From contig CAVXYW010000001.1 of the NCBI GenBank assembly GCA_963766295.1, forward strand, positions 735,196 to 799,195: a stretch of 64,000 bases of DNA. The letters run 5' to 3'. Both the position numbers and the translations under genes were made by a program. The notes beneath the pieces were generated by a model. The model did no database searches. It worked only from the letters and a program-made list of their open reading frames with translations, and was not told the DNA's origin. Of the stretch, positions 1 to 64,000 are shown in pieces. Numbering within the stretch: position 1 is the stretch's first letter; every line of letters starts with the position of its first letter. Origin of the DNA: an uncultured Actinomycetes bacterium (lineage in GTDB: Bacteria; Actinomycetota; JAICYB01).

Positions 1-679
1 GTCCCTCCAATTCGTACAGGCGTTGTCTCGATTCTTCGATGCGAAGACGCATCACGAGAAGCGCGGCGAACAAGACGGTGAACGCCGCGAGCGAAACGAG
101 CAAGGTGAGCAACATGCTTCCGGGAAGATCGGGGCCGGAGGATCTCAAGACAGTTGGTGTCGGGTGCTGAGTTCTCCACCAGTAGACGGCGAAATGCACT
201 ACCGGGATGTCGAGAGCGCCGATCAATCCGACGACGGCCGAAAGCCGAGCGCGCCGCTCTCCGGGAGCCGAAGTCGCGCGGAATAGGAGATAGCCGGCGT
301 AGATGAGCCAGAGCACGAGCGTTGACGTAAGGCGCGCATCCCATACCCACCAAGTGCCCCACGTCCTATGGCCCCAGATCGGACCGACGGTAAGTACCAG
401 CGTGATGAAAAGCAGACCGACCTCGGCCGCGGAAACCGCGATGCGATCCCAGCGCTCCCAGTCGTCACGACGTGCGAGCACCATCACACTGGCTGCAGCA
501 ACGATGATGAAAGCGAGGTACATCACCCACGCGGTCGGCGCGTGTATGTAGAAGAGCCGTTGCACATCACCCTGTATCACCTCGGTCGGCGCATAGAAGA
601 AAGCAAGCGCTAAGGCGACTGCGATCAGACCGACGGCGCTGATCGATAGCGCCGATAGGACTTTGGCGGGCTGCTTCAT
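1..679 (-). CDS. ccmC: Heme exporter/heme delivery protein CcmC (partial, runs off left edge)
   Basis: Absent from the ORF track (no stop in window). Manual translation from ATG at 679 gives MKQPAKVLS...YIHAPTAW...GPIWGHRTWGTWWVWDARLT (Trp-rich WWD motif)...VHFAVYWWRTQHP. ATGA overlap with ccmB stop. Confidence 0.92.
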   Translation of the reverse strand, partial: MKQPAKVLSALSISAVGLIAVALALAFFYAPTEVIQGDVQRLFYIHAPTAWVMYLAFIIVAAASVMVLARRDDWERWDRIAVSAAEVGLLFITLVLTVGPIWGHRTWGTWWVWDARLTSTLVLWLIYAGYLLFRATSAPGERRARLSAVVGLIGALDIPVVHFAVYWWRTQHPTPTVLRSSGPDLPGSMLLTLLVSLAAFTVLFAALLVMRLRIEESRQRLYELEG

Positions 680-1341
680 TCTTCGAGAACGTACTCGAAA
701 AGAAGCAGGCTCGTGCCCCAGGACAGGACGTCGAATGCACACAGCAGCAGGAACCCGCTCGACACGTCGACGAGGCGTTCGTCGGCCATGTAATGGGCGA
801 GGAGCCGCACGGCGGCGATGGTCTGGGGGACCACCAACGGGAAGAGCAGTATCGGTAGGACGATCTCGCCGGCTCGGGTGCTTCCGCTGACAGCTGCGAA
901 GAGCGTGCCCCAGGAGATCAGTCCGGCCGCACCGAGCAAAGCGATGCCGATCGAAACCGGAACGCCGTCCATGTCTCCGACGAAGAAGAGCGCCGTGACC
1001 GGGACGAGGATCGCGATCAGCACACCGATCACCAGGAAGCTCGAGCTGGCCTTGGCGAGGAACAAGAGCGATGCATCAACCGGTGCTGCACGAAGGCCGT
1101 CCAGCGTGCCGTCGCGTCTTTCGGACTCGAAAGATCTGCGGAACTCGAGAACGCTGGCGAAGACGACGGCGGCCCACAGGAAACCGGCTGCCGCCTTGGG
1201 CCGCGCTTCCGATTCCGGGGGAAGTGCGAATTGAAGAGTCAGGAGGACGGCAACGGCGAACAATGCGAGCGTGCCCAGGCGCTCCAGACTGCGGGCTTCG
1301 GTCAGCGCGTCCTTCCAAAGGAGCCAAAGCAGCTTGCGCAC
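676..1341 (-). CDS. ccmB: Heme exporter permease CcmB
   Basis: 221 aa, about 6 TM; RSFESERRDGTLDGL and LPILLFPLVVP motifs; lies between ccmA and ccmC. Confidence 0.9.
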   Translation of the reverse strand: MRKLLWLLWKDALTEARSLERLGTLALFAVAVLLTLQFALPPESEARPKAAAGFLWAAVVFASVLEFRRSFESERRDGTLDGLRAAPVDASLLFLAKASSSFLVIGVLIAILVPVTALFFVGDMDGVPVSIGIALLGAAGLISWGTLFAAVSGSTRAGEIVLPILLFPLVVPQTIAAVRLLAHYMADERLVDVSSGFLLLCAFDVLSWGTSLLLFEYVLEE

Positions 1342-1343
1342 GA

Positions 1344-1964
1344 CTAAGCGCGTTCGAGCCGGCCGCGGGCCAGCGCATGAACCCGCGCGCTCGCAAGTCG
1401 CGTTCGGTCGTGGAGGGCCGCGATCACTGTGTTTGCTTTGTTGAGGAGTGACTCGACGGCTTGCGCGCCGTCGGCATCGAGGCCGGCGAACGGTTCATCG
1501 GCGATCACCAGATCCGGACTTATGCAGAACGCGCGAGCTACTCCGGCGCGCTGGCGCATCCCCTGCGAGTAGGAACCGACGACCCGCTTGTCGTCGGGAT
1601 CCAAGCCGAGCTCGCTCAGAAGTTCGCGACCTCGATCCAGTGCGCCCGGGGCGTCGTAGAGGTTTCCCCAGAATCGGATGTTCTCGAGAGCGGTCATGCG
1701 TGTGTAAAGGGACGGGGAGTGTGCGATGACACCGATGCGTCGTCGCACACTCGGGTCCGACGTTTCGCCGCCGAGCACGGCCACGCGGCCGGAAGTTGGA
1801 CGCAACAAGCCGCACAGGACCCGCAACAACGTTGTCTTCCCCGCGCCGTTGGCGCCGGTGACGGTGATGTGCTCTCCGGGTTGCACCAGAAGATCCAACC
1901 CGGAAAGCACATCAACGGATCCGAAACGACGGACGAGTCCGGTGACTTCGACGCCTCCACTCAT
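1344..1964 (-). CDS. ccmA: Heme ABC exporter ATP-binding protein CcmA
   Basis: Walker A GANGAGKT, signature YSQGM, Walker B IADEP; short (206 aa); directly upstream of ccmB. Confidence 0.85.
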   Translation of the reverse strand: MSGGVEVTGLVRRFGSVDVLSGLDLLVQPGEHITVTGANGAGKTTLLRVLCGLLRPTSGRVAVLGGETSDPSVRRRIGVIAHSPSLYTRMTALENIRFWGNLYDAPGALDRGRELLSELGLDPDDKRVVGSYSQGMRQRAGVARAFCISPDLVIADEPFAGLDADGAQAVESLLNKANTVIAALHDRTRLASARVHALARGRLERA

Positions 1965-3082
1965 GCGGGTGTCTCGACTTCGTTCGCGAGCGCCGCGGTT
2001 TGCGACTTTCTCCGCAAGCGGCGCCGACGCGATAGCGGGATCGCAACGATCGCGACGGCGAGGACTGCGGCACCGATGGGTCCGGCGATGAGGAAAGGAC
2101 TGGTGGTCTTCGCGACGATCACCAGCGCTGAAACTTTATCCGCACGTTCGAGATCCTCTGCCGAGTACCTACGATAGGAACGTTGCGCGGATGCCGGGCC
2201 GACCTCTGCGTCACCGCTTCGCTCCAGGCCTTCGGACGGTTGCGCGTCGAGCTCGCCTCCAACGAGCAAGTCGAAACGCTCGGTTGGGATCTGGATGGAA
2301 CGCTGGAAACGGATCCCGTCGGCGTCTGACTGAACGGGATAGGTGTACGTGATGTCGTGGCGTCCGGGAAGGATTGGTGTTCTCGCGACGATCTGTCCTT
2401 CGGTGATGGAAGCGCGCCGCTCGTCGAAGCCCTGCTGAACTTGTATCGCAGTGCCGCCGGGCAGCACAGGCAATCGGAGTTCACCGATATACGCGCTTTC
2501 GCCGCCGTTGCGAATGCTCACTGCGTGTACGGCCTGCGCCCCGCGAGAGTCGCCGACGATAGCGACCGACTCCACTTCGACGCGCAGGTCCCCAGCGCTT
2601 CGCGTCGTCTCCGCGACCCGGATTCGGATCGGGTCGCCTCTTTCATTGCCGCCACGCACCACGGGGCCGGCGAATCGCGTCTCGTCGAAAACGGCTTGAA
2701 CGATCGCGGGTCGACCGGGATTGATGTCTGCATCCTCGAAAAGCACTCGTCCGTCTTCATCCGTCTCGGAGGACGCGGCGACCACGAAGTCCCCTTCCTT
2801 CTCGTCGAAGGCGGCGAGCTCGACGGTGATGCCGTCCATCGGCTCGTTGTTTGCGTTCGTGACGAGTGCGTTGACGTCGTCCGTCATCGGTGTGCTTTCC
2901 GCGTCGGGAGCAGCGGTAGACAGCTCAACGTTCGGAATGAGCTCCTCGGGGTCGAGCGCGTTGGTTGCCGCTAGGAACCCCGAAAAGACAACAACGGCAC
3001 CGCCGATACCGACGATGACCGTCGCCAGCGGTCTCGGCATCGCGAGGAAGCCGGAGAGCCGCAGTCGAAGCACGCCCACCAT
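1961..3082 (-). CDS. Membrane-anchored hypothetical protein with beta-rich (Ig/carboxypeptidase-regulatory-like) extracellular region
   Basis: 373 aa ORF with N-terminal hydrophobic segment and C-terminal TM followed by RRRRLRRK; 4-nt overlap with ccmA start. Start uncertain (frame stays open upstream). Confidence 0.65.
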   Translation of the reverse strand: MVGVLRLRLSGFLAMPRPLATVIVGIGGAVVVFSGFLAATNALDPEELIPNVELSTAAPDAESTPMTDDVNALVTNANNEPMDGITVELAAFDEKEGDFVVAASSETDEDGRVLFEDADINPGRPAIVQAVFDETRFAGPVVRGGNERGDPIRIRVAETTRSAGDLRVEVESVAIVGDSRGAQAVHAVSIRNGGESAYIGELRLPVLPGGTAIQVQQGFDERRASITEGQIVARTPILPGRHDITYTYPVQSDADGIRFQRSIQIPTERFDLLVGGELDAQPSEGLERSGDAEVGPASAQRSYRRYSAEDLERADKVSALVIVAKTTSPFLIAGPIGAAVLAVAIVAIPLSRRRRLRRKSQTAALANEVETPA

Positions 3083-3138
3083 GCATAAGGTGACGCCGCC
3101 GAGAGCAAGAGCGATGACGATGGTTGCTTGTCGCAGGC

Positions 3139-3144
3139 TATACT
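3139..3144 (+). promoter_or_regulatory. Putative -10 element for the ccoN-like gene
   Basis: TATACT about 50 nt upstream of ATG 3195; GGAGG Shine-Dalgarno just before the ATG. No convincing -35. Confidence 0.35.
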
Positions 3145-3194
3145 CCGCGCGATCTTCCAGGCAGCGGCTTCAAAGGGCTTTAGATGGAGGATAG

Positions 3195-4607
3195 ATGGTC
3201 GAGGCGCGCGCCACTTCCGCAAATCAAATAGAGCCCGACTTCGCCGCTCGGCAGTCGCTTCTTTGGGCGATCGCTTGGCTCGTTGGCGGTGTGACGGTGA
3301 CACTTGCTGCGCAGCTCCTTCTGATCCGGCCGGACATCACAGGAGATCTCGGCTTTTTGTCTTATGGGCGGCTTCGTGGCGTCGCCGACACCACCATCGT
3401 CTTCGGATGGCTCGCGGTGGCGGGCTTCGCGGCGATCTACGCACTCATACCGCGGATCACCGAGGTGCAGCTCCACAACGAAGTGCTGGGCGCCGCTACG
3501 ACGCTTACTTGGAGCGTCGTCGTAACCGGAGGCATCCTTGCGTTGGTGCTCGGCATAAACCAGGGGCGTCCGTTGGGCGAGCTACCGGCCGGCGCAGATC
3601 TGGGCATGGCCCTTCTGCTCGCCTTCGTCCTGTTCAACGCCGGCGTAACGGTGGTGCGACGGCGGGAACGCACGCTGTACGTGACCGGGTGGTTCCTCCT
3701 CGCCGCGGCTTTGCTCGCACCCGTCGTTTTCGTGATCGGAAATCTTCCCGTTTTTGAAGGCGTTACGGACTCGATCGTGAGCGGCTTCTACCTGAACGGC
3801 ATCGAGATGTTGTGGCTTCTGCCCATCGCGCTGGGTGTCGCCCACTACGTGATACCGGTCGAGACGGGCAAGGCTCTTTACTCCGCGACCCTGGCACGCA
3901 CGACGTTCTGGAGCTTGATCTTCTCCGGCGGCTGGGCCGGACAACGCTTCTTCCTCGGCGGCCCGGCACCCGACTACTTGGAAACGATCGCGGTCGCCAT
4001 GACTTTGGTGCTTCTCGTTCCCGTCCTCTCCTCGGCAGCGAATCTCTATGCGACCGGCCGGGATCGATGGGAGCTGATCTCCAAGTCCTATTCGTTGCGA
4101 TTCGCGACGACCGGACTCGCGCTTCTCGTTGCATGGATTGTTCTTCTGGCGTTCAGCGCGATGCCCGCGGTGTCCCGATTCTTTGGGTTGACGGCGTGGG
4201 GTGCGGGCCTCCGCCATCTCGCGATCTTCGGAGTCTTTTCGTCCTTTGCGTTTGCACTCATCTATCACCTGTACCCGCTGATGGTCGGGCGAGACTGGTT
4301 CTCGCGCTCGGTTGCTTCCTTCCACTTCTGGACGACCCAGATCGGTGTGATCGTCGGCACGGTCGCCTTGTTTGCGATCGGGGCAGCACAGTCGGTCCAG
4401 TCGAGCTTGTCCACGGGAGCACAGGCAACGCTGCCGAACACGAACGTGATCGGGTTGTTGCGGGTTGTATCGGCCGCGGCGTTTGCCGCGGTCGTCGTGG
4501 CGCAGTACGCACTGGCGTACAACACGTTCAGGACTTCGCGGTCCGGTCCCTTCGTTCAGACCCCGTCCACCGGTGTTTTGACGTCGGCAACGGAGCGTTC
4601 GTCTTGA
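3195..4607 (+). CDS. cbb3-type cytochrome c oxidase subunit I (CcoN)-like protein with degenerate metal ligands
   Basis: 470 aa, about 12 TM, collinear with CcoN (SYGRLR, GELP, LYVTGWF, WAG, LRF, HFW), but most ligand His are replaced (see findings). Confidence 0.85.
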   Translation: MVEARATSANQIEPDFAARQSLLWAIAWLVGGVTVTLAAQLLLIRPDITGDLGFLSYGRLRGVADTTIVFGWLAVAGFAAIYALIPRITEVQLHNEVLGAATTLTWSVVVTGGILALVLGINQGRPLGELPAGADLGMALLLAFVLFNAGVTVVRRRERTLYVTGWFLLAAALLAPVVFVIGNLPVFEGVTDSIVSGFYLNGIEMLWLLPIALGVAHYVIPVETGKALYSATLARTTFWSLIFSGGWAGQRFFLGGPAPDYLETIAVAMTLVLLVPVLSSAANLYATGRDRWELISKSYSLRFATTGLALLVAWIVLLAFSAMPAVSRFFGLTAWGAGLRHLAIFGVFSSFAFALIYHLYPLMVGRDWFSRSVASFHFWTTQIGVIVGTVALFAIGAAQSVQSSLSTGAQATLPNTNVIGLLRVVSAAAFAAVVVAQYALAYNTFRTSRSGPFVQTPSTGVLTSATERSS

Positions 4608-5044
4608 AGCTGCGCGCCGATCGCAGGGTCGGACTACTCCTCGGCGGCGTCGTCCTTCTCATGTTCGTAGCCATCGGCGCGACGATCGCGTTGCCGGCGA
4701 CTGATTCGTCCCTGAAAGGCGAAGCTACGGAGTTGTCCGAAGCGGAAGAGCGCGGAATGAAGGTCTACCGAAGCGAAGGCTGTTGGTACTGCCATTCGCA
4801 GTACGTGCGAGATACCGAACGTGGTGGTGATGAGCCTTTGGATGCCGCGGCTTATTCGAGCCGCTCGCCGTCCATGCTGGGACTCGAGCGCATAGGTCTC
4901 GATCTGACGCACGGGCCCACGCTCACAGGCAGCGCGCTCACCGAGTTCCTTGCCGGCGGAGAAGACGGCCACGCCCCGCCGTACGGATACCTGTCGGACG
5001 AAGACCTCGAGGCACTCACCGCTTACCTGTTGTCTTTGCAGTGA
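4604..5044 (+). CDS. cbb3-type oxidase subunit II (CcoO)-like monoheme cytochrome c
   Basis: TTG start overlapping the ccoN-like stop (TTGA); one N-terminal TM; VYRSEGCWYCHSQYVR and RIGLDL match the CcoO EGCxxCHSQ and RTGPDL patterns. Confidence 0.85.
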   Translation: MKLRADRRVGLLLGGVVLLMFVAIGATIALPATDSSLKGEATELSEAEERGMKVYRSEGCWYCHSQYVRDTERGGDEPLDAAAYSSRSPSMLGLERIGLDLTHGPTLTGSALTEFLAGGEDGHAPPYGYLSDEDLEALTAYLLSLQ

Positions 5045-5184
5045 GTCTTCGCGACACCTTCATTCAGCTCGGCTTCGTCGTTCTTGCTGCCGGTGTGGTC
5101 GTCGCCGTCCGAACACTTTTCGTATTCCGCTTCAAGGACAAGCCGAAAGCGAAATCTAAACGGCCCGAACGTCCGAAAACGTGA
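5041..5184 (+). CDS. 47-aa single-TM protein, CcoQ-like by position
   Basis: GTGA overlap with ccoO-like stop; MSLRDTFIQLGFVVLAAGVVVAVRTLFVFRFKDKPKAKSKRPERPKT (one TM plus basic tail). Too short for the ORF track. Confidence 0.55.
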   Translation: MSLRDTFIQLGFVVLAAGVVVAVRTLFVFRFKDKPKAKSKRPERPKT

Positions 5185-5668
5185 TGCTGCGTAAGGCTTC
5201 GCGGAAGGCGGAACGTCCCGCGAAGAACGCACCGTCGTCGTTGGCGAACGCCGCCCGGTAAACGACTCGAACGTTCCAGCGCGGAATAAAGATCGCTTCC
5301 TGACGACCTCCAACGGCCGGACCGACGTAAGTCAGGAGGGTCGCGTCGTAGTCGTCCACCTCGAAGTCTTCTTGTTTCGACCCGACGTTCTGCTCGAGGA
5401 GGCCCTTCCTGTACTCATCAACCGTGGTTTTGGAATTCAGATAGATGTCGAAGACGGCCTTGGCCGTGCCGGCACGATCTGAATCGGCATCGCCCGTGCT
5501 GCCGTTGGCCAGTTGCAGGTTGTCGCCACCACGGCTTGTCACTCGCCAGCCCTTGGGAACGTCGATCGACATTGGACCGACTGAGGTCGTCCCCTCAGCG
5601 CATGCCGTCGCGGCGAGCGCTGCGATGAAGAACACCAGCACCGGTCTCGACGGCGATCTCAATCCCAT
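5156..5668 (-). CDS. Hypothetical lipoprotein
   Basis: 3' part of ORF 5156..6385 from MGLRSPSRPVLVFFIAALAATAC (signal peptide and lipobox-like Cys); follows the ABC permease. Confidence 0.6.
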   Translation of the reverse strand: MGLRSPSRPVLVFFIAALAATACAEGTTSVGPMSIDVPKGWRVTSRGGDNLQLANGSTGDADSDRAGTAKAVFDIYLNSKTTVDEYRKGLLEQNVGSKQEDFEVDDYDATLLTYVGPAVGGRQEAIFIPRWNVRVVYRAAFANDDGAFFAGRSAFREALRSITFSDVRAV

Positions 5669-6375
5669 CGGAATGTGATCGCGGCGACGAGGCATGTGAT
5701 CGCGGCCCACACTCCCAGCGTTGCAAGGGAGCCGGTGTCCCACGCGGCTTCGGAGAGCGCAGCTCTCACCGCGGTTGCCAACGGTTCTGCAGGAAGCGCG
5801 CGCGCGAAGTTGGCGACGCCGTCCGGAAGTCGCGACAGCGGAACGACGATGCCGCCGAGCAAAAGGAACAGGAGAAAGAGCGCGTTCGCTACGGCAAGGT
5901 TCGTCTCTGCTCTCAGGCGTCCGGCCAGAAGGAAACCTAAGCCCCCGAATGCCGCCGTACCGAGGGCCAGCGCCACGACGGCAGATGAAGCGCTGGCTTG
6001 GGGCGACCATCCCAAAGCGAAGGCTGCACCGACGACGACGCCGGATTGGAGTGCAACGAGGACTAGCAAGCTGGCCGTCTTGGCGAGGAGCAAACCGCTT
6101 CGCCCGAGCGGAGTTATTCCCAACCGTCGCAGCACGCCGGCGTGACGCTCGAAACCGGTAGCGATGCTGAGATTGGTCATCGCGCTCGAAATTATCGAGA
6201 GAGCCAGCACGCCCGGTGTTAGGAAGTCGACCGCGCGTCCTTCGTGAGGAAGAACGTCCACGAAAGAAAAGAAGACGAGGATCCCGACCGGGATGATCAG
6301 CGAAACGAGCAAGCTCTCTCCCCGGCGGAGGGTGAGGGTCAGTTCGATGCGGGCCTGGGCCGAAATGCGCTTCAT
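5659..6375 (-). CDS. ABC-2 type transporter permease
   Basis: 238 aa, 6 TM; FLTPGVLALS and FERHAGVLRRLGITPL motifs. Confidence 0.85.
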   Translation of the reverse strand: MKRISAQARIELTLTLRRGESLLVSLIIPVGILVFFSFVDVLPHEGRAVDFLTPGVLALSIISSAMTNLSIATGFERHAGVLRRLGITPLGRSGLLLAKTASLLVLVALQSGVVVGAAFALGWSPQASASSAVVALALGTAAFGGLGFLLAGRLRAETNLAVANALFLLFLLLGGIVVPLSRLPDGVANFARALPAEPLATAVRAALSEAAWDTGSLATLGVWAAITCLVAAITFRWD

Positions 6376-7307
6376 TCGGCTTCACTCTCAGGTCGATCGC
6401 CGGTAAGGTCGAGGTAGACCTCCTCGAGCGAACGGGCGCCGACGTCCAAAGAACGGAACAGAACTCCGCGTGCTGCGAGCCAAGTAGCGAGCCGCGATAT
6501 CAAGTGCGGAGTCGGGTCGTCGGATTCAACGCGATAGGTGCGAGGTGCCGTCGACGTCACCGACACACCGAGCGCTGCGGTCAAACCATCAGGATCGATT
6601 TGGGAGGCCGTCTCGAATGTGATCCGCGCGTCCTTTCGCGCGGCGAGTTCGGCCGGGCTCCCGAGTGCGACGAGCTCGCCGCGCGAAAGGATCGCAACGC
6701 GGTCCGCCAGCTTCTCCGCCTCGTTGATGAGATGCGTGGTGAGCACGATCGTGGCGCCACGACGCTTCAATCCGGCGACTATGTCCCACGTCGTTCGTCG
6801 TCCCTCTATGTCCATCTCTGCCGTTGGCTCGTCGAGGAACAGAAGGTCGGGCCGACCGACCAATGCGAGAGCGAGTGACAGACGGCGACGCTCGCCACCA
6901 GACAAACGGCGATATGTGGTCTTGCGCACGCGATCGATGCCTATGCGCTCCATCAGTTCTCTTGGGTCTTCGGGATCGTCGTAGAACGAGGCGAAGAGCC
7001 GGACGGCCTCTTCGGCTCTGATCCCGGCGTAGAGGTCGCCTTCCTGCGGCATCACTCCGACCCGATGAGAAACGCCGCGAGCCCCGGGATCATCGCCGAG
7101 GACGCGCACCTTGCCCGAATCGAGTTTGCGCAGGCCTTCGAGGATCTCGACCGTGGTCGTTTTGCCGGCGCCGTTCGGGCCGAGGATCACGAAGATCTCG
7201 GCAGGCAAGACTTCGAAGGAGATATCGCGTACGACGGTGTGCGGGCCGTAGGCCTTCACGAGCCCCTCTACCTCGATGAGGCCACTTTGCGGTGACTCTT
7301 TCGTCAT
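6372..7307 (-). CDS. ABC transporter ATP-binding protein (DrrA-like exporter)
   Basis: GPNGAGKT, LSGGE, LFLDEP, TTH motifs. Confidence 0.9.
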   Translation of the reverse strand: MTKESPQSGLIEVEGLVKAYGPHTVVRDISFEVLPAEIFVILGPNGAGKTTTVEILEGLRKLDSGKVRVLGDDPGARGVSHRVGVMPQEGDLYAGIRAEEAVRLFASFYDDPEDPRELMERIGIDRVRKTTYRRLSGGERRRLSLALALVGRPDLLFLDEPTAEMDIEGRRTTWDIVAGLKRRGATIVLTTHLINEAEKLADRVAILSRGELVALGSPAELAARKDARITFETASQIDPDGLTAALGVSVTSTAPRTYRVESDDPTPHLISRLATWLAARGVLFRSLDVGARSLEEVYLDLTGDRPESEAE

Positions 7308-8341
7308 CGGTTGCGCATCGTTGCGCGCTCGGCCAGCTCTCGAAGCTGGATTTCGGCGTCTGGTTCCAGGTTCCCGTTGGCCAATGCCTTGGTTGCTTGC
7401 TCGGCAAGATCTGCGATGAGTTCGTTGGTGCGATCGAGCGCTCCGGAAGCCGTAATCACTTCTCTGATCCTGTCGGCGTCCTCGTGCGTAAGTTCAGAGT
7501 TGCCGACCCACTTCTCGAGTTCGTCGCCTTGACTTCCCGTCGCAAGAACTCGTGCCTTCGCGAGCAACACGGTTTGCTTCCCCTCACGCAGATCACCGTC
7601 GCCGTCCTTGCCCGTTTGCGTCGGATCACCGAACACACCGAGAACGTCATCGCGGATCTGGAAGGCTTCACCCAAGGGACGGCCGTATTCGTCGAGCGTG
7701 TTGATCACCGCGTCGTCGTCGGTCGCCAGTAACGCGCCGATGACGAGGGGATCGGCCACGGAGTACCCGCCTGACTTCAAAGCACCGATTCGTCGCGCAA
7801 CGTCTTCATCGGCTTCCCCGCGGTATGCAGCGAGCAAGTCCAAGTACTGCCCGCCGATCGCGTGCAAGCGCATGCGGTCGTATCGATCCGAAGCTCGCAT
7901 CGTTGCCTCGATCGGGAAGCCGGCCGAGTAGAAAAGGCGGTCGGCCAGCACGAAGCCCAAGAGTCCGGTGAGGATCGCCGCGGACGTTCCGAAGCGCACC
8001 GGGTCTCCGCGGTGAGGGACACCCGCGGCCAGCTCGGCCAATGCGCGGAACGTAGTGGCGCGGCTACGCCGCGATGACGATCCGTCCATCACGTCGTCGT
8101 GAATGAGAGCGAAGGTGTGGAGGAGCTCGAGAGAAGCGCCGGCTCTGATGATCGATGGAGAGTCCGTGCCGCCGGCGGCTCGGTGTCCCCAGTAGCAGAA
8201 AAGAGGACGAAGTCGCTTTCCGCCGGCCGAGATGAGCGCTTCGATCTCGTCGAGCAACGGATGCGCTTCTTGGTCCAGCGTTTCGCGCTCGGTTTCCAGA
8301 TAGCGCAGAAGCGTTCGCGTGATCTTTGTCGCTATATCCAT
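7304..8341 (-). CDS. Polyprenyl diphosphate synthase (short-chain FPP/GGPP synthase type)
   Basis: GGKRLRP, FARM HDDVMD..RR, GQYLDL, SARM-like FQIRDD, GDLREGK. Start taken at MDIATKIT inside ORF 7304..8590. Confidence 0.88.
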   Translation of the reverse strand: MDIATKITRTLLRYLETERETLDQEAHPLLDEIEALISAGGKRLRPLFCYWGHRAAGGTDSPSIIRAGASLELLHTFALIHDDVMDGSSSRRSRATTFRALAELAAGVPHRGDPVRFGTSAAILTGLLGFVLADRLFYSAGFPIEATMRASDRYDRMRLHAIGGQYLDLLAAYRGEADEDVARRIGALKSGGYSVADPLVIGALLATDDDAVINTLDEYGRPLGEAFQIRDDVLGVFGDPTQTGKDGDGDLREGKQTVLLAKARVLATGSQGDELEKWVGNSELTHEDADRIREVITASGALDRTNELIADLAEQATKALANGNLEPDAEIQLRELAERATMRNR

Positions 8342-8414
8342 CGGTGAAGTCTGCCCCATGGGAGCAAAGACACCGGCGCGTGGCCTCGCGGGCTCAGATA
8401 GGGTTGCCCCGCCG

Positions 8415-10203
8415 ATGAGCCAGGGGCTCCAACGATTCCGCCGGCTTGCGCTCGGCACCGCGATCGCAACCCTCGCTCTAACCGGCGTGGGCGGACTGGT
8501 CCGCGGTACCGGGTCCGGTTTGGGCTGCCTGGACGAGTGGCCGAAATGCCGCGGCGGCTGGATCGCACCGATCGAATACCACGCGCTCATCGAATACGCG
8601 CATCGTGCGCTGGCCGGGAATCGTCGTCGTCCTCATCGTTGTGCTTGTTCTTGCAGCTCGTCGCTGGGTAGGGGAGCGACGATCGCTTTTTTACCTCTCG
8701 GCGTCGGCGCTCGTAGTTGTGGTCGCACAAGCTTTGCTCGGCCGTGAAGTTGTTACTTCGGGTCTTCACGCTGCGCTCGTCACCGCGCACTTCTTGCTCG
8801 CGCTGGCACTGGTCGGTTTAGTGACGATCGTTGCTGCGTCCTCGTACTCGTTGGGACAACCAAGCGCTGTCGAAAAGGCGCAGCTCCGTTTAGCGCGAAC
8901 GTCGATCGGCGCAGTCGTTGCGCTCTTGCCGGTGCTCGTGCTCGGAGCTTATGTACGCGAGAAAGGCGCGGGCTCCGCGTTCGGCGACTGGCCGCTCATG
9001 GGCGGCGAGCTGATCCCGTCGTTCGACGCACCAGGGGCCGGCTTGCACTTCGCACATCGGCTTCTAGTGCTGCTGGCATCGGGTCACCTGATCGTTCTTG
9101 CGCTTCGGGCGCGCTCCGACGATCGGCGCGATGTGCGTGTCCTCGGAATCGGCGGGCTGCTTCTCTTCTTTGGACAGGCTCTCGTGGGAGCCGCGAATGT
9201 TTGGACCGGCCTGCAACCGGCCGCTGTCGTCGGACACTCGTCGCTCGCGTATGTGACGTGGGCTGCCTACGTGGCTCTCGTTGTTGTTTCGCGGTACGGC
9301 GCTCAAAGCGGAGGAGGTTCCGCACCGCTGATCCGAAAACCCTTCGCAAGCGTTCGCGCCTACGCGAACCTCACGAAGCCGCGCATCATCATCCTGCTTC
9401 TCGTCACGACGGTTCCGGCGATGGTGCTCGCACAACGCGGCATGCCGCCGCTTTGGTTGATGGGCGCGACTTTGCTCGGCGGGATGATGACGGCCGGCAG
9501 TGCGAACGCTCTTAATCAGTATCTCGAGCGCGACATCGACGAGAAGATGCAACGAACCCGCAAACGCTCCCTTCCATCGCATCTGGTGGATCCAACGCGA
9601 GCACTCATCTTCGCGATCGCTCTCGGCCTCGCCGGGTTCGTTTGGCTGACCGTTGTTGTGAATCTGTTGAGTGCGATCCTTGCCGTGAGCGCGATCGCTT
9701 TCTACGTCCTCGTTTACACACTTCTGCTGAAACGATCGACTCCCCAGAACATCGTCATCGGAGGTGCGGCCGGAGCCGTGCCTGTGCTCGTCGGTTGGGC
9801 CGCCGTAACCGGAACCATCGAAGCACCGGCTTGGGTGATGTTCGCGATCATCTTTCTTTGGACGCCCCCGCATTTCTGGGCTCTCGCGATGCGTTACCGG
9901 GACGACTACGCCGCTGCCGGCGTCCCCATGCTCCCCGTCGTTCGAGGCGATGATGCGACGACGCTGCAGATCTTCCTTTATGCGGTCGTGCTGGTCGTCT
10001 CGACCTTGGTCTTGTCTCCCGTCGGCGGTCTGGGTGTCTTGTATGCGGCCAGTGCAGCGGCTCTTGGCGGAGGGTTCATCTATAAGGCCGTACGTCTCCG
10101 GCTGGCTCCGAGCGCGGCCTCGGCCGTGAAGCTCTTCCGTTACTCGATCACCTACCTTGGCCTGCTGTTCGCAGCGATCGCGGTCGATCGGCTCGTTTGG
10201 TGA
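8415..10203 (+). pseudogene. ctaA-ctaB: Heme A synthase (CtaA/Cox15)-heme O synthase (CtaB/CyoE) fusion interrupted by a +1 frameshift near 8619
   Basis: Frame 1: GLGCLDEWPKC...EYAHR. Continuation in the next frame: IVVVL...HFLLA...HFAHR...GHSS, then CtaB motifs LTKPRII, NQYLERDIDEKMQRTRKR, KRSTPQNIVIGG, WTPPHFWAL, DYAAAGVPMLP. May be a sequencing error. Confidence 0.8.
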
Positions 10204-10261
10204 CTTGGTTGAGCGCACCTTCCTGTGTTGTCATGCTTCCGGTCTGATGGAGTCCTTTCTG

Positions 10262-10993
10262 ATGAAGTCTTGGCGACGCCTTCGTTGGCTCATCCCGGCC
10301 GGCTTTCTGCTGGCGACTGTGGCATGCGGTAAAACTCCGGAAACTACCGAGCAAGCGCGTGGCGTCCTTTCGGGAGTGAACATCGTGCTCGCGATGACCG
10401 TCGTCCTCGTGGTCATCGCCGGCGGACTTTTGATCGGTGCGTTCGGGTTCGATCGGTTCGTGCGGTCGCGCAAACGGCTCGCCGAAGTGCCCGCGGAACC
10501 GGAGGAGGAAGGCGACGAGGTCGTGGCCGGTATCACAGTCGGTCGGGCAGGCGTTCCGCGCTGGCTGTACGCGTTCTACGTCCTCATCCCGGTCTTCGCG
10601 ATGCTTTACGTTTTCACGAACATCCCGATCGAAGCCGACGAAGCTGGCGCTGAACCGACTGCAACGCCGCAGGGCCCATGCACCGAGTGCACGATCGTCG
10701 CCAGCGGAATCGCTTTCGACCTCGATGAGATCATCGCTCCAGCGGCGACCGACATCACCGTGACATTCGATAACCAGGACACCGGAGTGCCGCACGACTT
10801 CACGGTTTGGGAATCGGAGGCGGCGGCCGGCGCGGGTGGCGACGCCGGCCAGATCGCGACCAGCGGGACGATCAACGGAGGTGTCAGCAAAGACGTCACC
10901 TTCAATTCCGACGGCGCGGGCGAGTATTACTTCAACTGCACCATCCACCCGCCGTCGATGAACGGCACCTTCGAAGTCGTCGCGGAAGGCTGA
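10262..10993 (+). CDS. Membrane lipoprotein with CcoP/FixP N-terminal-like segment and C-terminal type-1 copper cupredoxin domain
   Basis: GGAG SD before ATG 10262; lipobox-like LATVAC; two TM; GITVGRAGVPRWL; cupredoxin ligands PHDF...CTIHPPSM. Confidence 0.75.
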   Translation: MKSWRRLRWLIPAGFLLATVACGKTPETTEQARGVLSGVNIVLAMTVVLVVIAGGLLIGAFGFDRFVRSRKRLAEVPAEPEEEGDEVVAGITVGRAGVPRWLYAFYVLIPVFAMLYVFTNIPIEADEAGAEPTATPQGPCTECTIVASGIAFDLDEIIAPAATDITVTFDNQDTGVPHDFTVWESEAAAGAGGDAGQIATSGTINGGVSKDVTFNSDGAGEYYFNCTIHPPSMNGTFEVVAEG

Positions 10994-11007
10994 TTCTTTA
11001 GCGGCCG

Positions 11008-11013
11008 TAGACT
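11008..11013 (+). promoter_or_regulatory. -10 element of an apparently leaderless gene
   Basis: TAGACT followed by 6 nt, then the GTG start at 11020; no SD. Confidence 0.5.
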
Positions 11014-11019
11014 CAGGTT

Positions 11020-12267
11020 GTGTCCTATGACCTGATCGTCGCCGGTGGTGGTCCCGCAGGTTCCTCCGCAGCGTGGCGTGCTGCAAGCTCCGGTGCCCGC
11101 GTTCTCATTGTCGACAAAGCCGAGTTCCCACGCGACAAGCCTTGCGGTGATGGGCTGACCCCGCGCGCCGTCGCCTCGATAGACGCTATCGGTCTTGGCA
11201 ACGAGCTCAAACGTTTCAACCGCGTGGACAAGCTTCGGATCCACGGCGCCGGTCGCACATTAACCTTCGATTGGCCGGGCTCGGACTCGTTCCCCGATCA
11301 CGGCTATGTGATCGCGCGAACCGATCTGGACGAGATGATGCTCCGCCATGCGGTGGCAGCGGGTGCAGAAGTGCGTGAAAAGACTGCAGCGGTTGCACCG
11401 ATCGTAGAGAACGGTTCAGTGCGCGGCGTGACCGTTAAGCACAACGGCGCAACCGAAGAATTGCAGGCTCCAGTGGTTGTCGCAGCCGACGGAGCATCGT
11501 CGGTGATCGGGCGTGCGCTGGGGATGGTGGCCGATCCCAAGCGTCCGATGGCTGCTGCGATGCGTGCGCACTTCGAAGCCAAGCGCCCGGTCGCAGACGA
11601 CGGCGTCATCGAGAGCCATCTGGAATTGCGCGACGGCGACTCGCTGCTTCCCGGCTACGGATGGATCTTTCCGATGGGTGAGGGACGAATCAATGTCGGC
11701 GTTGGAGTGCTGTCCACCTACAAAGGCTGGCGCGAAGTGAACAACGCACACTTGATGGAAGTTTTCCTGCGAGCGCTTCCCAAAGATTGGGAACTGCCGG
11801 ATCTGTCTGCGTTGCGTGAAAGCGGACAGCTCAAGGGCTGGCGCCTTCCGATGGGTCTTTCCGTGTGGCCGCCGTGGCGCCCCGGTGCGATCGCCTGCGG
11901 TGACGCCGCCGGCGTCATCAATCCGTTCAACGGTGAAGGGATCTCCGAGGCCGTTGAGTCCGGAGTGATCGGCGCCGAGGTCGCATTGGCTGCGATGGAT
12001 CATCGGGGGCCAACAGATCTGTCCGTTTACGCGGAGCGTCTCGACGATCAATGGGGGCCGTATTACAGGCTGGCCCGAACATTCGTGAAGCTCATCGGAC
12101 GCCCGCGCATCATGCGCGCCCTCACGGTTTTCGGCATGCGCGTCCCGCCGGTCATGGAGTTCGCCTTCAAGATGCTCGCCAACCTCTATCACGAGCAGGG
12201 CGGAGCCAAGGGCGACGCTCTGGTTCGCGCCATGCTGCGGGGCGCGACCGTGATCAAGGTCGGCTAG
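11020..12267 (+). CDS. menJ: Geranylgeranyl reductase family flavoprotein, probable menaquinone reductase MenJ
   Basis: GGGPAG FAD motif, RDKPCGDG, GYGWIFP, GDAAGVINPFNGEGI; sits just upstream of nuoA as in other actinobacteria. Confidence 0.8.
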   Translation: MSYDLIVAGGGPAGSSAAWRAASSGARVLIVDKAEFPRDKPCGDGLTPRAVASIDAIGLGNELKRFNRVDKLRIHGAGRTLTFDWPGSDSFPDHGYVIARTDLDEMMLRHAVAAGAEVREKTAAVAPIVENGSVRGVTVKHNGATEELQAPVVVAADGASSVIGRALGMVADPKRPMAAAMRAHFEAKRPVADDGVIESHLELRDGDSLLPGYGWIFPMGEGRINVGVGVLSTYKGWREVNNAHLMEVFLRALPKDWELPDLSALRESGQLKGWRLPMGLSVWPPWRPGAIACGDAAGVINPFNGEGISEAVESGVIGAEVALAAMDHRGPTDLSVYAERLDDQWGPYYRLARTFVKLIGRPRIMRALTVFGMRVPPVMEFAFKMLANLYHEQGGAKGDALVRAMLRGATVIKVG

Positions 12268-12281
12268 CCCCGACCTCCGCG

Positions 12282-12310
12282 TTGACCAACAGAGGCATGG
12301 CGTCTATGCT
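12282..12310 (+). promoter_or_regulatory. Housekeeping sigma-70 promoter of nuo operon 1
   Basis: TTGACC-N17-TATGCT. Confidence 0.7.
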
Positions 12311-12328
12311 TTGTGAACAGAATCACAA
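12311..12328. promoter_or_regulatory. Rex-type (or CRP-type) operator
   Basis: TTGTGAACAGAATCACAA: one mismatch to Rex TTGTGAA-N4-TTCACAA and an exact TGTGA-N6-TCACA; directly after the -10 box. Confidence 0.7.
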
Positions 12329-12458
12329 AGTAGGCGGACGGTCGAGAAGGCCGCGAGGAGGACGGGCCCGATGACGGCACCTGACCCGCAGCTCACCTCG
12401 GTGGTTGCCCCGCCTTTCGGGCCGCAACTACCTTGGGGGCTCGACTAAAGGGGGGTCC

Positions 12459-12815
12459 TTGCTCGCCAGCTACCTGCCCATCGCTTTCATGCTCGGTTTG
12501 GCGGGCGCCTTTGCCGTTGTATCGGTGGCCGCTTCGCGGGCCATCTCGCCCAAGGACCCAACGCCGCAGAAGCTCATGCCTTACGAGTGCGGCATAACCG
12601 ATATCGATCCCCAGGTCGAGCGATTTCCCGTCCGCTTCTACCTGGTCGCGATGCTGTTCGTGATCTTCGACGTCGAGGTGATCTTGTTCTTCCCGTGGGC
12701 CGTTAGTTTCCGAGCCTTCCCGACTTACTCATTGATCGCGATGAGCGTCTTCATCTTCATGCTGCTCGTGGCTTTCGTGTACGAGTGGCGAAACGGAGGT
12801 TTGGAGTGGGACTAG
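12459..12815 (+). CDS. nuoA: NADH-quinone oxidoreductase subunit A
   Basis: PYECG and [15 protein letters not shown] motifs; TTG start after AAGGGGG. Confidence 0.93.
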
Positions 12816-13288
12816 AAGAGCGACTTCCCGCGATTGTCACGACGTCGCTCGAGAAGCTCGTCAACTGGGGACGCAAAAACTCGGTATGGCCCGCGACCTT
12901 CGGGCTTGCGTGCTGCGCCATCGAGATGATGCAGACGGTGGCACCGCGCCACGACCTCTCACGTTTCGGGATGGAGCGCTTCGCCGCATCCCCGCGCCAG
13001 GCCGACTTGATGATCGTCGCCGGACGCGTGTCGCAAAAGATGGCCCCGGTCCTCCGTCAGATCTACGACCAGATGACCGAGCCGAAGTGGGTCATCTCGA
13101 TGGGCGCGTGCGCGTCGTGCGGCGGGATGTTCAACAACTACGCGATTCTCCAAGGCGTCGACCAGATCGTCCCCGTCGACATCTACGTGCCCGGATGTCC
13201 TCCGACTCCCGAGATCTTGATGGCCGGGATCTTCCAGCTGCACAGGCAGATCCAAAAAGAGCCACTCAAGCTCGGAAGCGCGCGGTAA
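12806..13288 (+). CDS. nuoB: NADH-quinone oxidoreductase subunit B
   Basis: [32 protein letters not shown] (N2 ligands). Confidence 0.95.
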
Positions 13289-13297
13289 GGCGGAGAA

Positions 13298-13963
13298 GTG
13301 GAACGGCTGAAAGAGCTGGCCGACCAAGTTAGTGAACGTTTTCCCGAATCGTCGGTGTCCACAGAGGACGCTCCGGACATGGCCATCCTTGCCTGCTCGC
13401 CCGATCACGTGACGGACGTCTTGAGAACAGCGCGCGACGACTTCGGCTTCGAGATGCTGACCGACGTCAGCTGTGTCGACTGGCTCCCGCGCGAGCCGCG
13501 CTTTGACGTCAACTACCACCTGCTCTCGCTCGATCGCATGGAACGTCTGCGAGTCAAAGTGCGAATAGCCGATTCCGACGAGCCGACGGTTCCGAGCGCC
13601 GTCCCTGTTTATCCCGGCGCGAACTGGCACGAGCGGGAGGTGTTCGACTTCTTCGGGATCTCCTTCGCCGGCCACCCGAACCTTCGCCGCATCCTCATGC
13701 CGGACGAGTGGATAGGACATCCGCTGCGCAAGGACTATCCGGTCGGCGGCGTTCCGGTTGAGTACAGGATCGAGCCGGCTTACGTAGGCGAGAACGTCGT
13801 CCCCGCCGACAGCCGACCGGCGGCCGGCGGCGTTCCTGCGCGATTGCGGCGCGACCGCGGACGCATGTCACACATGACGTGGACGGGTCCGCCCGCAACT
13901 GGTGTCAAGCGACGGGAACCGGACGAACCCGCCGCTCCTTCCGAGGAAGGAAAAGAAGAGTGA
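13298..13963 (+). CDS. nuoC: NADH-quinone oxidoreductase subunit C
   Basis: ANWHEREVFDFFGI and GHPLRKDYP; about 60-aa C-terminal extension. Confidence 0.93.
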   Translation: MERLKELADQVSERFPESSVSTEDAPDMAILACSPDHVTDVLRTARDDFGFEMLTDVSCVDWLPREPRFDVNYHLLSLDRMERLRVKVRIADSDEPTVPSAVPVYPGANWHEREVFDFFGISFAGHPNLRRILMPDEWIGHPLRKDYPVGGVPVEYRIEPAYVGENVVPADSRPAAGGVPARLRRDRGRMSHMTWTGPPATGVKRREPDEPAAPSEEGKEE

Positions 13964-15180
13964 GCGACGTCCAAACGACGATGCCCGACACATCCGAGGT
14001 ACGGGATCTCTGGGTCGAGGACGAAACGATGCGGGTCAACATGGGCCCGCAACATCCGTCGACGCACGGAGTGCTTCGTCTGCGTGTCGAGATCGCCGGC
14101 GAAACGATCGTGGCGATCGAGCCGATCATCGGCTACCTGCACACGGGCATCGAGAAACAGGCCGAAACACTCAACTGGATCCAGGTCGTAACCGACGTCA
14201 CTCGTGCCGACTATCTGTCGCCCTTCTACAACGAACTCGCCTATGCGCTCGCCGTCGAGAAGCTCGTCGGAGTCGATGTGCCCGCGCGTGCTCAGTGGAT
14301 CCGCATCTTGATGTGCGAGCTGAACCGCATCTCCTCGCATCTGGTATGGCTGGCGACCGGCGGGCTCGAGCTCGGCGCCCTGTCCATGGCCACGTTCGCG
14401 TTCCGCGAACGCGAGATGATCCTCGATCTGTACCAAGCCGTGACCGGCTTGCGCATGAATCACGCGTACATCCGTCCCGGCGGAGTGAACATGGACTTCC
14501 GTCCCGAGCATTACGGGATGATCCGCGAGCTGCTCGATCTGCTTCCGAAGCGCTTCGACGAATACGAGAACTTCCTGTCCGCCAATCCCATCTGGATTCG
14601 CCGTAACAAAGGCATCGGGATTCTCAAGCCGGAGGATGCGATAGGGCTTGGTGTTACCGGTCCGAACCTTCGTGCATCCGGCGTCGCGCACGACCTGCGC
14701 AAGAAGTCCAACTATCTCCCGTACGACCAGTTCGACTTCGAGGTCCCAACCGGCAGGACCGGAGATTGCTACGACCGATACATCGTGCGCATGAAAGAGA
14801 TGCGCGAGTCGGCGAAGATCGCGAGCCAAGCACTGGAAGGACTACCCGAGGGTGAGTTCCGTGCTGCGGGCAAGCTCGTGCCTCCGCCGCGCAACAGACT
14901 CCCGGTTTCGATGGAGGCGGTGATCCACCACTTCAAGCTCTTCACCGAAGGTCCGCATGTGCCCGCCGGAGAGGTCTACTCCGCCGTTGAGAGCCCGCGC
15001 GGCGAGCTCGCGCACTTCGTCGTGTCGGACGGACGAGGCAGGCCCTGGCGTTTGCACATCCGCGGGCCGTCATTCACAAACCTCCAAGTGGTTGAGCTAA
15101 TCGCCCCCGGTTCGCTATTGGCCGACCTGATTGCGATCCTCGCGTCGATCGATCCACTAATGGGAGACGTCGACAGGTGA
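13960..15180 (+). CDS. nuoD: NADH-quinone oxidoreductase subunit D
   Basis: NMGPQHPSTHGVLRL, GYLHTGIEK, RADY, ESPRGE, C-terminal GDVDR. Confidence 0.95.
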   Translation: MSDVQTTMPDTSEVRDLWVEDETMRVNMGPQHPSTHGVLRLRVEIAGETIVAIEPIIGYLHTGIEKQAETLNWIQVVTDVTRADYLSPFYNELAYALAVEKLVGVDVPARAQWIRILMCELNRISSHLVWLATGGLELGALSMATFAFREREMILDLYQAVTGLRMNHAYIRPGGVNMDFRPEHYGMIRELLDLLPKRFDEYENFLSANPIWIRRNKGIGILKPEDAIGLGVTGPNLRASGVAHDLRKKSNYLPYDQFDFEVPTGRTGDCYDRYIVRMKEMRESAKIASQALEGLPEGEFRAAGKLVPPPRNRLPVSMEAVIHHFKLFTEGPHVPAGEVYSAVESPRGELAHFVVSDGRGRPWRLHIRGPSFTNLQVVELIAPGSLLADLIAILASIDPLMGDVDR

Positions 15181-15725
15181 ACGAACGCGTTCTGTCGGAA
15201 GCCTTCTACACGCACGCCGCCGAGGTGATCTCTCAGTATCCCGTCGCGCGGTCGGCGCTCATAATGCTGCTGCACGACGCGCAGGACGAGGTTGGATACA
15301 TCACCGACGACGTCATCCGTGAGGTTGGAGATCTGATGGGTCTGAGCTCGGCCGACGTTGCCGGCGTGGTGACCTTCTACACGATGTTCAAGCGCAAGCA
15401 CCCCGGGACGTACTTGATCTCGCTTTGCACCGAACCCGGCTGCGCGATGTTCGGCGCGGACGAAACTGCCGACAAATTGCGCGAGCTCGTCGGACCGGAG
15501 CGTGAGACGACATCCGATGGTTTGATGTCGTGGGAGCAGGTGGAATGTCTGGCGTTCTGCGGTGCCGCTCCTGCGGCACAGGTGAACTACCGAGACGTCC
15601 CCAACTTCACGTCCGAGCGTTCGATCCGGCTGTGCGAAGCGTTGCGCGGCGGACGGGAGCTCTCCGACGTCATCGAGGAGCTCCGCGCCGACGCGAAACT
15701 GCCGGAGGTAACGGCGGATGCCTGA
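15177..15725 (+). CDS. nuoE: NADH-quinone oxidoreductase subunit E
   Basis: VTFYTMF and 2Fe-2S ligands C-x4-C...C-x3-C (CTEPGC...CLAFC). Confidence 0.92.
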   Translation: MNERVLSEAFYTHAAEVISQYPVARSALIMLLHDAQDEVGYITDDVIREVGDLMGLSSADVAGVVTFYTMFKRKHPGTYLISLCTEPGCAMFGADETADKLRELVGPERETTSDGLMSWEQVECLAFCGAAPAAQVNYRDVPNFTSERSIRLCEALRGGRELSDVIEELRADAKLPEVTADA

Positions 15726-17010
15726 GACCTCCGAGATCATCTTCAAGCGGCGAGGCCATCCGCAGAGTTATTCGATCGAGCACTACCTCGACACCGAAGG
15801 CTACGAAGGTCTGCGCAAGGCCGTCACCGAGATGACTCCCCAGGAGGTCATCGACACGATCGACGCGTCCGGCCTGCGAGGCCGCGGTGGCGCAGGCTTC
15901 CCAACGGGACGTAAATGGTCGTTCATCCCGAAGGACTCACCCAAGCCGCGTTACGTCGTCGCCAACTGCGACGAAGGGGAGCCGGGCGCGTGGCACGACC
16001 GCGAGATGATGGAGACGGACCCGCACGCACTCCTCGAAGGACTGGCGATTGCTTCGTACGCCATAGGCGGAAAGAAAGCCTTCATCTACTGCCGCGGTGA
16101 GTTCATTCTCGCGCATGAGCGATTGGAGCAAGCCATCCGCGACGCCTACGGCCGGGGTTTCCTCGGCGAGAACATCTTCGACACCGACTTCTCATGCGAC
16201 ATCGTTCTGCATAGAGGAGCGGGCGGCTACATCTGCGGAGAAGAGACGGCACTCTTGGAATCGCTTGAGGGTTACCGCGGGATGCCGCGCTCCCGGCCCC
16301 CATTCCCGGCGGTCGAGGGGCTTTATGCATCGCCGACGGTGGTCAACAACACACAAACGCTCATGAACGCCGGCCCTATCATCCGCAACGGCGTCGAGTG
16401 GTTCCGCCAGTGGGGGACCGAAAAATCACCCGGTACTGCTGTCGTAAGCGTCTCGGGTGCCGTGCGCGCACCGCGAAACATCGAGGTCCCGATGGGGACG
16501 ACGGTGCGCGAGTGCATCGAGCTTGCAGGCGGCGTCGACGACCGCGGGATGAAAGCGTTCTGTCCCGGTGGTTCGTCCACTCCGATGCTAATCGAGGAAC
16601 ACCTCGACACCGGAATGGACTACGAGTCGTTGCCGGCCGTCGGCTCGGTTCTCGGTGCGACCGCGATCATCGTTATCCCCAAGACGATGTGCATCGTCCG
16701 GGCCGTCGCGCGATGGATGATCTTTTACGAGCACGAGTCCTGCGGCAAGTGCACACCGTGCCGTGAGGGCACGAGCTGGCTCGCTCAGGTTCTCGAGCGG
16801 ATGGAGCAAGGACACGGCACGAGCCGAGACCTCGCTCTTCTCGAAAACGTGAGCAAGAACATGGCAGGCAAGACGCTGTGTGCACTGGCCGACTTTGCAG
16901 CGGGACCGGTGTTGTCGTCCCTCAAGTACTTCTTCGAAGAGTACGAAGAGCACGTCCGGCTCGGTGCTTGTCCGATGAAGCACGAGCCGGCGATGGCGGC
17001 CTCCCAATGA
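15718..17010 (+). CDS. nuoF: NADH-quinone oxidoreductase subunit F
   Basis: SGLRGRGGAGFPTG, DEGEPG, YICGEETAL, ESCGKCTPCREG...C. Confidence 0.95.
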   Translation: MPETSEIIFKRRGHPQSYSIEHYLDTEGYEGLRKAVTEMTPQEVIDTIDASGLRGRGGAGFPTGRKWSFIPKDSPKPRYVVANCDEGEPGAWHDREMMETDPHALLEGLAIASYAIGGKKAFIYCRGEFILAHERLEQAIRDAYGRGFLGENIFDTDFSCDIVLHRGAGGYICGEETALLESLEGYRGMPRSRPPFPAVEGLYASPTVVNNTQTLMNAGPIIRNGVEWFRQWGTEKSPGTAVVSVSGAVRAPRNIEVPMGTTVRECIELAGGVDDRGMKAFCPGGSSTPMLIEEHLDTGMDYESLPAVGSVLGATAIIVIPKTMCIVRAVARWMIFYEHESCGKCTPCREGTSWLAQVLERMEQGHGTSRDLALLENVSKNMAGKTLCALADFAAGPVLSSLKYFFEEYEEHVRLGACPMKHEPAMAASQ

Positions 17011-19325
17011 CAGAAACCAAACAAGAAACGATCACGATCACGGTCGATGGCAAGGAGATCGGATGCGAACCCGGTGAACTCCTGATCGAGGTCGCCAAGC
17101 GCGCGGGGATCTACATCCCCTACTTCTGTTACCACCCGCGCATGGATCCGGTCGGTGCGTGCCGCATGTGCCTGATCAACCTGCAACCGGGACCGCCAAA
17201 GCCGCAGACCGCATGCACGACACGTGTTGCCGACGGGATGGTCGTCGAGACGCAGTTCGTCAACACCGAGGTGCGCGAAGCGCAGCAGGGTGTTCTCGAG
17301 TTCCTGCTGATCAACCACCCGCTCGACTGTCCGATCTGCGATCGCGGCGGGGAGTGTCCGCTGCAGGACCAGACACAGGACTACGGCGCCGCCGAATCGC
17401 GCTTCGTCGAGATGAAGCGGCGCTTCGAGAAGGCCGTGCCGATCTCTCCGTTGATCAGGCTCGATCGGGAGCGCTGCATCCTCTGTTACCGCTGCACTCG
17501 TTTCTGCGAGGAGCTTTCCGGAGACACGCTGATCGGAGTGATGGAGCGCGGGAGTCGCGCGTACATCTTCCCGTTCGAAGGTGAAATGTTCGACTCTTAC
17601 TTCAGCGGGAACACGGTCCAGATATGTCCGGTCGGCGCATTGACGAGCAGCGAATACCGATTCCGCGCGCGTCCCTGGGACGTTCACAACGTCGCGTCGA
17701 CATGCAACCTGTGTTCCTGCGGTTGCAGCTTGAACGTCGGTGTTCGCGTTCAGGACGGCAACGTCGTTCGGTTCTCCGCGGCCGTTAATGAGGACACGAA
17801 CGAGGAGTGGCTGTGTGACAAGGGCCGCTACGCGAACGCCTACATCTCCTCGGCGGACCGGCTGACGCAGCCACTCGTTCGGCGCGACGGTGAGCTCTAC
17901 GCGGTGTCCTGGAACGAGGCCTTCGAGAAACTGGCCGAGGGCTTGGGCCCCGTCGTCAACGGCGATGGACAGGCCGGCGTGATCGTTGGCGGGTCACTGT
18001 GCGACGAAGACGCATTCGTGGCTCAGAAGTTCGCTCGTGAAGCGCTCGGTACGAACAACATCGACCACCGGCTCGAACCCGGCATGAGCGCCGATGCACT
18101 GGTTACTCCGGGTCTCACGTATGACGACGTGCTCGGTGCCGACGTTGTCGCGCTCGTCGGCTGCGACGCGCGCGAGGAGCTACCCATCCTCTTCTTGCGT
18201 TTGCGGATCGCTGCTACAAAGCGCGGGTTGCGCACCGTGATCGTCCACCCGCGCGAAGTGGCGCTGACCGAGTACGCCGACGTGTTCGTTCAGCCGCTCC
18301 CGGGAACCGAGGCGGCACTCGAGCCCGGAGATCTCGAGAAGGTCACGAAGGTTTTGTCCGACGCAAAGGATGCAGTCGTTCTCCTCGGCCCCCGTATGTG
18401 CACTCCCGACATCGTCGCCGCTTGGGGATCGGTTGCATCCAGCGCCCGTGCTCGTTTCGGCTGGCTGCCGCGTCGCGCCGGGGAGTACGGCGCGCTGGCG
18501 GCGGGAGCCCACCCCGAGCTCCTTCCCGGGTGGAAGCCCGCAACGGATAAAGGATTGGCTACCCCCGGCATGCTCCGGGCCGCGGCCGATGGCAATCTGC
18601 ACGCGCTGTGGCTTGTCGGCGCCGACGTTATCGCCGACGTTCCCGAGCCGGGGCTCGGTCAGGCTGCACTGGAGAAGGTTCCTTTCCTGGTCGTCCAAGA
18701 CGTGCAGTGGTCGCCGCTGCTCGAGCACGCCGACGTCGTTCTACCGGGCGCGACCTTCGTCGAGCGCGATGGAACGCTGACCGATTGGGAAGGGCGCCGG
18801 CAGGAAGTGCATGCGGCCGTTGATCCACCTGGAGCGGCGCGGGCCGACTACGCGATCCTGGCGGAAACGGCCCGCCGTCTCGGAAAGCCGATCGGCTGTC
18901 GAACGATCACGGACGTCAGAAAAGAACTTGATGCGGTGTTGGGGAACTCAAGCGGTGCTCAAGTGTCGCAAAGCAAAACTGAAACAAACACCAACACCTC
19001 ATCCCTGGATGGTGGCGTAAGGCTCCTCACCTACCGGCTTCTCTACGACGACGGTTCCCGCATGCGCGACACCGCCGGTCTGCGCGAGTTAACCGCCGGC
19101 GCCTTCGTTGAACTGAATCCGGCCGATGCCGAACGCGCGGGAGTGGAGGACGGACAAAACGTATTGGTTTCGTCCGCCCACGGATCGTTAAAGGTGCGTG
19201 CACAGATCTCCAAAGGCATCCGCGAAGGCGTCGCTTTCGTTCCGTGGTCCCAGTGGGGAGAGTCCGCGCAGGCACTTGTCTCCTGGGACGACCTGAATCC
19301 GGCCATCACTGTGGAGCCCGACTAG
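17007..19325 (+). CDS. nuoG: NADH-quinone oxidoreductase subunit G
   Basis: FCYHP..GACRMC, HPLDCPICDRGGEC, CILCYRC, CPVGAL and the N7 motif CNLCSCGC...LCDKGR. Confidence 0.95.
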   Translation: MTETKQETITITVDGKEIGCEPGELLIEVAKRAGIYIPYFCYHPRMDPVGACRMCLINLQPGPPKPQTACTTRVADGMVVETQFVNTEVREAQQGVLEFLLINHPLDCPICDRGGECPLQDQTQDYGAAESRFVEMKRRFEKAVPISPLIRLDRERCILCYRCTRFCEELSGDTLIGVMERGSRAYIFPFEGEMFDSYFSGNTVQICPVGALTSSEYRFRARPWDVHNVASTCNLCSCGCSLNVGVRVQDGNVVRFSAAVNEDTNEEWLCDKGRYANAYISSADRLTQPLVRRDGELYAVSWNEAFEKLAEGLGPVVNGDGQAGVIVGGSLCDEDAFVAQKFAREALGTNNIDHRLEPGMSADALVTPGLTYDDVLGADVVALVGCDAREELPILFLRLRIAATKRGLRTVIVHPREVALTEYADVFVQPLPGTEAALEPGDLEKVTKVLSDAKDAVVLLGPRMCTPDIVAAWGSVASSARARFGWLPRRAGEYGALAAGAHPELLPGWKPATDKGLATPGMLRAAADGNLHALWLVGADVIADVPEPGLGQAALEKVPFLVVQDVQWSPLLEHADVVLPGATFVERDGTLTDWEGRRQEVHAAVDPPGAARADYAILAETARRLGKPIGCRTITDVRKELDAVLGNSSGAQVSQSKTETNTNTSSLDGGVRLLTYRLLYDDGSRMRDTAGLRELTAGAFVELNPADAERAGVEDGQNVLVSSAHGSLKVRAQISKGIREGVAFVPWSQWGESAQALVSWDDLNPAITVEPD

Positions 19326-20519
19326 ATGGACTGGATAGACATCGCGATCATCGCAGCCAAGACGATCCTCGTTTTCCTTCTCCTCAACGTATTGCTTGCG
19401 ATAGTCGTTTGGGCCGAGCGAAAGATCCTCTCGGACATGCAGTCGCGGGTCGGGCCGAACCAGGCCGGTCCGTTCGGGATCCTGCAATCGCTCGCCGACG
19501 GCGTGAAGCTGCTGATGAAGGAGGACATCCTTCCCACTGCGGCGGACAAAGTCGTCTACCGCTTGGCTCCCATCATCTCGGCCGTCCCGGCTTTCCTGGC
19601 CTTCACCGTCGTTCCCTTCGGCGACACCATCACGATCGCCGGTCGCGAAATCACTCTTCAGCTCGCAGATCTCAACGTCGGCATCCTCTTCTTCCTCGCG
19701 ATGGGCTCGATCGCCGTGTATGGCATCGCCTTGGCGGGGTGGTCTTCCGGCTCGAAGTACCCGCTTATCGGAGCGGTGCGCTCGAGCGCGCAGATGATCT
19801 CCTACGAGATCGCGATGGGATTATCCGTCGTTCCCGTGATCCTCTACGCGGGAACCATGTCCACGCGCGGAATCGTCGAAGCGCAGCACGATGCCTGGTT
19901 CATCGGCGCGCAGATCCCGGCGTTCTTGATCTTCTTGCTGGCGGGAATAGCGGAGACGAACCGCGCGCCGTTCGATCTTCCCGAAGCCGAGACCGAGTTG
20001 GTTGCCGGCTATCACACGGAATATTCCGGCATCAAATTCATGATGTTTTTCATGGCCGAGTACATGCACATCGTCACGATCTCTTCGATCGCGGTGACGC
20101 TCTTCTTTGGGGGATGGAACGGCCCACGGATCGGCTTCCTGCCGGCACTTTGGCCGGTCGTCTGGTACTTGGCGAAGGTCAGCGTGTTCATCTTCATTTT
20201 CTTCTGGATCCGCGCCTCGCTGCCGCGTCTTCGCTACGACCAGTTGATGAACATCGGGTGGAAGTTCCTGATCCCGATCGGGATGCTCTGGATACCGATC
20301 TCGGCCGCCGCACGCATCGTCGACCTCAGAAGGTGGGTCCTGTGGGTTGTCGGTGCACTCATCGGGTTGGTCATCATCGGGGTGTTCGCTCCAACCCGTG
20401 ACCAGGAGGAAGCGGAAACTTCGCCGAGCGAAGCGGAAGGTCGAGGTCGCAGCGAAGCGGAGACCCCACGTCGCAGCGAAGCGGAGACCCCACGTCGCAG
20501 CGAAGCGGAGACGCGATGA
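19326..20519 (+). CDS. nuoH: NADH-quinone oxidoreductase subunit H
   Basis: QSRVGPN, ADGVKLLMKED, RAPFDLPEAE, LPRLRYDQL; repeat-derived C-terminal tail. Confidence 0.95.
   Translation: MDWIDIAIIAAKTILVFLLLNVLLAIVVWAERKILSDMQSRVGPNQAGPFGILQSLADGVKLLMKEDILPTAADKVVYRLAPIISAVPAFLAFTVVPFGDTITIAGREITLQLADLNVGILFFLAMGSIAVYGIALAGWSSGSKYPLIGAVRSSAQMISYEIAMGLSVVPVILYAGTMSTRGIVEAQHDAWFIGAQIPAFLIFLLAGIAETNRAPFDLPEAETELVAGYHTEYSGIKFMMFFMAEYMHIVTISSIAVTLFFGGWNGPRIGFLPALWPVVWYLAKVSVFIFIFFWIRASLPRLRYDQLMNIGWKFLIPIGMLWIPISAAARIVDLRRWVLWVVGALIGLVIIGVFAPTRDQEEAETSPSEAEGRGRSEAETPRRSEAETPRRSEAETR
20447..20512 (+). repeat. 24-bp tandem repeat (about 2.7 copies) in the nuoH 3' end
   Basis: TCGCAGCGAAGCGGAGACCCCACG twice exactly plus a partial third copy; encodes RSEAETPR repeats. 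Confidence 0.9.
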
Positions 20520-21157
20520 GTCAGGTGAGACAAGGACCTATCGAGGGCGTCATCGCCGTGGCCAAAGGCATGTGGATAACGCTCAAGCACATGCTCATGC
20601 GGCCCGCCGATACGGTCGAGTTCCCGTTCGAGCGGCGCGTCCCTCCTCCGCGCATGCACGGCCGTCACATCCTCAACCGCTACCCGAACGGTATGGAGAA
20701 GTGCATCGGCTGCGAGCTGTGCGCCGGTGCGTGTCCGGCCGACGCGATCCTCGTATGGGGTGCGGAGAATCCGAAGGACAACCCGATCTCGCCCGGCGAG
20801 CGCTACGCCGCCGTGTATGAGATCAACATGCTCCGCTGCATCTTCTGTGGACTGTGCGTCGAGGCCTGTCCCACCGACGCGCTCACGATGACCTCGTTCT
20901 TCGAGTTCACCGGCAAATCGCGTAGCTCGCTCATCTACACCAAGGAGGAGCTGCTCGAGCCGCCTCCGTCGGTTGAATGGGAGAAGCTCGGTTACATCGG
21001 CGACCCGATCATCCTTTCCCAGGACGAGATGGAGCAGCCAGGGGTCGGGAGTTTGCACGGCGCCGGTGAATCCGGCGACGAAGTAGTGGATGTCCCGGTG
21101 GTGTGGCTCCCGACCGAAACCTGGCGCGCACCTTTCGAGACGAAGGAGACCCAGTGA
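20516..21157 (+). CDS. nuoI: NADH-quinone oxidoreductase subunit I
   Basis: CIGCELCAGACP and CIFCGLCVEACP. Confidence 0.95.
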   Translation: MSQVRQGPIEGVIAVAKGMWITLKHMLMRPADTVEFPFERRVPPPRMHGRHILNRYPNGMEKCIGCELCAGACPADAILVWGAENPKDNPISPGERYAAVYEINMLRCIFCGLCVEACPTDALTMTSFFEFTGKSRSSLIYTKEELLEPPPSVEWEKLGYIGDPIILSQDEMEQPGVGSLHGAGESGDEVVDVPVVWLPTETWRAPFETKETQ

Positions 21158-21657
21158 CGCTGTTCGTGGTTTTTGGCGCTCTGGCTCTCGGCGCCGGAGT
21201 GGCGATGATCCTTCAGCGCAACTCCGTGCACGCGGCCCTGCTTCTGGTGTTGAACCTGCTGGCCGTCGCGGTGCTCTTCCTGTCGCTGGGAGCCGAGTTC
21301 TTATTCGTCGCGCAGATCATCGTTTACGCCGGCGCGATCGTGATCTTGTTCCTATTCGTGATCATGTTGTTGGGTGTCGATCGCAACGAAGACCTCGCCG
21401 AACCTCGGCGCTTCCAGACGCGGCAGCTCGCGATCGGCGGCGTCGTCGCGATCGTCCTCATCGGTTCGATGGCCGGTGCGCTCGCAACGCGCACGTTGTC
21501 GTCTCCGCTCCCCGAGGCTCCTCAGGGTTTCGGCTCGGCCGAGTTCATCGGCGGCATCCTCTTCCAGAACTACTTGCTCCCCTTCGAGCTGACCGGCCTG
21601 ATCCTGCTCGTGGCCACGATCGGCATCTTGATGCTGGCCAAGCGCAAGCCGAGATGA
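21154..21657 (+). CDS. nuoJ: NADH-quinone oxidoreductase subunit J
   Basis: [26 protein letters not shown] and PFELTG motifs. Confidence 0.93.
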
Positions 21658-21658
21658 C

Positions 21659-22126
21659 GTGAGCGAACTTCCCTCTCCTCCGGAGCCAACAGTGCCGGAC
21701 GCCAAAACACCGCCGCCCGCTCAGCCGGCCGAGTCCGGTGAGCGTCGCGGGACGAACATCGTCGCTTTGGTTGCCGGGATCGCCGTCATCGTCATCATCG
21801 CGGCCATCGTTTTTCGCGGACGGACGCCGACCCCCGGCCATTACGTCGGGCTTTCGATGCTCCTGTTTGTGACGGGCGCACTCGGCGTGCTGGTGCGACG
21901 GAATGCTCTCGTGCTGTTCATGTGCGTCGAGCTCATGCTCAACGCCGTCAATGTGGCCTTCGTGGCTTTCGCGCGGATGCACGGAAACGTCGAGGGCCAC
22001 GTGATCGTGCTGTTCGTGATGATCGTGGCGGCGGCCGAGGTCGCGGTCGGCTTGGCCATCATCGTGTCGATCTTCCGGCGTCGCCACAGCGCCAACGTCG
22101 ACGATCTATCGATGCTCCAAGGCTGA
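21659..22126 (+). CDS. nuoK: NADH-quinone oxidoreductase subunit K with N-terminal extension
   Basis: [19 protein letters not shown] and [10 protein letters not shown]; about 55 extra N-terminal residues including a TM. Confidence 0.9.
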
Positions 22127-22128
22127 GC

Positions 22129-24009
22129 ATGAACGTCACCTGGTTGATCCTCGCGGCGCCGCTCGCCGGTGCACTGATCCTTCTTACTTCGGGACGCCGC
22201 GTTGGTCGTTCGTCCGGCGTCCTTGCATCGGTAGCCATCGCCGTCGCGTTCGCGGCCGCGGCGATATCTGCGCTTTGGCTCGTGGGGCTGGATGAAGGCG
22301 GACGATCGTCGCAGGTTCACCTGTTCACGTGGGCACAGATCGGTCCCGTCGATATCGGAGCGGACCTGCGCTGGGACCCGCTTGCCGCCGTGATGGCCCT
22401 AACGATCACCGGCGTCGGATTCCTGATCCACGTGTACTCGATCAGCTACATGCACGACGACCCGCGTTTCCCGCGGTTCTTCGCGTACCTGAACCTCTTC
22501 GTCTTCTCGATGCTCCTTCTCGTTCTCGCCGACAACCTCTTGCTGCTCTACGCCGGCTGGGAGCTCGTCGGCCTTTGCTCGTATCTGCTTATCGGCTTCT
22601 GGTTCGAGAAGCCGTCCGCGGCGACAGCGGCGAAGAAGGCGTTCATCACGACGCGTATCGGCGATACCGGGATGCTCATCGGTCTGTTCGTCCTGTTCGC
22701 TGCCGTTGGGTCTTTCCAGATCCCGGAGATCAATCGCGCGGCAGCGGAAGGCGGACTCGCATCCGGAACCGCAACCGCCGCCGCGCTCCTCCTTTTTGCC
22801 GGAGCCGTTGGAAAGTCCGCGCAGCTTCCTTTGTATGTGTGGCTGCCCGATGCGATGGAAGGCCCTACGCCGGTTTCGGCACTCATCCACGCGGCGACGA
22901 TGGTCACGGCCGGCGTCTATCTGGTCGTGCGCCTCAATCCGTTGTTCGAGTTCTCGGAGGTTGCCGGCACCGTCGTCGCCGTGGTCGGTGTTGCGACGGC
23001 GTTGTACGCGGCGATCCTGGCCATGGCCGAGGACGACATCAAACGCGTCCTCGCCTACTCGACGATCAGCCAGCTCGGGTTCATGTTCCTGGCGGCCGGC
23101 GTCGGCGCATACGGCGGAGCCATGTTCCATCTCGTGACCCACGCCTTCTTCAAGGCTCTGCTTTTCCTCGGCGCCGGTTCGGTGATGCACGCGCTCGGCG
23201 GCGAGACTGCACTCGATCGGATGGGCGGCTTGCGCAAAGCGATCCCACGGACCTTCGCGGTGATGTTCGTCGGCTGGGGAGCGATCACCGGACTGCTTCC
23301 GTTCTCCGGTTTCTTCTCCAAGGACGCGATCATGGCCTCGGTTTGGACGGAAGGACACACCGTCCTGTTTGCAGTCGCCGCGATCGCCGCTTTGTGCACC
23401 GCGTTCTACATGACGCGACTTCTCGTACTTGCGTTCTTCGGCAAACAGCGATGGTCGGAAGGCACGCACCCTCACGAGTCGCCGTCGACGATGGTGTTGC
23501 CGATGGCGGTCCTTGCCGTTCTGGCCGTCATAGGATTCGTGCTCAATCTTCCCGGCGAGCTGCCTCGAGCCGCGATGCTCGATCACTTCCTGGCCCCAGT
23601 GATCGGGGAAGTGCACCACGAAGAGCCCGTCGGGGTGCTCATCGTAATGTGGGCTCTCGCCGCCGTTGGTGTTCTGGCCGCCTTCGCCATATACGGAAGC
23701 GATCTCGAACGTCGCGAGGCTGTGCGCAAGCGTCTCGGTCCGGTTAACACGCTCGTCCGGCAGAAGTTCTTCGTGGACGAGATCTATGCCACGGTCATCG
23801 TCGCGCCGGTCCAGTTACTTGCCTCGTTCCTCGCCGGTGTTTTTGACCGCTACGTGATCGACGGCGCGGTGAACGGGGCCGGCACTCTGATCACCCGCGC
23901 CGCAGGACGTCTGCGCGGGCTCCAAACCGGCTTCGTACGCAACTATGCAGTCGGCATTTTCGGCGGCGCAGCGGTGATCATCCTCTACGCGGTCTTGAGG
24001 GCAGGTTGA
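22129..24009 (+). CDS. nuoL: NADH-quinone oxidoreductase subunit L
   Basis: GWELVGLCSYLLIGFW, GKSAQLPLYVWLPDAMEGPTPVSALIHAATMV, HAFFKALLFL. Confidence 0.95.
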   Translation: MNVTWLILAAPLAGALILLTSGRRVGRSSGVLASVAIAVAFAAAAISALWLVGLDEGGRSSQVHLFTWAQIGPVDIGADLRWDPLAAVMALTITGVGFLIHVYSISYMHDDPRFPRFFAYLNLFVFSMLLLVLADNLLLLYAGWELVGLCSYLLIGFWFEKPSAATAAKKAFITTRIGDTGMLIGLFVLFAAVGSFQIPEINRAAAEGGLASGTATAAALLLFAGAVGKSAQLPLYVWLPDAMEGPTPVSALIHAATMVTAGVYLVVRLNPLFEFSEVAGTVVAVVGVATALYAAILAMAEDDIKRVLAYSTISQLGFMFLAAGVGAYGGAMFHLVTHAFFKALLFLGAGSVMHALGGETALDRMGGLRKAIPRTFAVMFVGWGAITGLLPFSGFFSKDAIMASVWTEGHTVLFAVAAIAALCTAFYMTRLLVLAFFGKQRWSEGTHPHESPSTMVLPMAVLAVLAVIGFVLNLPGELPRAAMLDHFLAPVIGEVHHEEPVGVLIVMWALAAVGVLAAFAIYGSDLERREAVRKRLGPVNTLVRQKFFVDEIYATVIVAPVQLLASFLAGVFDRYVIDGAVNGAGTLITRAAGRLRGLQTGFVRNYAVGIFGGAAVIILYAVLRAG

Positions 24010-25499
24010 TGGACAAGATCCCCTGGCTCAGCCTCCTGCTTTTCATCCCGCTTGCGGGAGCGATCCTTGCTGCGCTTGCTCCGAGGCGCGACGATCTCTT
24101 GAAGAGGATCGGTCTCGTCGTTTCGCTTGCGACGTTCGGCGTTTCACTTGTTGTCTTCGCGAAGTTCGAAGTTGGTAACGCCGGCTTCCAGCTCGTCGAA
24201 CGACTGACGTGGGTGCCCGGCTGGGGGATCGACTACTACCTCGGTATCGATGGGATCTCTCTTCTGCTCGTTGTTCTGACGGCACTGCTGTTCCCGATCT
24301 GTTTTCTCGCGTCGAGCAGCGTCAACAAGCGGGTCAAGGAGTACGTGATCGCTTTGTTGATCACCGAGCTCGCGATCCTCGGCGTGTTCATGGCGCTGGA
24401 CATGATCTTGTTCTACGTCTTCTGGGAAGCCGTGCTGATCCCCATGTACCTGTTGATCGGGATCTGGGGGTACGAGCGGCGCATCTACGCGACGATCAAG
24501 TTCTTCATATACACACTTGCCGGCGGACTGCTGATGCTGGTTGGGATCGTCGTGATGCACATCGCGGTGCGCGGCACAGGCGAGGTGACCTTCTCTTACG
24601 TCGATTTTCTCGAGCTCGCTCCGCAGCTCGCGCTCGGCACCCAAGCGTGGATCTTCGCGGCCCTCGCCGTCGCGTTCGCGATCAAGGTGCCGATTTTCCC
24701 GTTCCACACTTGGCTGCCTGACGCGCACACCGAAGCGCCGACGGCGGGCTCGGTCATCCTGGCCGGCGTCTTGCTGAAGATGGGGACGTACGGGTTCATC
24801 CGCTTCTCGCTTCCGCTCTTCCCCGAGATCGCACGGGAGGCGGCGCCGTACATGATGGCCGCGGCGGTCGTGGGCATCTTGTACGGCGCCGCCGTCTCAG
24901 CGGTGCAATCCGACTTGAAGCGCCTCGTCGCGTATTCATCGGTCAGCCATCTCGGCTTCGTCCTGCTCGGGCTGTTCGCGTTCACGCTCCAGGGAGCCCA
25001 GGGATCGATGCTCCAGATGGTCAACCACGGTCTGTCCACCGGTGCCCTCTTCCTTCTTGTGGGGATGCTCTATGAACGACGACACACAAGGGCCATCGAA
25101 GACTTCGGCGGCATCGGATCCGTCGCCCCCGTCTATTCCGGTGTCTTCCTTATCGTTGCGCTTTCGTCGCTCGGTCTTCCCGGATTGAACGGATTCGTCG
25201 GTGAGTTCTTCATCCTGTCCGGCGCGTTCCAAGCCAATCGCCTCGCCGCGATCCTCGGCGCCGGCGGTGTCGTCGGCGCAGCCCTCTATCTCCTCTGGGC
25301 ATATCAGCGGACGTTCCACGGACCGATCACTTCGGATTCCAACCGTGCCTTCAAGGACCTCACGACGCGCGAGCGTGTGCTGCTCGCTCCGCTGCTCATC
25401 CTCATCTTGCTGATCGGTGTGTGGCCGCAGCCTTTCCTGGAGCGGATGGAGCCCGCGGTAGCCAAGACCCTCTCCGCTTTGGTGGGAGGTGGTCCGTAG
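24009..25499 (+). CDS. nuoM: NADH-quinone oxidoreductase subunit M
   Basis: GIDGIS, FWEAVLIPMY, KVPIFPFHTWLPDAHTEAPT, AYSSVSHLG. Confidence 0.95.
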   Translation: MDKIPWLSLLLFIPLAGAILAALAPRRDDLLKRIGLVVSLATFGVSLVVFAKFEVGNAGFQLVERLTWVPGWGIDYYLGIDGISLLLVVLTALLFPICFLASSSVNKRVKEYVIALLITELAILGVFMALDMILFYVFWEAVLIPMYLLIGIWGYERRIYATIKFFIYTLAGGLLMLVGIVVMHIAVRGTGEVTFSYVDFLELAPQLALGTQAWIFAALAVAFAIKVPIFPFHTWLPDAHTEAPTAGSVILAGVLLKMGTYGFIRFSLPLFPEIAREAAPYMMAAAVVGILYGAAVSAVQSDLKRLVAYSSVSHLGFVLLGLFAFTLQGAQGSMLQMVNHGLSTGALFLLVGMLYERRHTRAIEDFGGIGSVAPVYSGVFLIVALSSLGLPGLNGFVGEFFILSGAFQANRLAAILGAGGVVGAALYLLWAYQRTFHGPITSDSNRAFKDLTTRERVLLAPLLILILLIGVWPQPFLERMEPAVAKTLSALVGGGP

Positions 25500-26951
25500 A
25501 TGCCGGGAACAGAAGCCTGGACGGTCCTCCTTCCGGAACTAGTGATCGTCGGCGCGGCGATCCTCCTTCTTCTCGTCGATGCCGCAGTACCTCAGTCGCG
25601 CGGTCCTCATCTGGCGGGCATCACTCTCGTCGCGCTAGTCGTCGCTGCCGTTCTCGCGTTCGATCAATGGGGAGCTGACGCGCAGCTCGCGCTGGGCGGG
25701 ATGGTCGTTTCCGACTCGTTCGGCGTTTTCGCTCGTTGGGTGATCCTCGGTGCCGGTGCGCTGGCCACGCTCACCGCTCCCGGCTATCTGAAGCCGCGCA
25801 ATCTCGACCGCGCCGAGTTCTACGCGCTGCTCCTTTTATCCACGACGGGGATGACGTTGCTCGCCGTCTCGAGCGACCTCGTCATGGTCTTCATCTCGAT
25901 CGAGCTTCTGTCATTGGCTCTCTACGTCATGGCGGGTTTCGAGCGTGGAAGGCTCGAGGCGCAGGAAGCGTCCATGAAGTACTTCCTTCTCGGCGCTTTC
26001 GCATCGGCTTTCCTTCTTTACGGAATCGCATTCATCTTCGGAGGCACCGGTACCACAAACCTCTTGCGGATCCGCGCGATCGCTTCGGTCGGTGGGCTAG
26101 ACGACTTCCGCCTTGCCGGGGTTGCCGTTGCGTTGCTGGCCGTGGGTCTCGGCTTCAAGGCGGCGATGGTTCCGTTCCACATGTGGACGCCCGACGCTTA
26201 TCAGGGCGCCCCCACACCGGTGACGGCGTTCATGGCCGGTGCTACGAAGGCTGCCGCTTTCGCGGCGTTGATCCGCGTGCTCGTGTTGTCGCTTCCGGCT
26301 CTTCGCTGGGACTGGCAGCCGGCGTTCGCCGGCCTAACCGTTCTGACGATCATCTTCGCGTCCATCGTTGCCGTGGCGCAGACCGACGTGAAACGCATGC
26401 TGGCTTATTCGTCCATATCTCATGCCGGGTTCGTCGGTATCGCGGTCGTGGCCGCCAGCCGGAGTGGTGTGGCTGCGGCGCTTCTGTACCTGCTCATCTA
26501 CACGGCCATGACGGTCGGAGCCTTCGGCAGCGTGATGCTCTTCCGCGAAGGCGCCTCGGAGCGGGTGCACATTTCGAAGTACTCCGGGCTCGGCGTCAAG
26601 CGGCCGGCAGCCGCTGCGTTGTTCGCTTTCTTCTTGTTCTCGATGGCCGGGATCCCGCCGACCGGCGGCTTCTGGGCCAAGTGGTACGTGTTCTTTGCCG
26701 CCATCCGCGCCGACCAGGCCTGGCTCCCGATCGTTGCCGTCGTCGGAAGTGTGATCGCCGCGTTCTTCTACATCCGAGTTGCCGTCGTGATGTTCATGCA
26801 AGACCCGCCAGAGGGCGACGACATGCCGCTCGATCCCTCTCCCGGACTGCGCGCGGCCATCGCGATCTCTGCGCTCGTCGTGGTCGCTACGGGCGTCGCG
26901 CCCGGTTTCTTCCTGTCGCTGGCAGAGAAGGCGACGGCCTTCGGGCCGTAG
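25500..26951 (+). CDS. nuoN: NADH-quinone oxidoreductase subunit N
   Basis: EASMKYFLLG, FKAAMVPFHMWTPDAYQGAPT, KRMLAYSSISHAG. Confidence 0.95.
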   Translation: MPGTEAWTVLLPELVIVGAAILLLLVDAAVPQSRGPHLAGITLVALVVAAVLAFDQWGADAQLALGGMVVSDSFGVFARWVILGAGALATLTAPGYLKPRNLDRAEFYALLLLSTTGMTLLAVSSDLVMVFISIELLSLALYVMAGFERGRLEAQEASMKYFLLGAFASAFLLYGIAFIFGGTGTTNLLRIRAIASVGGLDDFRLAGVAVALLAVGLGFKAAMVPFHMWTPDAYQGAPTPVTAFMAGATKAAAFAALIRVLVLSLPALRWDWQPAFAGLTVLTIIFASIVAVAQTDVKRMLAYSSISHAGFVGIAVVAASRSGVAAALLYLLIYTAMTVGAFGSVMLFREGASERVHISKYSGLGVKRPAAAALFAFFLFSMAGIPPTGGFWAKWYVFFAAIRADQAWLPIVAVVGSVIAAFFYIRVAVVMFMQDPPEGDDMPLDPSPGLRAAIAISALVVVATGVAPGFFLSLAEKATAFGP

Positions 26952-26991
26952 GCGCTAGCATGACCCGCGCCTGGCCTGTCGCCGGGCGGAG

Positions 26992-27014
26992 TAAGATTGA
27001 GAAAACGTTCACAA
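26992..27014 (+). promoter_or_regulatory. -10 box plus Rex/CRP-type operator upstream of nuo operon 2
   Basis: TAAGAT (26992-26997) overlapping TTGAGAAAACGTTCACAA (26997-27014), one mismatch to the Rex consensus; weak -35. Confidence 0.65.
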
Positions 27015-27030
27015 GCTGGCGGGAGTGGCG

Positions 27031-27396
27031 GTGACCGACTACTACGTGAGCTACGCGGCCGTCGCCCTTCTAGCCGTCGTCATCCTCCTGTTCGGTGTCG
27101 GGACCTTCGTCGCCTGGCGCCTACTTCGCCCGCAGCGCCCGAACTGGGAAAAGCTGTCGATCTACGAGTGCGGGATCGACGCCGTCGGAGAATCCTGGAA
27201 GCAACCCAACGTCCGCTATTACATCTTCGCTTTCCTCTTCGTCGTGTTCGACGTCGAGGCTCTCTTTCTCTTCCCGTGGGCCGTGACCTACGAGCAACTG
27301 GGCCTATTCGCCGTCGTCGAGATGATCCTGTTCGTAGTCATCCTGTTCTTCGGTTTGGCGTATGCCTGGGGCCGCAAGGTTCTCGAGTGGGCGTGA
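27031..27396 (+). CDS. nuoA: Complex I-like subunit A, second copy
   Basis: IYECGIDAVG, RYYIFAFLFVVFDVE; start GTG 27031 or 27025. Confidence 0.92.
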   Translation: MTDYYVSYAAVALLAVVILLFGVGTFVAWRLLRPQRPNWEKLSIYECGIDAVGESWKQPNVRYYIFAFLFVVFDVEALFLFPWAVTYEQLGLFAVVEMILFVVILFFGLAYAWGRKVLEWA

Positions 27397-27401
27397 TCTA
27401 G

Positions 27402-27881
27402 ATGGCGCTACTGGACTCCGTCGAGCTGCCGAAACCGCTCAAGTACACCCTCAACTGGGGACGCAAATACTCGCTTTGGACGTTGCAGTTCGGCCTTGCG
27501 TGCTGCGCGATCGAGATGGCCGCGTCGATGATGCCGCGCCACGACATCATGCGTTTCGGCGTTATCCCGCTTCCGGCTTCGCCTCGTCAGGCCGACGTGA
27601 TGATCGTCGCCGGCACGTGCGTGGACAAGATGATCCCTTCGATCATTCGGGTCTGGGAACAGATGCCCGAACCGAAGTACTGCATCAGCTTCGGTTCGTG
27701 CTCGAACTCCGGCGGTCCCTACTGGGACTCATACGCCGTCGCGAAGGGCATAGATCAGTACCTTCCTGTCGACGTCTATGTTCCCGGTTGCCCGCCCCGT
27801 CCCGAAGCTTTGATGGACGGGATCATGAAGCTCCAAGAGCGCATCCAGCACGAGTCGCTCAAGGAGAGACTGAGTGTCTGA
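27402..27881 (+). CDS. nuoB: Complex I-like subunit B, second copy
   Basis: [35 protein letters not shown]. Confidence 0.94.
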
Positions 27882-28386
27882 CGCGCCCGTCGCGCCAACG
27901 AACACCTCGCTGGACGAAGTCACGTCCGACATCCGGGCGCTCCTAGGTGATGACGTCCTCGATCTTTCCTCCAACCACGAGCAGCTGATCCTTCGAGTAG
28001 CGCCGGAGAAACGTCCCGAAGCGCTGGCCGTTCTCAAAACGCTCGGATTCGAGTTCTATTCGTTCTGCGGCGGAGTCGATTGGCCCGAGGACGAAAAGTT
28101 CGAGGTGCTCGATCACGTCTACTCTCTCGGACGTCGCGCTCGGATCACCGTCAAATGCGAGGTTCCTCGATCTAATCCACGAGTGCCAACGGCGGTCAAC
28201 GTCTACGCAGGATCGGATTGGCACGAGCGCGAGACCTGGGAGCTGTTCGGGATCGTGTTCGTGGGCCACCCGCGCCTTCGCCGTCTACTGCTCGCCGACT
28301 GGCAGGAAGGCTTCCCGATGCGCAAGGACGAGGTCCTTCGCGCCCGCGTCGAGAAGCCCTGGCCCGGCGACTTCTTCTCGGGGTAG
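27874..28386 (+). CDS. nuoC: Complex I-like subunit C, second copy
   Basis: [19 protein letters not shown] and GFPMRKD. Confidence 0.92.
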
Positions 28387-28390
28387 AGAA

Positions 28391-29539
28391 ATGACGGTCG
28401 ACGTTTCAACTCGCGGCTACTTCACCGCCACTACCGAGCACGACATGTCCACCGGGGACATGGTCCTTAACATCGGCCCCCAGCATCCCTCGACACACGG
28501 CGTGCTGCGTGTGGTCGTTCGTCTGGACGGCGAGCGAGTTGTCGAAGCCGATCCGGTGCTCGGTTACATGCACCGCGCGTTCGAGAAGCTCGCCGAATAC
28601 CGCTCTCCACTGCAGAACACCGCACTCTTCAACCGACTGGATTGGGTATCGGGGTTCTGCAACGAAGTGCCGTATTGCATCGCGTGCGAGAAGCTCGCCG
28701 AGATCGAGATTCCCAAAAGGGCCGAGGTACAGCGAGTCATCCTCTTTGAGCTGACGCGATTGGCGTCGCACGCGATGTTCTGCGGCGTCTACGGTCTCGA
28801 GCTCGGCGCCCTGACGCCTCCGATGTACGGCTACCGCGACCGTGAGTACGCCCTCGACCTGCTCGAGATGGTCACCGGCCAGCGGATGCACACGAACTGG
28901 GCCCGGATCGGTGGAGTCAAAGAGGATTTTCCGGTGGGGTTCTACGAGAAGATCCCGCCGATCCTCGAATATTTCCGAACGCGCATCGATCAATGGCTCG
29001 AGTTCCTCATCGACAACGACGTGTTCGTCCAGCGCACGCGTGGGATCGGCATGCTTCCTCCGGACATCGCTCTCGACTTCGGCGTGTCGGGTCCCAACCT
29101 TCGCGCCTCGGGCGTCGCGAGCGACGCCAGGAAAGAAGAGGATTACCTCGGATACGGCGACTACGAGTTCGACATCCCGGTGGGTGACAAGGGCGACTGC
29201 TTCGATCGGTACGTGCAGCGCGTTCGCGAGATGTGGGAGTCCTGCAACATCATCGAGCAGGCCCTTGACAACCTTCCCCCGGGTCCCATCAACACCGGAG
29301 TCGGAAGAACATTCAAGGTTCCGGCCGGCGAGATCTACATCCGTGCCGACGGGCCGAGAGGGGAAACCGGCTACTACCTGATCTCCAACGGCGGCAGGGA
29401 ACCGTACCGTCTCAAGATCCGTACGGGCTCCTTCGCAAACGTCAGCGTCCTTCCCTATCTGTTGAAGGACACTTACGTCCCCGACATCGTCGCGATCTTG
29501 GGAAGCCTGGACTTCGTCGTCGGAGACATCGACAGATGA
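28391..29539 (+). CDS. nuoD: Complex I-like subunit D, second copy
   Basis: NIGPQHPSTHGVLR, GYMHRAFEK, GPRGE, GDIDR; no NiFe-binding CxxC motifs. Confidence 0.93.
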   Translation: MTVDVSTRGYFTATTEHDMSTGDMVLNIGPQHPSTHGVLRVVVRLDGERVVEADPVLGYMHRAFEKLAEYRSPLQNTALFNRLDWVSGFCNEVPYCIACEKLAEIEIPKRAEVQRVILFELTRLASHAMFCGVYGLELGALTPPMYGYRDREYALDLLEMVTGQRMHTNWARIGGVKEDFPVGFYEKIPPILEYFRTRIDQWLEFLIDNDVFVQRTRGIGMLPPDIALDFGVSGPNLRASGVASDARKEEDYLGYGDYEFDIPVGDKGDCFDRYVQRVREMWESCNIIEQALDNLPPGPINTGVGRTFKVPAGEIYIRADGPRGETGYYLISNGGREPYRLKIRTGSFANVSVLPYLLKDTYVPDIVAILGSLDFVVGDIDR

Positions 29540-30537
29540 CGGACGCCATCCGGGTCCCCGTCAGCGCCGTGATCATCTTCGTCGGCGCGCTCTTGTCTAC
29601 TGGCGTCCTTCTCTACGGAGTCTTGAAGATTCACTCGCGAATCATGAACCGAATGGGGCCCATGTACGCCGGACGATTCCACGGTGTCGGACAACCCATC
29701 GCCGAGTTCCTGAAGCCCATCCAGAAGGAAGACATCGTCCCGACGCTGGCGGACAAACCGGTATTCCGACTCGCACCGCTGCTCGCGCTCTTCCCGGCCT
29801 TCCTCGTCTTCGCTGTGATCCCCGTCGCTCCAGGCATCGTGGGAGCCGATCTGGAGCTCGGGCTCTTCTTCGTGCTCGCTATCTCCGCCCTCGGAGCGAT
29901 CGCGATCGTGATGGCGGCCTACGCATCTCAGAGCAAGTTCACGCTCGTCGGCGGCCTGCGTGCGGTCGGGCAAATCATCGCCTACGAGTTGCCCGTGGTC
30001 CTCGGCGCCGTTTCCGTGGCGATGCTCGCCGGAAGCCTTTCGCTCACAGAGATCGTCGAGGCCCAATCCGTATGGTTCGTCCTCTGGCCGTTCCCGTTGG
30101 GCGCGATCGCGTTCGCTTTATTCGTTCTTTCGTCCTTCGCCGAGGTGATGTGGAACCCCTTTGACATGCCTGTCGCAGAGTCGGAGATCGTCACGGGGCC
30201 CTACACCGAGTACTCGGGGATGCGCTTCATCTTCTTCTACATGTCGGAGTTCGCCCACGTCGTTGCGCTCTCTGCGCTCGCAACGCTTCTGTTCCTCGGT
30301 GGATGGAATGGCCCGATCCTTCCTCCGATCCTGTGGTTCTTCGCCAAGCTGACGGCCTTCGGCGTTTTCTTCATATGGGTCCGCTTCACGATGCCACGCC
30401 TTCGCGAAGATCAGCTGCAGAAACTCGCGTGGAAGCTCCTGATCCCGGTTGGGCTTATCAATGTGCTTCTGATAGCGCTCTACAAGGTTGGTGCCTTCGG
30501 ACAGCTCTGGGATGCCATCGTCGGAGTGGTCACATGA
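29536..30537 (+). CDS. nuoH: Complex I-like subunit H, second copy
   Basis: QKEDIVP, QIIAYELP, NPFDMPVAESE, TMPRLREDQL. Confidence 0.93.
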   Translation: MTDAIRVPVSAVIIFVGALLSTGVLLYGVLKIHSRIMNRMGPMYAGRFHGVGQPIAEFLKPIQKEDIVPTLADKPVFRLAPLLALFPAFLVFAVIPVAPGIVGADLELGLFFVLAISALGAIAIVMAAYASQSKFTLVGGLRAVGQIIAYELPVVLGAVSVAMLAGSLSLTEIVEAQSVWFVLWPFPLGAIAFALFVLSSFAEVMWNPFDMPVAESEIVTGPYTEYSGMRFIFFYMSEFAHVVALSALATLLFLGGWNGPILPPILWFFAKLTAFGVFFIWVRFTMPRLREDQLQKLAWKLLIPVGLINVLLIALYKVGAFGQLWDAIVGVVT

Positions 30538-31487
30538 AGGCACGAATCCACGACGACACGGCGATCCGCGAGGTCGAAGACCGGCAGCGCCGCAAGTTCC
30601 GTCTTCCTGCGCTCGGGATCCTCGAAGCCATGCGAGTGACGCTGCGGACGATGCTCTCGAAGGCCGTCACCGTTCAGTACCCCGATCAGCGCATGGAGCT
30701 CCCGGAGAGAACGCGTGGAGTCATCGCGCTACTCGAAGAGAATTGCACGGTCTGCATGCTCTGCGCGAAGGAATGTCCGTGTTGGTGCATCTACATCGAG
30801 GGACACAAGGTCACGCAGCCGGGCAAGCGCAAAGCGGTTAACGAGCTCGACCGCTTCGCGATCGATTACGGCTTGTGCATGTACTGCGGGATCTGTGTCG
30901 AGGTTTGTCCCTTCGACGCGCTGCACTGGTCGCCGTTCTTCGAGTACACGTCCTACAGCTACGAAGGGATGATTCACGAAGCCGACGTCCTGACCGGTTG
31001 GCAGGAACATGTTCTTCCTCCGCCGCAGCTTGTTGCGGATGCCGACGAAAAGGCCCAACAGGACGCACAGACTGCGCACGACAAGCGGGCCGAGGGCACG
31101 GCGGGCGTCATCCGAGAAGCGGACAAGAAGGAAGCGTTCCTCGCCAAGCTGTCCGGCCAAACGGTTGCTGCCGCTCCGGTAATAGCGCCCGCCGCACCGG
31201 CCGCACCAGCTGGAGCTCCTGCTGCGCCCGCGGCTGAAGCTGCACCTGCACCGGCTGAAGCGGCGCCGCCACCGACCGAGGCTGCACCCGCCGCCGCAGC
31301 TGCTCCCGCCGCTGCACCGGACACGGGAGGCCTGCCGCGCATCGATCCCAACAATCTTCCGGACGGCCTCGGCCCGGTAGAACGCGGCCGACTCAAGAAG
31401 CTGGCCGTCCTCCAAGAAAGAGGAGAGCAGCCCAAGGCCGACCTCGTCGAGAACCTGCGTCCGATCCTGGACCAGATGTCCGGATAA
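30534..31487 (+). CDS. nuoI: Complex I-like subunit I, second copy, with long Ala/Pro-rich C-terminal extension
   Basis: CTVCMLCAKECP and CMYCGICVEVCP; ATG overlaps the nuoH2 stop. Confidence 0.9.
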   Translation: MKARIHDDTAIREVEDRQRRKFRLPALGILEAMRVTLRTMLSKAVTVQYPDQRMELPERTRGVIALLEENCTVCMLCAKECPCWCIYIEGHKVTQPGKRKAVNELDRFAIDYGLCMYCGICVEVCPFDALHWSPFFEYTSYSYEGMIHEADVLTGWQEHVLPPPQLVADADEKAQQDAQTAHDKRAEGTAGVIREADKKEAFLAKLSGQTVAAAPVIAPAAPAAPAGAPAAPAAEAAPAPAEAAPPPTEAAPAAAAAPAAAPDTGGLPRIDPNNLPDGLGPVERGRLKKLAVLQERGEQPKADLVENLRPILDQMSG

Positions 31488-31496
31488 GGCCAGAGA

Positions 31497-31985
31497 TTGC
31501 TCCTACGACAAGCGGCCTTCTGGATCTTCGCGGGACTTACTGCACTGGCGTCGCTTTTCGTTGTAACTACACGCAACGTCGTTCATTCGGCGCTCGGCCT
31601 TGCCGCTGCCCTCGTCGGCGCCGCGGCGATCTTCATCCTCTTTGGCGCCGAGTTCATCGGTCTCGCTCAGATCCTGATCTACGTGGGCGCGGTCGTCGTC
31701 CTTTTCCTCTTCGGGATCATGCTCACTTCGGGCACGGGCGGTCGAACAGTTGTAGACAACGACCAACGGTGGCTGGCCGCGCTCGTCTCTATAGGTGTGT
31801 TCGTGGTGCTAGCTGCCGGCATGATCACCGCCTTCGGCCGCCAACGGCTGGAGTTCAAGGTGGCTTTTCCCATCCGCGAGCTCGGCACCGAACTCTTCAC
31901 GACGTGGATCCTGCCGTTCGAAGCCGTTTCGATACTGCTGCTTGCCGCACTCGTCGGGGCCATCGTCTTGGCACGGAGGGACTAA
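31497..31985 (+). CDS. nuoJ: Complex I-like subunit J, second copy
   Basis: AEFIGLAQILIYVGAVVVLFLFGIML and PFEAVSILLL. Confidence 0.92.
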   Translation: MLLRQAAFWIFAGLTALASLFVVTTRNVVHSALGLAAALVGAAAIFILFGAEFIGLAQILIYVGAVVVLFLFGIMLTSGTGGRTVVDNDQRWLAALVSIGVFVVLAAGMITAFGRQRLEFKVAFPIRELGTELFTTWILPFEAVSILLLAALVGAIVLARRD

Positions 31986-31989
31986 AGGC

Positions 31990-32289
31990 ATGCCCGTCGT
32001 CATCCCCCTACTTCTCTCCGCCTTCATGTTCTCGTGCGGGGTTTACGGAGTTCTCGCTCGCCGCAACGGCGTGATGCTCCTCATCGCCGTCGAGCTGATG
32101 ATCACGGCGGGCAACGTGAACCTCATCACCTTCTCGCAGCTCTTGGCCGATCAGATCGGCAACATCGTTGCGCTGTTCATCATCGCCGTCACGGCTGCTG
32201 AAGTCGGCATAGGTATCGCGATCGTGATGATGCTCTACCGGCAGCGGTCCACCGTTGCCGTCGACGACCTCCAACTAATGAAGTGGTGA
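31990..32289 (+). CDS. nuoK: Complex I-like subunit K, second copy
   Basis: RRNGVMLLIAVELM and AAEVGIGIAI; normal size (99 aa). Confidence 0.92.
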   Translation: MPVVIPLLLSAFMFSCGVYGVLARRNGVMLLIAVELMITAGNVNLITFSQLLADQIGNIVALFIIAVTAAEVGIGIAIVMMLYRQRSTVAVDDLQLMKW

Positions 32290-32293
32290 GCTG

Positions 32294-34294
32294 ATGGAAC
32301 ACGAGGCAGCTGCAGCCGTCACCGGAATCCGGGAGATGGCATGGCTCATCCCACTACTTCCTCTTTCCGCCTTCTTCCTGATCGTTTTCTTCGGCAAGAA
32401 GACGCCCGGTAAGGGCGCGGATATCGGCATCCTTGCCACGGGTTCTGCCTTCGCCCTTGGTGTTCTCTGCTTCTTCGACGCAACCTCGAAGGGTGGCATC
32501 GTCGAGAAGTCGCTGACGTGGATCTCGTTCGGCTCCCTGGAGCTGGAGCTCGGCATCCGCGTAGATGCACTCGCCGCGATGATGTTCGTCGTCGTCTGTC
32601 TTGTGTCGCTTCTCATGCAGGTCTACTCGCTCGGCTACATGAAGGGCGACGTCCGCTACACGTGGTACTTCGCGGCCGTGAACCTCTTCACCGGCTCAAT
32701 GCTGAACCTCGTCATAGCGAACAACACGGTTCAGCTACTGGTCGGCTGGGAGCTGGTGGGAGTGTGTTCCTACCTGCTGATCGGCCACTGGTACGAGGAG
32801 AAGGAAAACTCAGACGCCGCGATCAAAGCCTTCATCACCACCCGCGCCGGCGACCTCGGGTTCGTGATCGGCGTGATCGTCCTGTTCGTCGGCGCACACA
32901 CGTTCAACATCGGCGAGCTGCAAGAGCATGTTGTAGCGGGCGAGGTTTCGTCCACAATCGTCACCGTCGGCGCGCTGCTCCTTTTCTCCGGAGCCGTCGG
33001 CAAGTCTGCGCAGTTTCCGTTACACGTCTGGTTGCCGGACGCCATGGCCGGTCCGACACCTGTTTCCGCGCTAATCCACGCCGCCACGATGGTGACGGCT
33101 GGCGTCTACATGGTCGCGCGCATCTTCGGCGTCTTCTCCTCATCGGAACAGGTGATGAACGTGATCGCGATCGTTGCGTCGATCACGATGCTTTTGGCCG
33201 CCGTGCTGGCTGTGGTTCAGCGCGACATCAAGAAAGTGCTGGCGTACTCGACCGTGAGCCAGCTCGGCTACATGATGGCCGGCCTGGCCGTCGGCGCCGC
33301 TACCGCCGGGGTTTTCCATCTCTGGACGCATGCATTCTTCAAAGCGCTGCTCTTCCTCGGCGCCGGAAGTGTGATCCACGCCGTTCACTCCAACGACATG
33401 TTCGAGATGGGCGGCCTGCGCAAGTTCATGCCGATCACCTACGCCACGTTCTTGGTCGGCTCCCTAGCGCTTGCGGGCGTTCCACCCTTCGCCGGCTTCT
33501 GGTCGAAGGACGAGATCGTTGCCGCATCCTTCGAGACCGGACACACCTTCGTATTCATCTGCGCGCTGCTGACAGCCTTCTTAACCGCTTTCTATGTCGG
33601 CCGCGCATTCACGCTGACCTTCTTCGGCCACTACCGCCGCGCGCCGATCGCCGGTGGCGCCACCGACGATCACAGTCACCATTCCGCGATGCCCCACGAG
33701 TCGCCGCCGACCATGGCTTGGCCTTTGATCATCCTTGCGGTGCTCTCGTTCCCAGCCGGCTTCATCGGAACGCCCTTCGGGAACGTGTTCGCCGAGTGGT
33801 TCCATTTCGAAGGCGCGCACCACGGTGAGTTCGTCGGTTGGATCGCGATCCTTTCCATCGCCATAGCGATCGGAGGGATCGGCCTCGGCTACCGGATGTA
33901 CTCGCGAGCCGTCTACGGCTTCGGAGTCATCGAGCCGCTCGAACGCCTCGGGCCCCTGTACCGCGCTGCCGTGAACCGCTTCTACATCGACGACTTCTAC
34001 ATGAAGGTCATCATTCGCCCGGTCCAGTACCAGATCTCACGCTTCGTCTACAGATTCCTGGACCAGAAAGTGATCGATGGCGTCGTGAACGGCGCCGCAT
34101 CCGGTACCGTCCTGACCGGCCGTGTGACGAAGGCCATCGACGAAGGTGGTGTGGACGGAGTCGTCAACGGCGTTGGCTGGATCACCAACAAGCTGAGCTT
34201 CGTACTGCGGAAACTTCAGACGGGCAACGTGCAAGGGTATGCGGCGGGACTTTTCGTGGGCCTGATCGTCCTCGCCGCGGCACTTTACCTATAG
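32294..34294 (+). CDS. nuoL: Complex I-like subunit L, second copy
   Basis: GKSAQFPLHVWLPDAMAGPTPVSALIHAATMV and HAFFKALLFL. Confidence 0.94.
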   Translation: MEHEAAAAVTGIREMAWLIPLLPLSAFFLIVFFGKKTPGKGADIGILATGSAFALGVLCFFDATSKGGIVEKSLTWISFGSLELELGIRVDALAAMMFVVVCLVSLLMQVYSLGYMKGDVRYTWYFAAVNLFTGSMLNLVIANNTVQLLVGWELVGVCSYLLIGHWYEEKENSDAAIKAFITTRAGDLGFVIGVIVLFVGAHTFNIGELQEHVVAGEVSSTIVTVGALLLFSGAVGKSAQFPLHVWLPDAMAGPTPVSALIHAATMVTAGVYMVARIFGVFSSSEQVMNVIAIVASITMLLAAVLAVVQRDIKKVLAYSTVSQLGYMMAGLAVGAATAGVFHLWTHAFFKALLFLGAGSVIHAVHSNDMFEMGGLRKFMPITYATFLVGSLALAGVPPFAGFWSKDEIVAASFETGHTFVFICALLTAFLTAFYVGRAFTLTFFGHYRRAPIAGGATDDHSHHSAMPHESPPTMAWPLIILAVLSFPAGFIGTPFGNVFAEWFHFEGAHHGEFVGWIAILSIAIAIGGIGLGYRMYSRAVYGFGVIEPLERLGPLYRAAVNRFYIDDFYMKVIIRPVQYQISRFVYRFLDQKVIDGVVNGAASGTVLTGRVTKAIDEGGVDGVVNGVGWITNKLSFVLRKLQTGNVQGYAAGLFVGLIVLAAALYL

Positions 34295-34306
34295 AGGAGG
34301 GAACGG

Positions 34307-35866
34307 ATGACGGGACTGGAAACATGGGGACTGTCCGCAGCGGTTTTCCTTCCGCTCGTGGGCGCCCTCGTGATCACGGTGCTGCCGAAGCAGGCAGCGA
34401 GTGAGCGTCTCGTTCAGTTCCTGGCAGCCCTCTTCACCGGGCTTCCGTTCATCGCCGTTATCGCGATCGCGATGCAGTTCGACTTCTCCTCCGGCGCGAT
34501 GCAATTCCAGGTCGACGCGAGCTGGATCCCGTCGATCGGAGCTCGTTACCACATAGGAATCGACGGGATCTCGATACCGCTGTTCCTGCTCACCTTCCTC
34601 ATTTCCTTCCTATGCGTCATCTACTCGTTCCAGTGGATGCCCGAACCCGGAAACAGGCGGGCGTTCTACGCGCTCATCCTTCTCCTCACGACGGGAATGG
34701 CCGGAACGTTCGTCGCGCTCGACCTCGTCCTGTTCTTCATCTTCTGGGAGCTCGTTCTCGTCCCGATGTACTTCCTCATCGCCGTGTGGGGGAGCCCAGG
34801 ACGCCGCGAATACGCCGCGATCAAGTTCTTCCTCTACACGCTGTTCGGCTCGATCTTCATGCTGCTCGGCTTTATCGCCCTGTATCTGCGATCCGACATC
34901 GCACCCGGCCCGGATGTCGTTCACACCTTCGACATCCTGAAACTCACCGAGCTCGGCGGCGCCGGTGCGTGGTCTTCGCTGTTCGGCAACCTAGTGTTTG
35001 CCGGACTGTTCCTCGGTTTCGCGATCAAGGTGCCGATGTGGCCGTTCCACACCTGGCTCCCGGACGCGCACACGGAAGCACCAACGGTCGGTTCGGTGAT
35101 CCTGGCCGCCGTCCTTCTGAAGATGGGGACGTACGCGTTCATCCGAATCTCCCTGCCGATCCTTCCCGATGCCGCGGAGGTCTGGGCTCCCGTTATCGGT
35201 GTGCTTTCGGTTATCGCGATCATCTACGCGTCGCTTGCGTGTCTGGCTCAGACGGACATGAAACGTCTCATCGCGTTCTCGTCGGTGGGACACATGGGCT
35301 TCGTGATGCTCGGCATCTCCACCCTTAACGAGCAGGGGATAAACGGAGCGATCATGGCCATGGTCGTCCACGGACTGATCACCGGCATGCTCTTCTTCCT
35401 GGTCGGCTCGACCTACGACCGCTTCCACACGCGCGAGATCGCCCGGCTCGGCGGCATGGCACAGCTCATGCCTTGGCTGGCCGGACTCCTCGCGTACTCC
35501 TCGATTGCTTCGCTCGGTCTTCCCGGGCTCGCGGGCTTCTGGGGTGAGTTCCTCGCGCTGGTCGGCGCGTACAACCCGGCGCAAGTGCTTTCCGAGATGA
35601 CGACCTTCTATCGCGTGCTGATGGCGATCGGTGTCGTAGGCACCCTGCTGACCGCCGGCTACTTCCTGTGGTTGTTGCAGCGAGTGAACCTCGGCCGTCC
35701 GAAGGAGGAGTGGGAAGGCCACGGCTTCAAGGACGTTCTTCCGCTGGAAGGCATTGCCTGGGCTCCCATGCTTGCGCTGATCCTGGTCGTCGGCGTGTAC
35801 CCGCGTCTGCTGCTCGACGTCACGGGCCCCGCTGTCGAGGCTGTCGCGCGCATGTTCGGGGGTTAA
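34307..35866 (+). CDS. nuoM: Complex I-like subunit M, second copy
   Basis: FWELVLVPMY and KVPMWPFHTWLPDAHTEAPT. Confidence 0.94.
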   Translation: MTGLETWGLSAAVFLPLVGALVITVLPKQAASERLVQFLAALFTGLPFIAVIAIAMQFDFSSGAMQFQVDASWIPSIGARYHIGIDGISIPLFLLTFLISFLCVIYSFQWMPEPGNRRAFYALILLLTTGMAGTFVALDLVLFFIFWELVLVPMYFLIAVWGSPGRREYAAIKFFLYTLFGSIFMLLGFIALYLRSDIAPGPDVVHTFDILKLTELGGAGAWSSLFGNLVFAGLFLGFAIKVPMWPFHTWLPDAHTEAPTVGSVILAAVLLKMGTYAFIRISLPILPDAAEVWAPVIGVLSVIAIIYASLACLAQTDMKRLIAFSSVGHMGFVMLGISTLNEQGINGAIMAMVVHGLITGMLFFLVGSTYDRFHTREIARLGGMAQLMPWLAGLLAYSSIASLGLPGLAGFWGEFLALVGAYNPAQVLSEMTTFYRVLMAIGVVGTLLTAGYFLWLLQRVNLGRPKEEWEGHGFKDVLPLEGIAWAPMLALILVVGVYPRLLLDVTGPAVEAVARMFGG

Positions 35867-35872
35867 GCGCGC

Positions 35873-37351
35873 GTGCAGATCGACTACGCCGCTCTCGCTC
35901 CCGAATTAGTCGTCACGGGAGCAGCGTGCCTCGTCCTTCTTGTAGACCTGGCTCTTCGCGGACGCGCTCGCGTCGCGTCGGCGTACATCGGTCTCGCTGC
36001 GGTGCTGCTTGCACTCTTGCTCGTTGCCGTGAAGGTGGGAGCCGGTGCCACGACGACGCTCGGCGGGCTTTTCGTATTGGACGACTTCGCGATCGTCATG
36101 AAGATCATCTTCCTCGCGACCGCTGCGTTCGTTATCTGGATCTCGATCCCGCCGATGCGCGGCCACCGTTACGAGGGCGAGTACGTCTTCCTCCTGCTCT
36201 GCTCGGTTCTCGGGACGATGCTGATGCCTTCGAGCCGCGATCTATTGATGTTGTTCATCGCGCTCGAGCTCGTTTCGGCTCCCGCTTTCGTGATCGCCGG
36301 CTTGCGCAAGCTCAACCCGCGATCGAACGAAGCGGCACTCAAGTACTTCATCTTCGGAGTGCTGTCCGCCGGCGTCTTCGTTTACGGGATCTCGCTCGTT
36401 TACGGAGCGGTCGGTGCAACGGATCTGAACGAGATCGCGGCGCGCTTGCAAGGAGCCGGACAGGCCGGATCGTCCTCGCTACTGCTGACCGGCGTCGTCT
36501 TCATCGTGGCCGCGTTCGGTTTCAAGGTGTCGGCTGTTCCTTTCCACTTCTGGGCACCCGACACGTATGAAGGTTCACCTACGCCGCTGGCCGCGTTCTT
36601 GTCTGTCGGTTCGAAGGCATCCGGTTTCGTCGGTCTGCTTCTGATCCTGCTCATCGGTTTCGCGGATCTCGCCGAGTCCTGGGCACCGTTCGTCGGTGTC
36701 ATCGCGGCGCTGACGATGATCGTCGGCAACGTTGTCGCTCTCCGTCAGGGTCATCTGATCCGCCTACTCGCGTACTCGTCCATTGGACATGCGGGCTACA
36801 TGCTGATTCCCATCGCGCTAATAACGCCGCACACGGGCGAGATCACTGGTTCGAACCAACAGCTTGTTCGTTCGCTCGTTACCTACCTCGCCGTGTACGC
36901 GGTCATGACGCTAGGCGCATTTGCGGTTGCCATCGGAGTCTCGAAGCAGTACCCGACGCTGCTGATCCGCGATCTCACAGGCCTCGGACGCCGCGCACCA
37001 CTGGCCGCGATCGCCCTCGCCGGGTTCCTGATCTCGCTCGGCGGGATACCGCCCTTCGCCGGCTGGTTCGCGAAGTTCGCCGTCTTCACCGCCGCGATCG
37101 AGGCCGGATCGACCCTCGGGGTCGGACTGGCCGTCCTCATGGTCCTGAACAGCGTGATCTCGCTCTACTACTACGTTGGCGTGGTCCGGGTGATGTACCT
37201 CCAAGCCCCCGAGGACGAGGCGGCTTTACGCCTACCTCGGTCGATCACGTTGGCAACCGCGGTAGCCTCGGTCGGGGTCGTAGTGCTCGGGATCTACCCG
37301 GAGCCTTTCGCCCGATTGGCGAATGCGGCCAGGCTCGTGCTGTCGGGCTAG
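35873..37351 (+). CDS. nuoN: Complex I-like subunit N, second copy
   Basis: EAALKYFIFG, FKVSAVPFHFWAPDTYEG, RLLAYSSIGHAGY. Confidence 0.94.
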   Translation: MQIDYAALAPELVVTGAACLVLLVDLALRGRARVASAYIGLAAVLLALLLVAVKVGAGATTTLGGLFVLDDFAIVMKIIFLATAAFVIWISIPPMRGHRYEGEYVFLLLCSVLGTMLMPSSRDLLMLFIALELVSAPAFVIAGLRKLNPRSNEAALKYFIFGVLSAGVFVYGISLVYGAVGATDLNEIAARLQGAGQAGSSSLLLTGVVFIVAAFGFKVSAVPFHFWAPDTYEGSPTPLAAFLSVGSKASGFVGLLLILLIGFADLAESWAPFVGVIAALTMIVGNVVALRQGHLIRLLAYSSIGHAGYMLIPIALITPHTGEITGSNQQLVRSLVTYLAVYAVMTLGAFAVAIGVSKQYPTLLIRDLTGLGRRAPLAAIALAGFLISLGGIPPFAGWFAKFAVFTAAIEAGSTLGVGLAVLMVLNSVISLYYYVGVVRVMYLQAPEDEAALRLPRSITLATAVASVGVVVLGIYPEPFARLANAARLVLSG

Positions 37352-37362
37352 GAGACTCATCG

Positions 37363-38511
37363 ATGGGCAGGCGACCGCGGTTCGCAAGACTTCCAATATT
37401 CGCGGCTGCCGCTGCCATCATCGTCTTTGCTTCAACATTGGGCTCCAGCAACACCGGAATGGCCCAGCAAAGACCATGCGGCGGTCTCTTCCAGACGCCC
37501 TGTCCTCCGCCTACTCCAACGGCGGCGCCAACGGCTCCGCCGACCGCGGCGCCCACGCCGACCAAGATCCCGGTTCCCGGTGATACTCCGGAGCCGACCA
37601 AGAAGCCCGACAAAACAGCCAAGCCTTCGACCAAACCCGATCCCAGCGAGGAACCACCGGCAGACGACCTACCGGCCGGACTGGAAGAACAACTGACGCC
37701 ACTCGTCGTGCCGTCCATCCCCCGGACACGCGCGCGGAACACGGTCGAACTCGTGAAGGCTCTCCGCAATCTGACCGAGTACGGGATACCCCTGCAGCAA
37801 GTGCTCGTCGAAGGGATGGGACGATTCCCGGTCGCCGGACTCGCGCACTACCGCGACGATTGGCTCAATCCGCGCTTCACTCCCGTCCCGCATCTCCACA
37901 AGGGACTCGACATCTTTGCCGACTTCGGCACGCCGGTCAGGTCTCCCGACCGCGGTGTCCTCACCTTCTCTAATGGGCCGACGGGTGGGATCGGCGCTTA
38001 CGTTCGGGGCGAATCTGGCGACGTCTACTACTTCGCACACTTGGCCGAGCGCGCAGAAGGTTTGAAGCACGGCCAACGAGTCGACATCGGGACAGTCATC
38101 GGTTACGTCGGCGACACGGGGAACGCGCAAGGCGGCGCGCCGCACCTGCACTTCGAGATCCGACGCCCGGGACAGATACCCCCGAAACCCTCCGTCGATC
38201 AATGGCTGGACGAAGCGATCGAACTTGCTCCGCAATTCGTCAAGGTTCGCGGGGAACAGATCAAGGCGGCACGCGAAGGTGCTCGTGAACAAGCGGCAGA
38301 AGCCGGAGTGCCCGCGGGTGACCTTGAGGCGTCGATGCTCCTAACGCTCCTCGACCCGGTGGGTGGCTCCGTCGGACTCTTGCCGCGTTTGGATCTCGAG
38401 CAAAAGAAGCTCTCCCTGGTCTCCGATCGTTTGCTCACCGAGCTCATCCGTGACCGCGTGGACGGATACCTGCTGTTACCTCAATCACGCGGCATCCACG
38501 TCACCGACTAG
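37363..38511 (+). CDS. M23 family metallopeptidase with Pro-rich linker
   Basis: Signal/TM segment, PT-rich linker, HKGLD (HxxxD), YYFAHL, HLHFE (HxH). Confidence 0.88.
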   Translation: MGRRPRFARLPIFAAAAAIIVFASTLGSSNTGMAQQRPCGGLFQTPCPPPTPTAAPTAPPTAAPTPTKIPVPGDTPEPTKKPDKTAKPSTKPDPSEEPPADDLPAGLEEQLTPLVVPSIPRTRARNTVELVKALRNLTEYGIPLQQVLVEGMGRFPVAGLAHYRDDWLNPRFTPVPHLHKGLDIFADFGTPVRSPDRGVLTFSNGPTGGIGAYVRGESGDVYYFAHLAERAEGLKHGQRVDIGTVIGYVGDTGNAQGGAPHLHFEIRRPGQIPPKPSVDQWLDEAIELAPQFVKVRGEQIKAAREGAREQAAEAGVPAGDLEASMLLTLLDPVGGSVGLLPRLDLEQKKLSLVSDRLLTELIRDRVDGYLLLPQSRGIHVTD

Positions 38512-38600
38512 CCGTCGAGGCGTTCTCTAGGGTCGATTACTATCGATATCGCCCGAAGGCAGGCATTCGGGAGGAGTTGGATCCCGGGTTTAGAGGACTC

Positions 38601-38682
38601 GGGGGGATACCCAAGTGGCCAACGGGGCCTGGCTGTAAACCAGGTGCTTTCAGCTTCGCAGGTTCAAATCCTGCTCCCCCCA
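38601..38682 (+). tRNA. tRNA-Tyr(GTA)
   Basis: Acceptor GGGGGGA/TCCCCCC, anticodon arm CCTGG-CTGTAAA-CCAGG, long variable arm, GGTTCAAATCC T-arm. Confidence 0.93.
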
Positions 38683-38692
38683 CTGCTTCCAA

Positions 38693-38766
38693 GGCGGAGT
38701 AGCTCAGATGGTAAGAGCGCCCGGCTCATAATCGGGAGGTCGGCGGTTCGAGTCCGCCCTCCGCTA
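38693..38766 (+). tRNA. tRNA-Met(CAT), probably elongator
   Basis: GGCGGAG/CTCCGCT acceptor, TAGCTCAG, CCCGG-CTCATAA-TCGGG, GGTTCGAGTCC; lacks initiator hallmarks. Confidence 0.88.
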
Positions 38767-38793
38767 CGCTTCAACCACATAGGAGAAAACGCA

Positions 38794-38958
38794 ATGGCCA
38801 AGTCAGACGTCCGCGTGATCGTCACGCTCGAATGCAGCGAGTGCAAGCGCCGCAACTACTCGACGCAGAAGAACAAGCGCGAGCACAAGGACCGCCTCGA
38901 GCTCAAGAAATACTGCCCGCACGACCGCCGGCACACTCTGCACCGCGAAACCCGCTAG
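38794..38958 (+). CDS. rpmG: 50S ribosomal protein L33
   Basis: [28 protein letters not shown]...[21 protein letters not shown]; AGGAG SD. Confidence 0.96.
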
Positions 38959-39458
38959 CCGGGCCTTCCCAGCAATCCCGCCGTAGGCGGTGACGGATCG
39001 AGCGTTGCCGTGAGTTCCAGCGGTTCGACGCCTATGTGCGCCTCGGCTATCGCCGCAACGGCTTCGAAGGTGCGGGGGTAACGCGGTGCGTCCACGCCGG
39101 CGCGGCCGGCTTCGGTGTACCACCACGCGACGAGTGCTCCATCCGGGCTGACCACGCGGCGGATCTCCCCCAAGACGATAGCCAAGGCTTGGTCGTCCAG
39201 ATGGTGGAAGAGATCGCCGGCCAGGACCGCACCGAAGCTTCCACTCTTGAAAGGAAGGTGCGCAGCCTCGGCCGCCGCAACCCGCACGCCCGATCTCGCC
39301 AGCGCACGCATGGGGACGACGGCATGATCGACACCAACGACCAGTCCATGCGGCTCGACGAGTGCGCGGAGCGTCTGACCGTCACCCGTTCCTACGTCCA
39401 ATAGCGGGCGCGCATCTAACAAGTGACCGTCCGCGGGACGAACCCATGTCCAAGCCAT
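38955..39458 (-). CDS. Class I SAM-dependent methyltransferase
   Basis: LLDVGTGDG motif [21 protein letters not shown]. Confidence 0.8.
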
Positions 39459-39477
39459 CGACTACAGACTGACGCGG

Positions 39478-39954
39478 TTACGTGGCTCTGCGCGGTTCGG
39501 GCTTTTGCTGTTCCCCGTTGTTCTTGATGAAAGAGAAGCGACCGTCCGCTTCGATGATCCCGATCTTCACTTCGCTCAGGTCCTCGAAGCCTTGCTGCCG
39601 AGCGGCTTGCAGAACCTCGTCCAGGGGAACGCGTTCGTAGTGGAGTGACTCCTTTATCGGCTCGCCGTCGCGCACGACAACAACCGGCACACCGATTAGA
39701 AGCGGTTCGGTCTTGCGCCAGCGGTAGGTCATGTAGCTGAAGATCAGGATCCATGCGCCGATCGTGCCGACAGCAAGGATCGCGCCTACGACGGACATGT
39801 CTTCTTGCGTGACGGCTTGTTGAACGAGATCACCGATCGTGACGAGCAGCACCAACTCGAACGCGCTCATCTCCGCGAGCTCGCGTTTTCCCATCGCTCG
39901 CGTCAGCAGCCAGATGAAGAAGAAGATCGCACTGGAGCGAAGGACGATCTCCAT
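39478..39954 (-). CDS. DUF421/YetF-domain membrane protein
   Basis: GKRELAEMSAFELVLL, PVVVVRDG, LQAARQQG, IEADGRFSFI. Confidence 0.85.
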   Translation of the reverse strand: MEIVLRSSAIFFFIWLLTRAMGKRELAEMSAFELVLLVTIGDLVQQAVTQEDMSVVGAILAVGTIGAWILIFSYMTYRWRKTEPLLIGVPVVVVRDGEPIKESLHYERVPLDEVLQAARQQGFEDLSEVKIGIIEADGRFSFIKNNGEQQKPEPRRAT

Positions 39955-40485
39955 TTAGGGAAGCACCCACGTTCGATAACTGGCTTGGGCGACCACGCGA
40001 CTTCCGTCCATCAGCCGGGTGACTCCTTCTTGTCCCCATTGGCGGGCCGGTTCGAGCCGCGCATCGAACGACACGTCGAAAACGTCCCCATCCGGTGGCT
40101 CGAACTCCCAGTAGACGAACTCGCCATCGGCCGTCGCTCCGCTGGGGTCGGGATCGAGCCCGTTCTCGTCGAACATGTCGAAGTACTCCGACGACACCGC
40201 GATAGTGATCGGACCGTCGAATCCGCCCGGGTGGCGCACAGTGGTGGACCACGGCGTCGCCAGACCCGGCCGCGTCACTCGCGCGAACTCGACCTCGAGC
40301 TCGTAGCCGTCACCTGTGGCCGTAACCGTCCCAGTGCGAACGCCGAGCACCCCGGCCAATCCAAGGCCGAGAAAGATGAAGAGCAGGACGATGAACACGC
40401 GCCTCGCTGCGCGCCCATAGCGCAGGCGCTGCGGCGTCGGGGCGTCCGGAAGGGTGCTGTAGCCGGCTTTCGCCGCCCGTGCCAT
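39955..40485 (-). CDS. Hypothetical single-TM protein, co-transcribed with DUF421
   Basis: 176 aa, one N-terminal TM, beta-rich remainder; abuts the DUF421 start. Confidence 0.65.
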   Translation of the reverse strand: MARAAKAGYSTLPDAPTPQRLRYGRAARRVFIVLLFIFLGLGLAGVLGVRTGTVTATGDGYELEVEFARVTRPGLATPWSTTVRHPGGFDGPITIAVSSEYFDMFDENGLDPDPSGATADGEFVYWEFEPPDGDVFDVSFDARLEPARQWGQEGVTRLMDGSRVVAQASYRTWVLP

Positions 40486-40597
40486 ATGGGGGAGCGTGCC
40501 ATCCCCGTAGGGCGAAAGGTTGGATGTCGGGGGCCGCTCCGCGGCCGATGTACTAATACGCCCTCAGCCAGGCTGCAGGGCGGAAATGTCACAGCTC

Positions 40598-40627
40598 TGT
40601 AACCTGAAGTCGAAAGAGCAGGTCTAA
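40598..40627 (+). promoter_or_regulatory. Possible ECF-type autoregulatory promoter
   Basis: TGTAACC-N16-GGTCTAA ending about 15 nt upstream of the sigma factor start. Confidence 0.3.
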
Positions 40628-40642
40628 CCACGAAAGGCGCTA

Positions 40643-41251
40643 GTGGACGTCACTCCGGAACTTGTTCGTGCTGCACAGCAGGGTGACCCCGCCGCTCTCG
40701 AAGACCTGATCTCCGGGTCTTACCGGGCGGCGTACACCCTAGCTTTGCGACTCATGGGCAATCCGGACGACGCAGCCGAGGCGACCCAGGAGGCGTACAT
40801 CAGGATGGTTCGGGGCCTGAAGCGCTTTCGCGAAGTGGGGGCTTTCCCCACGTGGTTGTTCAAGATCGTCAGCAACGTTTGCATGACCGAGATGCGTAAG
40901 CGAAGCAGACGGGAACTCCCCGTCGAGATCGACACGATGGAAGGAGAGCGACTCCCGCTTGGTGGGGAGACACCTCCGCAGGACGCAGAGGAGGCAGCCA
41001 TCGGAAGGGTGTTCTGGGGCGAGTTGGAACGGTCGGTCCGCGCTTTGCCGGATCCGTATCGCTCCGTCGTAGTGCTTCGGGACATTCAAGGACTATCGGG
41101 AGAAGAGACGGGCGAGATCTTGGGGATCTCACCGGGGGCAGTAAAGGTGCGTTTGCACCGCGCCCGTCGCAAGCTCAAGGAAGACCTGGCGGACCAATTC
41201 CCGGAATGGGCCTCAGGTGCCGATGAAGAAGGGAAACGGGAGACGGCATGA
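40643..41251 (+). CDS. ECF RNA polymerase sigma-70 factor
   Basis: DAAEATQEAY (region 2), FPTWLFKI, LPDPYRSVVVLRDIQG, VKVRLHRAR (region 4). Confidence 0.92.
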   Translation: MDVTPELVRAAQQGDPAALEDLISGSYRAAYTLALRLMGNPDDAAEATQEAYIRMVRGLKRFREVGAFPTWLFKIVSNVCMTEMRKRSRRELPVEIDTMEGERLPLGGETPPQDAEEAAIGRVFWGELERSVRALPDPYRSVVVLRDIQGLSGEETGEILGISPGAVKVRLHRARRKLKEDLADQFPEWASGADEEGKRETA

Positions 41252-41619
41252 ACCAGTGCCCAGACATAGAAAGAATCATCTGGACGGACGGACCCGATGC
41301 GGCCCCGTCGGACCACATCGACGATTGCCCGTCCTGCCGGGCCGAGAGCCGGCGCGCAGCCGATCTGCAAGCGGCGTTGAGCGGAATGCGTAACCGCTTT
41401 GCGGCTGCGCCCATCGAGCTCGAGTCGAACATCCTCGCCGCGGTCAATCGCACAAGGATCGATCGCGCGCGTGACATCGTTGCTCACCCCAAGTTCTGGC
41501 GTGGGGCAGCGGTGGGCGCAGGTGCAGCTGCAGCTGTGGCCACGGCCGCAATCGGTGTGATGCGAGCACGTCGGCGCGTCGCGGCCGGTACGCCGGTCGC
41601 AGCTTCAGAAGTCGCTTGA
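41248..41619 (+). CDS. Putative zinc-binding anti-sigma factor (ZAS)
   Basis: HIDDCPSC (HxxxCxxC) followed by a C-terminal hydrophobic segment; ATGA overlap with the ECF gene. Confidence 0.75.
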   Translation: MNQCPDIERIIWTDGPDAAPSDHIDDCPSCRAESRRAADLQAALSGMRNRFAAAPIELESNILAAVNRTRIDRARDIVAHPKFWRGAAVGAGAAAAVATAAIGVMRARRRVAAGTPVAASEVA

Positions 41620-41735
41620 CAAACGCCTAGACTCAGGCCTTTGTAGGCGCGCGTTACGGCGCGACCGCTGAGCTTTGGGCGCCGGATGCCGACCCCTGGG
41701 CACCCCCGTATACTTGACAGCCATTCCCACCCTTT

Positions 41736-41809
41736 AGGGCCGTAGCTCAATTTGGTAGAGCACCGGTCTCCAAAACCGGGGGTTGGGGGTTCGAGTCCCT
41801 CCGGCCCTG
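41736..41809 (+). tRNA. tRNA-Trp(CCA)
   Basis: AGGGCCG/CGGCCCT acceptor, CCGGT-CTCCAAA-ACCGG anticodon arm; upstream of secE; TATACT at 41709-41714. Confidence 0.93.
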
Positions 41810-41832
41810 CGAAGCACGGAAGGAAGGCGGTT

Positions 41833-42138
41833 GTGAACAGAGAGTTCAAGCGGCGGATGCGCCGGGACCAACGCGCGCAAGAACGCGCGCAGGCCCGGGG
41901 GCAACAGCGTCCGCCGATCCCTGTGCAACAGCAGAAGCGTGAGCGAACGGGGATCCGTCAGTACTTCCGTGAGATACAAGCTGAACTGAAGCGTGTGATG
42001 TGGCCAACGCGCAACGAAGTTGTCACGTATTCAATCGTTGTGGTCTGCGTAGTGAGCCTTCTGACGGGGTTGGTGTTCGTGCTCGACCTCGGCTTCGCTC
42101 AGGCCATCCTCGATCTGTTCAAACCAGCCGCAAGATGA
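41833..42138 (+). CDS. secE: Preprotein translocase subunit SecE
   Basis: YFREIQAELKRVMWPTRNE plus one TM; between tRNA-Trp and nusG. Confidence 0.93.
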   Translation: MNREFKRRMRRDQRAQERAQARGQQRPPIPVQQQKRERTGIRQYFREIQAELKRVMWPTRNEVVTYSIVVVCVVSLLTGLVFVLDLGFAQAILDLFKPAAR

Positions 42139-43184
42139 GCGATAACTCTCTAGACACGACGACCGAGGACCGATCAGTGGACGACCAAACGCCGAACAAC
42201 GGCGACGCGCCCGACGAGGCGCAAGAAGCAAACCAAGCGGCGCAAGAAACCCAAGCGGATCAAGATGTCACCGAGGCTCCGGAAGAAACACTTCCGACCG
42301 GCACCGAAGAAGACGCCGAGGCCTCGTCGCAGCAAACCGAAGAGGAGCCTGTGACGCCGGCGAGTTCTGAGGTCGCTTCTTACGAACCGGAGACGGAACC
42401 CGGCGGGGCGGCGGAAGAGGAAACCGGTGACGTTGCCGAGCCGCCAGCCACCCTTGCCGCTTCGCAACCGGAGCCCGCCGAAGCTAAAGCAGCAACCGCC
42501 GAAGCTGAAGCGGAGACCGATGAGGACGCAGACGAACTCGTTGAGACGCCCGTCGCGGTCGCAGCGCCGGCGACGGTCGAAGTTTCCGCGGACGGCGAAG
42601 TTTCAGCCGAGGAAACGGAAGAGGACGAGGACGAGGACGAAGAGATAGACGACTTCTTCGCTCCCGGCGATTGGTTCGTCGTCCACACCTACGCCGGTTA
42701 CGAGAACAAAGTGAAGGCCAACCTTGCGTCGCGGATCCAGTCCATGAACATGGAGGACAAGATCTACGACGTGGTCGTCCCGACCGAAGAAGTGATGGAG
42801 CTCAAGTCGGGCAAGATGCAGGCCATCCAGAAGAAGGTGTTCCCCGGCTACATCCTCGTCCGGATGCAGCTTGACGACGACTCCTGGTACGTGGTGCGTA
42901 ATACGCCCGGTGTTACAGGCTTCGTCGGATCGGGAGCCAAGCCCACACCACTCGACCACACCGAGGTCACCAAGATCCTCGCGCCGAAGACCGAAGACCG
43001 GCCGAAGCCGAAGCTCGAGTACGAAGTCGGCGAGGTCGTCAGCGTGGTCGGCGGCGCGTTCGCCGGCTACAGCGGCCCGGTCGAGTCGATCGACCAGGAG
43101 AAGCAGCAGGTTCGCGTCCTCCTGGATCTGTTCGGCCGGGAGACGCCGGTAGAGTTGACGTTCGATCAAGTCACGAAGCTCTAG
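42135..43184 (+). CDS. nusG: Transcription factor NusG with long acidic N-terminal extension
   Basis: WFVVHTYAGYENKVK, KVFPGYILV, VRNTPGVTGFVG, KOW domain, FGRETPVEL. Confidence 0.95.
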   Translation: MSDNSLDTTTEDRSVDDQTPNNGDAPDEAQEANQAAQETQADQDVTEAPEETLPTGTEEDAEASSQQTEEEPVTPASSEVASYEPETEPGGAAEEETGDVAEPPATLAASQPEPAEAKAATAEAEAETDEDADELVETPVAVAAPATVEVSADGEVSAEETEEDEDEDEEIDDFFAPGDWFVVHTYAGYENKVKANLASRIQSMNMEDKIYDVVVPTEEVMELKSGKMQAIQKKVFPGYILVRMQLDDDSWYVVRNTPGVTGFVGSGAKPTPLDHTEVTKILAPKTEDRPKPKLEYEVGEVVSVVGGAFAGYSGPVESIDQEKQQVRVLLDLFGRETPVELTFDQVTKL

Positions 43185-43194
43185 GAGTTCCTAA

Positions 43195-43617
43195 ATGGCG
43201 AAGAAGATCCTTACGAAGCTCAAGCTGCAACTGCCGGCCGGACAGGCTTCGGCGGCGCCGCCCGTTGGTCCGGCTCTCGGACAGCACGGCGTGAACATCA
43301 TGGAATTCGTGAAGTCCTACAACGAGGCGACGCGGAACCAGCAGGGGACGATCATTCCCGTCGAGCTCACCGTCTACGACGACCGCTCGTTCTCATTCGT
43401 CACCAAGACGCCGCCGGCCGCCGTCCTCATCAAGCAGGCCGCCGGCATCGAGAAGGGGTCGGCCGAGCCTCACAGAGACAAGGTCGGCAAGATCACGAAG
43501 GATCAGGCGCGACGGATCGCCGAACAGAAGATGAAGGACCTGACCGCGAACGACCTCGACCAGGCCGTGAAGATCATCGAGGGAACCGCGCGCTCGATGG
43601 GAGTGAAGGTGGAGTAA
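43195..43617 (+). CDS. rplK: 50S ribosomal protein L11
   Basis: [17 protein letters not shown] and GTARSMG. Confidence 0.97.
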
Positions 43618-44345
43618 TGGGCAACGCAGCCAAAACCAAACGACTGAAGGCCGCAAACGAAGGCTTCGACGCCGAGCAGATCTACCAGCCGGCGGAAGCA
43701 CTCGAGATCGTCAAGCGCAACGCCACCGCGAAGTTCGACGAGACCGTCGAGGTTGCGGTCAAGCTCGGCATCGACGCGCGCAAGTCAGACCAGATGGTGC
43801 GCGGTACGGTGAGTCTTCCGGCCGGCACCGGTAAGTCGGCGCGGATCGCGGTGTTTGCTGCCGGCGAAGCCGCCCGCGAGGCGAAGGAAGCCGGAGCCGA
43901 CTTCGTCGGTGAGGACGACCTCATCGAGAAGGTGCAGGGCGGTTGGTTCGATTTCGACTCCGCGGTTGCGACGCCGGACATGATGCCCAAGGTCGGAAAG
44001 ATCGGAAAGCTCCTCGGCCCCCGCGGCCTCATGCCGAACCCCAAGTCCGGAACGGTAACCCCTGATGTGGGCAAGGCCGTCAGCGAGATCAAAGGCGGAA
44101 AGACCGAGTACAGGTCGGACAAGTTCGGGAACGTCCACATGGTTCTCGGAAAGGCGTCTTTCGAGCCCGACGCGCTGCAGAAGAATTTCGCAGCCGCGCT
44201 GGATGAGTTGGTCAAAGCGAAGCCGTCGTCCGCGAAGGGCCGTTACATCAAAGGCATCACGGTCTCATCAACGATGGGGCCCGGCGTGAAGGTCGACCCG
44301 AACGTTTCAACGCGCGAACTGTCCGGCGCGACGGACGGCGGGTAA
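43617..44345 (+). CDS. rplA: 50S ribosomal protein L1
   Basis: [44 protein letters not shown]. Confidence 0.97.
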
Positions 44346-44375
44346 GCGGTAAGAGTTTCGGGCCGTATACTGGCC

Positions 44376-44452
44376 CGACCGTAGACAGCAGGTCCCGCAA
44401 GGGGTAATGCGAAAGCGCCTGCCGAGGTCAAGTAGTTGAAGTAAGCCTCGGC
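44376..44452 (+). ncRNA. Ribosomal protein L10 leader (autoregulatory RNA)
   Basis: AGACAGCAGG...CCTGCCGAGG pattern in the rplA-rplJ spacer; TATACT at 44366-44371. Confidence 0.7.
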
Positions 44453-44454
44453 CG

Positions 44455-44484
44455 CCTTCGTCCCCCGCGGGACGGAGGTTTTTT
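44455..44484 (+). terminator. Intrinsic terminator/attenuator hairpin directly before the rplJ start
   Basis: CCTTCGTCCC-CCGC-GGGACGGAGG followed by TTTTTT. Confidence 0.75.
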
Positions 44485-44485
44485 C

Positions 44486-45334
44486 ATGTCAGATGGATAC
44501 GCAGTAAAGGTTCGGCCCGAGAAGGCCGAGGCCGTCGAGCAGATCAAGGGCGACCTGGACGAAACGCAGGTCGCTGTCATCACCGAGTACCGAGGACTTA
44601 CCGTCCCGGCGTTGGCCGACTTGCGAGCCAAGCTCGGCGCCGTCGACTCCAGCTACCGAGTGGTGAAGAACACCCTCGCGCGCCGCGCGGTCAGCGAGCT
44701 CGGTTTCGACGAGCTCGTCGAGCTCTTCGAGGGCCCGGTAGCGGTTGCGTACTGCAAGGGCGACCCGGTGACGGCAGCCAGGGTCATCGCAACCTTCGCG
44801 AAGGAGCACCCCGAGCTCGTCATCAAGGGCGGTGTCCTCGAAGGCAGATTCATCACCGGCGAGGAAGCCAAGGGTCTGGCAACGATCGACATGCTGGATG
44901 TTTCTCGCGCAAAGATCGCCGGACTACTGACCGCGGCTCTGCGACAGATCGCGATGATTGCGCAGGCGCCGGCACAACGGATCCTTTACGTCTTGGAGGA
45001 GCTCGGCAAACGGGGACCAGCTGCCGACGAAGCCCCAGCCGCCGAAGAAGCCCCAGCTGCCGAAGAAGCTCCAGCTGCGGAAGCTCCGGCGCAGGAAGCA
45101 GCAACAGAACCGCCGGTTGCTGAGGCGAGTGCCGAACCTGCTGCAGAGGTGAGTGCCGAACCTGTTGCAGAGGCAAGTGCTGAACCCGCAGCGGAAGCTG
45201 CACCCGAAGCCGAAGCTGCACCTGAAGCCGAAGCTGCACCTGAGACGGAAGCGGCACCTGAGGCGGAAGCACCGGCCGACGAAGCATCAAGCGAACAACC
45301 ACCCGAAGAGTCAACGGAAAAGGAAGGGGAGTAA
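44486..45334 (+). CDS. rplJ: 50S ribosomal protein L10 with long Ala/Glu/Pro-rich tail
   Basis: [25 protein letters not shown]; about 105 extra C-terminal residues. Confidence 0.94.
45020..45290 (+). repeat. Degenerate in-frame tandem repeats in the rplJ tail
   Basis: 18-nt units (AAEEAP, about 3-4 copies; AAPEAE, about 4 copies) and 24-nt units (ASAEPAAE, about 3 copies). Confidence 0.8.
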
Positions 45335-45336
45335 CG

Positions 45337-45717
45337 ATGAGCAAGGTGCAAGAGGTTCTCGAAGCGATCAAGGGCCTGAGCGTTCTCGAAGCAGCCGATC
45401 TCGCCAAGCAGATGCAGGAAGAGTTCGGGATCGAAGCGGCTGCGCCCGTCGCCGTCGCTGCGGCCGGAGCTCCGGGCGGTGGCGATGGCGCCGCGGCTGA
45501 GGAGAAGGACGAGTTCGACGTCGTCCTGACGGCGGCCGGCGACAAGAAGATCCAGGTGATCAAGGAGGTGCGTGCGGTGACGACCCTCGGTTTGAAGGAA
45601 GCCAAGGACCTCGTCGACAGCGCGCCCAAGGCGATCAAGGAGAAGATCAACAAGGAAGAGGCGGAGAAGATCAAGGCCGCCATCGAAGCCGCCGGCGGCT
45701 CCGTGGAGATCAAGTGA
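45337..45717 (+). CDS. rplL: 50S ribosomal protein L7/L12
   Basis: [30 protein letters not shown]. Confidence 0.97.
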
Positions 45718-45732
45718 GCGAAGCTCACTTGA
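45710..45732 (+). terminator. Hairpin overlapping the rplL stop (second hairpin at about 45745-45766)
   Basis: TCAAGTGAGC-GAA-GCTCACTTGA is a perfect 10-bp stem; followed by TCGGGGG...CCCCCGA. No U-tract. Confidence 0.55.
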
Positions 45733-45816
45733 AACGCGGGGGGTTCGGGGGACGCAGTGCCCCCGACCAAGTGACGCGAATCACAAGACCATGCCGAAGC
45801 GCGAAGTCGCGATCGG

Positions 45817-45846
45817 TTGACGCTGTCCGAAGCCCGTTTCTAGGAT
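45817..45846 (+). promoter_or_regulatory. Sigma-70 promoter of an apparently leaderless S1-domain gene
   Basis: TTGACG-N18-TAGGAT, then 6 nt to GTG 45853. Confidence 0.65.
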
Positions 45847-45852
45847 TGTCCC

Positions 45853-46215
45853 GTGGCTGAAGTCGGAGAAATCGTCGAGGGCGTAGTCGCGAAGATCATG
45901 CCGTACGGGGCGTTCGTCGACCTCGACGGCGGCGAGAAGGGCCTCGTTCACATCTCGCAGGTGGACAGGTCCTACGTCCAAAACGTCACGGACTTCCTTC
46001 GCGAATCCGAGAAGGTCACGGTCAAGGTCGTCGGCATCAAGGACGACGGACGCCTCGACCTATCCATAAAGGCCCTCCAGGAACCGGACCCGACGGAACA
46101 TCGTCCGACGCCCAAGCAGGACCCGGAGTTCGAGCGGATGCTGAAGAAGTTCATGCAGCGCAGCAACGAGCGCCAGGCCGACATCAAACGGAACGTCCGG
46201 AACAAGCTCGGCTGA
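45853..46215 (+). CDS. Small S1 RNA-binding domain protein (YabR/YugI-like)
   Basis: GEIVEGVVAKIMPYGAFVDL..GLVHISQV, RLDLSIK, FERMLKKFMQRSNER. Confidence 0.88.
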   Translation: MAEVGEIVEGVVAKIMPYGAFVDLDGGEKGLVHISQVDRSYVQNVTDFLRESEKVTVKVVGIKDDGRLDLSIKALQEPDPTEHRPTPKQDPEFERMLKKFMQRSNERQADIKRNVRNKLG

Positions 46216-46281
46216 CGCAGGACCGCCCGTAGGGCGCCCTTGTTCAGGATCGCGTAGGCGCCCTTCAAAAGGGGAAACGCT

Positions 46282-46746
46282 CTGGACGAAGCAGACCGGT
46301 CGGTCGTCGAGCAGCAGCTCGGCCGCCGTTTGCGCGGGCAAGTCCGTGTCGCGCATCGCTGCGCCTGCGGTCTGCCGGCCGTTATCGAGACGCATCCCCT
46401 CGTGGACGGCGAACCGTTCCCCACTTTGTATTGGCTCACTTGCCAGCGAGCTTCGCAGGCCATCGGACGGTTGGAAGCATCGGGTGTGATGCAGGAGGTC
46501 ACGGCGAGGATCCGGACGGACGAGGAGTTCGGCCGGGCCTTCGCCGCCGCCGACGCCGACTACCGGCGACGGCGCGACGGGCTGCACAAGCTCGATGGTG
46601 CCGGCGGCGTCGGCGGCGGCCCGTCCGACCGCGTGAAATGTCTGCACGCCCACTACGCACACCATCTTGTGTGTGAGTGCAACCCAGTCGGCGCGTGGGT
46701 TGCCGAGCAGATCGGCGACGTTCACCGTCCACCGCCGTGCGTTTAG
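46282..46746 (+). CDS. DUF501 family protein (probable CTG start)
   Basis: VEQQLGRRLRG, CACGLP, PFPTLYWLTC, VKCLHAHYAH, NPVG; upstream of ppx. Confidence 0.85.
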   Translation: MDEADRSVVEQQLGRRLRGQVRVAHRCACGLPAVIETHPLVDGEPFPTLYWLTCQRASQAIGRLEASGVMQEVTARIRTDEEFGRAFAAADADYRRRRDGLHKLDGAGGVGGGPSDRVKCLHAHYAHHLVCECNPVGAWVAEQIGDVHRPPPCV

Positions 46747-47666
46747 CTGCGGTCGACGTTGGGACGAACGCCGTACGGCTGTTGGTAGCCGACGTCGACG
46801 GCGCCGAGGTGAGCCTCGTCCTGCGCGACCGCATCTTCACGCGTCTGGGGAAAGACGTTCACAGCACACGCAAGCTCGATCCGAAGAATTCGGCCGCGAC
46901 GTTGGAGGCGATCGAAGGTTTCGTCCGGCGAGCTCGCGAGTCGGGGGCCGAGCACATCCGCATCGCCGGCACGAGTGCATTGCGTGACGCAACAGACGGC
47001 GCCGAGTTCGTGAGTCTGGTTTCCGAGCGAACCGGGATCGGGTTCGGGGTACTCAGCGGTACCGAAGAAGCGCGCATCGGGTTCATCGGTGCCACTTCTG
47101 GGCTCACCGCTTCGGTGCGATCCGATGGTTCCTACGTGGTTTGCGACATAGGCGGCGGCTCCACGGAGCTGACCGTTGGCGATGAGCGTCCAAAGGAATC
47201 GGTTTCTCTCGACGTAGGGTCCGTCCGCGTCACCGAGAGCTGTCTGCATACCGATCCGCCGACGGATCACGAAGTTGCCGAAGCCCGCTCGATGATCGAG
47301 CAGGCCATCGACGCCGGCGGATCCGATCGATTCGTTACCGGGCGCGAGTCCTTTATCGGTATTGGCGGCACGGTTCAAACGGTTGCCGCTCTCGTGCTCG
47401 AGCTGGACGACTACGACTTCGACACGGTGAATCTGTCCACGTCGCGCACCGAAGACGTAGCGAAGATCACGCAGCGGTTGTTGTCCATGAAGGTTGAAGA
47501 GATACGCAAGATGAAAGTCGTCGATGCCGGACGAACGGACGTCATCGCAGCGGGATCGCTGATCCTCCTCGTCCTGATGGAGCGTTGGGGTTTCGCCGAC
47601 GTGCTTGCTTCGGGTCGCGGCATGCTGCACGGCTTGGTGCTCGATCTGGCTCAACAGATAGCCTGA
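46737..47666 (+). CDS. ppx: Ppx/GppA family exopolyphosphatase
   Basis: AVDVGTNAVRL, GTSALRDA, EEAR, DIGGGSTE, GMLHG. Confidence 0.9.
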   Translation: MRLAAVDVGTNAVRLLVADVDGAEVSLVLRDRIFTRLGKDVHSTRKLDPKNSAATLEAIEGFVRRARESGAEHIRIAGTSALRDATDGAEFVSLVSERTGIGFGVLSGTEEARIGFIGATSGLTASVRSDGSYVVCDIGGGSTELTVGDERPKESVSLDVGSVRVTESCLHTDPPTDHEVAEARSMIEQAIDAGGSDRFVTGRESFIGIGGTVQTVAALVLELDDYDFDTVNLSTSRTEDVAKITQRLLSMKVEEIRKMKVVDAGRTDVIAAGSLILLVLMERWGFADVLASGRGMLHGLVLDLAQQIA

Positions 47667-47726
47667 CGCGCGCTAGAAACTACGAGCAACCGGCCGCTTC
47701 GCGGCGAAATCAGTCAGGGGGATCGT

Positions 47727-48491
47727 TTGGCTGCGAATTTCGACATCTCGGACAAGGTCGCCATCGTTACTGGAGGCAACGTCGGCATCGGGCAGGCCAT
47801 CGGCCGCACACTGCTCGAGGCGGGATGCAAGGTCGTGACCTGCTCGCGGCGTGACTACGACTCGCCGCCCGCCGCCGAGGGCCTCGAGGGCGTCGAGGGA
47901 CGTGTGATCCACATGACCTGCGACGTCCGGGAGCCGGATCAGATCCAGGCCGTGGTCGACCGGGCCAAAGGCGAGTTCGGGAGCATCGACATCCTCGTGA
48001 ACAACGCCGGAGGGTCTCCCGGCGCTTCTTCGTCCACGGCTTCGCCCCGGTTCTTCGCCGCGGTCATCGCGATCAACCTGACCGGCGTCCTGGTCTTCAG
48101 CCAGAAGGCGAACGCCTACATGCAGGAGCAGTCCGACGGCGGGACGATCATCAACATCTCCAGCGTGGCGGGACTGGAGGGCGCGGCCTTCTCGGTGGCC
48201 TACGGGGCGTCCAAGGCCGGGGTCATCAACGCGACGCGTTCGCTTTCGCGGGAGTGGGCCCCCAAGGTGCGGGTCAACTGCATAGCTCCGGGCCTGATCA
48301 TGACCGAAGGGGCCGAATACCTCGCCCCCACGGAGGAGGCCAAGAAGGCCATCGCCGCCCGGATCCCCGCGGGGCGGATCGGGGAGGTCAACGAGATCGC
48401 GGACGTCGTCCATTTCCTGGCCTCGCCGGCCGCTCGCTATATGACGGGTGAAACCGTCGTGGTGGACGGAGGAGCCCGCCAGATCGGCTGA
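47727..48491 (+). CDS. Short-chain dehydrogenase/reductase (SDR)
   Basis: TGGNVGIG, LVNNAG, NISS, YGASK, RVNCIAPG, TGETVVVDGG. Confidence 0.92.
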   Translation: MAANFDISDKVAIVTGGNVGIGQAIGRTLLEAGCKVVTCSRRDYDSPPAAEGLEGVEGRVIHMTCDVREPDQIQAVVDRAKGEFGSIDILVNNAGGSPGASSSTASPRFFAAVIAINLTGVLVFSQKANAYMQEQSDGGTIINISSVAGLEGAAFSVAYGASKAGVINATRSLSREWAPKVRVNCIAPGLIMTEGAEYLAPTEEAKKAIAARIPAGRIGEVNEIADVVHFLASPAARYMTGETVVVDGGARQIG

Positions 48492-48720
48492 CCGGCAGTC
48501 ATTTTCGGCCTGACCCTTCCCAGTTGTGGCAGGATAGAAGCAGTATTTGGACGTGTAGCACGGATGGGACCGCGCCCACTTGCTTGGTTCATCAAGCATG
48601 CGAGCCCGCCGTATGACGGAATCGGCCTTCTGAGTGTGAATTTTTACGTAGTAGCGGCCTCGTAGGGGCCCTACGCTGCATTACGACGCAGTGGGTCACT
48701 GCGTCCGGGACCGGCAAGGG

Positions 48721-51700
48721 ATGGATATGAGCGCGAGGGCAAAGCGTTGGGGATGGCGGCGTTTGCTGCCGGTCGTTTGCGTTCTCGCGATCGCCGCCCA
48801 ATTCGGGGCCTTCGGCGGCCGGGCTACCGGGATCGAATACGTCGATATGACGATAAGCAAGTCGGAGCTGGTCGACCCCGTTCGCATCGACGACAACATC
48901 ACCTACCGGCTGGATATTCGGAACAGAGGACTGGAAACGGCTCGTGGCGTAACGGTCACCGATGAACTTCCGGCCGGCGTCGTGTATGTGTCCGCCAATG
49001 CGACGGACGGTGGATCGTGTAGTGGCGGTGGCACAGTCGTGTGTTCGGGCTTCAACTCGTTTTTTCCCGGAGAGTCTGGACGCGTAACGATAGTCGTCAA
49101 GACGACTGCGACCGGCTCGCCTCGCAACGTAGGCCGGGTATCGACCACCGACTACGACTACAACAGCGGCAACAACTCCAGTAGCGAAACCACGACCGTC
49201 CTTCCGCCTCAGTCGGCCAATGTGACGATCTCGAAGTCGGGGCCGAGCGAGGTGACGGTCGAGGACGACTACAACTACGGCCTCAGCGTTCGCAACAACG
49301 GCCCAGATCCCGCGACGAACGTAGTGGTTACCGATCAGCTTCCCAGCGCTGTTTCTTTCCAATCGGCCACGGGTTGTGCGCAGGTTTCCGAGGCGTCCGG
49401 CCTCGTCAGCTGCACGATCGGAGCTCTCGCGGTGAATCAAACAGTGAGCCCGAGCATCACCGTGAGCGCCGACGATTTGACGCCGGAGGCGAAGAACAGC
49501 GCCTCGGTCCAGTGGAGCACCGCGGGGGTCGGCGGCAATGCCGGCTCGAACGAAGTGTCCACCAACATCAAGGCCAAGCCGGTTCCCAAGGCCGATGTCG
49601 CGATAACCAAGTCGGGGCCATCCAGCACCGTCTACAACGGTCAGCAGTTCTCCTACTCGCTGAGCGTCGACAACCTCGAAGGCGATCCGGCCGACAACGT
49701 CAAGGTCACAGATCTCCTGTCGAGCTCGGTTTCCTTCGTTTCGGCCAGCAGTCCGTGCGAAGCCACGACCAATTCCGAAACCGGTGTTACGACCGTCGAG
49801 TGCGAGCTCGGGACATTGGCGGCATCCGACGCGCCCGTTGGGTTGTCGATAACCGTCCAAGCCGACGAAGCCGGGAGGGTCTCGAACTCGGCCACCGTCG
49901 AGACATCCACCGACGAAGGCACCAACACCCCGAACAACACCTCGGACACGGTGCAGGTCGACGTCGAGCCGACGGCCGACGTAAGTGTCGCGAAGGAAGG
50001 CCCGGACAATTCTGTGCGCGCGGGCCAGCCCTACGCCTACGAGCTGACGGTCACCAACGACGGACCCGACGATGCGACCGGTGTCGAAGTCACCGACAAC
50101 CTGCCGGCCGGCGTCTCGGTTCACTCCGAAGGTGTCTGTGACGAGACCAGCGCGGGCGTCGTAAAGTGCGGTCCCGTAGACGTTGCTGCCGGCGAATCTG
50201 AGACTTTCTCCTTCCAAGTCGTGGCCGCGGCGCCGGGGACGGTCAGCAACACGGCCACGGTTTCCACCACTACGCACGAATCCAACACCGGGAACAACAG
50301 CGGCTCGGACAGCACGGTTATCACGCCCAAGCAGGCCGACGTTTCCATAGCCAAGACGGCTTCGGAGGCCGTCGTGACCGGCGAATCGATCACGTACACG
50401 CTCAACGTGTCGAACGCCGGTCCCGACGCCGCCGAAGCCGTGACGGCCGCCGACACGCTTCCAGCCACGGTTTCGTACGCGGGCTCCAACGACGGCTGCT
50501 CGCTCTCGGGTGGGGTCGTCACGTGTGGCTTCGGAGCGGTTGGAGTAGGGCCCGCGAACGCGGAAGCGGCCTCTTTCACCGTTACGGCCAACCAGTCGGG
50601 AACCGTTTCCAACACCGCTACCGTTTCGTCCAGCACGGCCGACCCCAACTCGGGCAACAACAGCGGGTCGGACAGCACGGTTGTGAGCAACCCGCCGCCG
50701 CCGCCCGATGCCGACGTGTCGGCCACGATGTCTGATTCGATCGATCCGGTCACGGTCGGGGGCGCGTTCAGCTACACAATCGGCCTCTCGAATGCGGGGC
50801 CGGGCAATGCGGAAAACATCGAGGTCGTATCGACCCTCTCGGCCGGCCTAAGCCCCGGCGCCGCGCTGCCGACGGGCTGCACGGCCTCCGGGAAGGTCAT
50901 CACGTGCACAGCCTTGGCGTCCCTGGCCAGTGGGGCAGCTTCGCAGCTGACCATTCCTGTGGTTGCCGACGCCGCCGGCTCGCAGAACAACGTGGCCCAG
51001 GTCTCCTCCAACGCCCCCGGCAGGTCGACGAAGACAGCTGGGGCGACGGAGTCGACGACGGTCAACGAGCAACAGCAGGCCGCGCCGCCGCCTCCACCCC
51101 AACAAGAGGAGGAGACGCTTGATGGCTGTCCGACGGCGGCTCGCCACCCTTCAGGCAACCCGAGTGACGGCCTGCTGGCCTTCGTTCCGGCAGCCATCCA
51201 GCTAGAGCAGCAGCGGCGCCGGCGCCTGTCCTTGGTCGATGACGCTCCGGCGCAAAGGCAAAAGAAGAGCAAGCGTTCGCGCTCGAAGGTCATCAAGATC
51301 GTCGCCGTCATCGCCGCGCTGGCTGTCGCCGCGGTGGTCGGAGTCCTGATGCTGACCGGCGGCGACAAGGGCAAGGACTACGCCACCCTTGGTGGAATCG
51401 AAGGCCGCGTCGATCTGCAGAAGCCCGGCGATGGATACGAGCGTGCGCAGAAGGCGTCCACGCTGGACATCGGCGACAAGGTTCGTACCGGAGACGACGG
51501 TCTAGCACGCATCGACTACACCGACGGATCGCTGACCCGCCTCGACCACAACACGACGTTCCAAGTGCAGGAGCTGATCAACAACTCGACGCATAAGTCG
51601 ATCAAGACCAACCTCGACGTCGGACGGGTGTGGCACCGCGTCGAGAAACTCACAAAGCAGGAAGATCGGTTCGAGGTGAAGACTGTGACGGCGGTCGCTA

Positions 51701-52209
51701 CCGTGCACGGGACGACCTTCGTCAACGATTGCCGCTTCCAGAACGGCGGCGAGTGCTCCCACATCACGCTGTTCGGCGACGTCGGAATCCTGACGAAGGC
51801 CGGCGAACAGAGCGTTGTCTCCGGCGGACAGTGCAAGACCGAAGAGGGCGATGAAATCGGTCCCTGCCGTTTCACCCAGGAGGAACTCAAGAACGATCCC
51901 TTCCTCAAGGAAGCGGCGGCGCTCGACATACTCGAGAAGGGCGACGTGATCGTTCTTCCCGACATCTTCGGCAGCAAGAAGGCAGCGTTGGTGCCCGTTG
52001 AGGAAGAGGCAAAGGTTCAGACCGCTCAGGAGATTCCGTCTTCGACGACACCTTCGACCGAAGAACCAGCCTGCCCGACCGGTGAGCCCGCGTCCCGCGG
52101 AACGTCGCTGCCGCTGGCCGGCGCGATCGCTCTGATGGTGATCTTCTTCGGGATCGCCTGGGCGCGCCCGAACCGCAAGTCCGACCCTACGGCCGACAGC
52201 GCCAACTAG
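48721..52209 (+). CDS. Large surface protein: signal peptide, six DUF11-like repeats, internal TM, FecR-like domain, C-terminal TM
   Basis: Repeating ADVxxxK...YxxxVxNxGPxxAxxVxVTDxLP...C-C...NN units; later GDKVRTG..ARIDYTDGS..RLD..T..G..W...VHGT, typical of FecR-like domains. Confidence 0.82.
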   Translation: MDMSARAKRWGWRRLLPVVCVLAIAAQFGAFGGRATGIEYVDMTISKSELVDPVRIDDNITYRLDIRNRGLETARGVTVTDELPAGVVYVSANATDGGSCSGGGTVVCSGFNSFFPGESGRVTIVVKTTATGSPRNVGRVSTTDYDYNSGNNSSSETTTVLPPQSANVTISKSGPSEVTVEDDYNYGLSVRNNGPDPATNVVVTDQLPSAVSFQSATGCAQVSEASGLVSCTIGALAVNQTVSPSITVSADDLTPEAKNSASVQWSTAGVGGNAGSNEVSTNIKAKPVPKADVAITKSGPSSTVYNGQQFSYSLSVDNLEGDPADNVKVTDLLSSSVSFVSASSPCEATTNSETGVTTVECELGTLAASDAPVGLSITVQADEAGRVSNSATVETSTDEGTNTPNNTSDTVQVDVEPTADVSVAKEGPDNSVRAGQPYAYELTVTNDGPDDATGVEVTDNLPAGVSVHSEGVCDETSAGVVKCGPVDVAAGESETFSFQVVAAAPGTVSNTATVSTTTHESNTGNNSGSDSTVITPKQADVSIAKTASEAVVTGESITYTLNVSNAGPDAAEAVTAADTLPATVSYAGSNDGCSLSGGVVTCGFGAVGVGPANAEAASFTVTANQSGTVSNTATVSSSTADPNSGNNSGSDSTVVSNPPPPPDADVSATMSDSIDPVTVGGAFSYTIGLSNAGPGNAENIEVVSTLSAGLSPGAALPTGCTASGKVITCTALASLASGAASQLTIPVVADAAGSQNNVAQVSSNAPGRSTKTAGATESTTVNEQQQAAPPPPPQQEEETLDGCPTAARHPSGNPSDGLLAFVPAAIQLEQQRRRRLSLVDDAPAQRQKKSKRSRSKVIKIVAVIAALAVAAVVGVLMLTGGDKGKDYATLGGIEGRVDLQKPGDGYERAQKASTLDIGDKVRTGDDGLARIDYTDGSLTRLDHNTTFQVQELINNSTHKSIKTNLDVGRVWHRVEKLTKQEDRFEVKTVTAVATVHGTTFVNDCRFQNGGECSHITLFGDVGILTKAGEQSVVSGGQCKTEEGDEIGPCRFTQEELKNDPFLKEAAALDILEKGDVIVLPDIFGSKKAALVPVEEEAKVQTAQEIPSSTTPSTEEPACPTGEPASRGTSLPLAGAIALMVIFFGIAWARPNRKSDPTADSAN

Positions 52210-52220
52210 ACTGGCGCACG

Positions 52221-52305
52221 GCCCGGGTGGCGGAACCGGACATACGCGGGGGACTTAAAATCCTCTGGCCGCTAGGCCATGTGGGTTCGACTCCCACCCC
52301 GGGCA
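52221..52305 (+). tRNA. tRNA-Leu(TAA)
   Basis: GCCCGGG/CCCGGGC acceptor, GGGGA-CTTAAAA-TCCTC anticodon arm, long variable arm, GGTTCGACTCC; TAGACT -10-like box 8 nt upstream. Confidence 0.92.
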
Positions 52306-52351
52306 CGCCGACGTCATGCGGGACCCACAAAGCCTCGAAGACACAAGACAG

Positions 52352-53218
52352 ATGGCCGCCGTCCCTGCGTACTCGGGGCGAGGTCGCCGCATCCTCCTTG
52401 TCGTGTTCCTGGTGGGTGTCGTGGGAGCTCTAGTCGCCGCGGCGGTGTTCTCCGCCGGCTCCAGCGACCCGGGAGCCCAGCTTCGCGTCCGCGAGGAGGC
52501 CGTTGAGGTCCAGCACTCCAATTCGGACTTCACCAAGGCCAAAGAAGGCGAGGACATCCAGACAAGCGACGTCGTCCGGACCGACTCGACGGGACGAGCG
52601 CAGATCGACTACTTCGACGGATCGCTCGTGCGCCTGGACGTCTTCTCGGAGGTTTCGGTGCGGCGCTTGTCCGACGCGAAGGGGGAGCGTCTCATCTCTT
52701 TGGGAGTTAACGCCGGACGCGTGTGGAATCGAGTCGCTCCGTCGACCTCGGAGCGCGGACGATACGAGGTGCATTTCCAGAACGCCGTTGCATCCGTGGA
52801 GGGGACTACGTTCGTGGTCGACTGCAGTCGCGACCTTCACTGTTATGTGCTCGGGATAGACGAGACGACCAACGTAAAAGCCGGAAGCGATGAGCAGGAC
52901 GTCGGTGAGGGCCAATGCGTCGACCTGGTCGGCGAGCAACTCGAGCCCTGCGATGCGAGCGCCCTCGGTTTGATCGACGATTGGATCAGACAAAACCAGG
53001 CCGAGGATCAGCAGCTACAGATAGGAGCGCTACCGACCGTTTCGCCGTCGCCTACAGCGAGTGTTTCGCCGACTCGGCGGCCGCGTTCGTTCGTCCGACC
53101 GACTGCAACGACTGCGCCACCGACGGCTGCGCCGACACCTAAGAAGACACCCGCTAAGACAACGGCTCCGCCCACCACGGCGCCGCCGCCACCGACAGAC
53201 AGTCCTGTACCGACATGA
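52352..53218 (+). CDS. FecR-like domain protein with N-terminal TM and Pro/Thr-rich tail
   Basis: DVVRTDSTGRAQIDYFDGSLVRLD, GRVW, VEGTTF; ATGA overlap with the cyclase gene. Confidence 0.82.
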   Translation: MAAVPAYSGRGRRILLVVFLVGVVGALVAAAVFSAGSSDPGAQLRVREEAVEVQHSNSDFTKAKEGEDIQTSDVVRTDSTGRAQIDYFDGSLVRLDVFSEVSVRRLSDAKGERLISLGVNAGRVWNRVAPSTSERGRYEVHFQNAVASVEGTTFVVDCSRDLHCYVLGIDETTNVKAGSDEQDVGEGQCVDLVGEQLEPCDASALGLIDDWIRQNQAEDQQLQIGALPTVSPSPTASVSPTRRPRSFVRPTATTAPPTAAPTPKKTPAKTTAPPTTAPPPPTDSPVPT

Positions 53219-55068
53219 GACCTTCGTCCTTCGTCACAAAAGTTCTGCTCGCTCTTGGAGCCGGCGTCATCTTCGGCGGCCTGACTTTCGCCGGCTTGTC
53301 CACCGATCAGCTCGCCGGTTTCTCCGATGGACTTAGCGACCGGCTGCAACCGACCGGCAAAGCCGATGAGGACGTCGTCGTCGTGGCGATCGACGAAGAG
53401 GCGATAACGGTCGGTGGTCGGTGGCCGTGGCCGCGCCGTCTGCATGCGGACATAATCCGCAAGCTGAGCGACGCCGGCGCGAAGGTGGTCGCCTACGACG
53501 TCTTGTTCTCCGAGGAGTCAGCGGACGACGCCCTGGTCGCTGAATCGATACGCAGTGCTCAGAACGTAGTTCTGGCCGCGGCAGGTCAGCTCACATGTGA
53601 GCGTGATGCGCCGATATGTACGCCGAAGACGACGATCGCGCTCCCGGCGCGGACCATCGCCGAGGGGATCGCTGAATTGGGTCACGTGGCGGTGAACCCG
53701 GATGACGATCGAGTGGTGCGCAAGTTGCCGCTCGTCGTCGACTCCGAAGGGGAATTCTTACCTTCACTTTCGTTGTCGACCTACGTACTTGCAGAGGGGC
53801 TCGATGCGACGCTCACCCTTCGTCCCGACGCCGTCCAGATCGGGTCCGAGCGGGTCCCGGCTGAGGACCATGCCGCACTGCGCATCGCTTTTGCGCCCGA
53901 GCTTCGGATTGATCAGGAAGATGCACCGGTAGTCTCCGCGGCCGACATCCTCAATGATAAGTACTCGCGCGATCAGATCGACGGAAAGATCGTCTTCGTC
54001 GGCGTTACCGATCCTGCGCTCGGAGATAACCAAGTGACGCCCGTGGCAAAGAGCGTCGAGATGCCCGGTGTGCTCATTCACGCCAACGCCGTTAACACCA
54101 TGCTCAATGGTGCGTTCCTTGAGATTGTCGGCGATTCACGCGTTGCTTTGGCCGCTGGAGCGCTCGCATTTGTCGTCGCGCTCGCGACATTGGTGCTTCC
54201 CGTATCGATCGGACCTGTTGCCGCACTTCTCGCACTCGGCGGGTACGCGTTCTGGTCGGTGATTCAGTTCGACAGTGGCACAGTCCTCAACCTCATCTAT
54301 CCGCCGCTGGCGATCCTCCTTGCTTTCGTCGCTGCACTCGGCTTCCGCTACTTCACTGAGCTGCGCGGGCGCCGAAAAGTCTCGGCTTTGTTCTCGCAAT
54401 ACGTCCCGCGCGGAGTTGCCGCCGACCTCATCTCTTCCGGACGGGTGGAAGACACGATCCGAGGGGAGCGGTTGGAGATCAGCGCGCTCTTCTGTGACCT
54501 TCGAGGGTTCACTGCAACGTCGGCAGATCTCGAACCTACGCAGGTGCGCGATCTGCTCAACGCCTACTACGACGAATGCTCTCAACTGGTCTTCAAGTAC
54601 AACGGCACGCTGATGACGTACATCGGCGACGAGGTTTTCGCTGTGTGGGGTGCTCCCATGCCCGATCCGGACCACGCATCCAAGGCCGTTGCCTGCGCGC
54701 GGGCGATGCAGGAGGCGAACAAAGCGCTCGATGAACGCCTAGCTTCGGACGGTCTTCCGCCCGTGACGTACGGGATCGGTGTCCATTCCGGCGACGTCAT
54801 CGCTGCTCACGTGGGAACCGAGCTCCACCGCCAGTACACGGTGCTCGGCGACACGGTGAACTGCGCGTCGCGGCTATGCACGATCGCCGGAAAGAATGAG
54901 ATCGCCGTATCTCTCGAAACCTACGAACACCTGGACGACAAACCGCCGGCCAAGACGCTTCCCGGTGTGAAGCTCAAGGGTGTCGCACGCGACCTGATCC
55001 CGCACAAACTGTGGCCGGACGAGTTCTGGGACCCGAAGGGCCAGGCGCGCGGCAAACTGGAGGCGTGA
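53215..55068 (+). CDS. CHASE2-domain class III nucleotidyl (adenylate/guanylate-family) cyclase
   Basis: VVAIDEE..GRWPWPR..HA, GHV...D.D.VVR.LPL, DNQVTP..MPGV.IHA (CHASE2); 3 TM; FSQYV; LFCDLRGFT, YIGD, GDTVNCASRL. Confidence 0.9.
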   Translation: MRPSSFVTKVLLALGAGVIFGGLTFAGLSTDQLAGFSDGLSDRLQPTGKADEDVVVVAIDEEAITVGGRWPWPRRLHADIIRKLSDAGAKVVAYDVLFSEESADDALVAESIRSAQNVVLAAAGQLTCERDAPICTPKTTIALPARTIAEGIAELGHVAVNPDDDRVVRKLPLVVDSEGEFLPSLSLSTYVLAEGLDATLTLRPDAVQIGSERVPAEDHAALRIAFAPELRIDQEDAPVVSAADILNDKYSRDQIDGKIVFVGVTDPALGDNQVTPVAKSVEMPGVLIHANAVNTMLNGAFLEIVGDSRVALAAGALAFVVALATLVLPVSIGPVAALLALGGYAFWSVIQFDSGTVLNLIYPPLAILLAFVAALGFRYFTELRGRRKVSALFSQYVPRGVAADLISSGRVEDTIRGERLEISALFCDLRGFTATSADLEPTQVRDLLNAYYDECSQLVFKYNGTLMTYIGDEVFAVWGAPMPDPDHASKAVACARAMQEANKALDERLASDGLPPVTYGIGVHSGDVIAAHVGTELHRQYTVLGDTVNCASRLCTIAGKNEIAVSLETYEHLDDKPPAKTLPGVKLKGVARDLIPHKLWPDEFWDPKGQARGKLEA

Positions 55069-55424
55069 CCGACCAGCCCTCCGAAACCACGGCCCTCGCC
55101 GACCAGCGCTGCGAGGTTTGTCGTCCGGGGATGCCACATCTGTCGGACGAAGAAGCCAGCCGGCTCCTGTCCGAGATCTCTGGTTCTTGGGAGATCCTTG
55201 GCGGCCATGAGAAGCTTCGACGTCGCTTCAAAACCGCAGACTTCGGGGAGTCGATGGCATGCGCGGTGCGGATCGGGTTCGTAGCGGAGGTCGAGGGGCA
55301 TCATCCGGACCTTCACGTCCATTGGGGACGCCTCGTCGTCGACGTGACGACGCACGCAGCCAAGGGCCTGACACGAAACGACTTCGTTCTGGCGGCCAAG
55401 ATCGACCGGCTGCTCAGCAGTTGA
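55065..55424 (+). CDS. Pterin-4-alpha-carbinolamine dehydratase
   Basis: AEVEGHHPDL, TTHAAKGLTRNDFVLAAKID; GTGA overlap with the cyclase stop. Confidence 0.9.
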   Translation: MTDQPSETTALADQRCEVCRPGMPHLSDEEASRLLSEISGSWEILGGHEKLRRRFKTADFGESMACAVRIGFVAEVEGHHPDLHVHWGRLVVDVTTHAAKGLTRNDFVLAAKIDRLLSS

Positions 55425-56638
55425 GCGATCGCGCGACGCTGGCGGCCCGGTTCCCGAGGACGCCGTTCGCCACGTTGGCGCGGGCCTACGCCTCGAGCCT
55501 GGGCGGGGACGCATGCGTCGCGGTGGCGCTGGCGGGTTCGCTCTTCTTCAAGGTGCCGGCCGACTCGGCGAGAACCGACGTCGCTCTGTACTTGCTGGTG
55601 ACGATGACGCCGTTCGCTCTCGTCGCGCCGGTGCTCGGTCCCGTTCTGGACCGTGCGCGGTCGCGACGAGTGACGCTGGCCGCGGTGGCGTGCGTGGGCC
55701 GCGCCGTTCTGTGCGTGCTGATGGCCCGGCACCTCGACAGTCCGCTTTTGTACCCGGAGGCCTTCGGGATGCTCGTCTTGATGAAGAGCTACCAGGTGGC
55801 GAAGTCGGCTATGACGCCCACCGTCGTGTCCAGTCCGGACGAGCTGGTGCGCGCGAACTCCCGGCTGACGCTGGCCGGAGTCTTCGGAGGCGTCGTCGTC
55901 GGCGGAATCGCGGCCGGGATCATGCAACTTCTTGGGGGCAGCTGGGTGCTCGCCTTAGGTGCCGTGACCTATCTGGTTTCTGCGCGGCTGACGACGTTGG
56001 TGCCCGTATCCGGCGGGATGCAGGCGGAGTCGTCCGCCGCCGAATCGGAGGATGGACCGGCTGGGATCAAGCCGATCCATCTCTATGGGATACGTCTGGC
56101 CGCGATCGCGATGGCCGTGTTGCGAAGTGGTGTGGGCTTCGTTGTTTTTCTGCTCGCCTTCGCGCTTAAGCGCGAAGGCGAGCCTGCATGGTTCTACGGG
56201 CTGGTCATCGCCGCGAGCTCTCTCGGTGGATTCGTCGGAGCAATGGCTGCGCCACGGCTCCGACGACTCCTCCGGGAGGAGGCCGTCCTGGTCGTGTCCC
56301 TCGCGTTGCCCGCGGCGGCGGCGGTTATCGGCGCCCGCTCGGAAGCGCGGCCCGCCGCCCTTATGGTCGCCATGGCCCTGGGCATCGGTGGTTCATGCGG
56401 ACGTGCCGGTTTCGACAGTCTCGTGCAACGCGACGCGCCCCACTCGTCCTGGGGCCGCGCATTTGCCCGCTTCGAGGCTTACTTCCAGCTGGCGTGGGTT
56501 CTGGGCGCGTTCATTCCGGTGTTGATCGCGATCTCACCCGGGACCGGGATGTTGATCTTGGCTTTGATCCTGGGTGCGGGGGGATTCGTATACCTGGCCG
56601 GCCTCGCGGCCGATAGCCTGCTTCACGCTTCGAGGTAG
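55421..56638 (+). CDS. MFS transporter
   Basis: About 12 TM; YLLVTMTPFALVAPVLGPVLDR; TTGA overlap with the upstream stop. Confidence 0.85.
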   Translation: MSDRATLAARFPRTPFATLARAYASSLGGDACVAVALAGSLFFKVPADSARTDVALYLLVTMTPFALVAPVLGPVLDRARSRRVTLAAVACVGRAVLCVLMARHLDSPLLYPEAFGMLVLMKSYQVAKSAMTPTVVSSPDELVRANSRLTLAGVFGGVVVGGIAAGIMQLLGGSWVLALGAVTYLVSARLTTLVPVSGGMQAESSAAESEDGPAGIKPIHLYGIRLAAIAMAVLRSGVGFVVFLLAFALKREGEPAWFYGLVIAASSLGGFVGAMAAPRLRRLLREEAVLVVSLALPAAAAVIGARSEARPAALMVAMALGIGGSCGRAGFDSLVQRDAPHSSWGRAFARFEAYFQLAWVLGAFIPVLIAISPGTGMLILALILGAGGFVYLAGLAADSLLHASR

Positions 56639-56647
56639 CGGCCCGGC

Positions 56648-56947
56648 TTAGCCGTTGTCGAGCTTGTCCTCGAGGGACTTCACCTTCGCATCGAGCACTT
56701 CGTCGAACCCTGGTCGCACGTCCGCCTTGATGACGACGCTCACGCGATCGCAACGCCGCAGGACTGCGTCCGTCGCGGCTTTTATCACGGCGAAGACCTC
56801 GTCCCATTCACCCTCGATCGTCGTGAACATCGCATCCGTCCGATTTGGTAGGCCCGACTCACGAACAACGCGCACCGCTTCCACAACCTGATCGCTAACC
56901 GAGTCGTCGGAGGTTCCCACGGGAGTGACGCTGAACGCGACGATCAT
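56648..56947 (-). CDS. Thiamine-binding protein (MTH1187/YkoF family)
   Basis: VAFSVTP, SGLPNRTDAMFTTIEGEWDEV; GAAAGGAGG SD. Confidence 0.85.
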   Translation of the reverse strand: MIVAFSVTPVGTSDDSVSDQVVEAVRVVRESGLPNRTDAMFTTIEGEWDEVFAVIKAATDAVLRRCDRVSVVIKADVRPGFDEVLDAKVKSLEDKLDNG

Positions 56948-57004
56948 TCGACCTCCTTTCCGATCGATCCTCAAAACGCAACTACTCCGCTAGGCTACGG
57001 TTTC

Positions 57005-57424
57005 GTGACCGAACCGACGTCGGCGCCGCCTCCGCCCAGCAAACCCGCGCGGCTCGTTCGCAGTCGTGAAAACCGCATGCTGGGCGGCGTCTGCGCCGGC
57101 CTGGCGAACTACTTCGGCATGGATGTAGCGCTTGTTCGCATCCTTGCCGTCGTACTCGCGTTCGCCGCCGGGACGGCGATCCTTGGCTACATCGTCGGCT
57201 GGATCATCATCCCGGAAGCCCGTCCGGACGAAGAAGTCGCCGGCGTTAGGCATGCCGACGCATCCGATCGCGCACCGATGATCATCGGCGCGATCCTCAT
57301 CGTCGGCGGCGCGCTTTGGTTGTTGAGCTCGCTCCTTCCCTGGGTGCTCGATTTTCGCGGCATCGGTCCGCTGATCCTCGTCGGCATCGGGGTCCTGCTC
57401 GTGGTTCAGGGTTCCAAGCGTTGA
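57005..57424 (+). CDS. PspC domain protein
   Basis: LVRSRENRMLGGVCAGLANYFG, YIVGWIIIPE; TAGGCT 8 nt before GTG. Confidence 0.88.
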   Translation: MTEPTSAPPPPSKPARLVRSRENRMLGGVCAGLANYFGMDVALVRILAVVLAFAAGTAILGYIVGWIIIPEARPDEEVAGVRHADASDRAPMIIGAILIVGGALWLLSSLLPWVLDFRGIGPLILVGIGVLLVVQGSKR

Positions 57425-58155
57425 GCGATAGAGGTCCGTTCTCTTCATGGGGACGGGTCGTTGCCGGCGCCGTGCTGATCGTCGTCGGCATCACTTGGCT
57501 GCTCCAGGCCGCCGGGATCATCGCCGTATCACTGGACGCGCTCGCGCCGTTGGCGCTGATCGTCATCGGCATCGGCCTGGTCATCGGCTCGCGTCGCGGC
57601 TCGTATCCCGTCCTAATCATCCTCGGTGTTGTGCTGACGGTTTTCCTCGCCGCTTCGTCGGAAGACGAGCTTTCCGCTTTCGGAGGTGAGCACTACGAGC
57701 AACCGACCGACTCTTCTCAGATACACCCGTACCGCTTGGGAGCCGGAACGTTGACCGTCGACCTTACGGCCTTGGATCTCGACTCCGAGACCTACGAAGT
57801 CGACGTGCGGGTAGGTACGGGACGGATCCGTGTCCTCGTGCCCGAGGACGTCCCCGTTCGCGTCGTTGCAAGTGCCGGCGCGGGTTCCCTGCGCGTGCTC
57901 GGTCAAACCTCCGCGGGCTTCAGTCCGGACCTCGATCGGGAGAGCCCCGACTTCGACGACGACGAGCCCCGAATCGACCTGCGCCTCCGGATCGGTGTCG
58001 GAACGATCACGGTCAACGAGCGCGAAAGCGTTCGGCCCGTAGGCAGGGTCTGGAACGAGATTGAGCCGCTTAGGCCGCAGCGCGTTCCCGATCCCCCGGC
58101 CGTTCCCGAATTTCCCGACGAGTTTCCCTTCGACAACAACGTGGATCGGTTCTAG
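57421..58155 (+). CDS. LiaF/DUF2154-like membrane protein with beta-rich extracellular domain
   Basis: N-terminal TM cluster, then GAGTLTVDLT and GRIRVLVPED repeats; TTGA overlap with pspC. Confidence 0.65.
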   Translation: MSDRGPFSSWGRVVAGAVLIVVGITWLLQAAGIIAVSLDALAPLALIVIGIGLVIGSRRGSYPVLIILGVVLTVFLAASSEDELSAFGGEHYEQPTDSSQIHPYRLGAGTLTVDLTALDLDSETYEVDVRVGTGRIRVLVPEDVPVRVVASAGAGSLRVLGQTSAGFSPDLDRESPDFDDDEPRIDLRLRIGVGTITVNERESVRPVGRVWNEIEPLRPQRVPDPPAVPEFPDEFPFDNNVDRF

Positions 58156-58416
58156 ATGCGCAACAGGCTCGCTTTGATCTCCGGAATCGCTTTCATCGTC
58201 CTCGGCGTCGTCTTCGCGGCCGACGCCCTTGACTGGATCGACGTATCGGCTCAGCTCGTGTTTCCGGTCGTGATGATCGCCATCGGTTTCGGCGTGGTCT
58301 TGGGCGCCCGAGGGCAGCGGCGCAAGGACGGGACACCGCCGGAAGCGCCACCGACCGCATCGCTAGAGGACGAACCGCCGTCAAGGGACGACGGCGAACC
58401 ACCTAGCGAAAAATAG
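58156..58416 (+). CDS. Small 2-TM protein (LiaI/DUF5668-like)
   Basis: GIAFIVLGVVF..FPVVMIAIG plus a Pro/acidic tail; same operon as pspC. Confidence 0.6.
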   Translation: MRNRLALISGIAFIVLGVVFAADALDWIDVSAQLVFPVVMIAIGFGVVLGARGQRRKDGTPPEAPPTASLEDEPPSRDDGEPPSEK

Positions 58417-58421
58417 TTCGG

Positions 58422-59474
58422 ATGCGTGTCGGATTGGTTGGTTGCGGCTTCATCGGACGCGTCCATTCCTGGGCCTTCTGGGCGTTACGGAAAGCGAACC
58501 TATTCGACGCGAGGATCACAGCCGTCCACGACTCCGATCCCGAGCGAGCGGCAGCGATCGCCGAACCACACGAGGCGGCCTCGCACGAGGACCTCGAGTC
58601 GCTTCTCGATGAAGTAGACGTCGTCTACGTGTGCAACCCGACGGCCGAGCACGCACGAGTGTGTGTCGCGGCGGCGGATCGGGGCGTTGCCGTCTTCTGC
58701 GAGAAACCGCTGGCTCCCGACATGCACAGAGCTCACCAGGTGGCGAACGTGCTCGGCCGGGTTCCCCATCGCGTGGGTCTCGTTCTGCGGACGGCTCCGG
58801 TCTTCAACCGGCTCTCGGAGCTGATCTCATCGGGACGATTCGGCCGCCTTATGGCCCTGACGTTGCGGGACGACCAGTTCTTCCCTATCCAGGGCCAGTA
58901 CGCGTCCACATGGCGATCAGATAAGGACATAGCCGGCGGAGGCACGCTAATCGAGCACTCGATCCACGACATCGATCTGTTCCGATGGCTGCTCGGCGAT
59001 CCGAACTCCGTTGCGTGCCGCACGGCTTCGTTCTTCGGCTATCCGGGCATCGAGGACCTGGCCGTCGCCACGTTCGATTTCGGTGGTGGCGTAACGGCGA
59101 ATCTCACATCGGTTTGGCACCAGGTCATAACACGAACCTCAACTCGACGAGTCGAAGTGTTCTTCGAAGACGCCGTCGTTTGGACGGAGGACGACAACAC
59201 CGGGCCCTTGCACGTAAGCACCTCGGCGGGGGACGAGGTGCTTACGTGCGCGCTACCGGAATGGGTCGACACGTTGCCCGTGCCGGCGGAGTCGCGAAGA
59301 TCGCTGGGTCTTTATACCGAAGCGACCCGGCGTTTCCTGGAGGCCGTGGCCTCCAGGAAACCAACCGGATCGCCCGATGCGACAGATGCGATCGCCGCCC
59401 ATGCGTTGGTCGACGCCGCTTACCGCTCGGCCGCATCAGAAGGTCGACCGGCGGACTGTCGCGACCTGAGATAG
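58422..59474 (+). CDS. Gfo/Idh/MocA family oxidoreductase
   Basis: VGLVGCGFIG, VFCEKPL, GGGTLIEHSIHDID. Confidence 0.9.
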   Translation: MRVGLVGCGFIGRVHSWAFWALRKANLFDARITAVHDSDPERAAAIAEPHEAASHEDLESLLDEVDVVYVCNPTAEHARVCVAAADRGVAVFCEKPLAPDMHRAHQVANVLGRVPHRVGLVLRTAPVFNRLSELISSGRFGRLMALTLRDDQFFPIQGQYASTWRSDKDIAGGGTLIEHSIHDIDLFRWLLGDPNSVACRTASFFGYPGIEDLAVATFDFGGGVTANLTSVWHQVITRTSTRRVEVFFEDAVVWTEDDNTGPLHVSTSAGDEVLTCALPEWVDTLPVPAESRRSLGLYTEATRRFLEAVASRKPTGSPDATDAIAAHALVDAAYRSAASEGRPADCRDLR

Positions 59475-60905
59475 TTAACCGACCGTTACAAGCTCCCCCA
59501 TGTGAATAGGGGACGGGATCATTACCTCTTCGAACCCGACGCTCCACAGGATCTCGTCCATCGCGTCGGAGATCCCTCCGGCGAGAACGTTTATGTCGGG
59601 CATCGTGTCGAGATCACCCAAGAGTCCAAATCCGAGTTTGCCGTCATAGGACATCGCTCCGACAGCGAGTCCCTGATTGCGAACCAGCGGTGCCTGTGGG
59701 TAAAGCTCGAGAAGCCTGCGTCCCAGTAAGTAGAGCGGGAACTGGGGGCCGGGCACGTTCGTCACGAGCAGATTGAACGACCGGTACCTGGACTGCAGCT
59801 GAGACATGCCCGCGACCGCCACCGGAGGCAGCACGCCGGACATCTTCGCGATCGCGTCTCCGGCCCTGACCTGACCCGACTCCTTTGCGGCGACCATGAC
59901 CTCGTGGATCCGACGCAGTCGAACGATCGGGTCGCGAACGCTGACCGGCATGTTCACGACGAGCATGGCAACGCGGTTCCCGTACGAGTCGCTTTCTTCT
60001 GCGCTGCGTACAGATACGGGCACCATCACCTTCACGTCGTGCGGGTCGACTCCGCGATTGATCTGCCACCGGCGCAAGCCACCCGAGACAGCGGCGAGGA
60101 TCGCGTCGTTGACCGAAGCGCCCACGGTTGTTTTCAGCGTCTTGACTTCGTCCAGGGACGAACGCGCGACCTGAAAGCGCCGCCCGGTACCGATGCGCGA
60201 GTTGATCTCCATCATGGGAGCCTGTCGAACCAGGGAGGCAGCCAGACCCAAAGCGCCGCCGGCCAGATCCGCGGCTTGCCGAATCGTGTCGCGCGGTTTG
60301 GTCAAGGCTCCGAGGATCCCTCGAGCAGCGCCAACGGATTCAGTTACTCGATCGCGAGCGGCGGAGGCCATCATCTCGAGCGTGCTCGGCGCCCGGGGAC
60401 GGGCGTGTTCGACGTATGGCTCCTCACGCGGCTCCGGTGTCGCGTCGAGAAGGACCGAATGCAGGTCGGCGCCCGATATCCCGTCCCACAAACTGTGGTG
60501 CGTCTTGGACAGGATGGCGAAGCGATCATCGGTCAGCCCTTCGATGAGGATCATCTCCCACAAGGGTTGCGAGCGCTTCAGAGGCTGCGAGAGTAGAAAG
60601 CCGACGACATGCATCAAGTCGTCGTCTGTTCCGTCACCGGGAGCACGCATCCGATGCACGTGCCGATCGATTGCAAACGACGGATCGGGCACCCAGGCCG
60701 GACGGTGCGCGTTGAAGGGAACGGCGGCCAGGCGCTGCCTAAACCTTGGAACGAGATGCATTCGCTGATCGAGCATCTCGATCAGTTCCTTGTCCTCCGG
60801 CGCGGGACCTTCGTAGATCGCCAGAGAAGAGATGTGCATGGGCGTTCGCGGTCCCTCGAGATAAAGGAAGCTCGCGTCCAAAGCGGAAAGACGGTCTATC
60901 GACAT
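59475..60905 (-). CDS. Wax ester synthase/diacylglycerol acyltransferase (WS/DGAT)
   Basis: RLSALDASFL, PMHI, RSQPLWE, HHSLWDG (HHxxxDG), TNVPGP. Confidence 0.92.
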   Translation of the reverse strand: MSIDRLSALDASFLYLEGPRTPMHISSLAIYEGPAPEDKELIEMLDQRMHLVPRFRQRLAAVPFNAHRPAWVPDPSFAIDRHVHRMRAPGDGTDDDLMHVVGFLLSQPLKRSQPLWEMILIEGLTDDRFAILSKTHHSLWDGISGADLHSVLLDATPEPREEPYVEHARPRAPSTLEMMASAARDRVTESVGAARGILGALTKPRDTIRQAADLAGGALGLAASLVRQAPMMEINSRIGTGRRFQVARSSLDEVKTLKTTVGASVNDAILAAVSGGLRRWQINRGVDPHDVKVMVPVSVRSAEESDSYGNRVAMLVVNMPVSVRDPIVRLRRIHEVMVAAKESGQVRAGDAIAKMSGVLPPVAVAGMSQLQSRYRSFNLLVTNVPGPQFPLYLLGRRLLELYPQAPLVRNQGLAVGAMSYDGKLGFGLLGDLDTMPDINVLAGGISDAMDEILWSVGFEEVMIPSPIHMGELVTVG

Positions 60906-60952
60906 CGGGGGCGTCCCTTCTTCTTAAGGAGTTGCTTCGGGCTTTGCGCGAG

Positions 60953-61150
60953 CTAGAACGCGTTACAGCGAACGGAAAGAGCCTCGTCCAGCGCTGGGTT
61001 ATCTACGCCGGCGTCGGCGCATTCGATCATCGACGGCTCCGCCGGAAATGCGCCGAACCGAAGCGGATGAACGGATGCGATCAGAACCATTGCGTCCTGC
61101 CAGTTCGCACCGTGATCCTGCGAACGTTCGAGCACTCGAACGTTACTCAT
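60953..61150 (-). CDS. Possible small protein (65 aa) upstream of WS/DGAT
   Basis: GGGAGG SD 6 nt before ATG; no recognisable family. Confidence 0.3.
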   Translation of the reverse strand: MSNVRVLERSQDHGANWQDAMVLIASVHPLRFGAFPAEPSMIECADAGVDNPALDEALSVRCNAF

Positions 61151-61331
61151 ACCAACCTCCCCGTGGTGGTGAAGTCCGTTGAGCGGGCCGTCTTGAACTG
61201 CTCAACTCTCGGGAGTGAGAACTCCCGTCCCCATCCCGGCCGAATGGTCCATCGGAACCACCCCTCTCGGGAATGAATGCTGCTGAAGACCGATTGATAC
61301 CAAGCATCACGTGTAATCACAAGGGCCTTAG

Positions 61332-61375
61332 ACCAGCACAAACGTGTTGCGCCACTGCGTACCAGCGCAAACGTG
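61332..61375. repeat. 15-bp direct repeat, 29 nt apart, in the divergent promoter region
   Basis: ACCAGCACAAACGTG (61332-61346) and ACCAGCGCAAACGTG (61361-61375). Confidence 0.7.
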
Positions 61376-61482
61376 ATGTGAAGCTTTAGTTACAGATTGT
61401 CTCTTTGACGTAGATTCTCTGGGCACCGACGATGCATGTTGGTCGTTTGCAAAATGGAGCTAACCAATTTGGGGGGTACCGG

Positions 61483-62667
61483 ATGGACCTGACGTGGAGC
61501 GCCGAGGAAGAGGAATTCCGGGAAGAAGTGCGGGGATGGCTCGAGGCCAATCTCCCCAAAGAGAACAAGGCTCTCGGCGAGGACGAATTCGACGACGACC
61601 CCGCGTCCTTCGAGTTCAGGCGCGATTGGCAGCGCAAGCTCGGCGAGGCCGGCTACCTGGCCATGCACTGGCCGACGGAATACGGCGGCGGCGGCCGCAC
61701 TCTGGTCGAGCAGGTCATCTTCAACGAGGAGTACGCGAAGGCCAACGCTCCGCAGCCCGTGAACTCCCTCGGACTAAATCTCGTCGGCCCGACCCTCATG
61801 ACCCACGGCACCGAAGAGCAGCGAGACCGTTTCCTCAAGAAGATCCTCACGGCCGAAGAGATCTGGTGCCAGGGTTACTCCGAGCCCAATGCCGGCTCCG
61901 ACCTGGCTGGACTACAAACGAAGGCCGAGCTGGTCGGCGATGAGTTCGTCATCAACGGACAGAAGATCTGGACGACCCTGGCGCCCTTCGGCGATTGGAT
62001 CTTCGTCCTGTGCCGGACCGACCCGGATGCGCCGAAGCACCAGGGGATCAGCTACATCCTCTGCGACATGCATCAGCCCGGCGTCGAGATGCGTCCGATA
62101 AAGCAGATGACTGGGACGTCCGGATTCGGAGAAGTTTTCTTCACCAACGCACGCACTCCCAAGGACATGCTCGTCGGAAACCTGAACGACGGATGGCGCG
62201 TCGCGATGACCACACTGATGTTCGAGCGCGGCGGGAACATCCTCGGGAGCGCCGTTCGTTTCCGCCGGATGATGAGCCAGCTCCGCGAACTCGCAGAGAC
62301 CACCGCTATGAACGGTGGCCACGCGATAGACGACCCGGTTATCCGTCAGCGCCTCAGCCAGTTGCTCGTCGAGGTGGAACTGCTAAGACGCAACTCCGAG
62401 CGTGCGATGTCGCCGCTGCTGAAGGGAGAGTCACCGGGGCCGGAGTCCTCGATGGGCAAGCTGTACTGGTCGGAGTGGTATGTGCGGGCAACCGAGCTTG
62501 CTATGGAGATCCTCGGAGCGGACGGGCTGATCAACAGGCAGTCCAACACCTGGCTGCTCGAGTATCTGGCCGCCCGTGCTTCGACGATCTATACGGGCAC
62601 TTCGGAGATCCAGCGCAACATCCTCGCGGAGCGCGTGCTTGGCCTGCCGCGAGGGGGGAGGAACTAA
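61483..62667 (+). CDS. Acyl-CoA dehydrogenase (probable catalytic subunit of a heteromeric pair)
   Basis: WCQGYSEPNAGSDLA, INGQKIWT, FGEVFF, GPESS, IYTGTSEIQRNILAERVLGLP. Confidence 0.92.
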   Translation: MDLTWSAEEEEFREEVRGWLEANLPKENKALGEDEFDDDPASFEFRRDWQRKLGEAGYLAMHWPTEYGGGGRTLVEQVIFNEEYAKANAPQPVNSLGLNLVGPTLMTHGTEEQRDRFLKKILTAEEIWCQGYSEPNAGSDLAGLQTKAELVGDEFVINGQKIWTTLAPFGDWIFVLCRTDPDAPKHQGISYILCDMHQPGVEMRPIKQMTGTSGFGEVFFTNARTPKDMLVGNLNDGWRVAMTTLMFERGGNILGSAVRFRRMMSQLRELAETTAMNGGHAIDDPVIRQRLSQLLVEVELLRRNSERAMSPLLKGESPGPESSMGKLYWSEWYVRATELAMEILGADGLINRQSNTWLLEYLAARASTIYTGTSEIQRNILAERVLGLPRGGRN

Positions 62668-63680
62668 TGGACTTCCGCCTCAACGAAGATCAGCAGGCGC
62701 TCCAAGCAGCAGCGCGTGATTTTCTCAAGAAGGAAGTGACCTCGACGGTCGTCCGCAGCGCCTTCGACTCTCCGGACGGAGACTCGCCGGAGCTGTACAA
62801 GAAGATGGCCGAGCTCGGCTGGATCGGCTTGGCCGTACCGGAGGAGTTCGGCGGTGTCGGCTACGGCATCATCGAACAAGCCGTCGTTTGTGAGCAGCTC
62901 GGTTACTTCAACGCCCCGGGACCATATTTCGCGACCGCGTGCATGACCGTGCCGGTGCTCCTCGCACTCGGCGCGACCGATCTGCTGCCGCCACTCCTCG
63001 ATGGCTCCGTTCGTGCCGCCGCGGGGATGACCGTCGAGAAGGTGGTCGATGCGCAGCTCGCCGACGCCTTCCTACTCGTCCAGGACGGGAAGGCGACTTG
63101 GTACGAGCGCGATGAATTCGAAGCGACACAGATCCCTTCCCTGGACGGAACGCGGCGGATCGCGTCGGTCAAACTGACCGGGAAAGGTCGCGACCTCGGA
63201 TCGTCGGAGGCGATCGACATGTCGTTCGAACCCGGTCCGGCTACGGCTTGGGACGCCGTCATCGCTTTGCTGTGCGCCGAGATGGTCGGCGGCATGCAAT
63301 GGGCGCTCGACACAACGGTTCAATACGTGAAGGACCGCGAAGCCTTCGGCCGTCCGATCGGGGTCTTCCAGGCCGTCCAGCACAAGGCCGCAGACATGCT
63401 CGTCCACACGGAGACCTCACGCTCGGCCGCGTACTACGCAGCGTATGCAGCGGCCAACGGCCTGCCCGACGGGCGCTTCGCGGCTTCGGTTGCCAAGGCG
63501 TACTGCTCCGATGCGGCCCATGCGGTGACCGGCGAGTGCATCCAACTGCACGGGGGTATCGGATTCACGTGGGAGCACGATGCGCACCTGTACTTCAAGC
63601 GAGCGGTGACCAACCGCGTGGTCGCGGGCAACGCCGCCGTGCACCGCGAGCGTGCACTGGAACTAGACCCGGCGAAATAG
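62667..63680 (+). CDS. Acyl-CoA dehydrogenase (short partner subunit)
   Basis: MDFRLNEDQQAL, REAFGRPIGVFQAVQHKAAD, QLHGGIGFTWEHDAHLY; TAATG overlap with the previous gene. Confidence 0.9.
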   Translation: MDFRLNEDQQALQAAARDFLKKEVTSTVVRSAFDSPDGDSPELYKKMAELGWIGLAVPEEFGGVGYGIIEQAVVCEQLGYFNAPGPYFATACMTVPVLLALGATDLLPPLLDGSVRAAAGMTVEKVVDAQLADAFLLVQDGKATWYERDEFEATQIPSLDGTRRIASVKLTGKGRDLGSSEAIDMSFEPGPATAWDAVIALLCAEMVGGMQWALDTTVQYVKDREAFGRPIGVFQAVQHKAADMLVHTETSRSAAYYAAYAAANGLPDGRFAASVAKAYCSDAAHAVTGECIQLHGGIGFTWEHDAHLYFKRAVTNRVVAGNAAVHRERALELDPAK

Positions 63681-63702
63681 CGCACCCGACTAGGGAGGAT
63701 CC

Positions 63703-64000
63703 ATGAGAAAGCTGCTGGTTCTGTTCGTTATTGCGGTCGTGGCCTTCGGAGCCGTCGCATGTTCGGAGGACGATCCGACCCTCGGCGTGGACGCTACCGA
63801 CGATGCCACTGAAGACATCTCCGCCGAAGGGAGCCCGGGAGTCCCGTTGGGCGAGGACACCATCGATGCGCAGGTAACGATCGTCGACTTCGCGTACGAG
63901 CCGAATGAGTTCACGGCCACCGCCGGCGAGCCGGTGAAGTGGTTGAACACCGGCGACCAGCCGCACACGGTCACCTTCGACGACGACGCCATCGTGGACT
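63703..64000 (+). CDS. Cupredoxin (plastocyanin/amicyanin-like) lipoprotein, partial at right edge
   Basis: GGAGG SD; MRKLLVLFVIAVVAFGAVAC lipobox; IVDFAYEP..AGEPVKWLNTGDQPHTVT. Confidence 0.8.
   Translation, partial: MRKLLVLFVIAVVAFGAVACSEDDPTLGVDATDDATEDISAEGSPGVPLGEDTIDAQVTIVDFAYEPNEFTATAGEPVKWLNTGDQPHTVTFDDDAIVD

Follow-up and report, generated by a model that had tools for sequence, protein, structure and literature searches.

Gene organization of the locus

The window, by which we mean the whole 64,000-nucleotide stretch of an uncultured Actinomycetes contig analysed here, carries near its start two operons that are read away from each other. Their genes, and a conserved element between them, are given below, where negative positions lie before the start of the window.

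-7062 to -202: continuation of the divergent operon outside the window: ccmE, ccmF, a membrane protein of 128 aa, ferredoxin, b6, subunit IV, Rieske and dihaem c
2 to 1964, minus strand: ccmA, ccmB and ccmC of the divergent operon
1961 to 3082, minus strand: leading gene of the divergent operon, for an Ig-like/CarboxypepD_reg-like protein of 373 aa with a membrane anchor
3133 to 3151, plus strand: intergenic element GCAGGCTATACTCCGCGCG, 19 nt, unchanged in six relatives, the most distant of them at about 65% protein identity
3195 to 4607, plus strand: CcoN-like pseudo-oxidase gene, 470 aa, 12 transmembrane (TM) helices, C-family haem-copper-oxidase fold without five of the six His ligands and the cross-link Tyr
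4604 to 5044, plus strand: CcoO-like cytochrome c of 146 aa with one haem (CWYCH) and a membrane anchor, Pfam FixO below cut-off
5041 to 5184, plus strand: single-TM basic peptide, 47 aa, CcoQ-like by position only, no Pfam family

The ccoN-like gene starts with an ATG at 3195, with GGAGGA upstream at 3186–3191. Its stop is overlapped by the TTG start of the ccoO-like gene (TTGA, 4 nt), and the stop of the latter by the GTG start of the small peptide gene (GTGA, also 4 nt); the three genes are thus predicted to be translationally coupled. Together with the natural N-O fusions found in a sister clade, these overlaps suggest that the CcoN-like and CcoO-like proteins pair physically. The closest relatives (L004, L015 and L009) share the 47-aa peptide, and in L066 a 42-aa gene is called at its place.

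The CcoO-like protein reaches 25.8 bits with Pfam FixO (E 8.5e-6), under the cut-off of 29.6, and its best sequence matches in the PDB are subunit II chains of cbb3 oxidases (E 0.002–0.05). The haem c site is retained in the family, as 23 of 24 CcoO-like partners carry CxxCH. The canonical distal Met motif SxMPxY is replaced by GHAPPY in the protein of the window, and the His/Met ligation of its haem c is probably gone. An AF2 model built on an 8-sequence alignment had a pLDDT of 51.5, which is insufficient to judge its fold.

The 19-nt element contains a -10-like TATACT at 3139–3144, some 50 nt before the ATG, and is probably a promoter or operator for the divergent operon pair. A scan of the intergenic region with the sigma-70 consensus found no full promoter. 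On the other side of the element, all close relatives have the 373-aa gene in this position, and the ferredoxin further along that operon is of the 2x[4Fe-4S] type. Throughout the family the ccoN-like gene is always divergent from a ccm-Fer4-b6-subunit IV-Rieske-dihaem c operon, and it lies between ccmABCEF and ctaA-ctaB in a region that is co-conserved.

A complete fold with almost no cofactor ligands

The homology of the ORF to CcoN is far above chance. The protein scores 128.7 bits with Pfam COX1 (PF00115; E 3.6e-37), where the cut-off is 34.8, and phmmer against the PDB aligned its residues 19–450 to CcoN of P. stutzeri (3mk7_A, E 1.7e-29) and the protein also to 9g6b_A (E 5.5e-32). With the equivalog-level NCBIfam model TIGR00780 it scored 118.1 bits, under the cut-off of 583. 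The AF2 model is confident (pLDDT 93.2, pTM 0.92), and Foldseek placed it on 3mk7_A with a TM of 0.89 and an rmsd of 2.1 Å, as compared to a TM of 0.79 for NorB structures; the bc1-cbb3 supercomplexes 8smr, 6xkw and 9g83 were among its best structural matches. The initial annotation had described a full-length CcoN homologue, and the 470 residues, the 12 helices, the COX1 match and the structure model all agree with this.

C-family CcoN has six invariant His, of which two bind the low-spin haem b, one haem b3 and three CuB, and in the cbb3 enzymes a cross-linked Tyr (Y251) is found on helix VII. The substitutions that had been read by eye at these sites (A64, N201, G245, R251, F252 and L339) were all reproduced by the HMMER alignment, which placed no His at five of the six ligand positions. 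GRLRPLHTN has become GRLRGVADT (H60 to A64), WWYGHN has become GFYLNG (H207 to N201), YIWAGPHH has become GGWAGQRF (Y251 to G245, H257 to R251 and H258 to F252), and GHVH has become GLRH (H345 to L339), with H341, the equivalent of H347, as the sole ligand His left. The GRLR motif, the periplasmic-loop Glu of GEL (E129, equivalent to E122) and HFW (H377) are kept, also as first noted. The loss holds without any alignment as well, because the whole protein has five His (94, 217, 341, 358 and 377) and no Cys, while canonical CcoN has 13–17 His.

With the ligands of haem b3 and CuB absent and one vestigial haem-b ligand left, there is no binuclear centre, and judged from these residues the CcoN-like protein cannot reduce O2 or NO. 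This had been proposed from the start, and it is further supported by the orthologues, which are alike, and by a low dN/dS. The gene product is a redox-dead form of the cbb3 subunit I, CcoN, with all 12 helices of the fold preserved.

Conservation and stepwise loss

The ligand loss is common to about 95 metagenomic orthologues (45–94% identity) and is not the decay of a single genome, and in 10 of 10 genomes of the same GTDB class the ORF is intact and the ligands are lost. What has taken their place is itself conserved. The family has a replacement signature of YxNG and GGWxGQRF, and its signature positions are A64, D/E65, N201, E204, R235, G245-G246-W247, G249, Q250, R251, R340 and H341. G245, at the site of the cross-link Tyr, is invariant in all 85 family members compared, and the charged residues D/E65, E204, R235, R251 and R340, located in TM2, 6, 7 and 10, are conserved in 69–83 of the 85.

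The dN/dS was 0.079 for the CcoN-like gene and 0.075 for the CcoO-like gene, as compared to 0.082 for ctaAB and 0.10–0.135 for ccmB/A among the neighbours. The CcoN-like gene is therefore under strong purifying selection, as tight as that on the adjacent haem A synthesis genes. In one subclade the haem-c His of the CcoO-like partner is lost (CxxCA), and the dN/dS is 0.18 for the N-like gene and has risen to 0.41 for the O-like gene. Since the CcoN-like body is constrained also where the partner has lost its haem-binding His, it must have a role of its own, and electron relay cannot be the universal function of the module.

The loss of cofactors within the family is stepwise. Both haem-b His are present in the basal members P0076/L010, P0078 and P0085, and the haem-b partner position of H341 is Ala in 70 of the 85 members. 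H341 itself is kept in 61 members and replaced by Tyr, Phe, Gln, Asn or Ala in the other 24, and the family tree has 14 or more such changes.

Respiratory oxidases of the host and a proposed link to complex III

It was suggested initially that the protein might be an assembly or regulatory subunit of an intact oxidase encoded elsewhere. This has become less likely: the host genome, which is 88.6% complete, has no intact or other ccoN, no second FixO and no FixS/CcoS match, so that the protein does not seem to be an accessory of a real cbb3 oxidase. There is no CcoP either, as no c-type cytochrome gene follows the three-gene operon. No cytochrome bd was found in the same 88.6%, and caa3 is the only oxidase found there. 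The assembly contains indel errors, and ctaD is split by two 1-bp shifts.

The gene neighbourhood instead appears to tie the CcoN-like module to a b6c-type complex III. Within the family the adjacency is weak evidence, because the whole 20-kb region is syntenic, and the link is carried by more distant clades. Three distant ligand-less clades directly adjoin a Fer4-b6c complex III operon, and another, a Q/Q/G/R/H/Q/Q clade, sits after ActC/ActD/ActE of ACIII. In five sampled genomes of the phylum the CcoN-like homologue lies 1–6 kb from a Fer4 gene on the same contig. The other ligand-less clades, which in further Actinomycetota comprise N-O fusions and N/O/P-like sets next to complex III and which include the clade after ACIII, likewise have a FixO-type partner beside a quinol:cytochrome c oxidoreductase, and several of them share a GGWxGxR-type motif. 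They are 26–34% identical to the present family and have other replacement residues. Unlike them, the family has a CcoO-like partner that is much shorter (146 aa), no CcoP-like gene, ccm genes between it and the b6c genes, and H341 kept.

A FastTree phylogeny of 167 sequences placed the CcoN-like protein within a clade that is entirely ligand-less and has a FixO-type partner near Fer4-b6c genes. Of the nearest clusters at 50% identity that were examined, about three quarters likewise lack the ligands. The tree was made with FastTree only and has long branches, so its deep branches are uncertain, and it requires at least six well-supported state changes, a rough number that does not support a single origin of all ligand-less CcoN. 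The pseudo-oxidase is not an obligatory subunit of the Fer4-b6c complex: ferredoxin-type complex III was found in 158 of 401 genomes of the phylum and the pseudo-oxidase in 30, the Fer4 subunit being five times commoner.

Possible roles

The reading we prefer, to which we give a probability of about 0.55, is that the redox-dead CcoN-like protein is the membrane core of a module that is tied to complex III and has a cytochrome c relay. The module would probably go back to a supercomplex of complex III and cbb3 in an ancestor, of which it is a relic; once catalysis was lost, the CcoN-like body would have been retained for structure or docking. In the lineage of the window, the haem c of the CcoO-like protein would still pass electrons along the outer face between the dihaem c of b6c and either the caa3 oxidase or a nearby cupredoxin. 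The buried charges D/E65, E204, R235, R251 and R340, which are conserved in the family and now occupy the former metal sites, may have taken over from the metals in keeping the helices together; the covariation behind this salt-bridge idea comes from 2 sequences. Among the functions offered in the initial annotation a scaffold fits best, but the gene context is that of complex III (b6c) and not of an oxidase.

A wider version of this reading is possible, and we put it forward only tentatively. A non-catalytic haem-copper oxidase (HCO) subunit I would then be a selected core of the respiratory chain in the whole class, docking on b6c and perhaps bridging to caa3. The Glu/Arg cluster would replace the metal-His bridges between helices 2, 6, 7 and 10, and the decay would have proceeded from the binuclear centre to haem b and, in one subclade, to the haem c of the partner.

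The same charged residues could also line a path through the old scaffold, if the protein had been neofunctionalised into an ion or proton conduit or a transporter. Their conservation in TM2, 6, 7 and 10, and the constraint on the N-like body even without a haem-bearing partner, are in line with this. We still find a conduit unlikely, as the K-type proton channel of cbb3 oxidases has lost its residues here, Arg-Glu clusters are more readily explained as structural salt bridges than as a route for permeation, and sister ligand-less clades do without the charge pattern and let their former active-site positions vary freely. About equally improbable is a biogenesis factor with the subunit I fold as a surrogate, which would be the platform or chaperone where cytochrome c is matured, haem A delivered or caa3 assembled. 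The position between ccmABCEF and ctaA-ctaB speaks for such a role, but the distant ligand-less clades adjoin complex III genes and not ccm or ctaAB, and a CcoO-type partner that has a haem site itself is what one expects in a mature complex rather than in an assembly factor.

A one-haem protein seems less probable still. H341 would bind haem b, either five-coordinate or with another sixth ligand, and the pair of CcoN-like and CcoO-like proteins would serve as a c-to-b electron sink or as a gas or redox sensor, the latter having been among the first suggestions. That H341 is found in the window protein and in most of the family, and that basal members keep both haem-b His, would fit; the Ala at the partner position and the repeated replacement of H341 are rather the pattern of a decaying relic.

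It is very improbable that the protein is an O2, NO or N2O reductase with unconventional ligands such as Asn, Glu, Gln or Arg. Haem b3 would have no proximal ligand (Leu, Val or Ile at position 339), an Arg stands at a CuB position, and the protein has five His in all and no Cys. We know of no HCO that works without a high-spin haem. HCO families with altered sites do exist, for example gNOR, where an Asp replaces a CuB His, and the putative 'N2O red' family near cNOR (Murali et al. 2024, PMC11214002). Finally, indel errors of the kind seen in ctaD could make one think of a recent pseudogene or an assembly artefact in one genome, but this is ruled out by the intact ORF in all 10 class genomes and the roughly 95 orthologues, a dN/dS of 0.08 and the conservation of the new motif.

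Comparison with known systems

CcoN (FixN; P. stutzeri 3MK7/5DJQ, and 9G6B) has the same 12-TM fold and is 24% identical to the CcoN-like protein. The two have GRLR, the periplasmic-loop Glu, the F-W of TM7, YH..P and HFW in common, and downstream of the ccoN-like gene, as in cbb3 operons, come a CcoO-like gene and the gene of a small peptide. Unlike in CcoN, the K-channel residues are not kept (S240 is A234, and H243 is T/G/S237), and unlike for a cbb3 oxidase, the locus is without a dihaem CcoP gene and the genome without CcoS.

The bc1-cbb3 supercomplexes of R. capsulatus (6XKW), P. aeruginosa (8SMR) and an alphaproteobacterium (9G83) are a precedent for a cbb3 oxidase docked on complex III. 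Their CcoN is catalytically active, whereas the association proposed here comes from gene context only, and in the host, unlike in the solved supercomplexes, complex III is split into b6 and subunit IV and includes a ferredoxin subunit. NorB of cNOR and the putative 'N2O red' family belong to the same branch of the HCO superfamily, being C-family relatives that also go without the Tyr and with a cytochrome c subunit, but NorB keeps all six His and the FeB Glu ligands, and these His are absent from the CcoN-like protein. In the limited set of literature searched, we found no description of a ligand-less CcoN or of its assemblage in Actinomycetota.

Implications

In the databases, CcoN-like proteins of this kind are labelled 'cbb3-type cytochrome c oxidase subunit I'. 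The presence of cbb3 is used in genome surveys to infer microaerobic, high-affinity respiration, for instance in Acidobacteria (PMC5900883). Because almost all of the haem and copper residues are lost, automatic annotation as a high-affinity oxidase cannot hold, and the inference is wrong for the host lineage and for the ligand-less three quarters or so of the closest clusters examined.

The family is a clear example of a pseudo-enzyme that belongs to the core machinery of respiration. Its repeated tie to quinol:cytochrome c oxidoreductases, b6c here and ACIII elsewhere, points to an undescribed accessory of complex III, structural or electron-relaying, and also to an origin of the ligand-less CcoN in ancient complex III-cbb3 supercomplexes. 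The graded series within the family, with both haem-b His, one or none, and with the haem c lost, provides testable constructs for the contribution of each cofactor. If a non-catalytic core is indeed docked on b6c, it would also be a natural series on the role of the oxidase scaffold once its chemistry is gone.

Homology, fold and missing ligands of the CcoN-like protein

The pseudo-oxidase gene lies in an operon with the following features.

3133-3151: 19-nt element GCAGGCTATACTCCGCGCG, containing TATACT and invariant in six relatives, to about 65% protein identity
3195-4607, + strand: CcoN-like ORF, 470 aa, ATG start, with GGAGGA ahead of it at 3186-3191
4604-5044, + strand: CcoO-like gene, TTG start overlapping the ccoN-like TGA stop (TTGA)
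from 5041, + strand: gene for a 47-aa basic single-TM peptide, GTG start overlapping the CcoO-like stop (GTGA)

Pfam COX1 matches residues 19-425 of the CcoN-like protein (128.7 bits, E 3.6e-37), which is a true member of the haem-copper oxidase superfamily. The closest NCBIfam models are cbb3 subunit I families, all scoring far under their cut-offs (TIGR00780, 118 against 583 bits). When the PDB was searched with phmmer, residues 19-450 aligned to the P. stutzeri CcoN 3mk7_A (E 1.7e-29) and to 9g6b_A (E 5.5e-32). The alignment recovered all substitutions named in the initial annotation, H60>A64, H207>N201, Y251>G245, H257>R251, H258>F252 and H345>L339 (canonical residue first), and also H347 retained as H341, E122 as E129, and the GRLR and HFW motifs. 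Counted without any alignment, the protein has five His (94, 217, 341, 358 and 377) and no Cys; canonical CcoN sequences have 13-17 His each. The AlphaFold2 model, made from a 97-sequence alignment, has a pLDDT of 93.2 and a pTM of 0.92. It superposes on CcoN chains with TM scores of 0.88-0.90 (rmsd 2.1 Å for 3mk7_A), and fits worse on NorB (TM 0.79) and A/B-family subunit I (TM 0.69-0.77). The superposition together with the substitutions and the His count implies that the fold is intact and the ligands are lost. Unable to form haem b3-CuB or to bind a bis-His haem b, the protein is, on its sequence, not an O2 or NO reductase, and the earlier claim that it cannot reduce these gases at a binuclear centre agrees with both the alignment and the five-His count.

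Conservation and selection

When 5.8 billion proteins were searched by word seeding, about 95 orthologues of 45-94% identity were found, all from metagenomes or MAGs and many labelled at source as 'cbb3-type cytochrome oxidase subunit 1'. Aligned with MAFFT, every orthologue was without the ligands, and the five canonical CcoN sequences included with them read H-H-Y-H-H-H-H. The loss is thus common to the whole set and not the decay of one genome, which the initial annotation had considered, and an uninterrupted copy was present in 10/10 genomes (8 genera) of the window's GTDB class. The low dN/dS anticipated for a conserved loss was found as well, 0.079 for the ccoN-like gene against the closest related locus, L015 (Nei-Gojobori, dS 0.58). 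The gene is under purifying selection, no less strict than that on the bona fide respiratory biogenesis genes surrounding it (dN/dS 0.082 for ctaA-ctaB, 0.10 for ccmB, 0.135 for ccmA). The replacement residues are themselves conserved.

Conserved residues among 85 full-length family members
G245, G246, W247, G249: 85/85 each
R251: 83/85
N201: 76/85
A64: 70/85
D/E65: 78/85
E204: 69/85
R235: 78/85
R340: 78/85

The CcoO-like partner

From the overlapping stop and start codons, the ccoN-like gene is predicted to be co-translated with the CcoO-like cytochrome c. The latter is 146 aa long and has a TM helix at its N-terminus and a CWYCH motif; its best Pfam match is FixO/CcoO, weak (E 8.5e-6, under the gathering score), as are its best PDB matches, also FixO/CcoO (E 0.002-0.05). 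The CxxCH motif is found in 23/24 distinct partner sequences. Many relatives (loci L006, L007, L010, L019, L021 and others) keep the distal Met of SxMPxY; other residues stand in its place in the window's genus (GHAPPY/GHSPPY/GHEPAY; GHAPPY in the window) and in a number of further lineages, a His often lying close by. The window's own partner, under tight constraint (dN/dS 0.075, also against L015), is most probably still a cytochrome.

One subclade, seen in two independent assemblies, has CxxCA for CxxCH (CWFCA in locus L008, CWYCA in L066), and since the haem-binding His is lacking, the partner should no longer bind haem c. Between these two loci dN/dS is raised to 0.41 in the O-like gene and is 0.18 in the N-like gene. 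That the N-like gene stays constrained while the O-like gene relaxes indicates that the CcoN-like body is selected independently of the haem of its partner.

Which oxidase the organism has

The assembly amounts to 2.9 Mb in 2 contigs and is 88.6% complete. Its single further COX1 match is an A-family ctaD on contig 2, and the adjoining ctaC has a fused cytochrome c domain (CVSCH), so that the two form a caa3-type oxidase. At C2:841760-841830 on that contig, three reading frames of ctaD occur within about 40 bp (LPTF / RRKPLFGYA / FSGIAIGFMGW), a pattern that points to two shifts of one base each. A short C run is one candidate site, and a shift there would be typical of long-read error in a MAG of 2 contigs; the gene may also be a real pseudogene. 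Neither cytochrome bd nor CcoS/FixS was found in the 88.6%-complete genome, and the gene that follows the ccoN-like ORF is its sole FixO-like sequence. With no other C-family COX1 and no CcoS in this 88.6%-complete assembly, there is no intact cbb3 oxidase for the CcoN-like protein to serve, and the suggestion that it is a subunit of an oxidase encoded elsewhere is weakened.

Gene neighbourhood

A divergent operon on the opposite strand begins 112 bp from the ccoN-like gene, and the 19-nt element is likely a promoter or operator common to both. This operon encodes a 373-aa Ig-like membrane protein and CcmA, CcmB and CcmC within the window, then CcmE, CcmF, a 128-aa membrane protein, a 2x[4Fe-4S] ferredoxin, cytochrome b6, subunit IV, a Rieske protein and a dihaem cytochrome c. 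Downstream of the ccoN-like operon lie genes for an ABC-2 exporter and a polyprenyl synthase, for a CtaA-CtaB fusion and a membrane-anchored cupredoxin, and for a geranylgeranyl reductase.

-3790 to -3386 in window coordinates (C1:731408-731809 of the own contigs): 134-aa 2x[4Fe-4S] ferredoxin gene, heading the b6-subunit IV-Rieske-dihaem c genes
8605-10203: fusion of CtaA (haem A synthase) and CtaB (haem O synthase), one 532-aa ORF
10262-10993: membrane-anchored cupredoxin (Pfam Cupredoxin_1, Copper-bind), two genes past ctaAB

The assignments of the complex III operon members, CcmC, CtaA-CtaB and the cupredoxin come from Pfam, those of the other ccm genes from similarity to Pfam-annotated genes of related loci. 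The gene order is constant in every close relative with enough flanking DNA.

We also made some observations on single genes. The ctaAB fusion is kept in all relatives (596-625 aa), and the ferredoxin may be considered a ferredoxin-type extra subunit of complex III. In relatives a 48-49-aa gene, CcmD-like by position, lies between ccmC and ccmE (L066:2700-2849, L067:2674-2820). The frame of the 373-aa protein extends upstream of the annotated ATG (3082) through 3083-3135 (- strand) as a TM-like peptide, LRQATIVIALALGGVTLC..., in DNA that is conserved in relatives and has no ATG, GTG or TTG in the window; its true start may be non-canonical or further upstream.

A probable tie to complex III

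Because the whole region is syntenic, adjacency within the window's family says little, and it is the distant ligand-less relatives that are informative. These are a natural CcoN-CcoO fusion (P0102/L013, 31% identity), a group in which the N-like gene is followed by a 272-aa FixO and a 337-aa cytochrome c (P0099/L053), and the homologues of loci L027-L029 (33% identity). All three directly and divergently adjoin a ferredoxin-cytochrome b-subunit IV-Rieske-cytochrome c operon, and ccm genes do not intervene. A pseudo-oxidase homologue is present in 30/401 sampled genomes of the phylum, and in five of the 30 (G133, G237, G139, G165 and G087) it lies 1-6 kb from the ferredoxin gene on the same contig. 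Another ligand-less clade, reading Q/Q/G/R/H/Q/Q at the seven sites, is preceded by alternative complex III, in the form of NrfD-like ActC, ActD (PF11821, E 1.4e-63) and a cytochrome c. The predicted partner that recurs with ligand-less CcoN proteins is thus a quinol:cytochrome c oxidoreductase. The pseudo-oxidase is not its obligatory companion, the ferredoxin subunit being five times commoner among the sampled Actinomycetota genomes (158/401 against 30/401).

Spread and stepwise loss of the cofactors

The family profile matched 2415 of 1.84 billion cluster representatives at E<=0.001, and 387 at E<=1e-30. Among 167 sequences, comprising the best full-length profile matches and sequences from the loci, 127 are without ligands, 6 have three or more and 34 are intact. 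In the FastTree phylogeny the window's family falls within a large, wholly ligand-less assemblage together with the N-O fusions and the P0099, P0096 and L027 groups, and the clade linked to alternative complex III falls in a second one. Well-supported branches force at least six state changes, but this is a quick tree with long branches, and the number of independent losses is uncertain. Among the CcoN-like proteins P0128, P0120, P0183 and P0153, a small clade has Tyr for several of the His ligands, e.g. Y-H-Y-H-L-Y-Q, and another group reads HHYHHHM, with Met for the second haem-b His.

In the IQ-TREE phylogeny of 85 family members, rooted with the other ligand-less clades, the three deepest His64 lineages (P0085, P0078 and P0076, the last from L010) also have H341. 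They thus keep both axial ligands of the low-spin haem b, with the binuclear centre already gone. The crown group, to which the window belongs, has A/S/G64, and in it H341 has given way to Y, F, Q, N or A at least 14 times.

Proposed role and alternatives

We put at roughly 0.55 the probability that the gene is a selected relic of a cbb3 oxidase tied to complex III, a structural or docking membrane subunit carrying a haem c relay. The ancestor would have been a cbb3 oxidase working together with complex III, and solved bc1-cbb3 supercomplexes (8smr, 6xkw, 9g83) are among the best structural matches of the model. The CcoN-like body would have been kept for structure or docking, and in the window's lineage the CcoO-like haem c would relay electrons at the outer face, between the dihaem cytochrome c of complex III and caa3 or the cupredoxin. 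More speculatively, the buried charges D/E65 (TM2), E204 (TM6), R235 and R251 (TM7) and R340 (TM10) may tie together helices that metals once bridged. The two family members without R251 are also without E204 and R235, which is only a hint.

That the CcoN-like membrane body serves as an ion conduit is unlikely. We also give a low probability to the protein being a biogenesis factor. A one-haem protein would make use of the retained H341, but the repeated replacement of this residue in the crown group makes it look like a relic and not a working ligand, and this reading is quite improbable. An unconventional catalyst, with so few His left, is very doubtful, and an artefact, in a gene uninterrupted in all ten genomes of the class, hardly credible.

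Comparison with known systems

By fold and descent the protein matches subunit I of the C-family haem-copper oxidases, but it fails the defining features of CcoN: the six His, the Tyr, the equivalog score, CcoP and CcoS. The cbb3 oxidase has been stated to be absent from Actinobacteria (PMC5829832). A survey of haem-copper oxidase diversity (Murali et al. 2024, PMC11214002) covers the A, B and C families, several NOR families, NOD and a putative 'N2O red' near cNOR, and its main text makes no mention of a ligand-less family; a full-text literature search found no description of ligand-less CcoN-type proteins. What the window adds is a separate family, whose CcoO-like partner is short and which is without CcoP, and a conserved replacement signature. 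The stepwise order in which the cofactors were lost inside the family appears to be a new detail, as does the subclade without haem c, which would separate the role of the CcoN-like body from that of the cytochrome.

Follow-up and report, generated by a model that had tools for sequence, protein, structure and literature searches.

The gene that we call CUPR, found in an uncultured actinobacterial class, is predicted from its sequence to encode a membrane-tethered blue-copper electron carrier built on a CcoP-type anchor. CcoP itself is familiar as a subunit that carries haem c. A preliminary description of this DNA proposed that CUPR is the missing P subunit of a degenerate cbb3 oxidase, with type-1 copper replacing haem c as the electron entry point. 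There is good support for descent from a P subunit with type-1 copper in place of haem c; the "electron entry point" does not hold in its literal sense, since neither haems nor CuB are left in the CcoN-like protein to accept electrons. CUPR makes better sense as a relay or adaptor. We regard it as very probable that the gene descends from a P subunit gene, as its sequence suggests, and we lean slightly toward a product that would still dock on the CcoN-like/CcoO-like module and act as a copper relay.

In what follows, CUPR denotes the open reading frame (ORF) 10247/10262–10993 on the forward strand, N' and O' the CcoN-like and CcoO-like proteins, Q' the small ORF with one transmembrane (TM) helix after O', P' the third-gene product of the pseudo-cbb3 cluster, and GGR a geranylgeranyl-reductase-like gene. 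The window is the whole stretch of 64,000 nucleotides that was analysed, and coordinates are counted from its first letter.

Layout of the CUPR gene and its copper domain

The ORF given in the preliminary description, 10262–10993, is real and encodes 243 amino acids as described. The conserved start is the ATG at 10247 (MESFLMKSW...), which is invariant in 8/8 aligned loci, and 10262 is the second in-frame ATG. The domain order is lipobox signal, outer-face segment, TM1, basic stretch, acidic linker, DEVVAGITVGRAGVPRWLY-TM2, CTEC linker, and cupredoxin. The features are as follows.

10225–10240, forward strand: 16-nt motif GTGTTGTCATGCTTCC in the spacer between ctaAB and CUPR, 6 nt 5' of the conserved ATG
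10247–10993, forward strand: whole CUPR ORF, stop codon 10991–10993, with 107 homologues at E <= 1e-3
10262–10327, forward strand: lipoprotein-type signal peptide ending at the lipobox Cys22 (LATVAC22/GK; Cys codon 10325–10327), the putative site of lipidation
10328–10375, forward strand: outer-face segment GxxPExTExARGVLxG after the lipobox Cys, in which P26, E30, A32, R33, G34, and G38 are invariant
10376–10450, forward strand: TM helix 1, residues 39–63 (helix 39–75 in the AF2 model), predicted to run from outside to inside
10451–10513, forward strand: cytoplasmic juxtamembrane basic stretch and acidic linker, residues 64–84
10514–10621, forward strand: FixP_N-like anchor, consisting of the DEVVAGITVGRAGVPRWLY motif and TM helix 2, residues 85–120
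10679–10990, forward strand: cupredoxin (type-1 copper) domain, residues 140–243, from Pfam matches above cut-off, AF2, and Foldseek
10682–10693, forward strand: CTEC pair (C141 and C144) in the linker ahead of the copper domain
10793–10795, 10937–10939, 10946–10948, and 10958–10960, forward strand: codons of the predicted copper ligands H178, C226, H229, and M233, respectively

The lipobox cysteine, C22, is invariant in alignment A1 (40/40 sequences). Over the wider family, a lipobox-like pattern is present in 86 of the 121 members and is missing from the distant ones. The stretch DRFVRSRK that follows TM1 fits the positive-inside rule, which suggests that this helix runs from the outer face inward. 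TM2 (residues 100–120) continues directly from DEVVAGITVGRAGVPRWLY, and the peptide quoted in the preliminary description, EGDEVVAGITVGRAGVPRWLYAFYVLIPVFAMLY, corresponds to residues 82–115. The two-TM topology that we infer for CUPR would match that of CcoP from Pseudomonas stutzeri, which has two N-terminal TM helices; in cbb3 oxidases, it is by its N-terminal TM helix or helices that CcoP attaches to the CcoNOQ subcomplex (PMC7876108).

Conservation in CUPR peaks in the anchor segment, with a mean pairwise identity of 0.77, compared with 0.70 for residues 22–38 (including the lipobox Cys) and 0.48 for the copper domain. Stronger conservation of the anchor than of the copper domain would be expected if the anchor contacts a particular protein, and it argues against a passive tether.

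The cupredoxin reading of the C-terminal part is borne out. The ligand pattern H178...C226-x2-H229-x3-M233 is present, and a scan with the Pfam type-1 copper families (PF00127 and PF13473) gives 31.8 bits for Cupredoxin_1 (cut-off 27) and 26.9 bits for Copper-bind (cut-off 21.2). Among the 40 sequences of alignment A1, H178, C226, and M233 never vary and H229 hardly does, and C-x2-H-x(2-4)-M is retained in 116/121 family members. When the family profile was compared with the PDB, the best solved relative was auracyanin A (2aan, E 1e-11). The AF2 model of CUPR has a mean pLDDT of 83.4, rising to 95–98 across most of the copper domain, and its top Foldseek match is the Roseiflexus auracyanin 6kol (E 3.4e-10, TM-score 0.72), followed by azurins, amicyanin, auracyanins A and B, lipid-modified azurin, and AcoP (E 2e-7). 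AF2 and Foldseek together support a Greek-key beta-sandwich fold for the domain. The Foldseek result for the full CUPR model is dominated by the copper domain. Judged by sequence and model, the head of CUPR is predicted to be an ordinary-looking type-1 copper electron-transfer domain. Consistent with the earlier observation that heme attachment motifs are missing, there is no CxxCH in the 243 amino acids, and CUPR has no cytochrome Pfam match and no TIGR00782 match.

The extra CTEC noted ahead of the copper domain is confirmed in CUPR, but it is optional in the family: the Cys pair is found in 41 of 121 members, and a single Cys in none (0/121). The pair may form an optional disulfide or an extra metal site.

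Upstream of the gene, the motif GTGTTGTCATGCTTCC is almost invariant in an upstream DNA alignment of eight loci of the class, and its 15-nt core, TGTTGTCATGCTTCC (10226–10240), has one exact copy in the 2.9-Mb genome. The motif may be part of a 5' UTR or a regulatory element. A scan of 9900–11300 for promoters and terminators gave nothing above chance.

The anchor and its relatives in Actinomycetota

The resemblance of the CUPR anchor to FixP_N, as asserted in the preliminary description, falls below the Pfam cut-off in a direct search (12.3 bits, E 0.14, versus 24.9) and is recovered by profile-profile comparison through actinobacterial intermediates. In a six-frame FixP_N scan of the whole genome, CUPR ranks first with 15.2 bits, and the best CUPR homologue, one in the class, reaches 19 bits (six-frame, profile positions 3–39) or 15.9 bits by hmmscan.

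The intermediates came from 401 Actinomycetota genomes that were scanned with FixP_N and with the CcoN-like protein of the window, after which the gene neighbourhoods were inspected. In families f10, f17, f46, f48, and f60, the gene directly after a ligand-less CcoN-like/CcoO-like pair bears the same motif. The third gene of f10 encodes a protein of about 65 amino acids (EIGGIRIAQNRVPAWLL...) that passes Pfam FixP_N at 26.4–27 bits. In f17 and f60, the third gene encodes cytoplasmic repeats, an anchor of the form VPTxGIKERTNxxxPxWLxxxFVxxPxFA, and one CcoP-type haem domain; the third genes of f46 and f48 are similar except that the start of the motif is missing. The haem-type protein scores 35.8 bits against Cytochrome_CBB3 and only 15.5 bits against FixP_N, low like CUPR, indicating that a sub-threshold FixP_N score is normal for genuine actinobacterial CcoP-like proteins.

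Profile-profile comparison by hhalign connects CUPR to these proteins. The CUPR anchor aligns with all third-gene anchors at 97.5% (E 6e-12), with the f10 type alone at 95.7% (E 1e-8), and with the cytochrome c type alone at 97.0% (E 1.2e-10). Against the N termini of seven true alphaproteobacterial CcoP proteins, the value is 82.7% (E 9e-6), with GI of CUPR opposite DGI and PRW opposite PRW. In control comparisons, the observed scores of 27.7 and 54.8 compare with maxima of 16.9 and 15.7 over 150 column shuffles each and with 7.5 and 10.4 for reversed profiles. The A6 HMM, built from the third-gene anchors alone, was also run against the 42,611 six-frame ORFs of the genome and returned CUPR as its sole significant match (E 1.5e-5; next best 0.57). 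An HMM of the seven alphaproteobacterial N termini likewise places CUPR first in the genome, with a non-significant E of 2.1, so that CUPR is the top match of three independent profiles across the whole genome. From the hhalign results, the shuffle controls, and the genome search with the A6 HMM, it is well supported that the CUPR anchor, as judged by sequence, is homologous to the CcoP-type anchor and the sole such anchor in the genome.

Other searches recovered the copper side of the family. The whole-family profile matched only cupredoxins, and no solved CcoP chain, in the PDB at E <= 10. An anchor-only HMM run against 1.8 billion protein representatives found 25 proteins, all of them anchor plus cupredoxin, and no haem-bearing or anchor-only relatives; as all 25 are of the copper type, HMM-to-sequence search fails to make the connection that emerges when profile is compared with profile. 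Only nine loci came from a pattern scan of 185,579 species genomes. These nine loci and the 25 representatives indicate that the anchor-cupredoxin fusion is confined to this lineage and its close relatives. One protein considered as a possible link, P0108 (cytochrome c plus cupredoxin), was dropped, having matched through its copper domain only. A further relative, P0123, lies in an unrelated gene context.

Genomic setting and proposed role

The neighbours of CUPR that bear on its role are the following.

3195–4607, forward strand: CcoN-like pseudo-oxidase subunit, the proposed docking partner (Pfam COX1, 128.7 bits)
4604–5044, forward strand: CcoO-like monohaem cytochrome c (CWYCH), with Ala at the axial Met position
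5041–5184, forward strand: conserved 47-aa ORF with one TM helix in the CcoQ position, not FixP_N-like
8605–10203, forward strand: ctaA-ctaB fusion (haem A and haem O synthases), the co-directional upstream neighbour, an adjacency conserved in the class
11020–12267, forward strand: GGR flavoprotein, 27 nt downstream of CUPR, with the nuo operon next

The partners are degenerate in the way the preliminary description had claimed. The CcoN-like protein of the window keeps 1/6 canonical ligand His; with five of the six metal-ligand His lost, the complex cannot reduce oxygen. Families f10, f17, f46, f48, f60, and f63 have the same degeneracy, and f4 keeps 2/6 ligand His; f3, f23, and f26 have CcoN with 6/6 ligand His and CcoO fused to multihaem cytochromes. 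In the CcoO-like protein, CWYCH is kept and the axial Met is replaced by Ala. The residue at this position varies among relatives. No cytochrome-type ccoP follows the pair; only the 47-aa one-TM ORF is found there, and it has a 41-aa counterpart on contig L066. A second FixP_N-like gene after CcoO-like was considered and rejected, the 47-aa ORF being without such a motif.

CUPR lies apart from ccoNO: its start is 5.2 kb beyond the CcoO-like gene, past an opposite-strand block and ctaAB, and the ctaAB-CUPR distance in the window is 43–58 nt. The syntenic order throughout the class is ccmCBA, p373 (a 373-aa membrane protein), N', O', and Q'; then a lipoprotein, an ABC transporter, and a polyprenyl synthase on the opposite strand; then ctaAB, CUPR, GGR, and nuo. 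Elsewhere the order is N'-O'-P'-(0–3 genes)-GGR-nuo, and in f48 P' adjoins GGR directly. The adjoining of CUPR or a third gene to GGR and nuo is conserved across families, and CUPR sits in the slot next to GGR/nuo that is held by P' elsewhere, a positional equivalence. In the simplest history, insertion of a block separated O' from P', and P' lost its haem head in exchange for a cupredoxin. The new head may be a copy of the paralogous cupredoxin that closes the cta operon, with which it shares 34% identity.

The distribution of CUPR is in keeping with this history. The class, as defined by GTDB, comprises 10 genomes in one family and eight genera, and CUPR and a ligand-less CcoN-like protein co-occur in 10/10 of these genomes as well as on the more distant metagenome contig L066, whose CcoN-like protein is 46% identical. 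The distribution of CUPR is nested inside that of ligand-less CcoN. The two observations that were to count against the preliminary description, a lack of FixP_N similarity and a distribution independent of the degenerate ccoN, are thus replaced by their opposites: FixP_N-type similarity is found, and the distribution is not independent. Co-occurrence is a weak test here, since the whole block is syntenic and the data amount to about two independent lineages, all of uncultured organisms.

How might CUPR function? We propose that CUPR keeps the CcoP-type anchor, in which a Pro-containing TM helix comes after the cytoplasmic GI...PxWL motif, and that an auracyanin/plastocyanin-like type-1 copper domain has taken over from the periplasmic haem c domain of P'. 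The anchor would dock CUPR on the ligand-less CcoN-like scaffold, beside the CcoO-like haem c. From this position, the copper centre at the outer membrane face could shuttle electrons one at a time between the caa3 oxidase and c-type haems, those of the CcoO-like protein and of the b6c complex, a direction of transfer and a set of partners that we infer. CUPR would then be a tethered relay and not the entry point of an oxygen reductase. In a more speculative extension, to which we attach limited confidence, the CcoN-like, CcoO-like, and Q-like subunits and CUPR would form an unrecognised respiratory adaptor complex, a dead cbb3 scaffold whose copper head wires b6c-type complex III to caa3 like a copper counterpart of the membrane-anchored cytochrome cy, and the third subunit would have an interchangeable redox head across Actinomycetota (none, haem c, or copper).

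The same neighbourhood can be read differently, with CUPR as a tethered blue-copper carrier for, or partner of, the caa3-type (A-family) oxidase and its CcoP-derived anchor as a relic tether. CUPR follows ctaAB in the window, and the genome has a caa3 operon (ctaCDEFG) with a paralogous cupredoxin on another contig (C2:839931–845226), CUPR remaining behind ctaAB. The distant members P0119, P0120, and P0122 are without a lipobox and retain the anchor. In these, CUPR ends a co-directional string, ctaAB-ctaC(+cyt c)-ctaD-ctaE-ctaF-ctaG-cupredoxin-CUPR, with GGR next where the contig continues, and CUPR shares 4 nt with the preceding cupredoxin gene on one contig or lies within about 45 nt of it. 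This place at the end of the string points to co-expression with the caa3 oxidase. Upstream on the P0119 contig are ccmCBA, a p373 counterpart, CcoN-like, CcoO-like, and a 41-aa ORF; as this contig holds both modules, CUPR and CcoN-like co-occur there, but co-expression with caa3 is suggested too. The fold matches, which include auracyanins and the oxidase partner AcoP, also agree with a caa3 carrier. However, a plain tether needs no most-conserved segment, the invariant GI...PRWLY...IP.FA motif is common to CUPR and the subunits encoded beside CcoN-like, and in the class ctaCDEFG moved to another contig while CUPR stayed in the P' slot. We consider a caa3 carrier on a relic tether possible and, on the whole, rather unlikely. 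Synteny cannot separate a pseudo-cbb3 subunit from a caa3 carrier, and the two can be reconciled if the module passes electrons from complex III on to the oxidase.

Much less probable is a role in copper handling or assembly, in which CUPR would deliver copper to CuA or CuB and would not carry electrons. The ctaAB neighbour here and ctaG in relatives would give a reason for the place of CUPR by cofactor-synthesis genes, and the optional extra Cys pair in the linker could be accommodated, but both the H, C-x2-H-x3-M ligands and the fold match electron-transfer type-1 sites, no chaperone family was matched in Pfam or NCBIfam, and the known CuA chaperones Sco and PCuAC have other folds and motifs. 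The last reading, that CUPR is an ordinary anchored plastocyanin with a chance PxW motif before a hydrophobic helix, draws on the low direct scores (Pfam FixP_N and the alphaproteobacterial CcoP HMM) but is disfavoured, and we give it hardly any credence, given the top rank of CUPR for three profiles in the genome, hhalign values of 95–97.5% against two independent anchor sets with scores well beyond the shuffle controls, and a position by GGR/nuo that is the same as that of the third genes.

If CUPR does still dock on the CcoN-like protein, a C-family oxidase frame would for the first time be seen to carry a type-1 copper subunit. With its three forms (anchor only, haem c, and copper), P' would mark actinobacterial pseudo-cbb3 modules as electron-transfer devices, not inert relics, and would provide a testable handle on the role of widely mis-annotated "cbb3 oxidases". 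Current annotation labels CUPR "plastocyanin" and the CcoN-like protein "cbb3 oxidase subunit I", and these two labels together would lead metabolic reconstructions of this uncultured class to include a high-affinity oxidase in error.

Comparison with known systems

CcoP/FixP (cbb3 subunit III; Pfam FixP_N plus two Cytochrome_CBB3 domains; P. stutzeri structure 3MK7) shares with CUPR a cytoplasmic GI...P(R)W motif, a TM helix, and a periplasmic redox domain. CUPR differs in having a single type-1 copper domain instead of haem c and a lipoprotein signal in addition, in being uncoupled from ccoNO, and in scoring below the FixP_N and TIGR00782 thresholds. Our literature search found no report of a copper CcoP or of a CcoP-type anchor fused to a cupredoxin.

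The actinobacterial P' proteins are alike in their homologous anchor (hhalign 95.7–97.5%), their position relative to GGR/nuo, and their degenerate N'/O' partners. The head of P' is haem c or absent, whereas that of CUPR is copper. The N terminus of the haem-type P' is a cytoplasmic repeat domain, in contrast to the lipobox and TM1 of CUPR, and CUPR is parted from O' by the inserted block whereas P' elsewhere directly follows O'. No description of actinobacterial pseudo-cbb3 third subunits was found in the literature search.

Auracyanins A and B of Chloroflexus and Roseiflexus (2aan, 1qhq, and 6kol) are the closest solved domains to CUPR, both by profile and by fold. Like CUPR, they are blue-copper carriers tethered to the membrane, working in a respiratory or photosynthetic chain; the anchor of auracyanin A is a lipid. 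Unlike CUPR, they have a simple lipid or single-helix tether, alternative complex III as a partner, and no CcoP-type anchor; in CUPR the lipobox Cys is present, but so are two helices and the most conserved motif, which sets it apart from a simple auracyanin-type tether.

Cupredoxins that replace a c-type cytochrome by a terminal oxidase include AcoP of Acidithiobacillus ferrooxidans (7z3f), SoxE of the Sulfolobus SoxM complex, and the halocyanins, and they provide a precedent for copper in place of haem c. Their oxidase partners are of the A family or archaeal, their anchors are unrelated to that of CUPR, and their fold similarity is weaker; Pfam SoxE gives a sub-threshold 18.1 bits on one CUPR homologue. 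The FixP_N anchor, the auracyanin-like domain, and the replacement of cytochrome c by copper at oxidases are thus each known. What is new in CUPR is their combination and its setting beside a ligand-less oxidase scaffold.

Sequence element upstream of the blue-copper gene

A short motif lies 6 nt 5′ of the conserved start codon of CUPR, the gene for the cupredoxin on a CcoP-type anchor:

10225-10240, window: 16-nt motif, GTGTTGTCATGCTTCC

The motif is nearly unchanged across 8 loci of the class; genome-wide, there is a single exact copy of its 15-nt core. Its in-frame translation, CCHAS, is counted as coding by some gene callers, as in the CUPR family member P0007, where the called start takes in the translated motif and the N terminus reads MCCHAS. 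The element is probably regulatory or part of the 5′-UTR.

Subunits of the pseudo-cbb3 module

At the axial Met position of CcoO (canonical ...ESVMPSY...), the CcoO-like subunit has Ala in the window (4604-5044) and Gln in locus L031, and the Met is retained in L049 and in L066 (4727-5197), a more distant contig with both a CcoN-like gene and a CUPR relative. Haem ligation of this subunit thus differs within the pseudo-cbb3 family, the modules with a ligand-less CcoN-like subunit. The CcoQ position of the window is occupied by a conserved small ORF that overlaps the CcoO-like stop codon:

5041-5184, window: 47-aa ORF with one TM segment, MSLRDTFIQLGF...

This ORF has no family match; counterparts are found throughout the class, and L066 also has one, a 41-aa gene. 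In families f17, f46, f48, and f60, the CcoP-like product of the third gene carries, ahead of the anchor, one to three N-terminal cytoplasmic repeats of ~40 aa each (consensus AAALGVPExLVxRSAxARAAxxGxSxDEILxAWAGG), which are without a Pfam match:

7749-8969 (-), L031: repeat-bearing third gene
2858-4069, L052: same
3331-4353 (-), L053: same
3164-4255, L054: same
2676-4256, L055: same
3593-4642 (-), L049: same

Flavoprotein neighbor and ctaD of the genome

Between the third gene (CcoP-like or CUPR) and nuoA, a geranylgeranyl-reductase-family (GGR) gene is always present in all examined families whose locus extends that far:

11020-12267, window: GGR flavoprotein gene; also in L028-L030, L049, L050, L055, L061, and L069

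The flavoprotein may act as a menaquinone side-chain reductase associated with this respiratory island. Elsewhere in the genome (G000), the A-family ctaD (C2:840934-842605) aligns to its homologue as three segments, which overlap around 841767-841814 and appear to lie in different frames; a frameshift, or else misassembly of the MAG, could account for the split.

Cupredoxins in other contexts

Further cupredoxins:

5379-6392, L064, and 74-1087, L065: P0123, distant CUPR family member
3967-4581, L048: lipoprotein-type cupredoxin gene of G092 (family f23)

P0123 has an additional cupredoxin-like domain N-terminal to the anchor and sits in an unrelated context of VapB, ArsP, and T4_deiodinase-like genes, with cta and cco genes not nearby. 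The L048 gene directly follows a ccoO-cytochrome c fusion, and CcoN of this actinobacterial genome has all six ligand His residues (6/6); this arrangement independently links cupredoxins with C-family oxidases.
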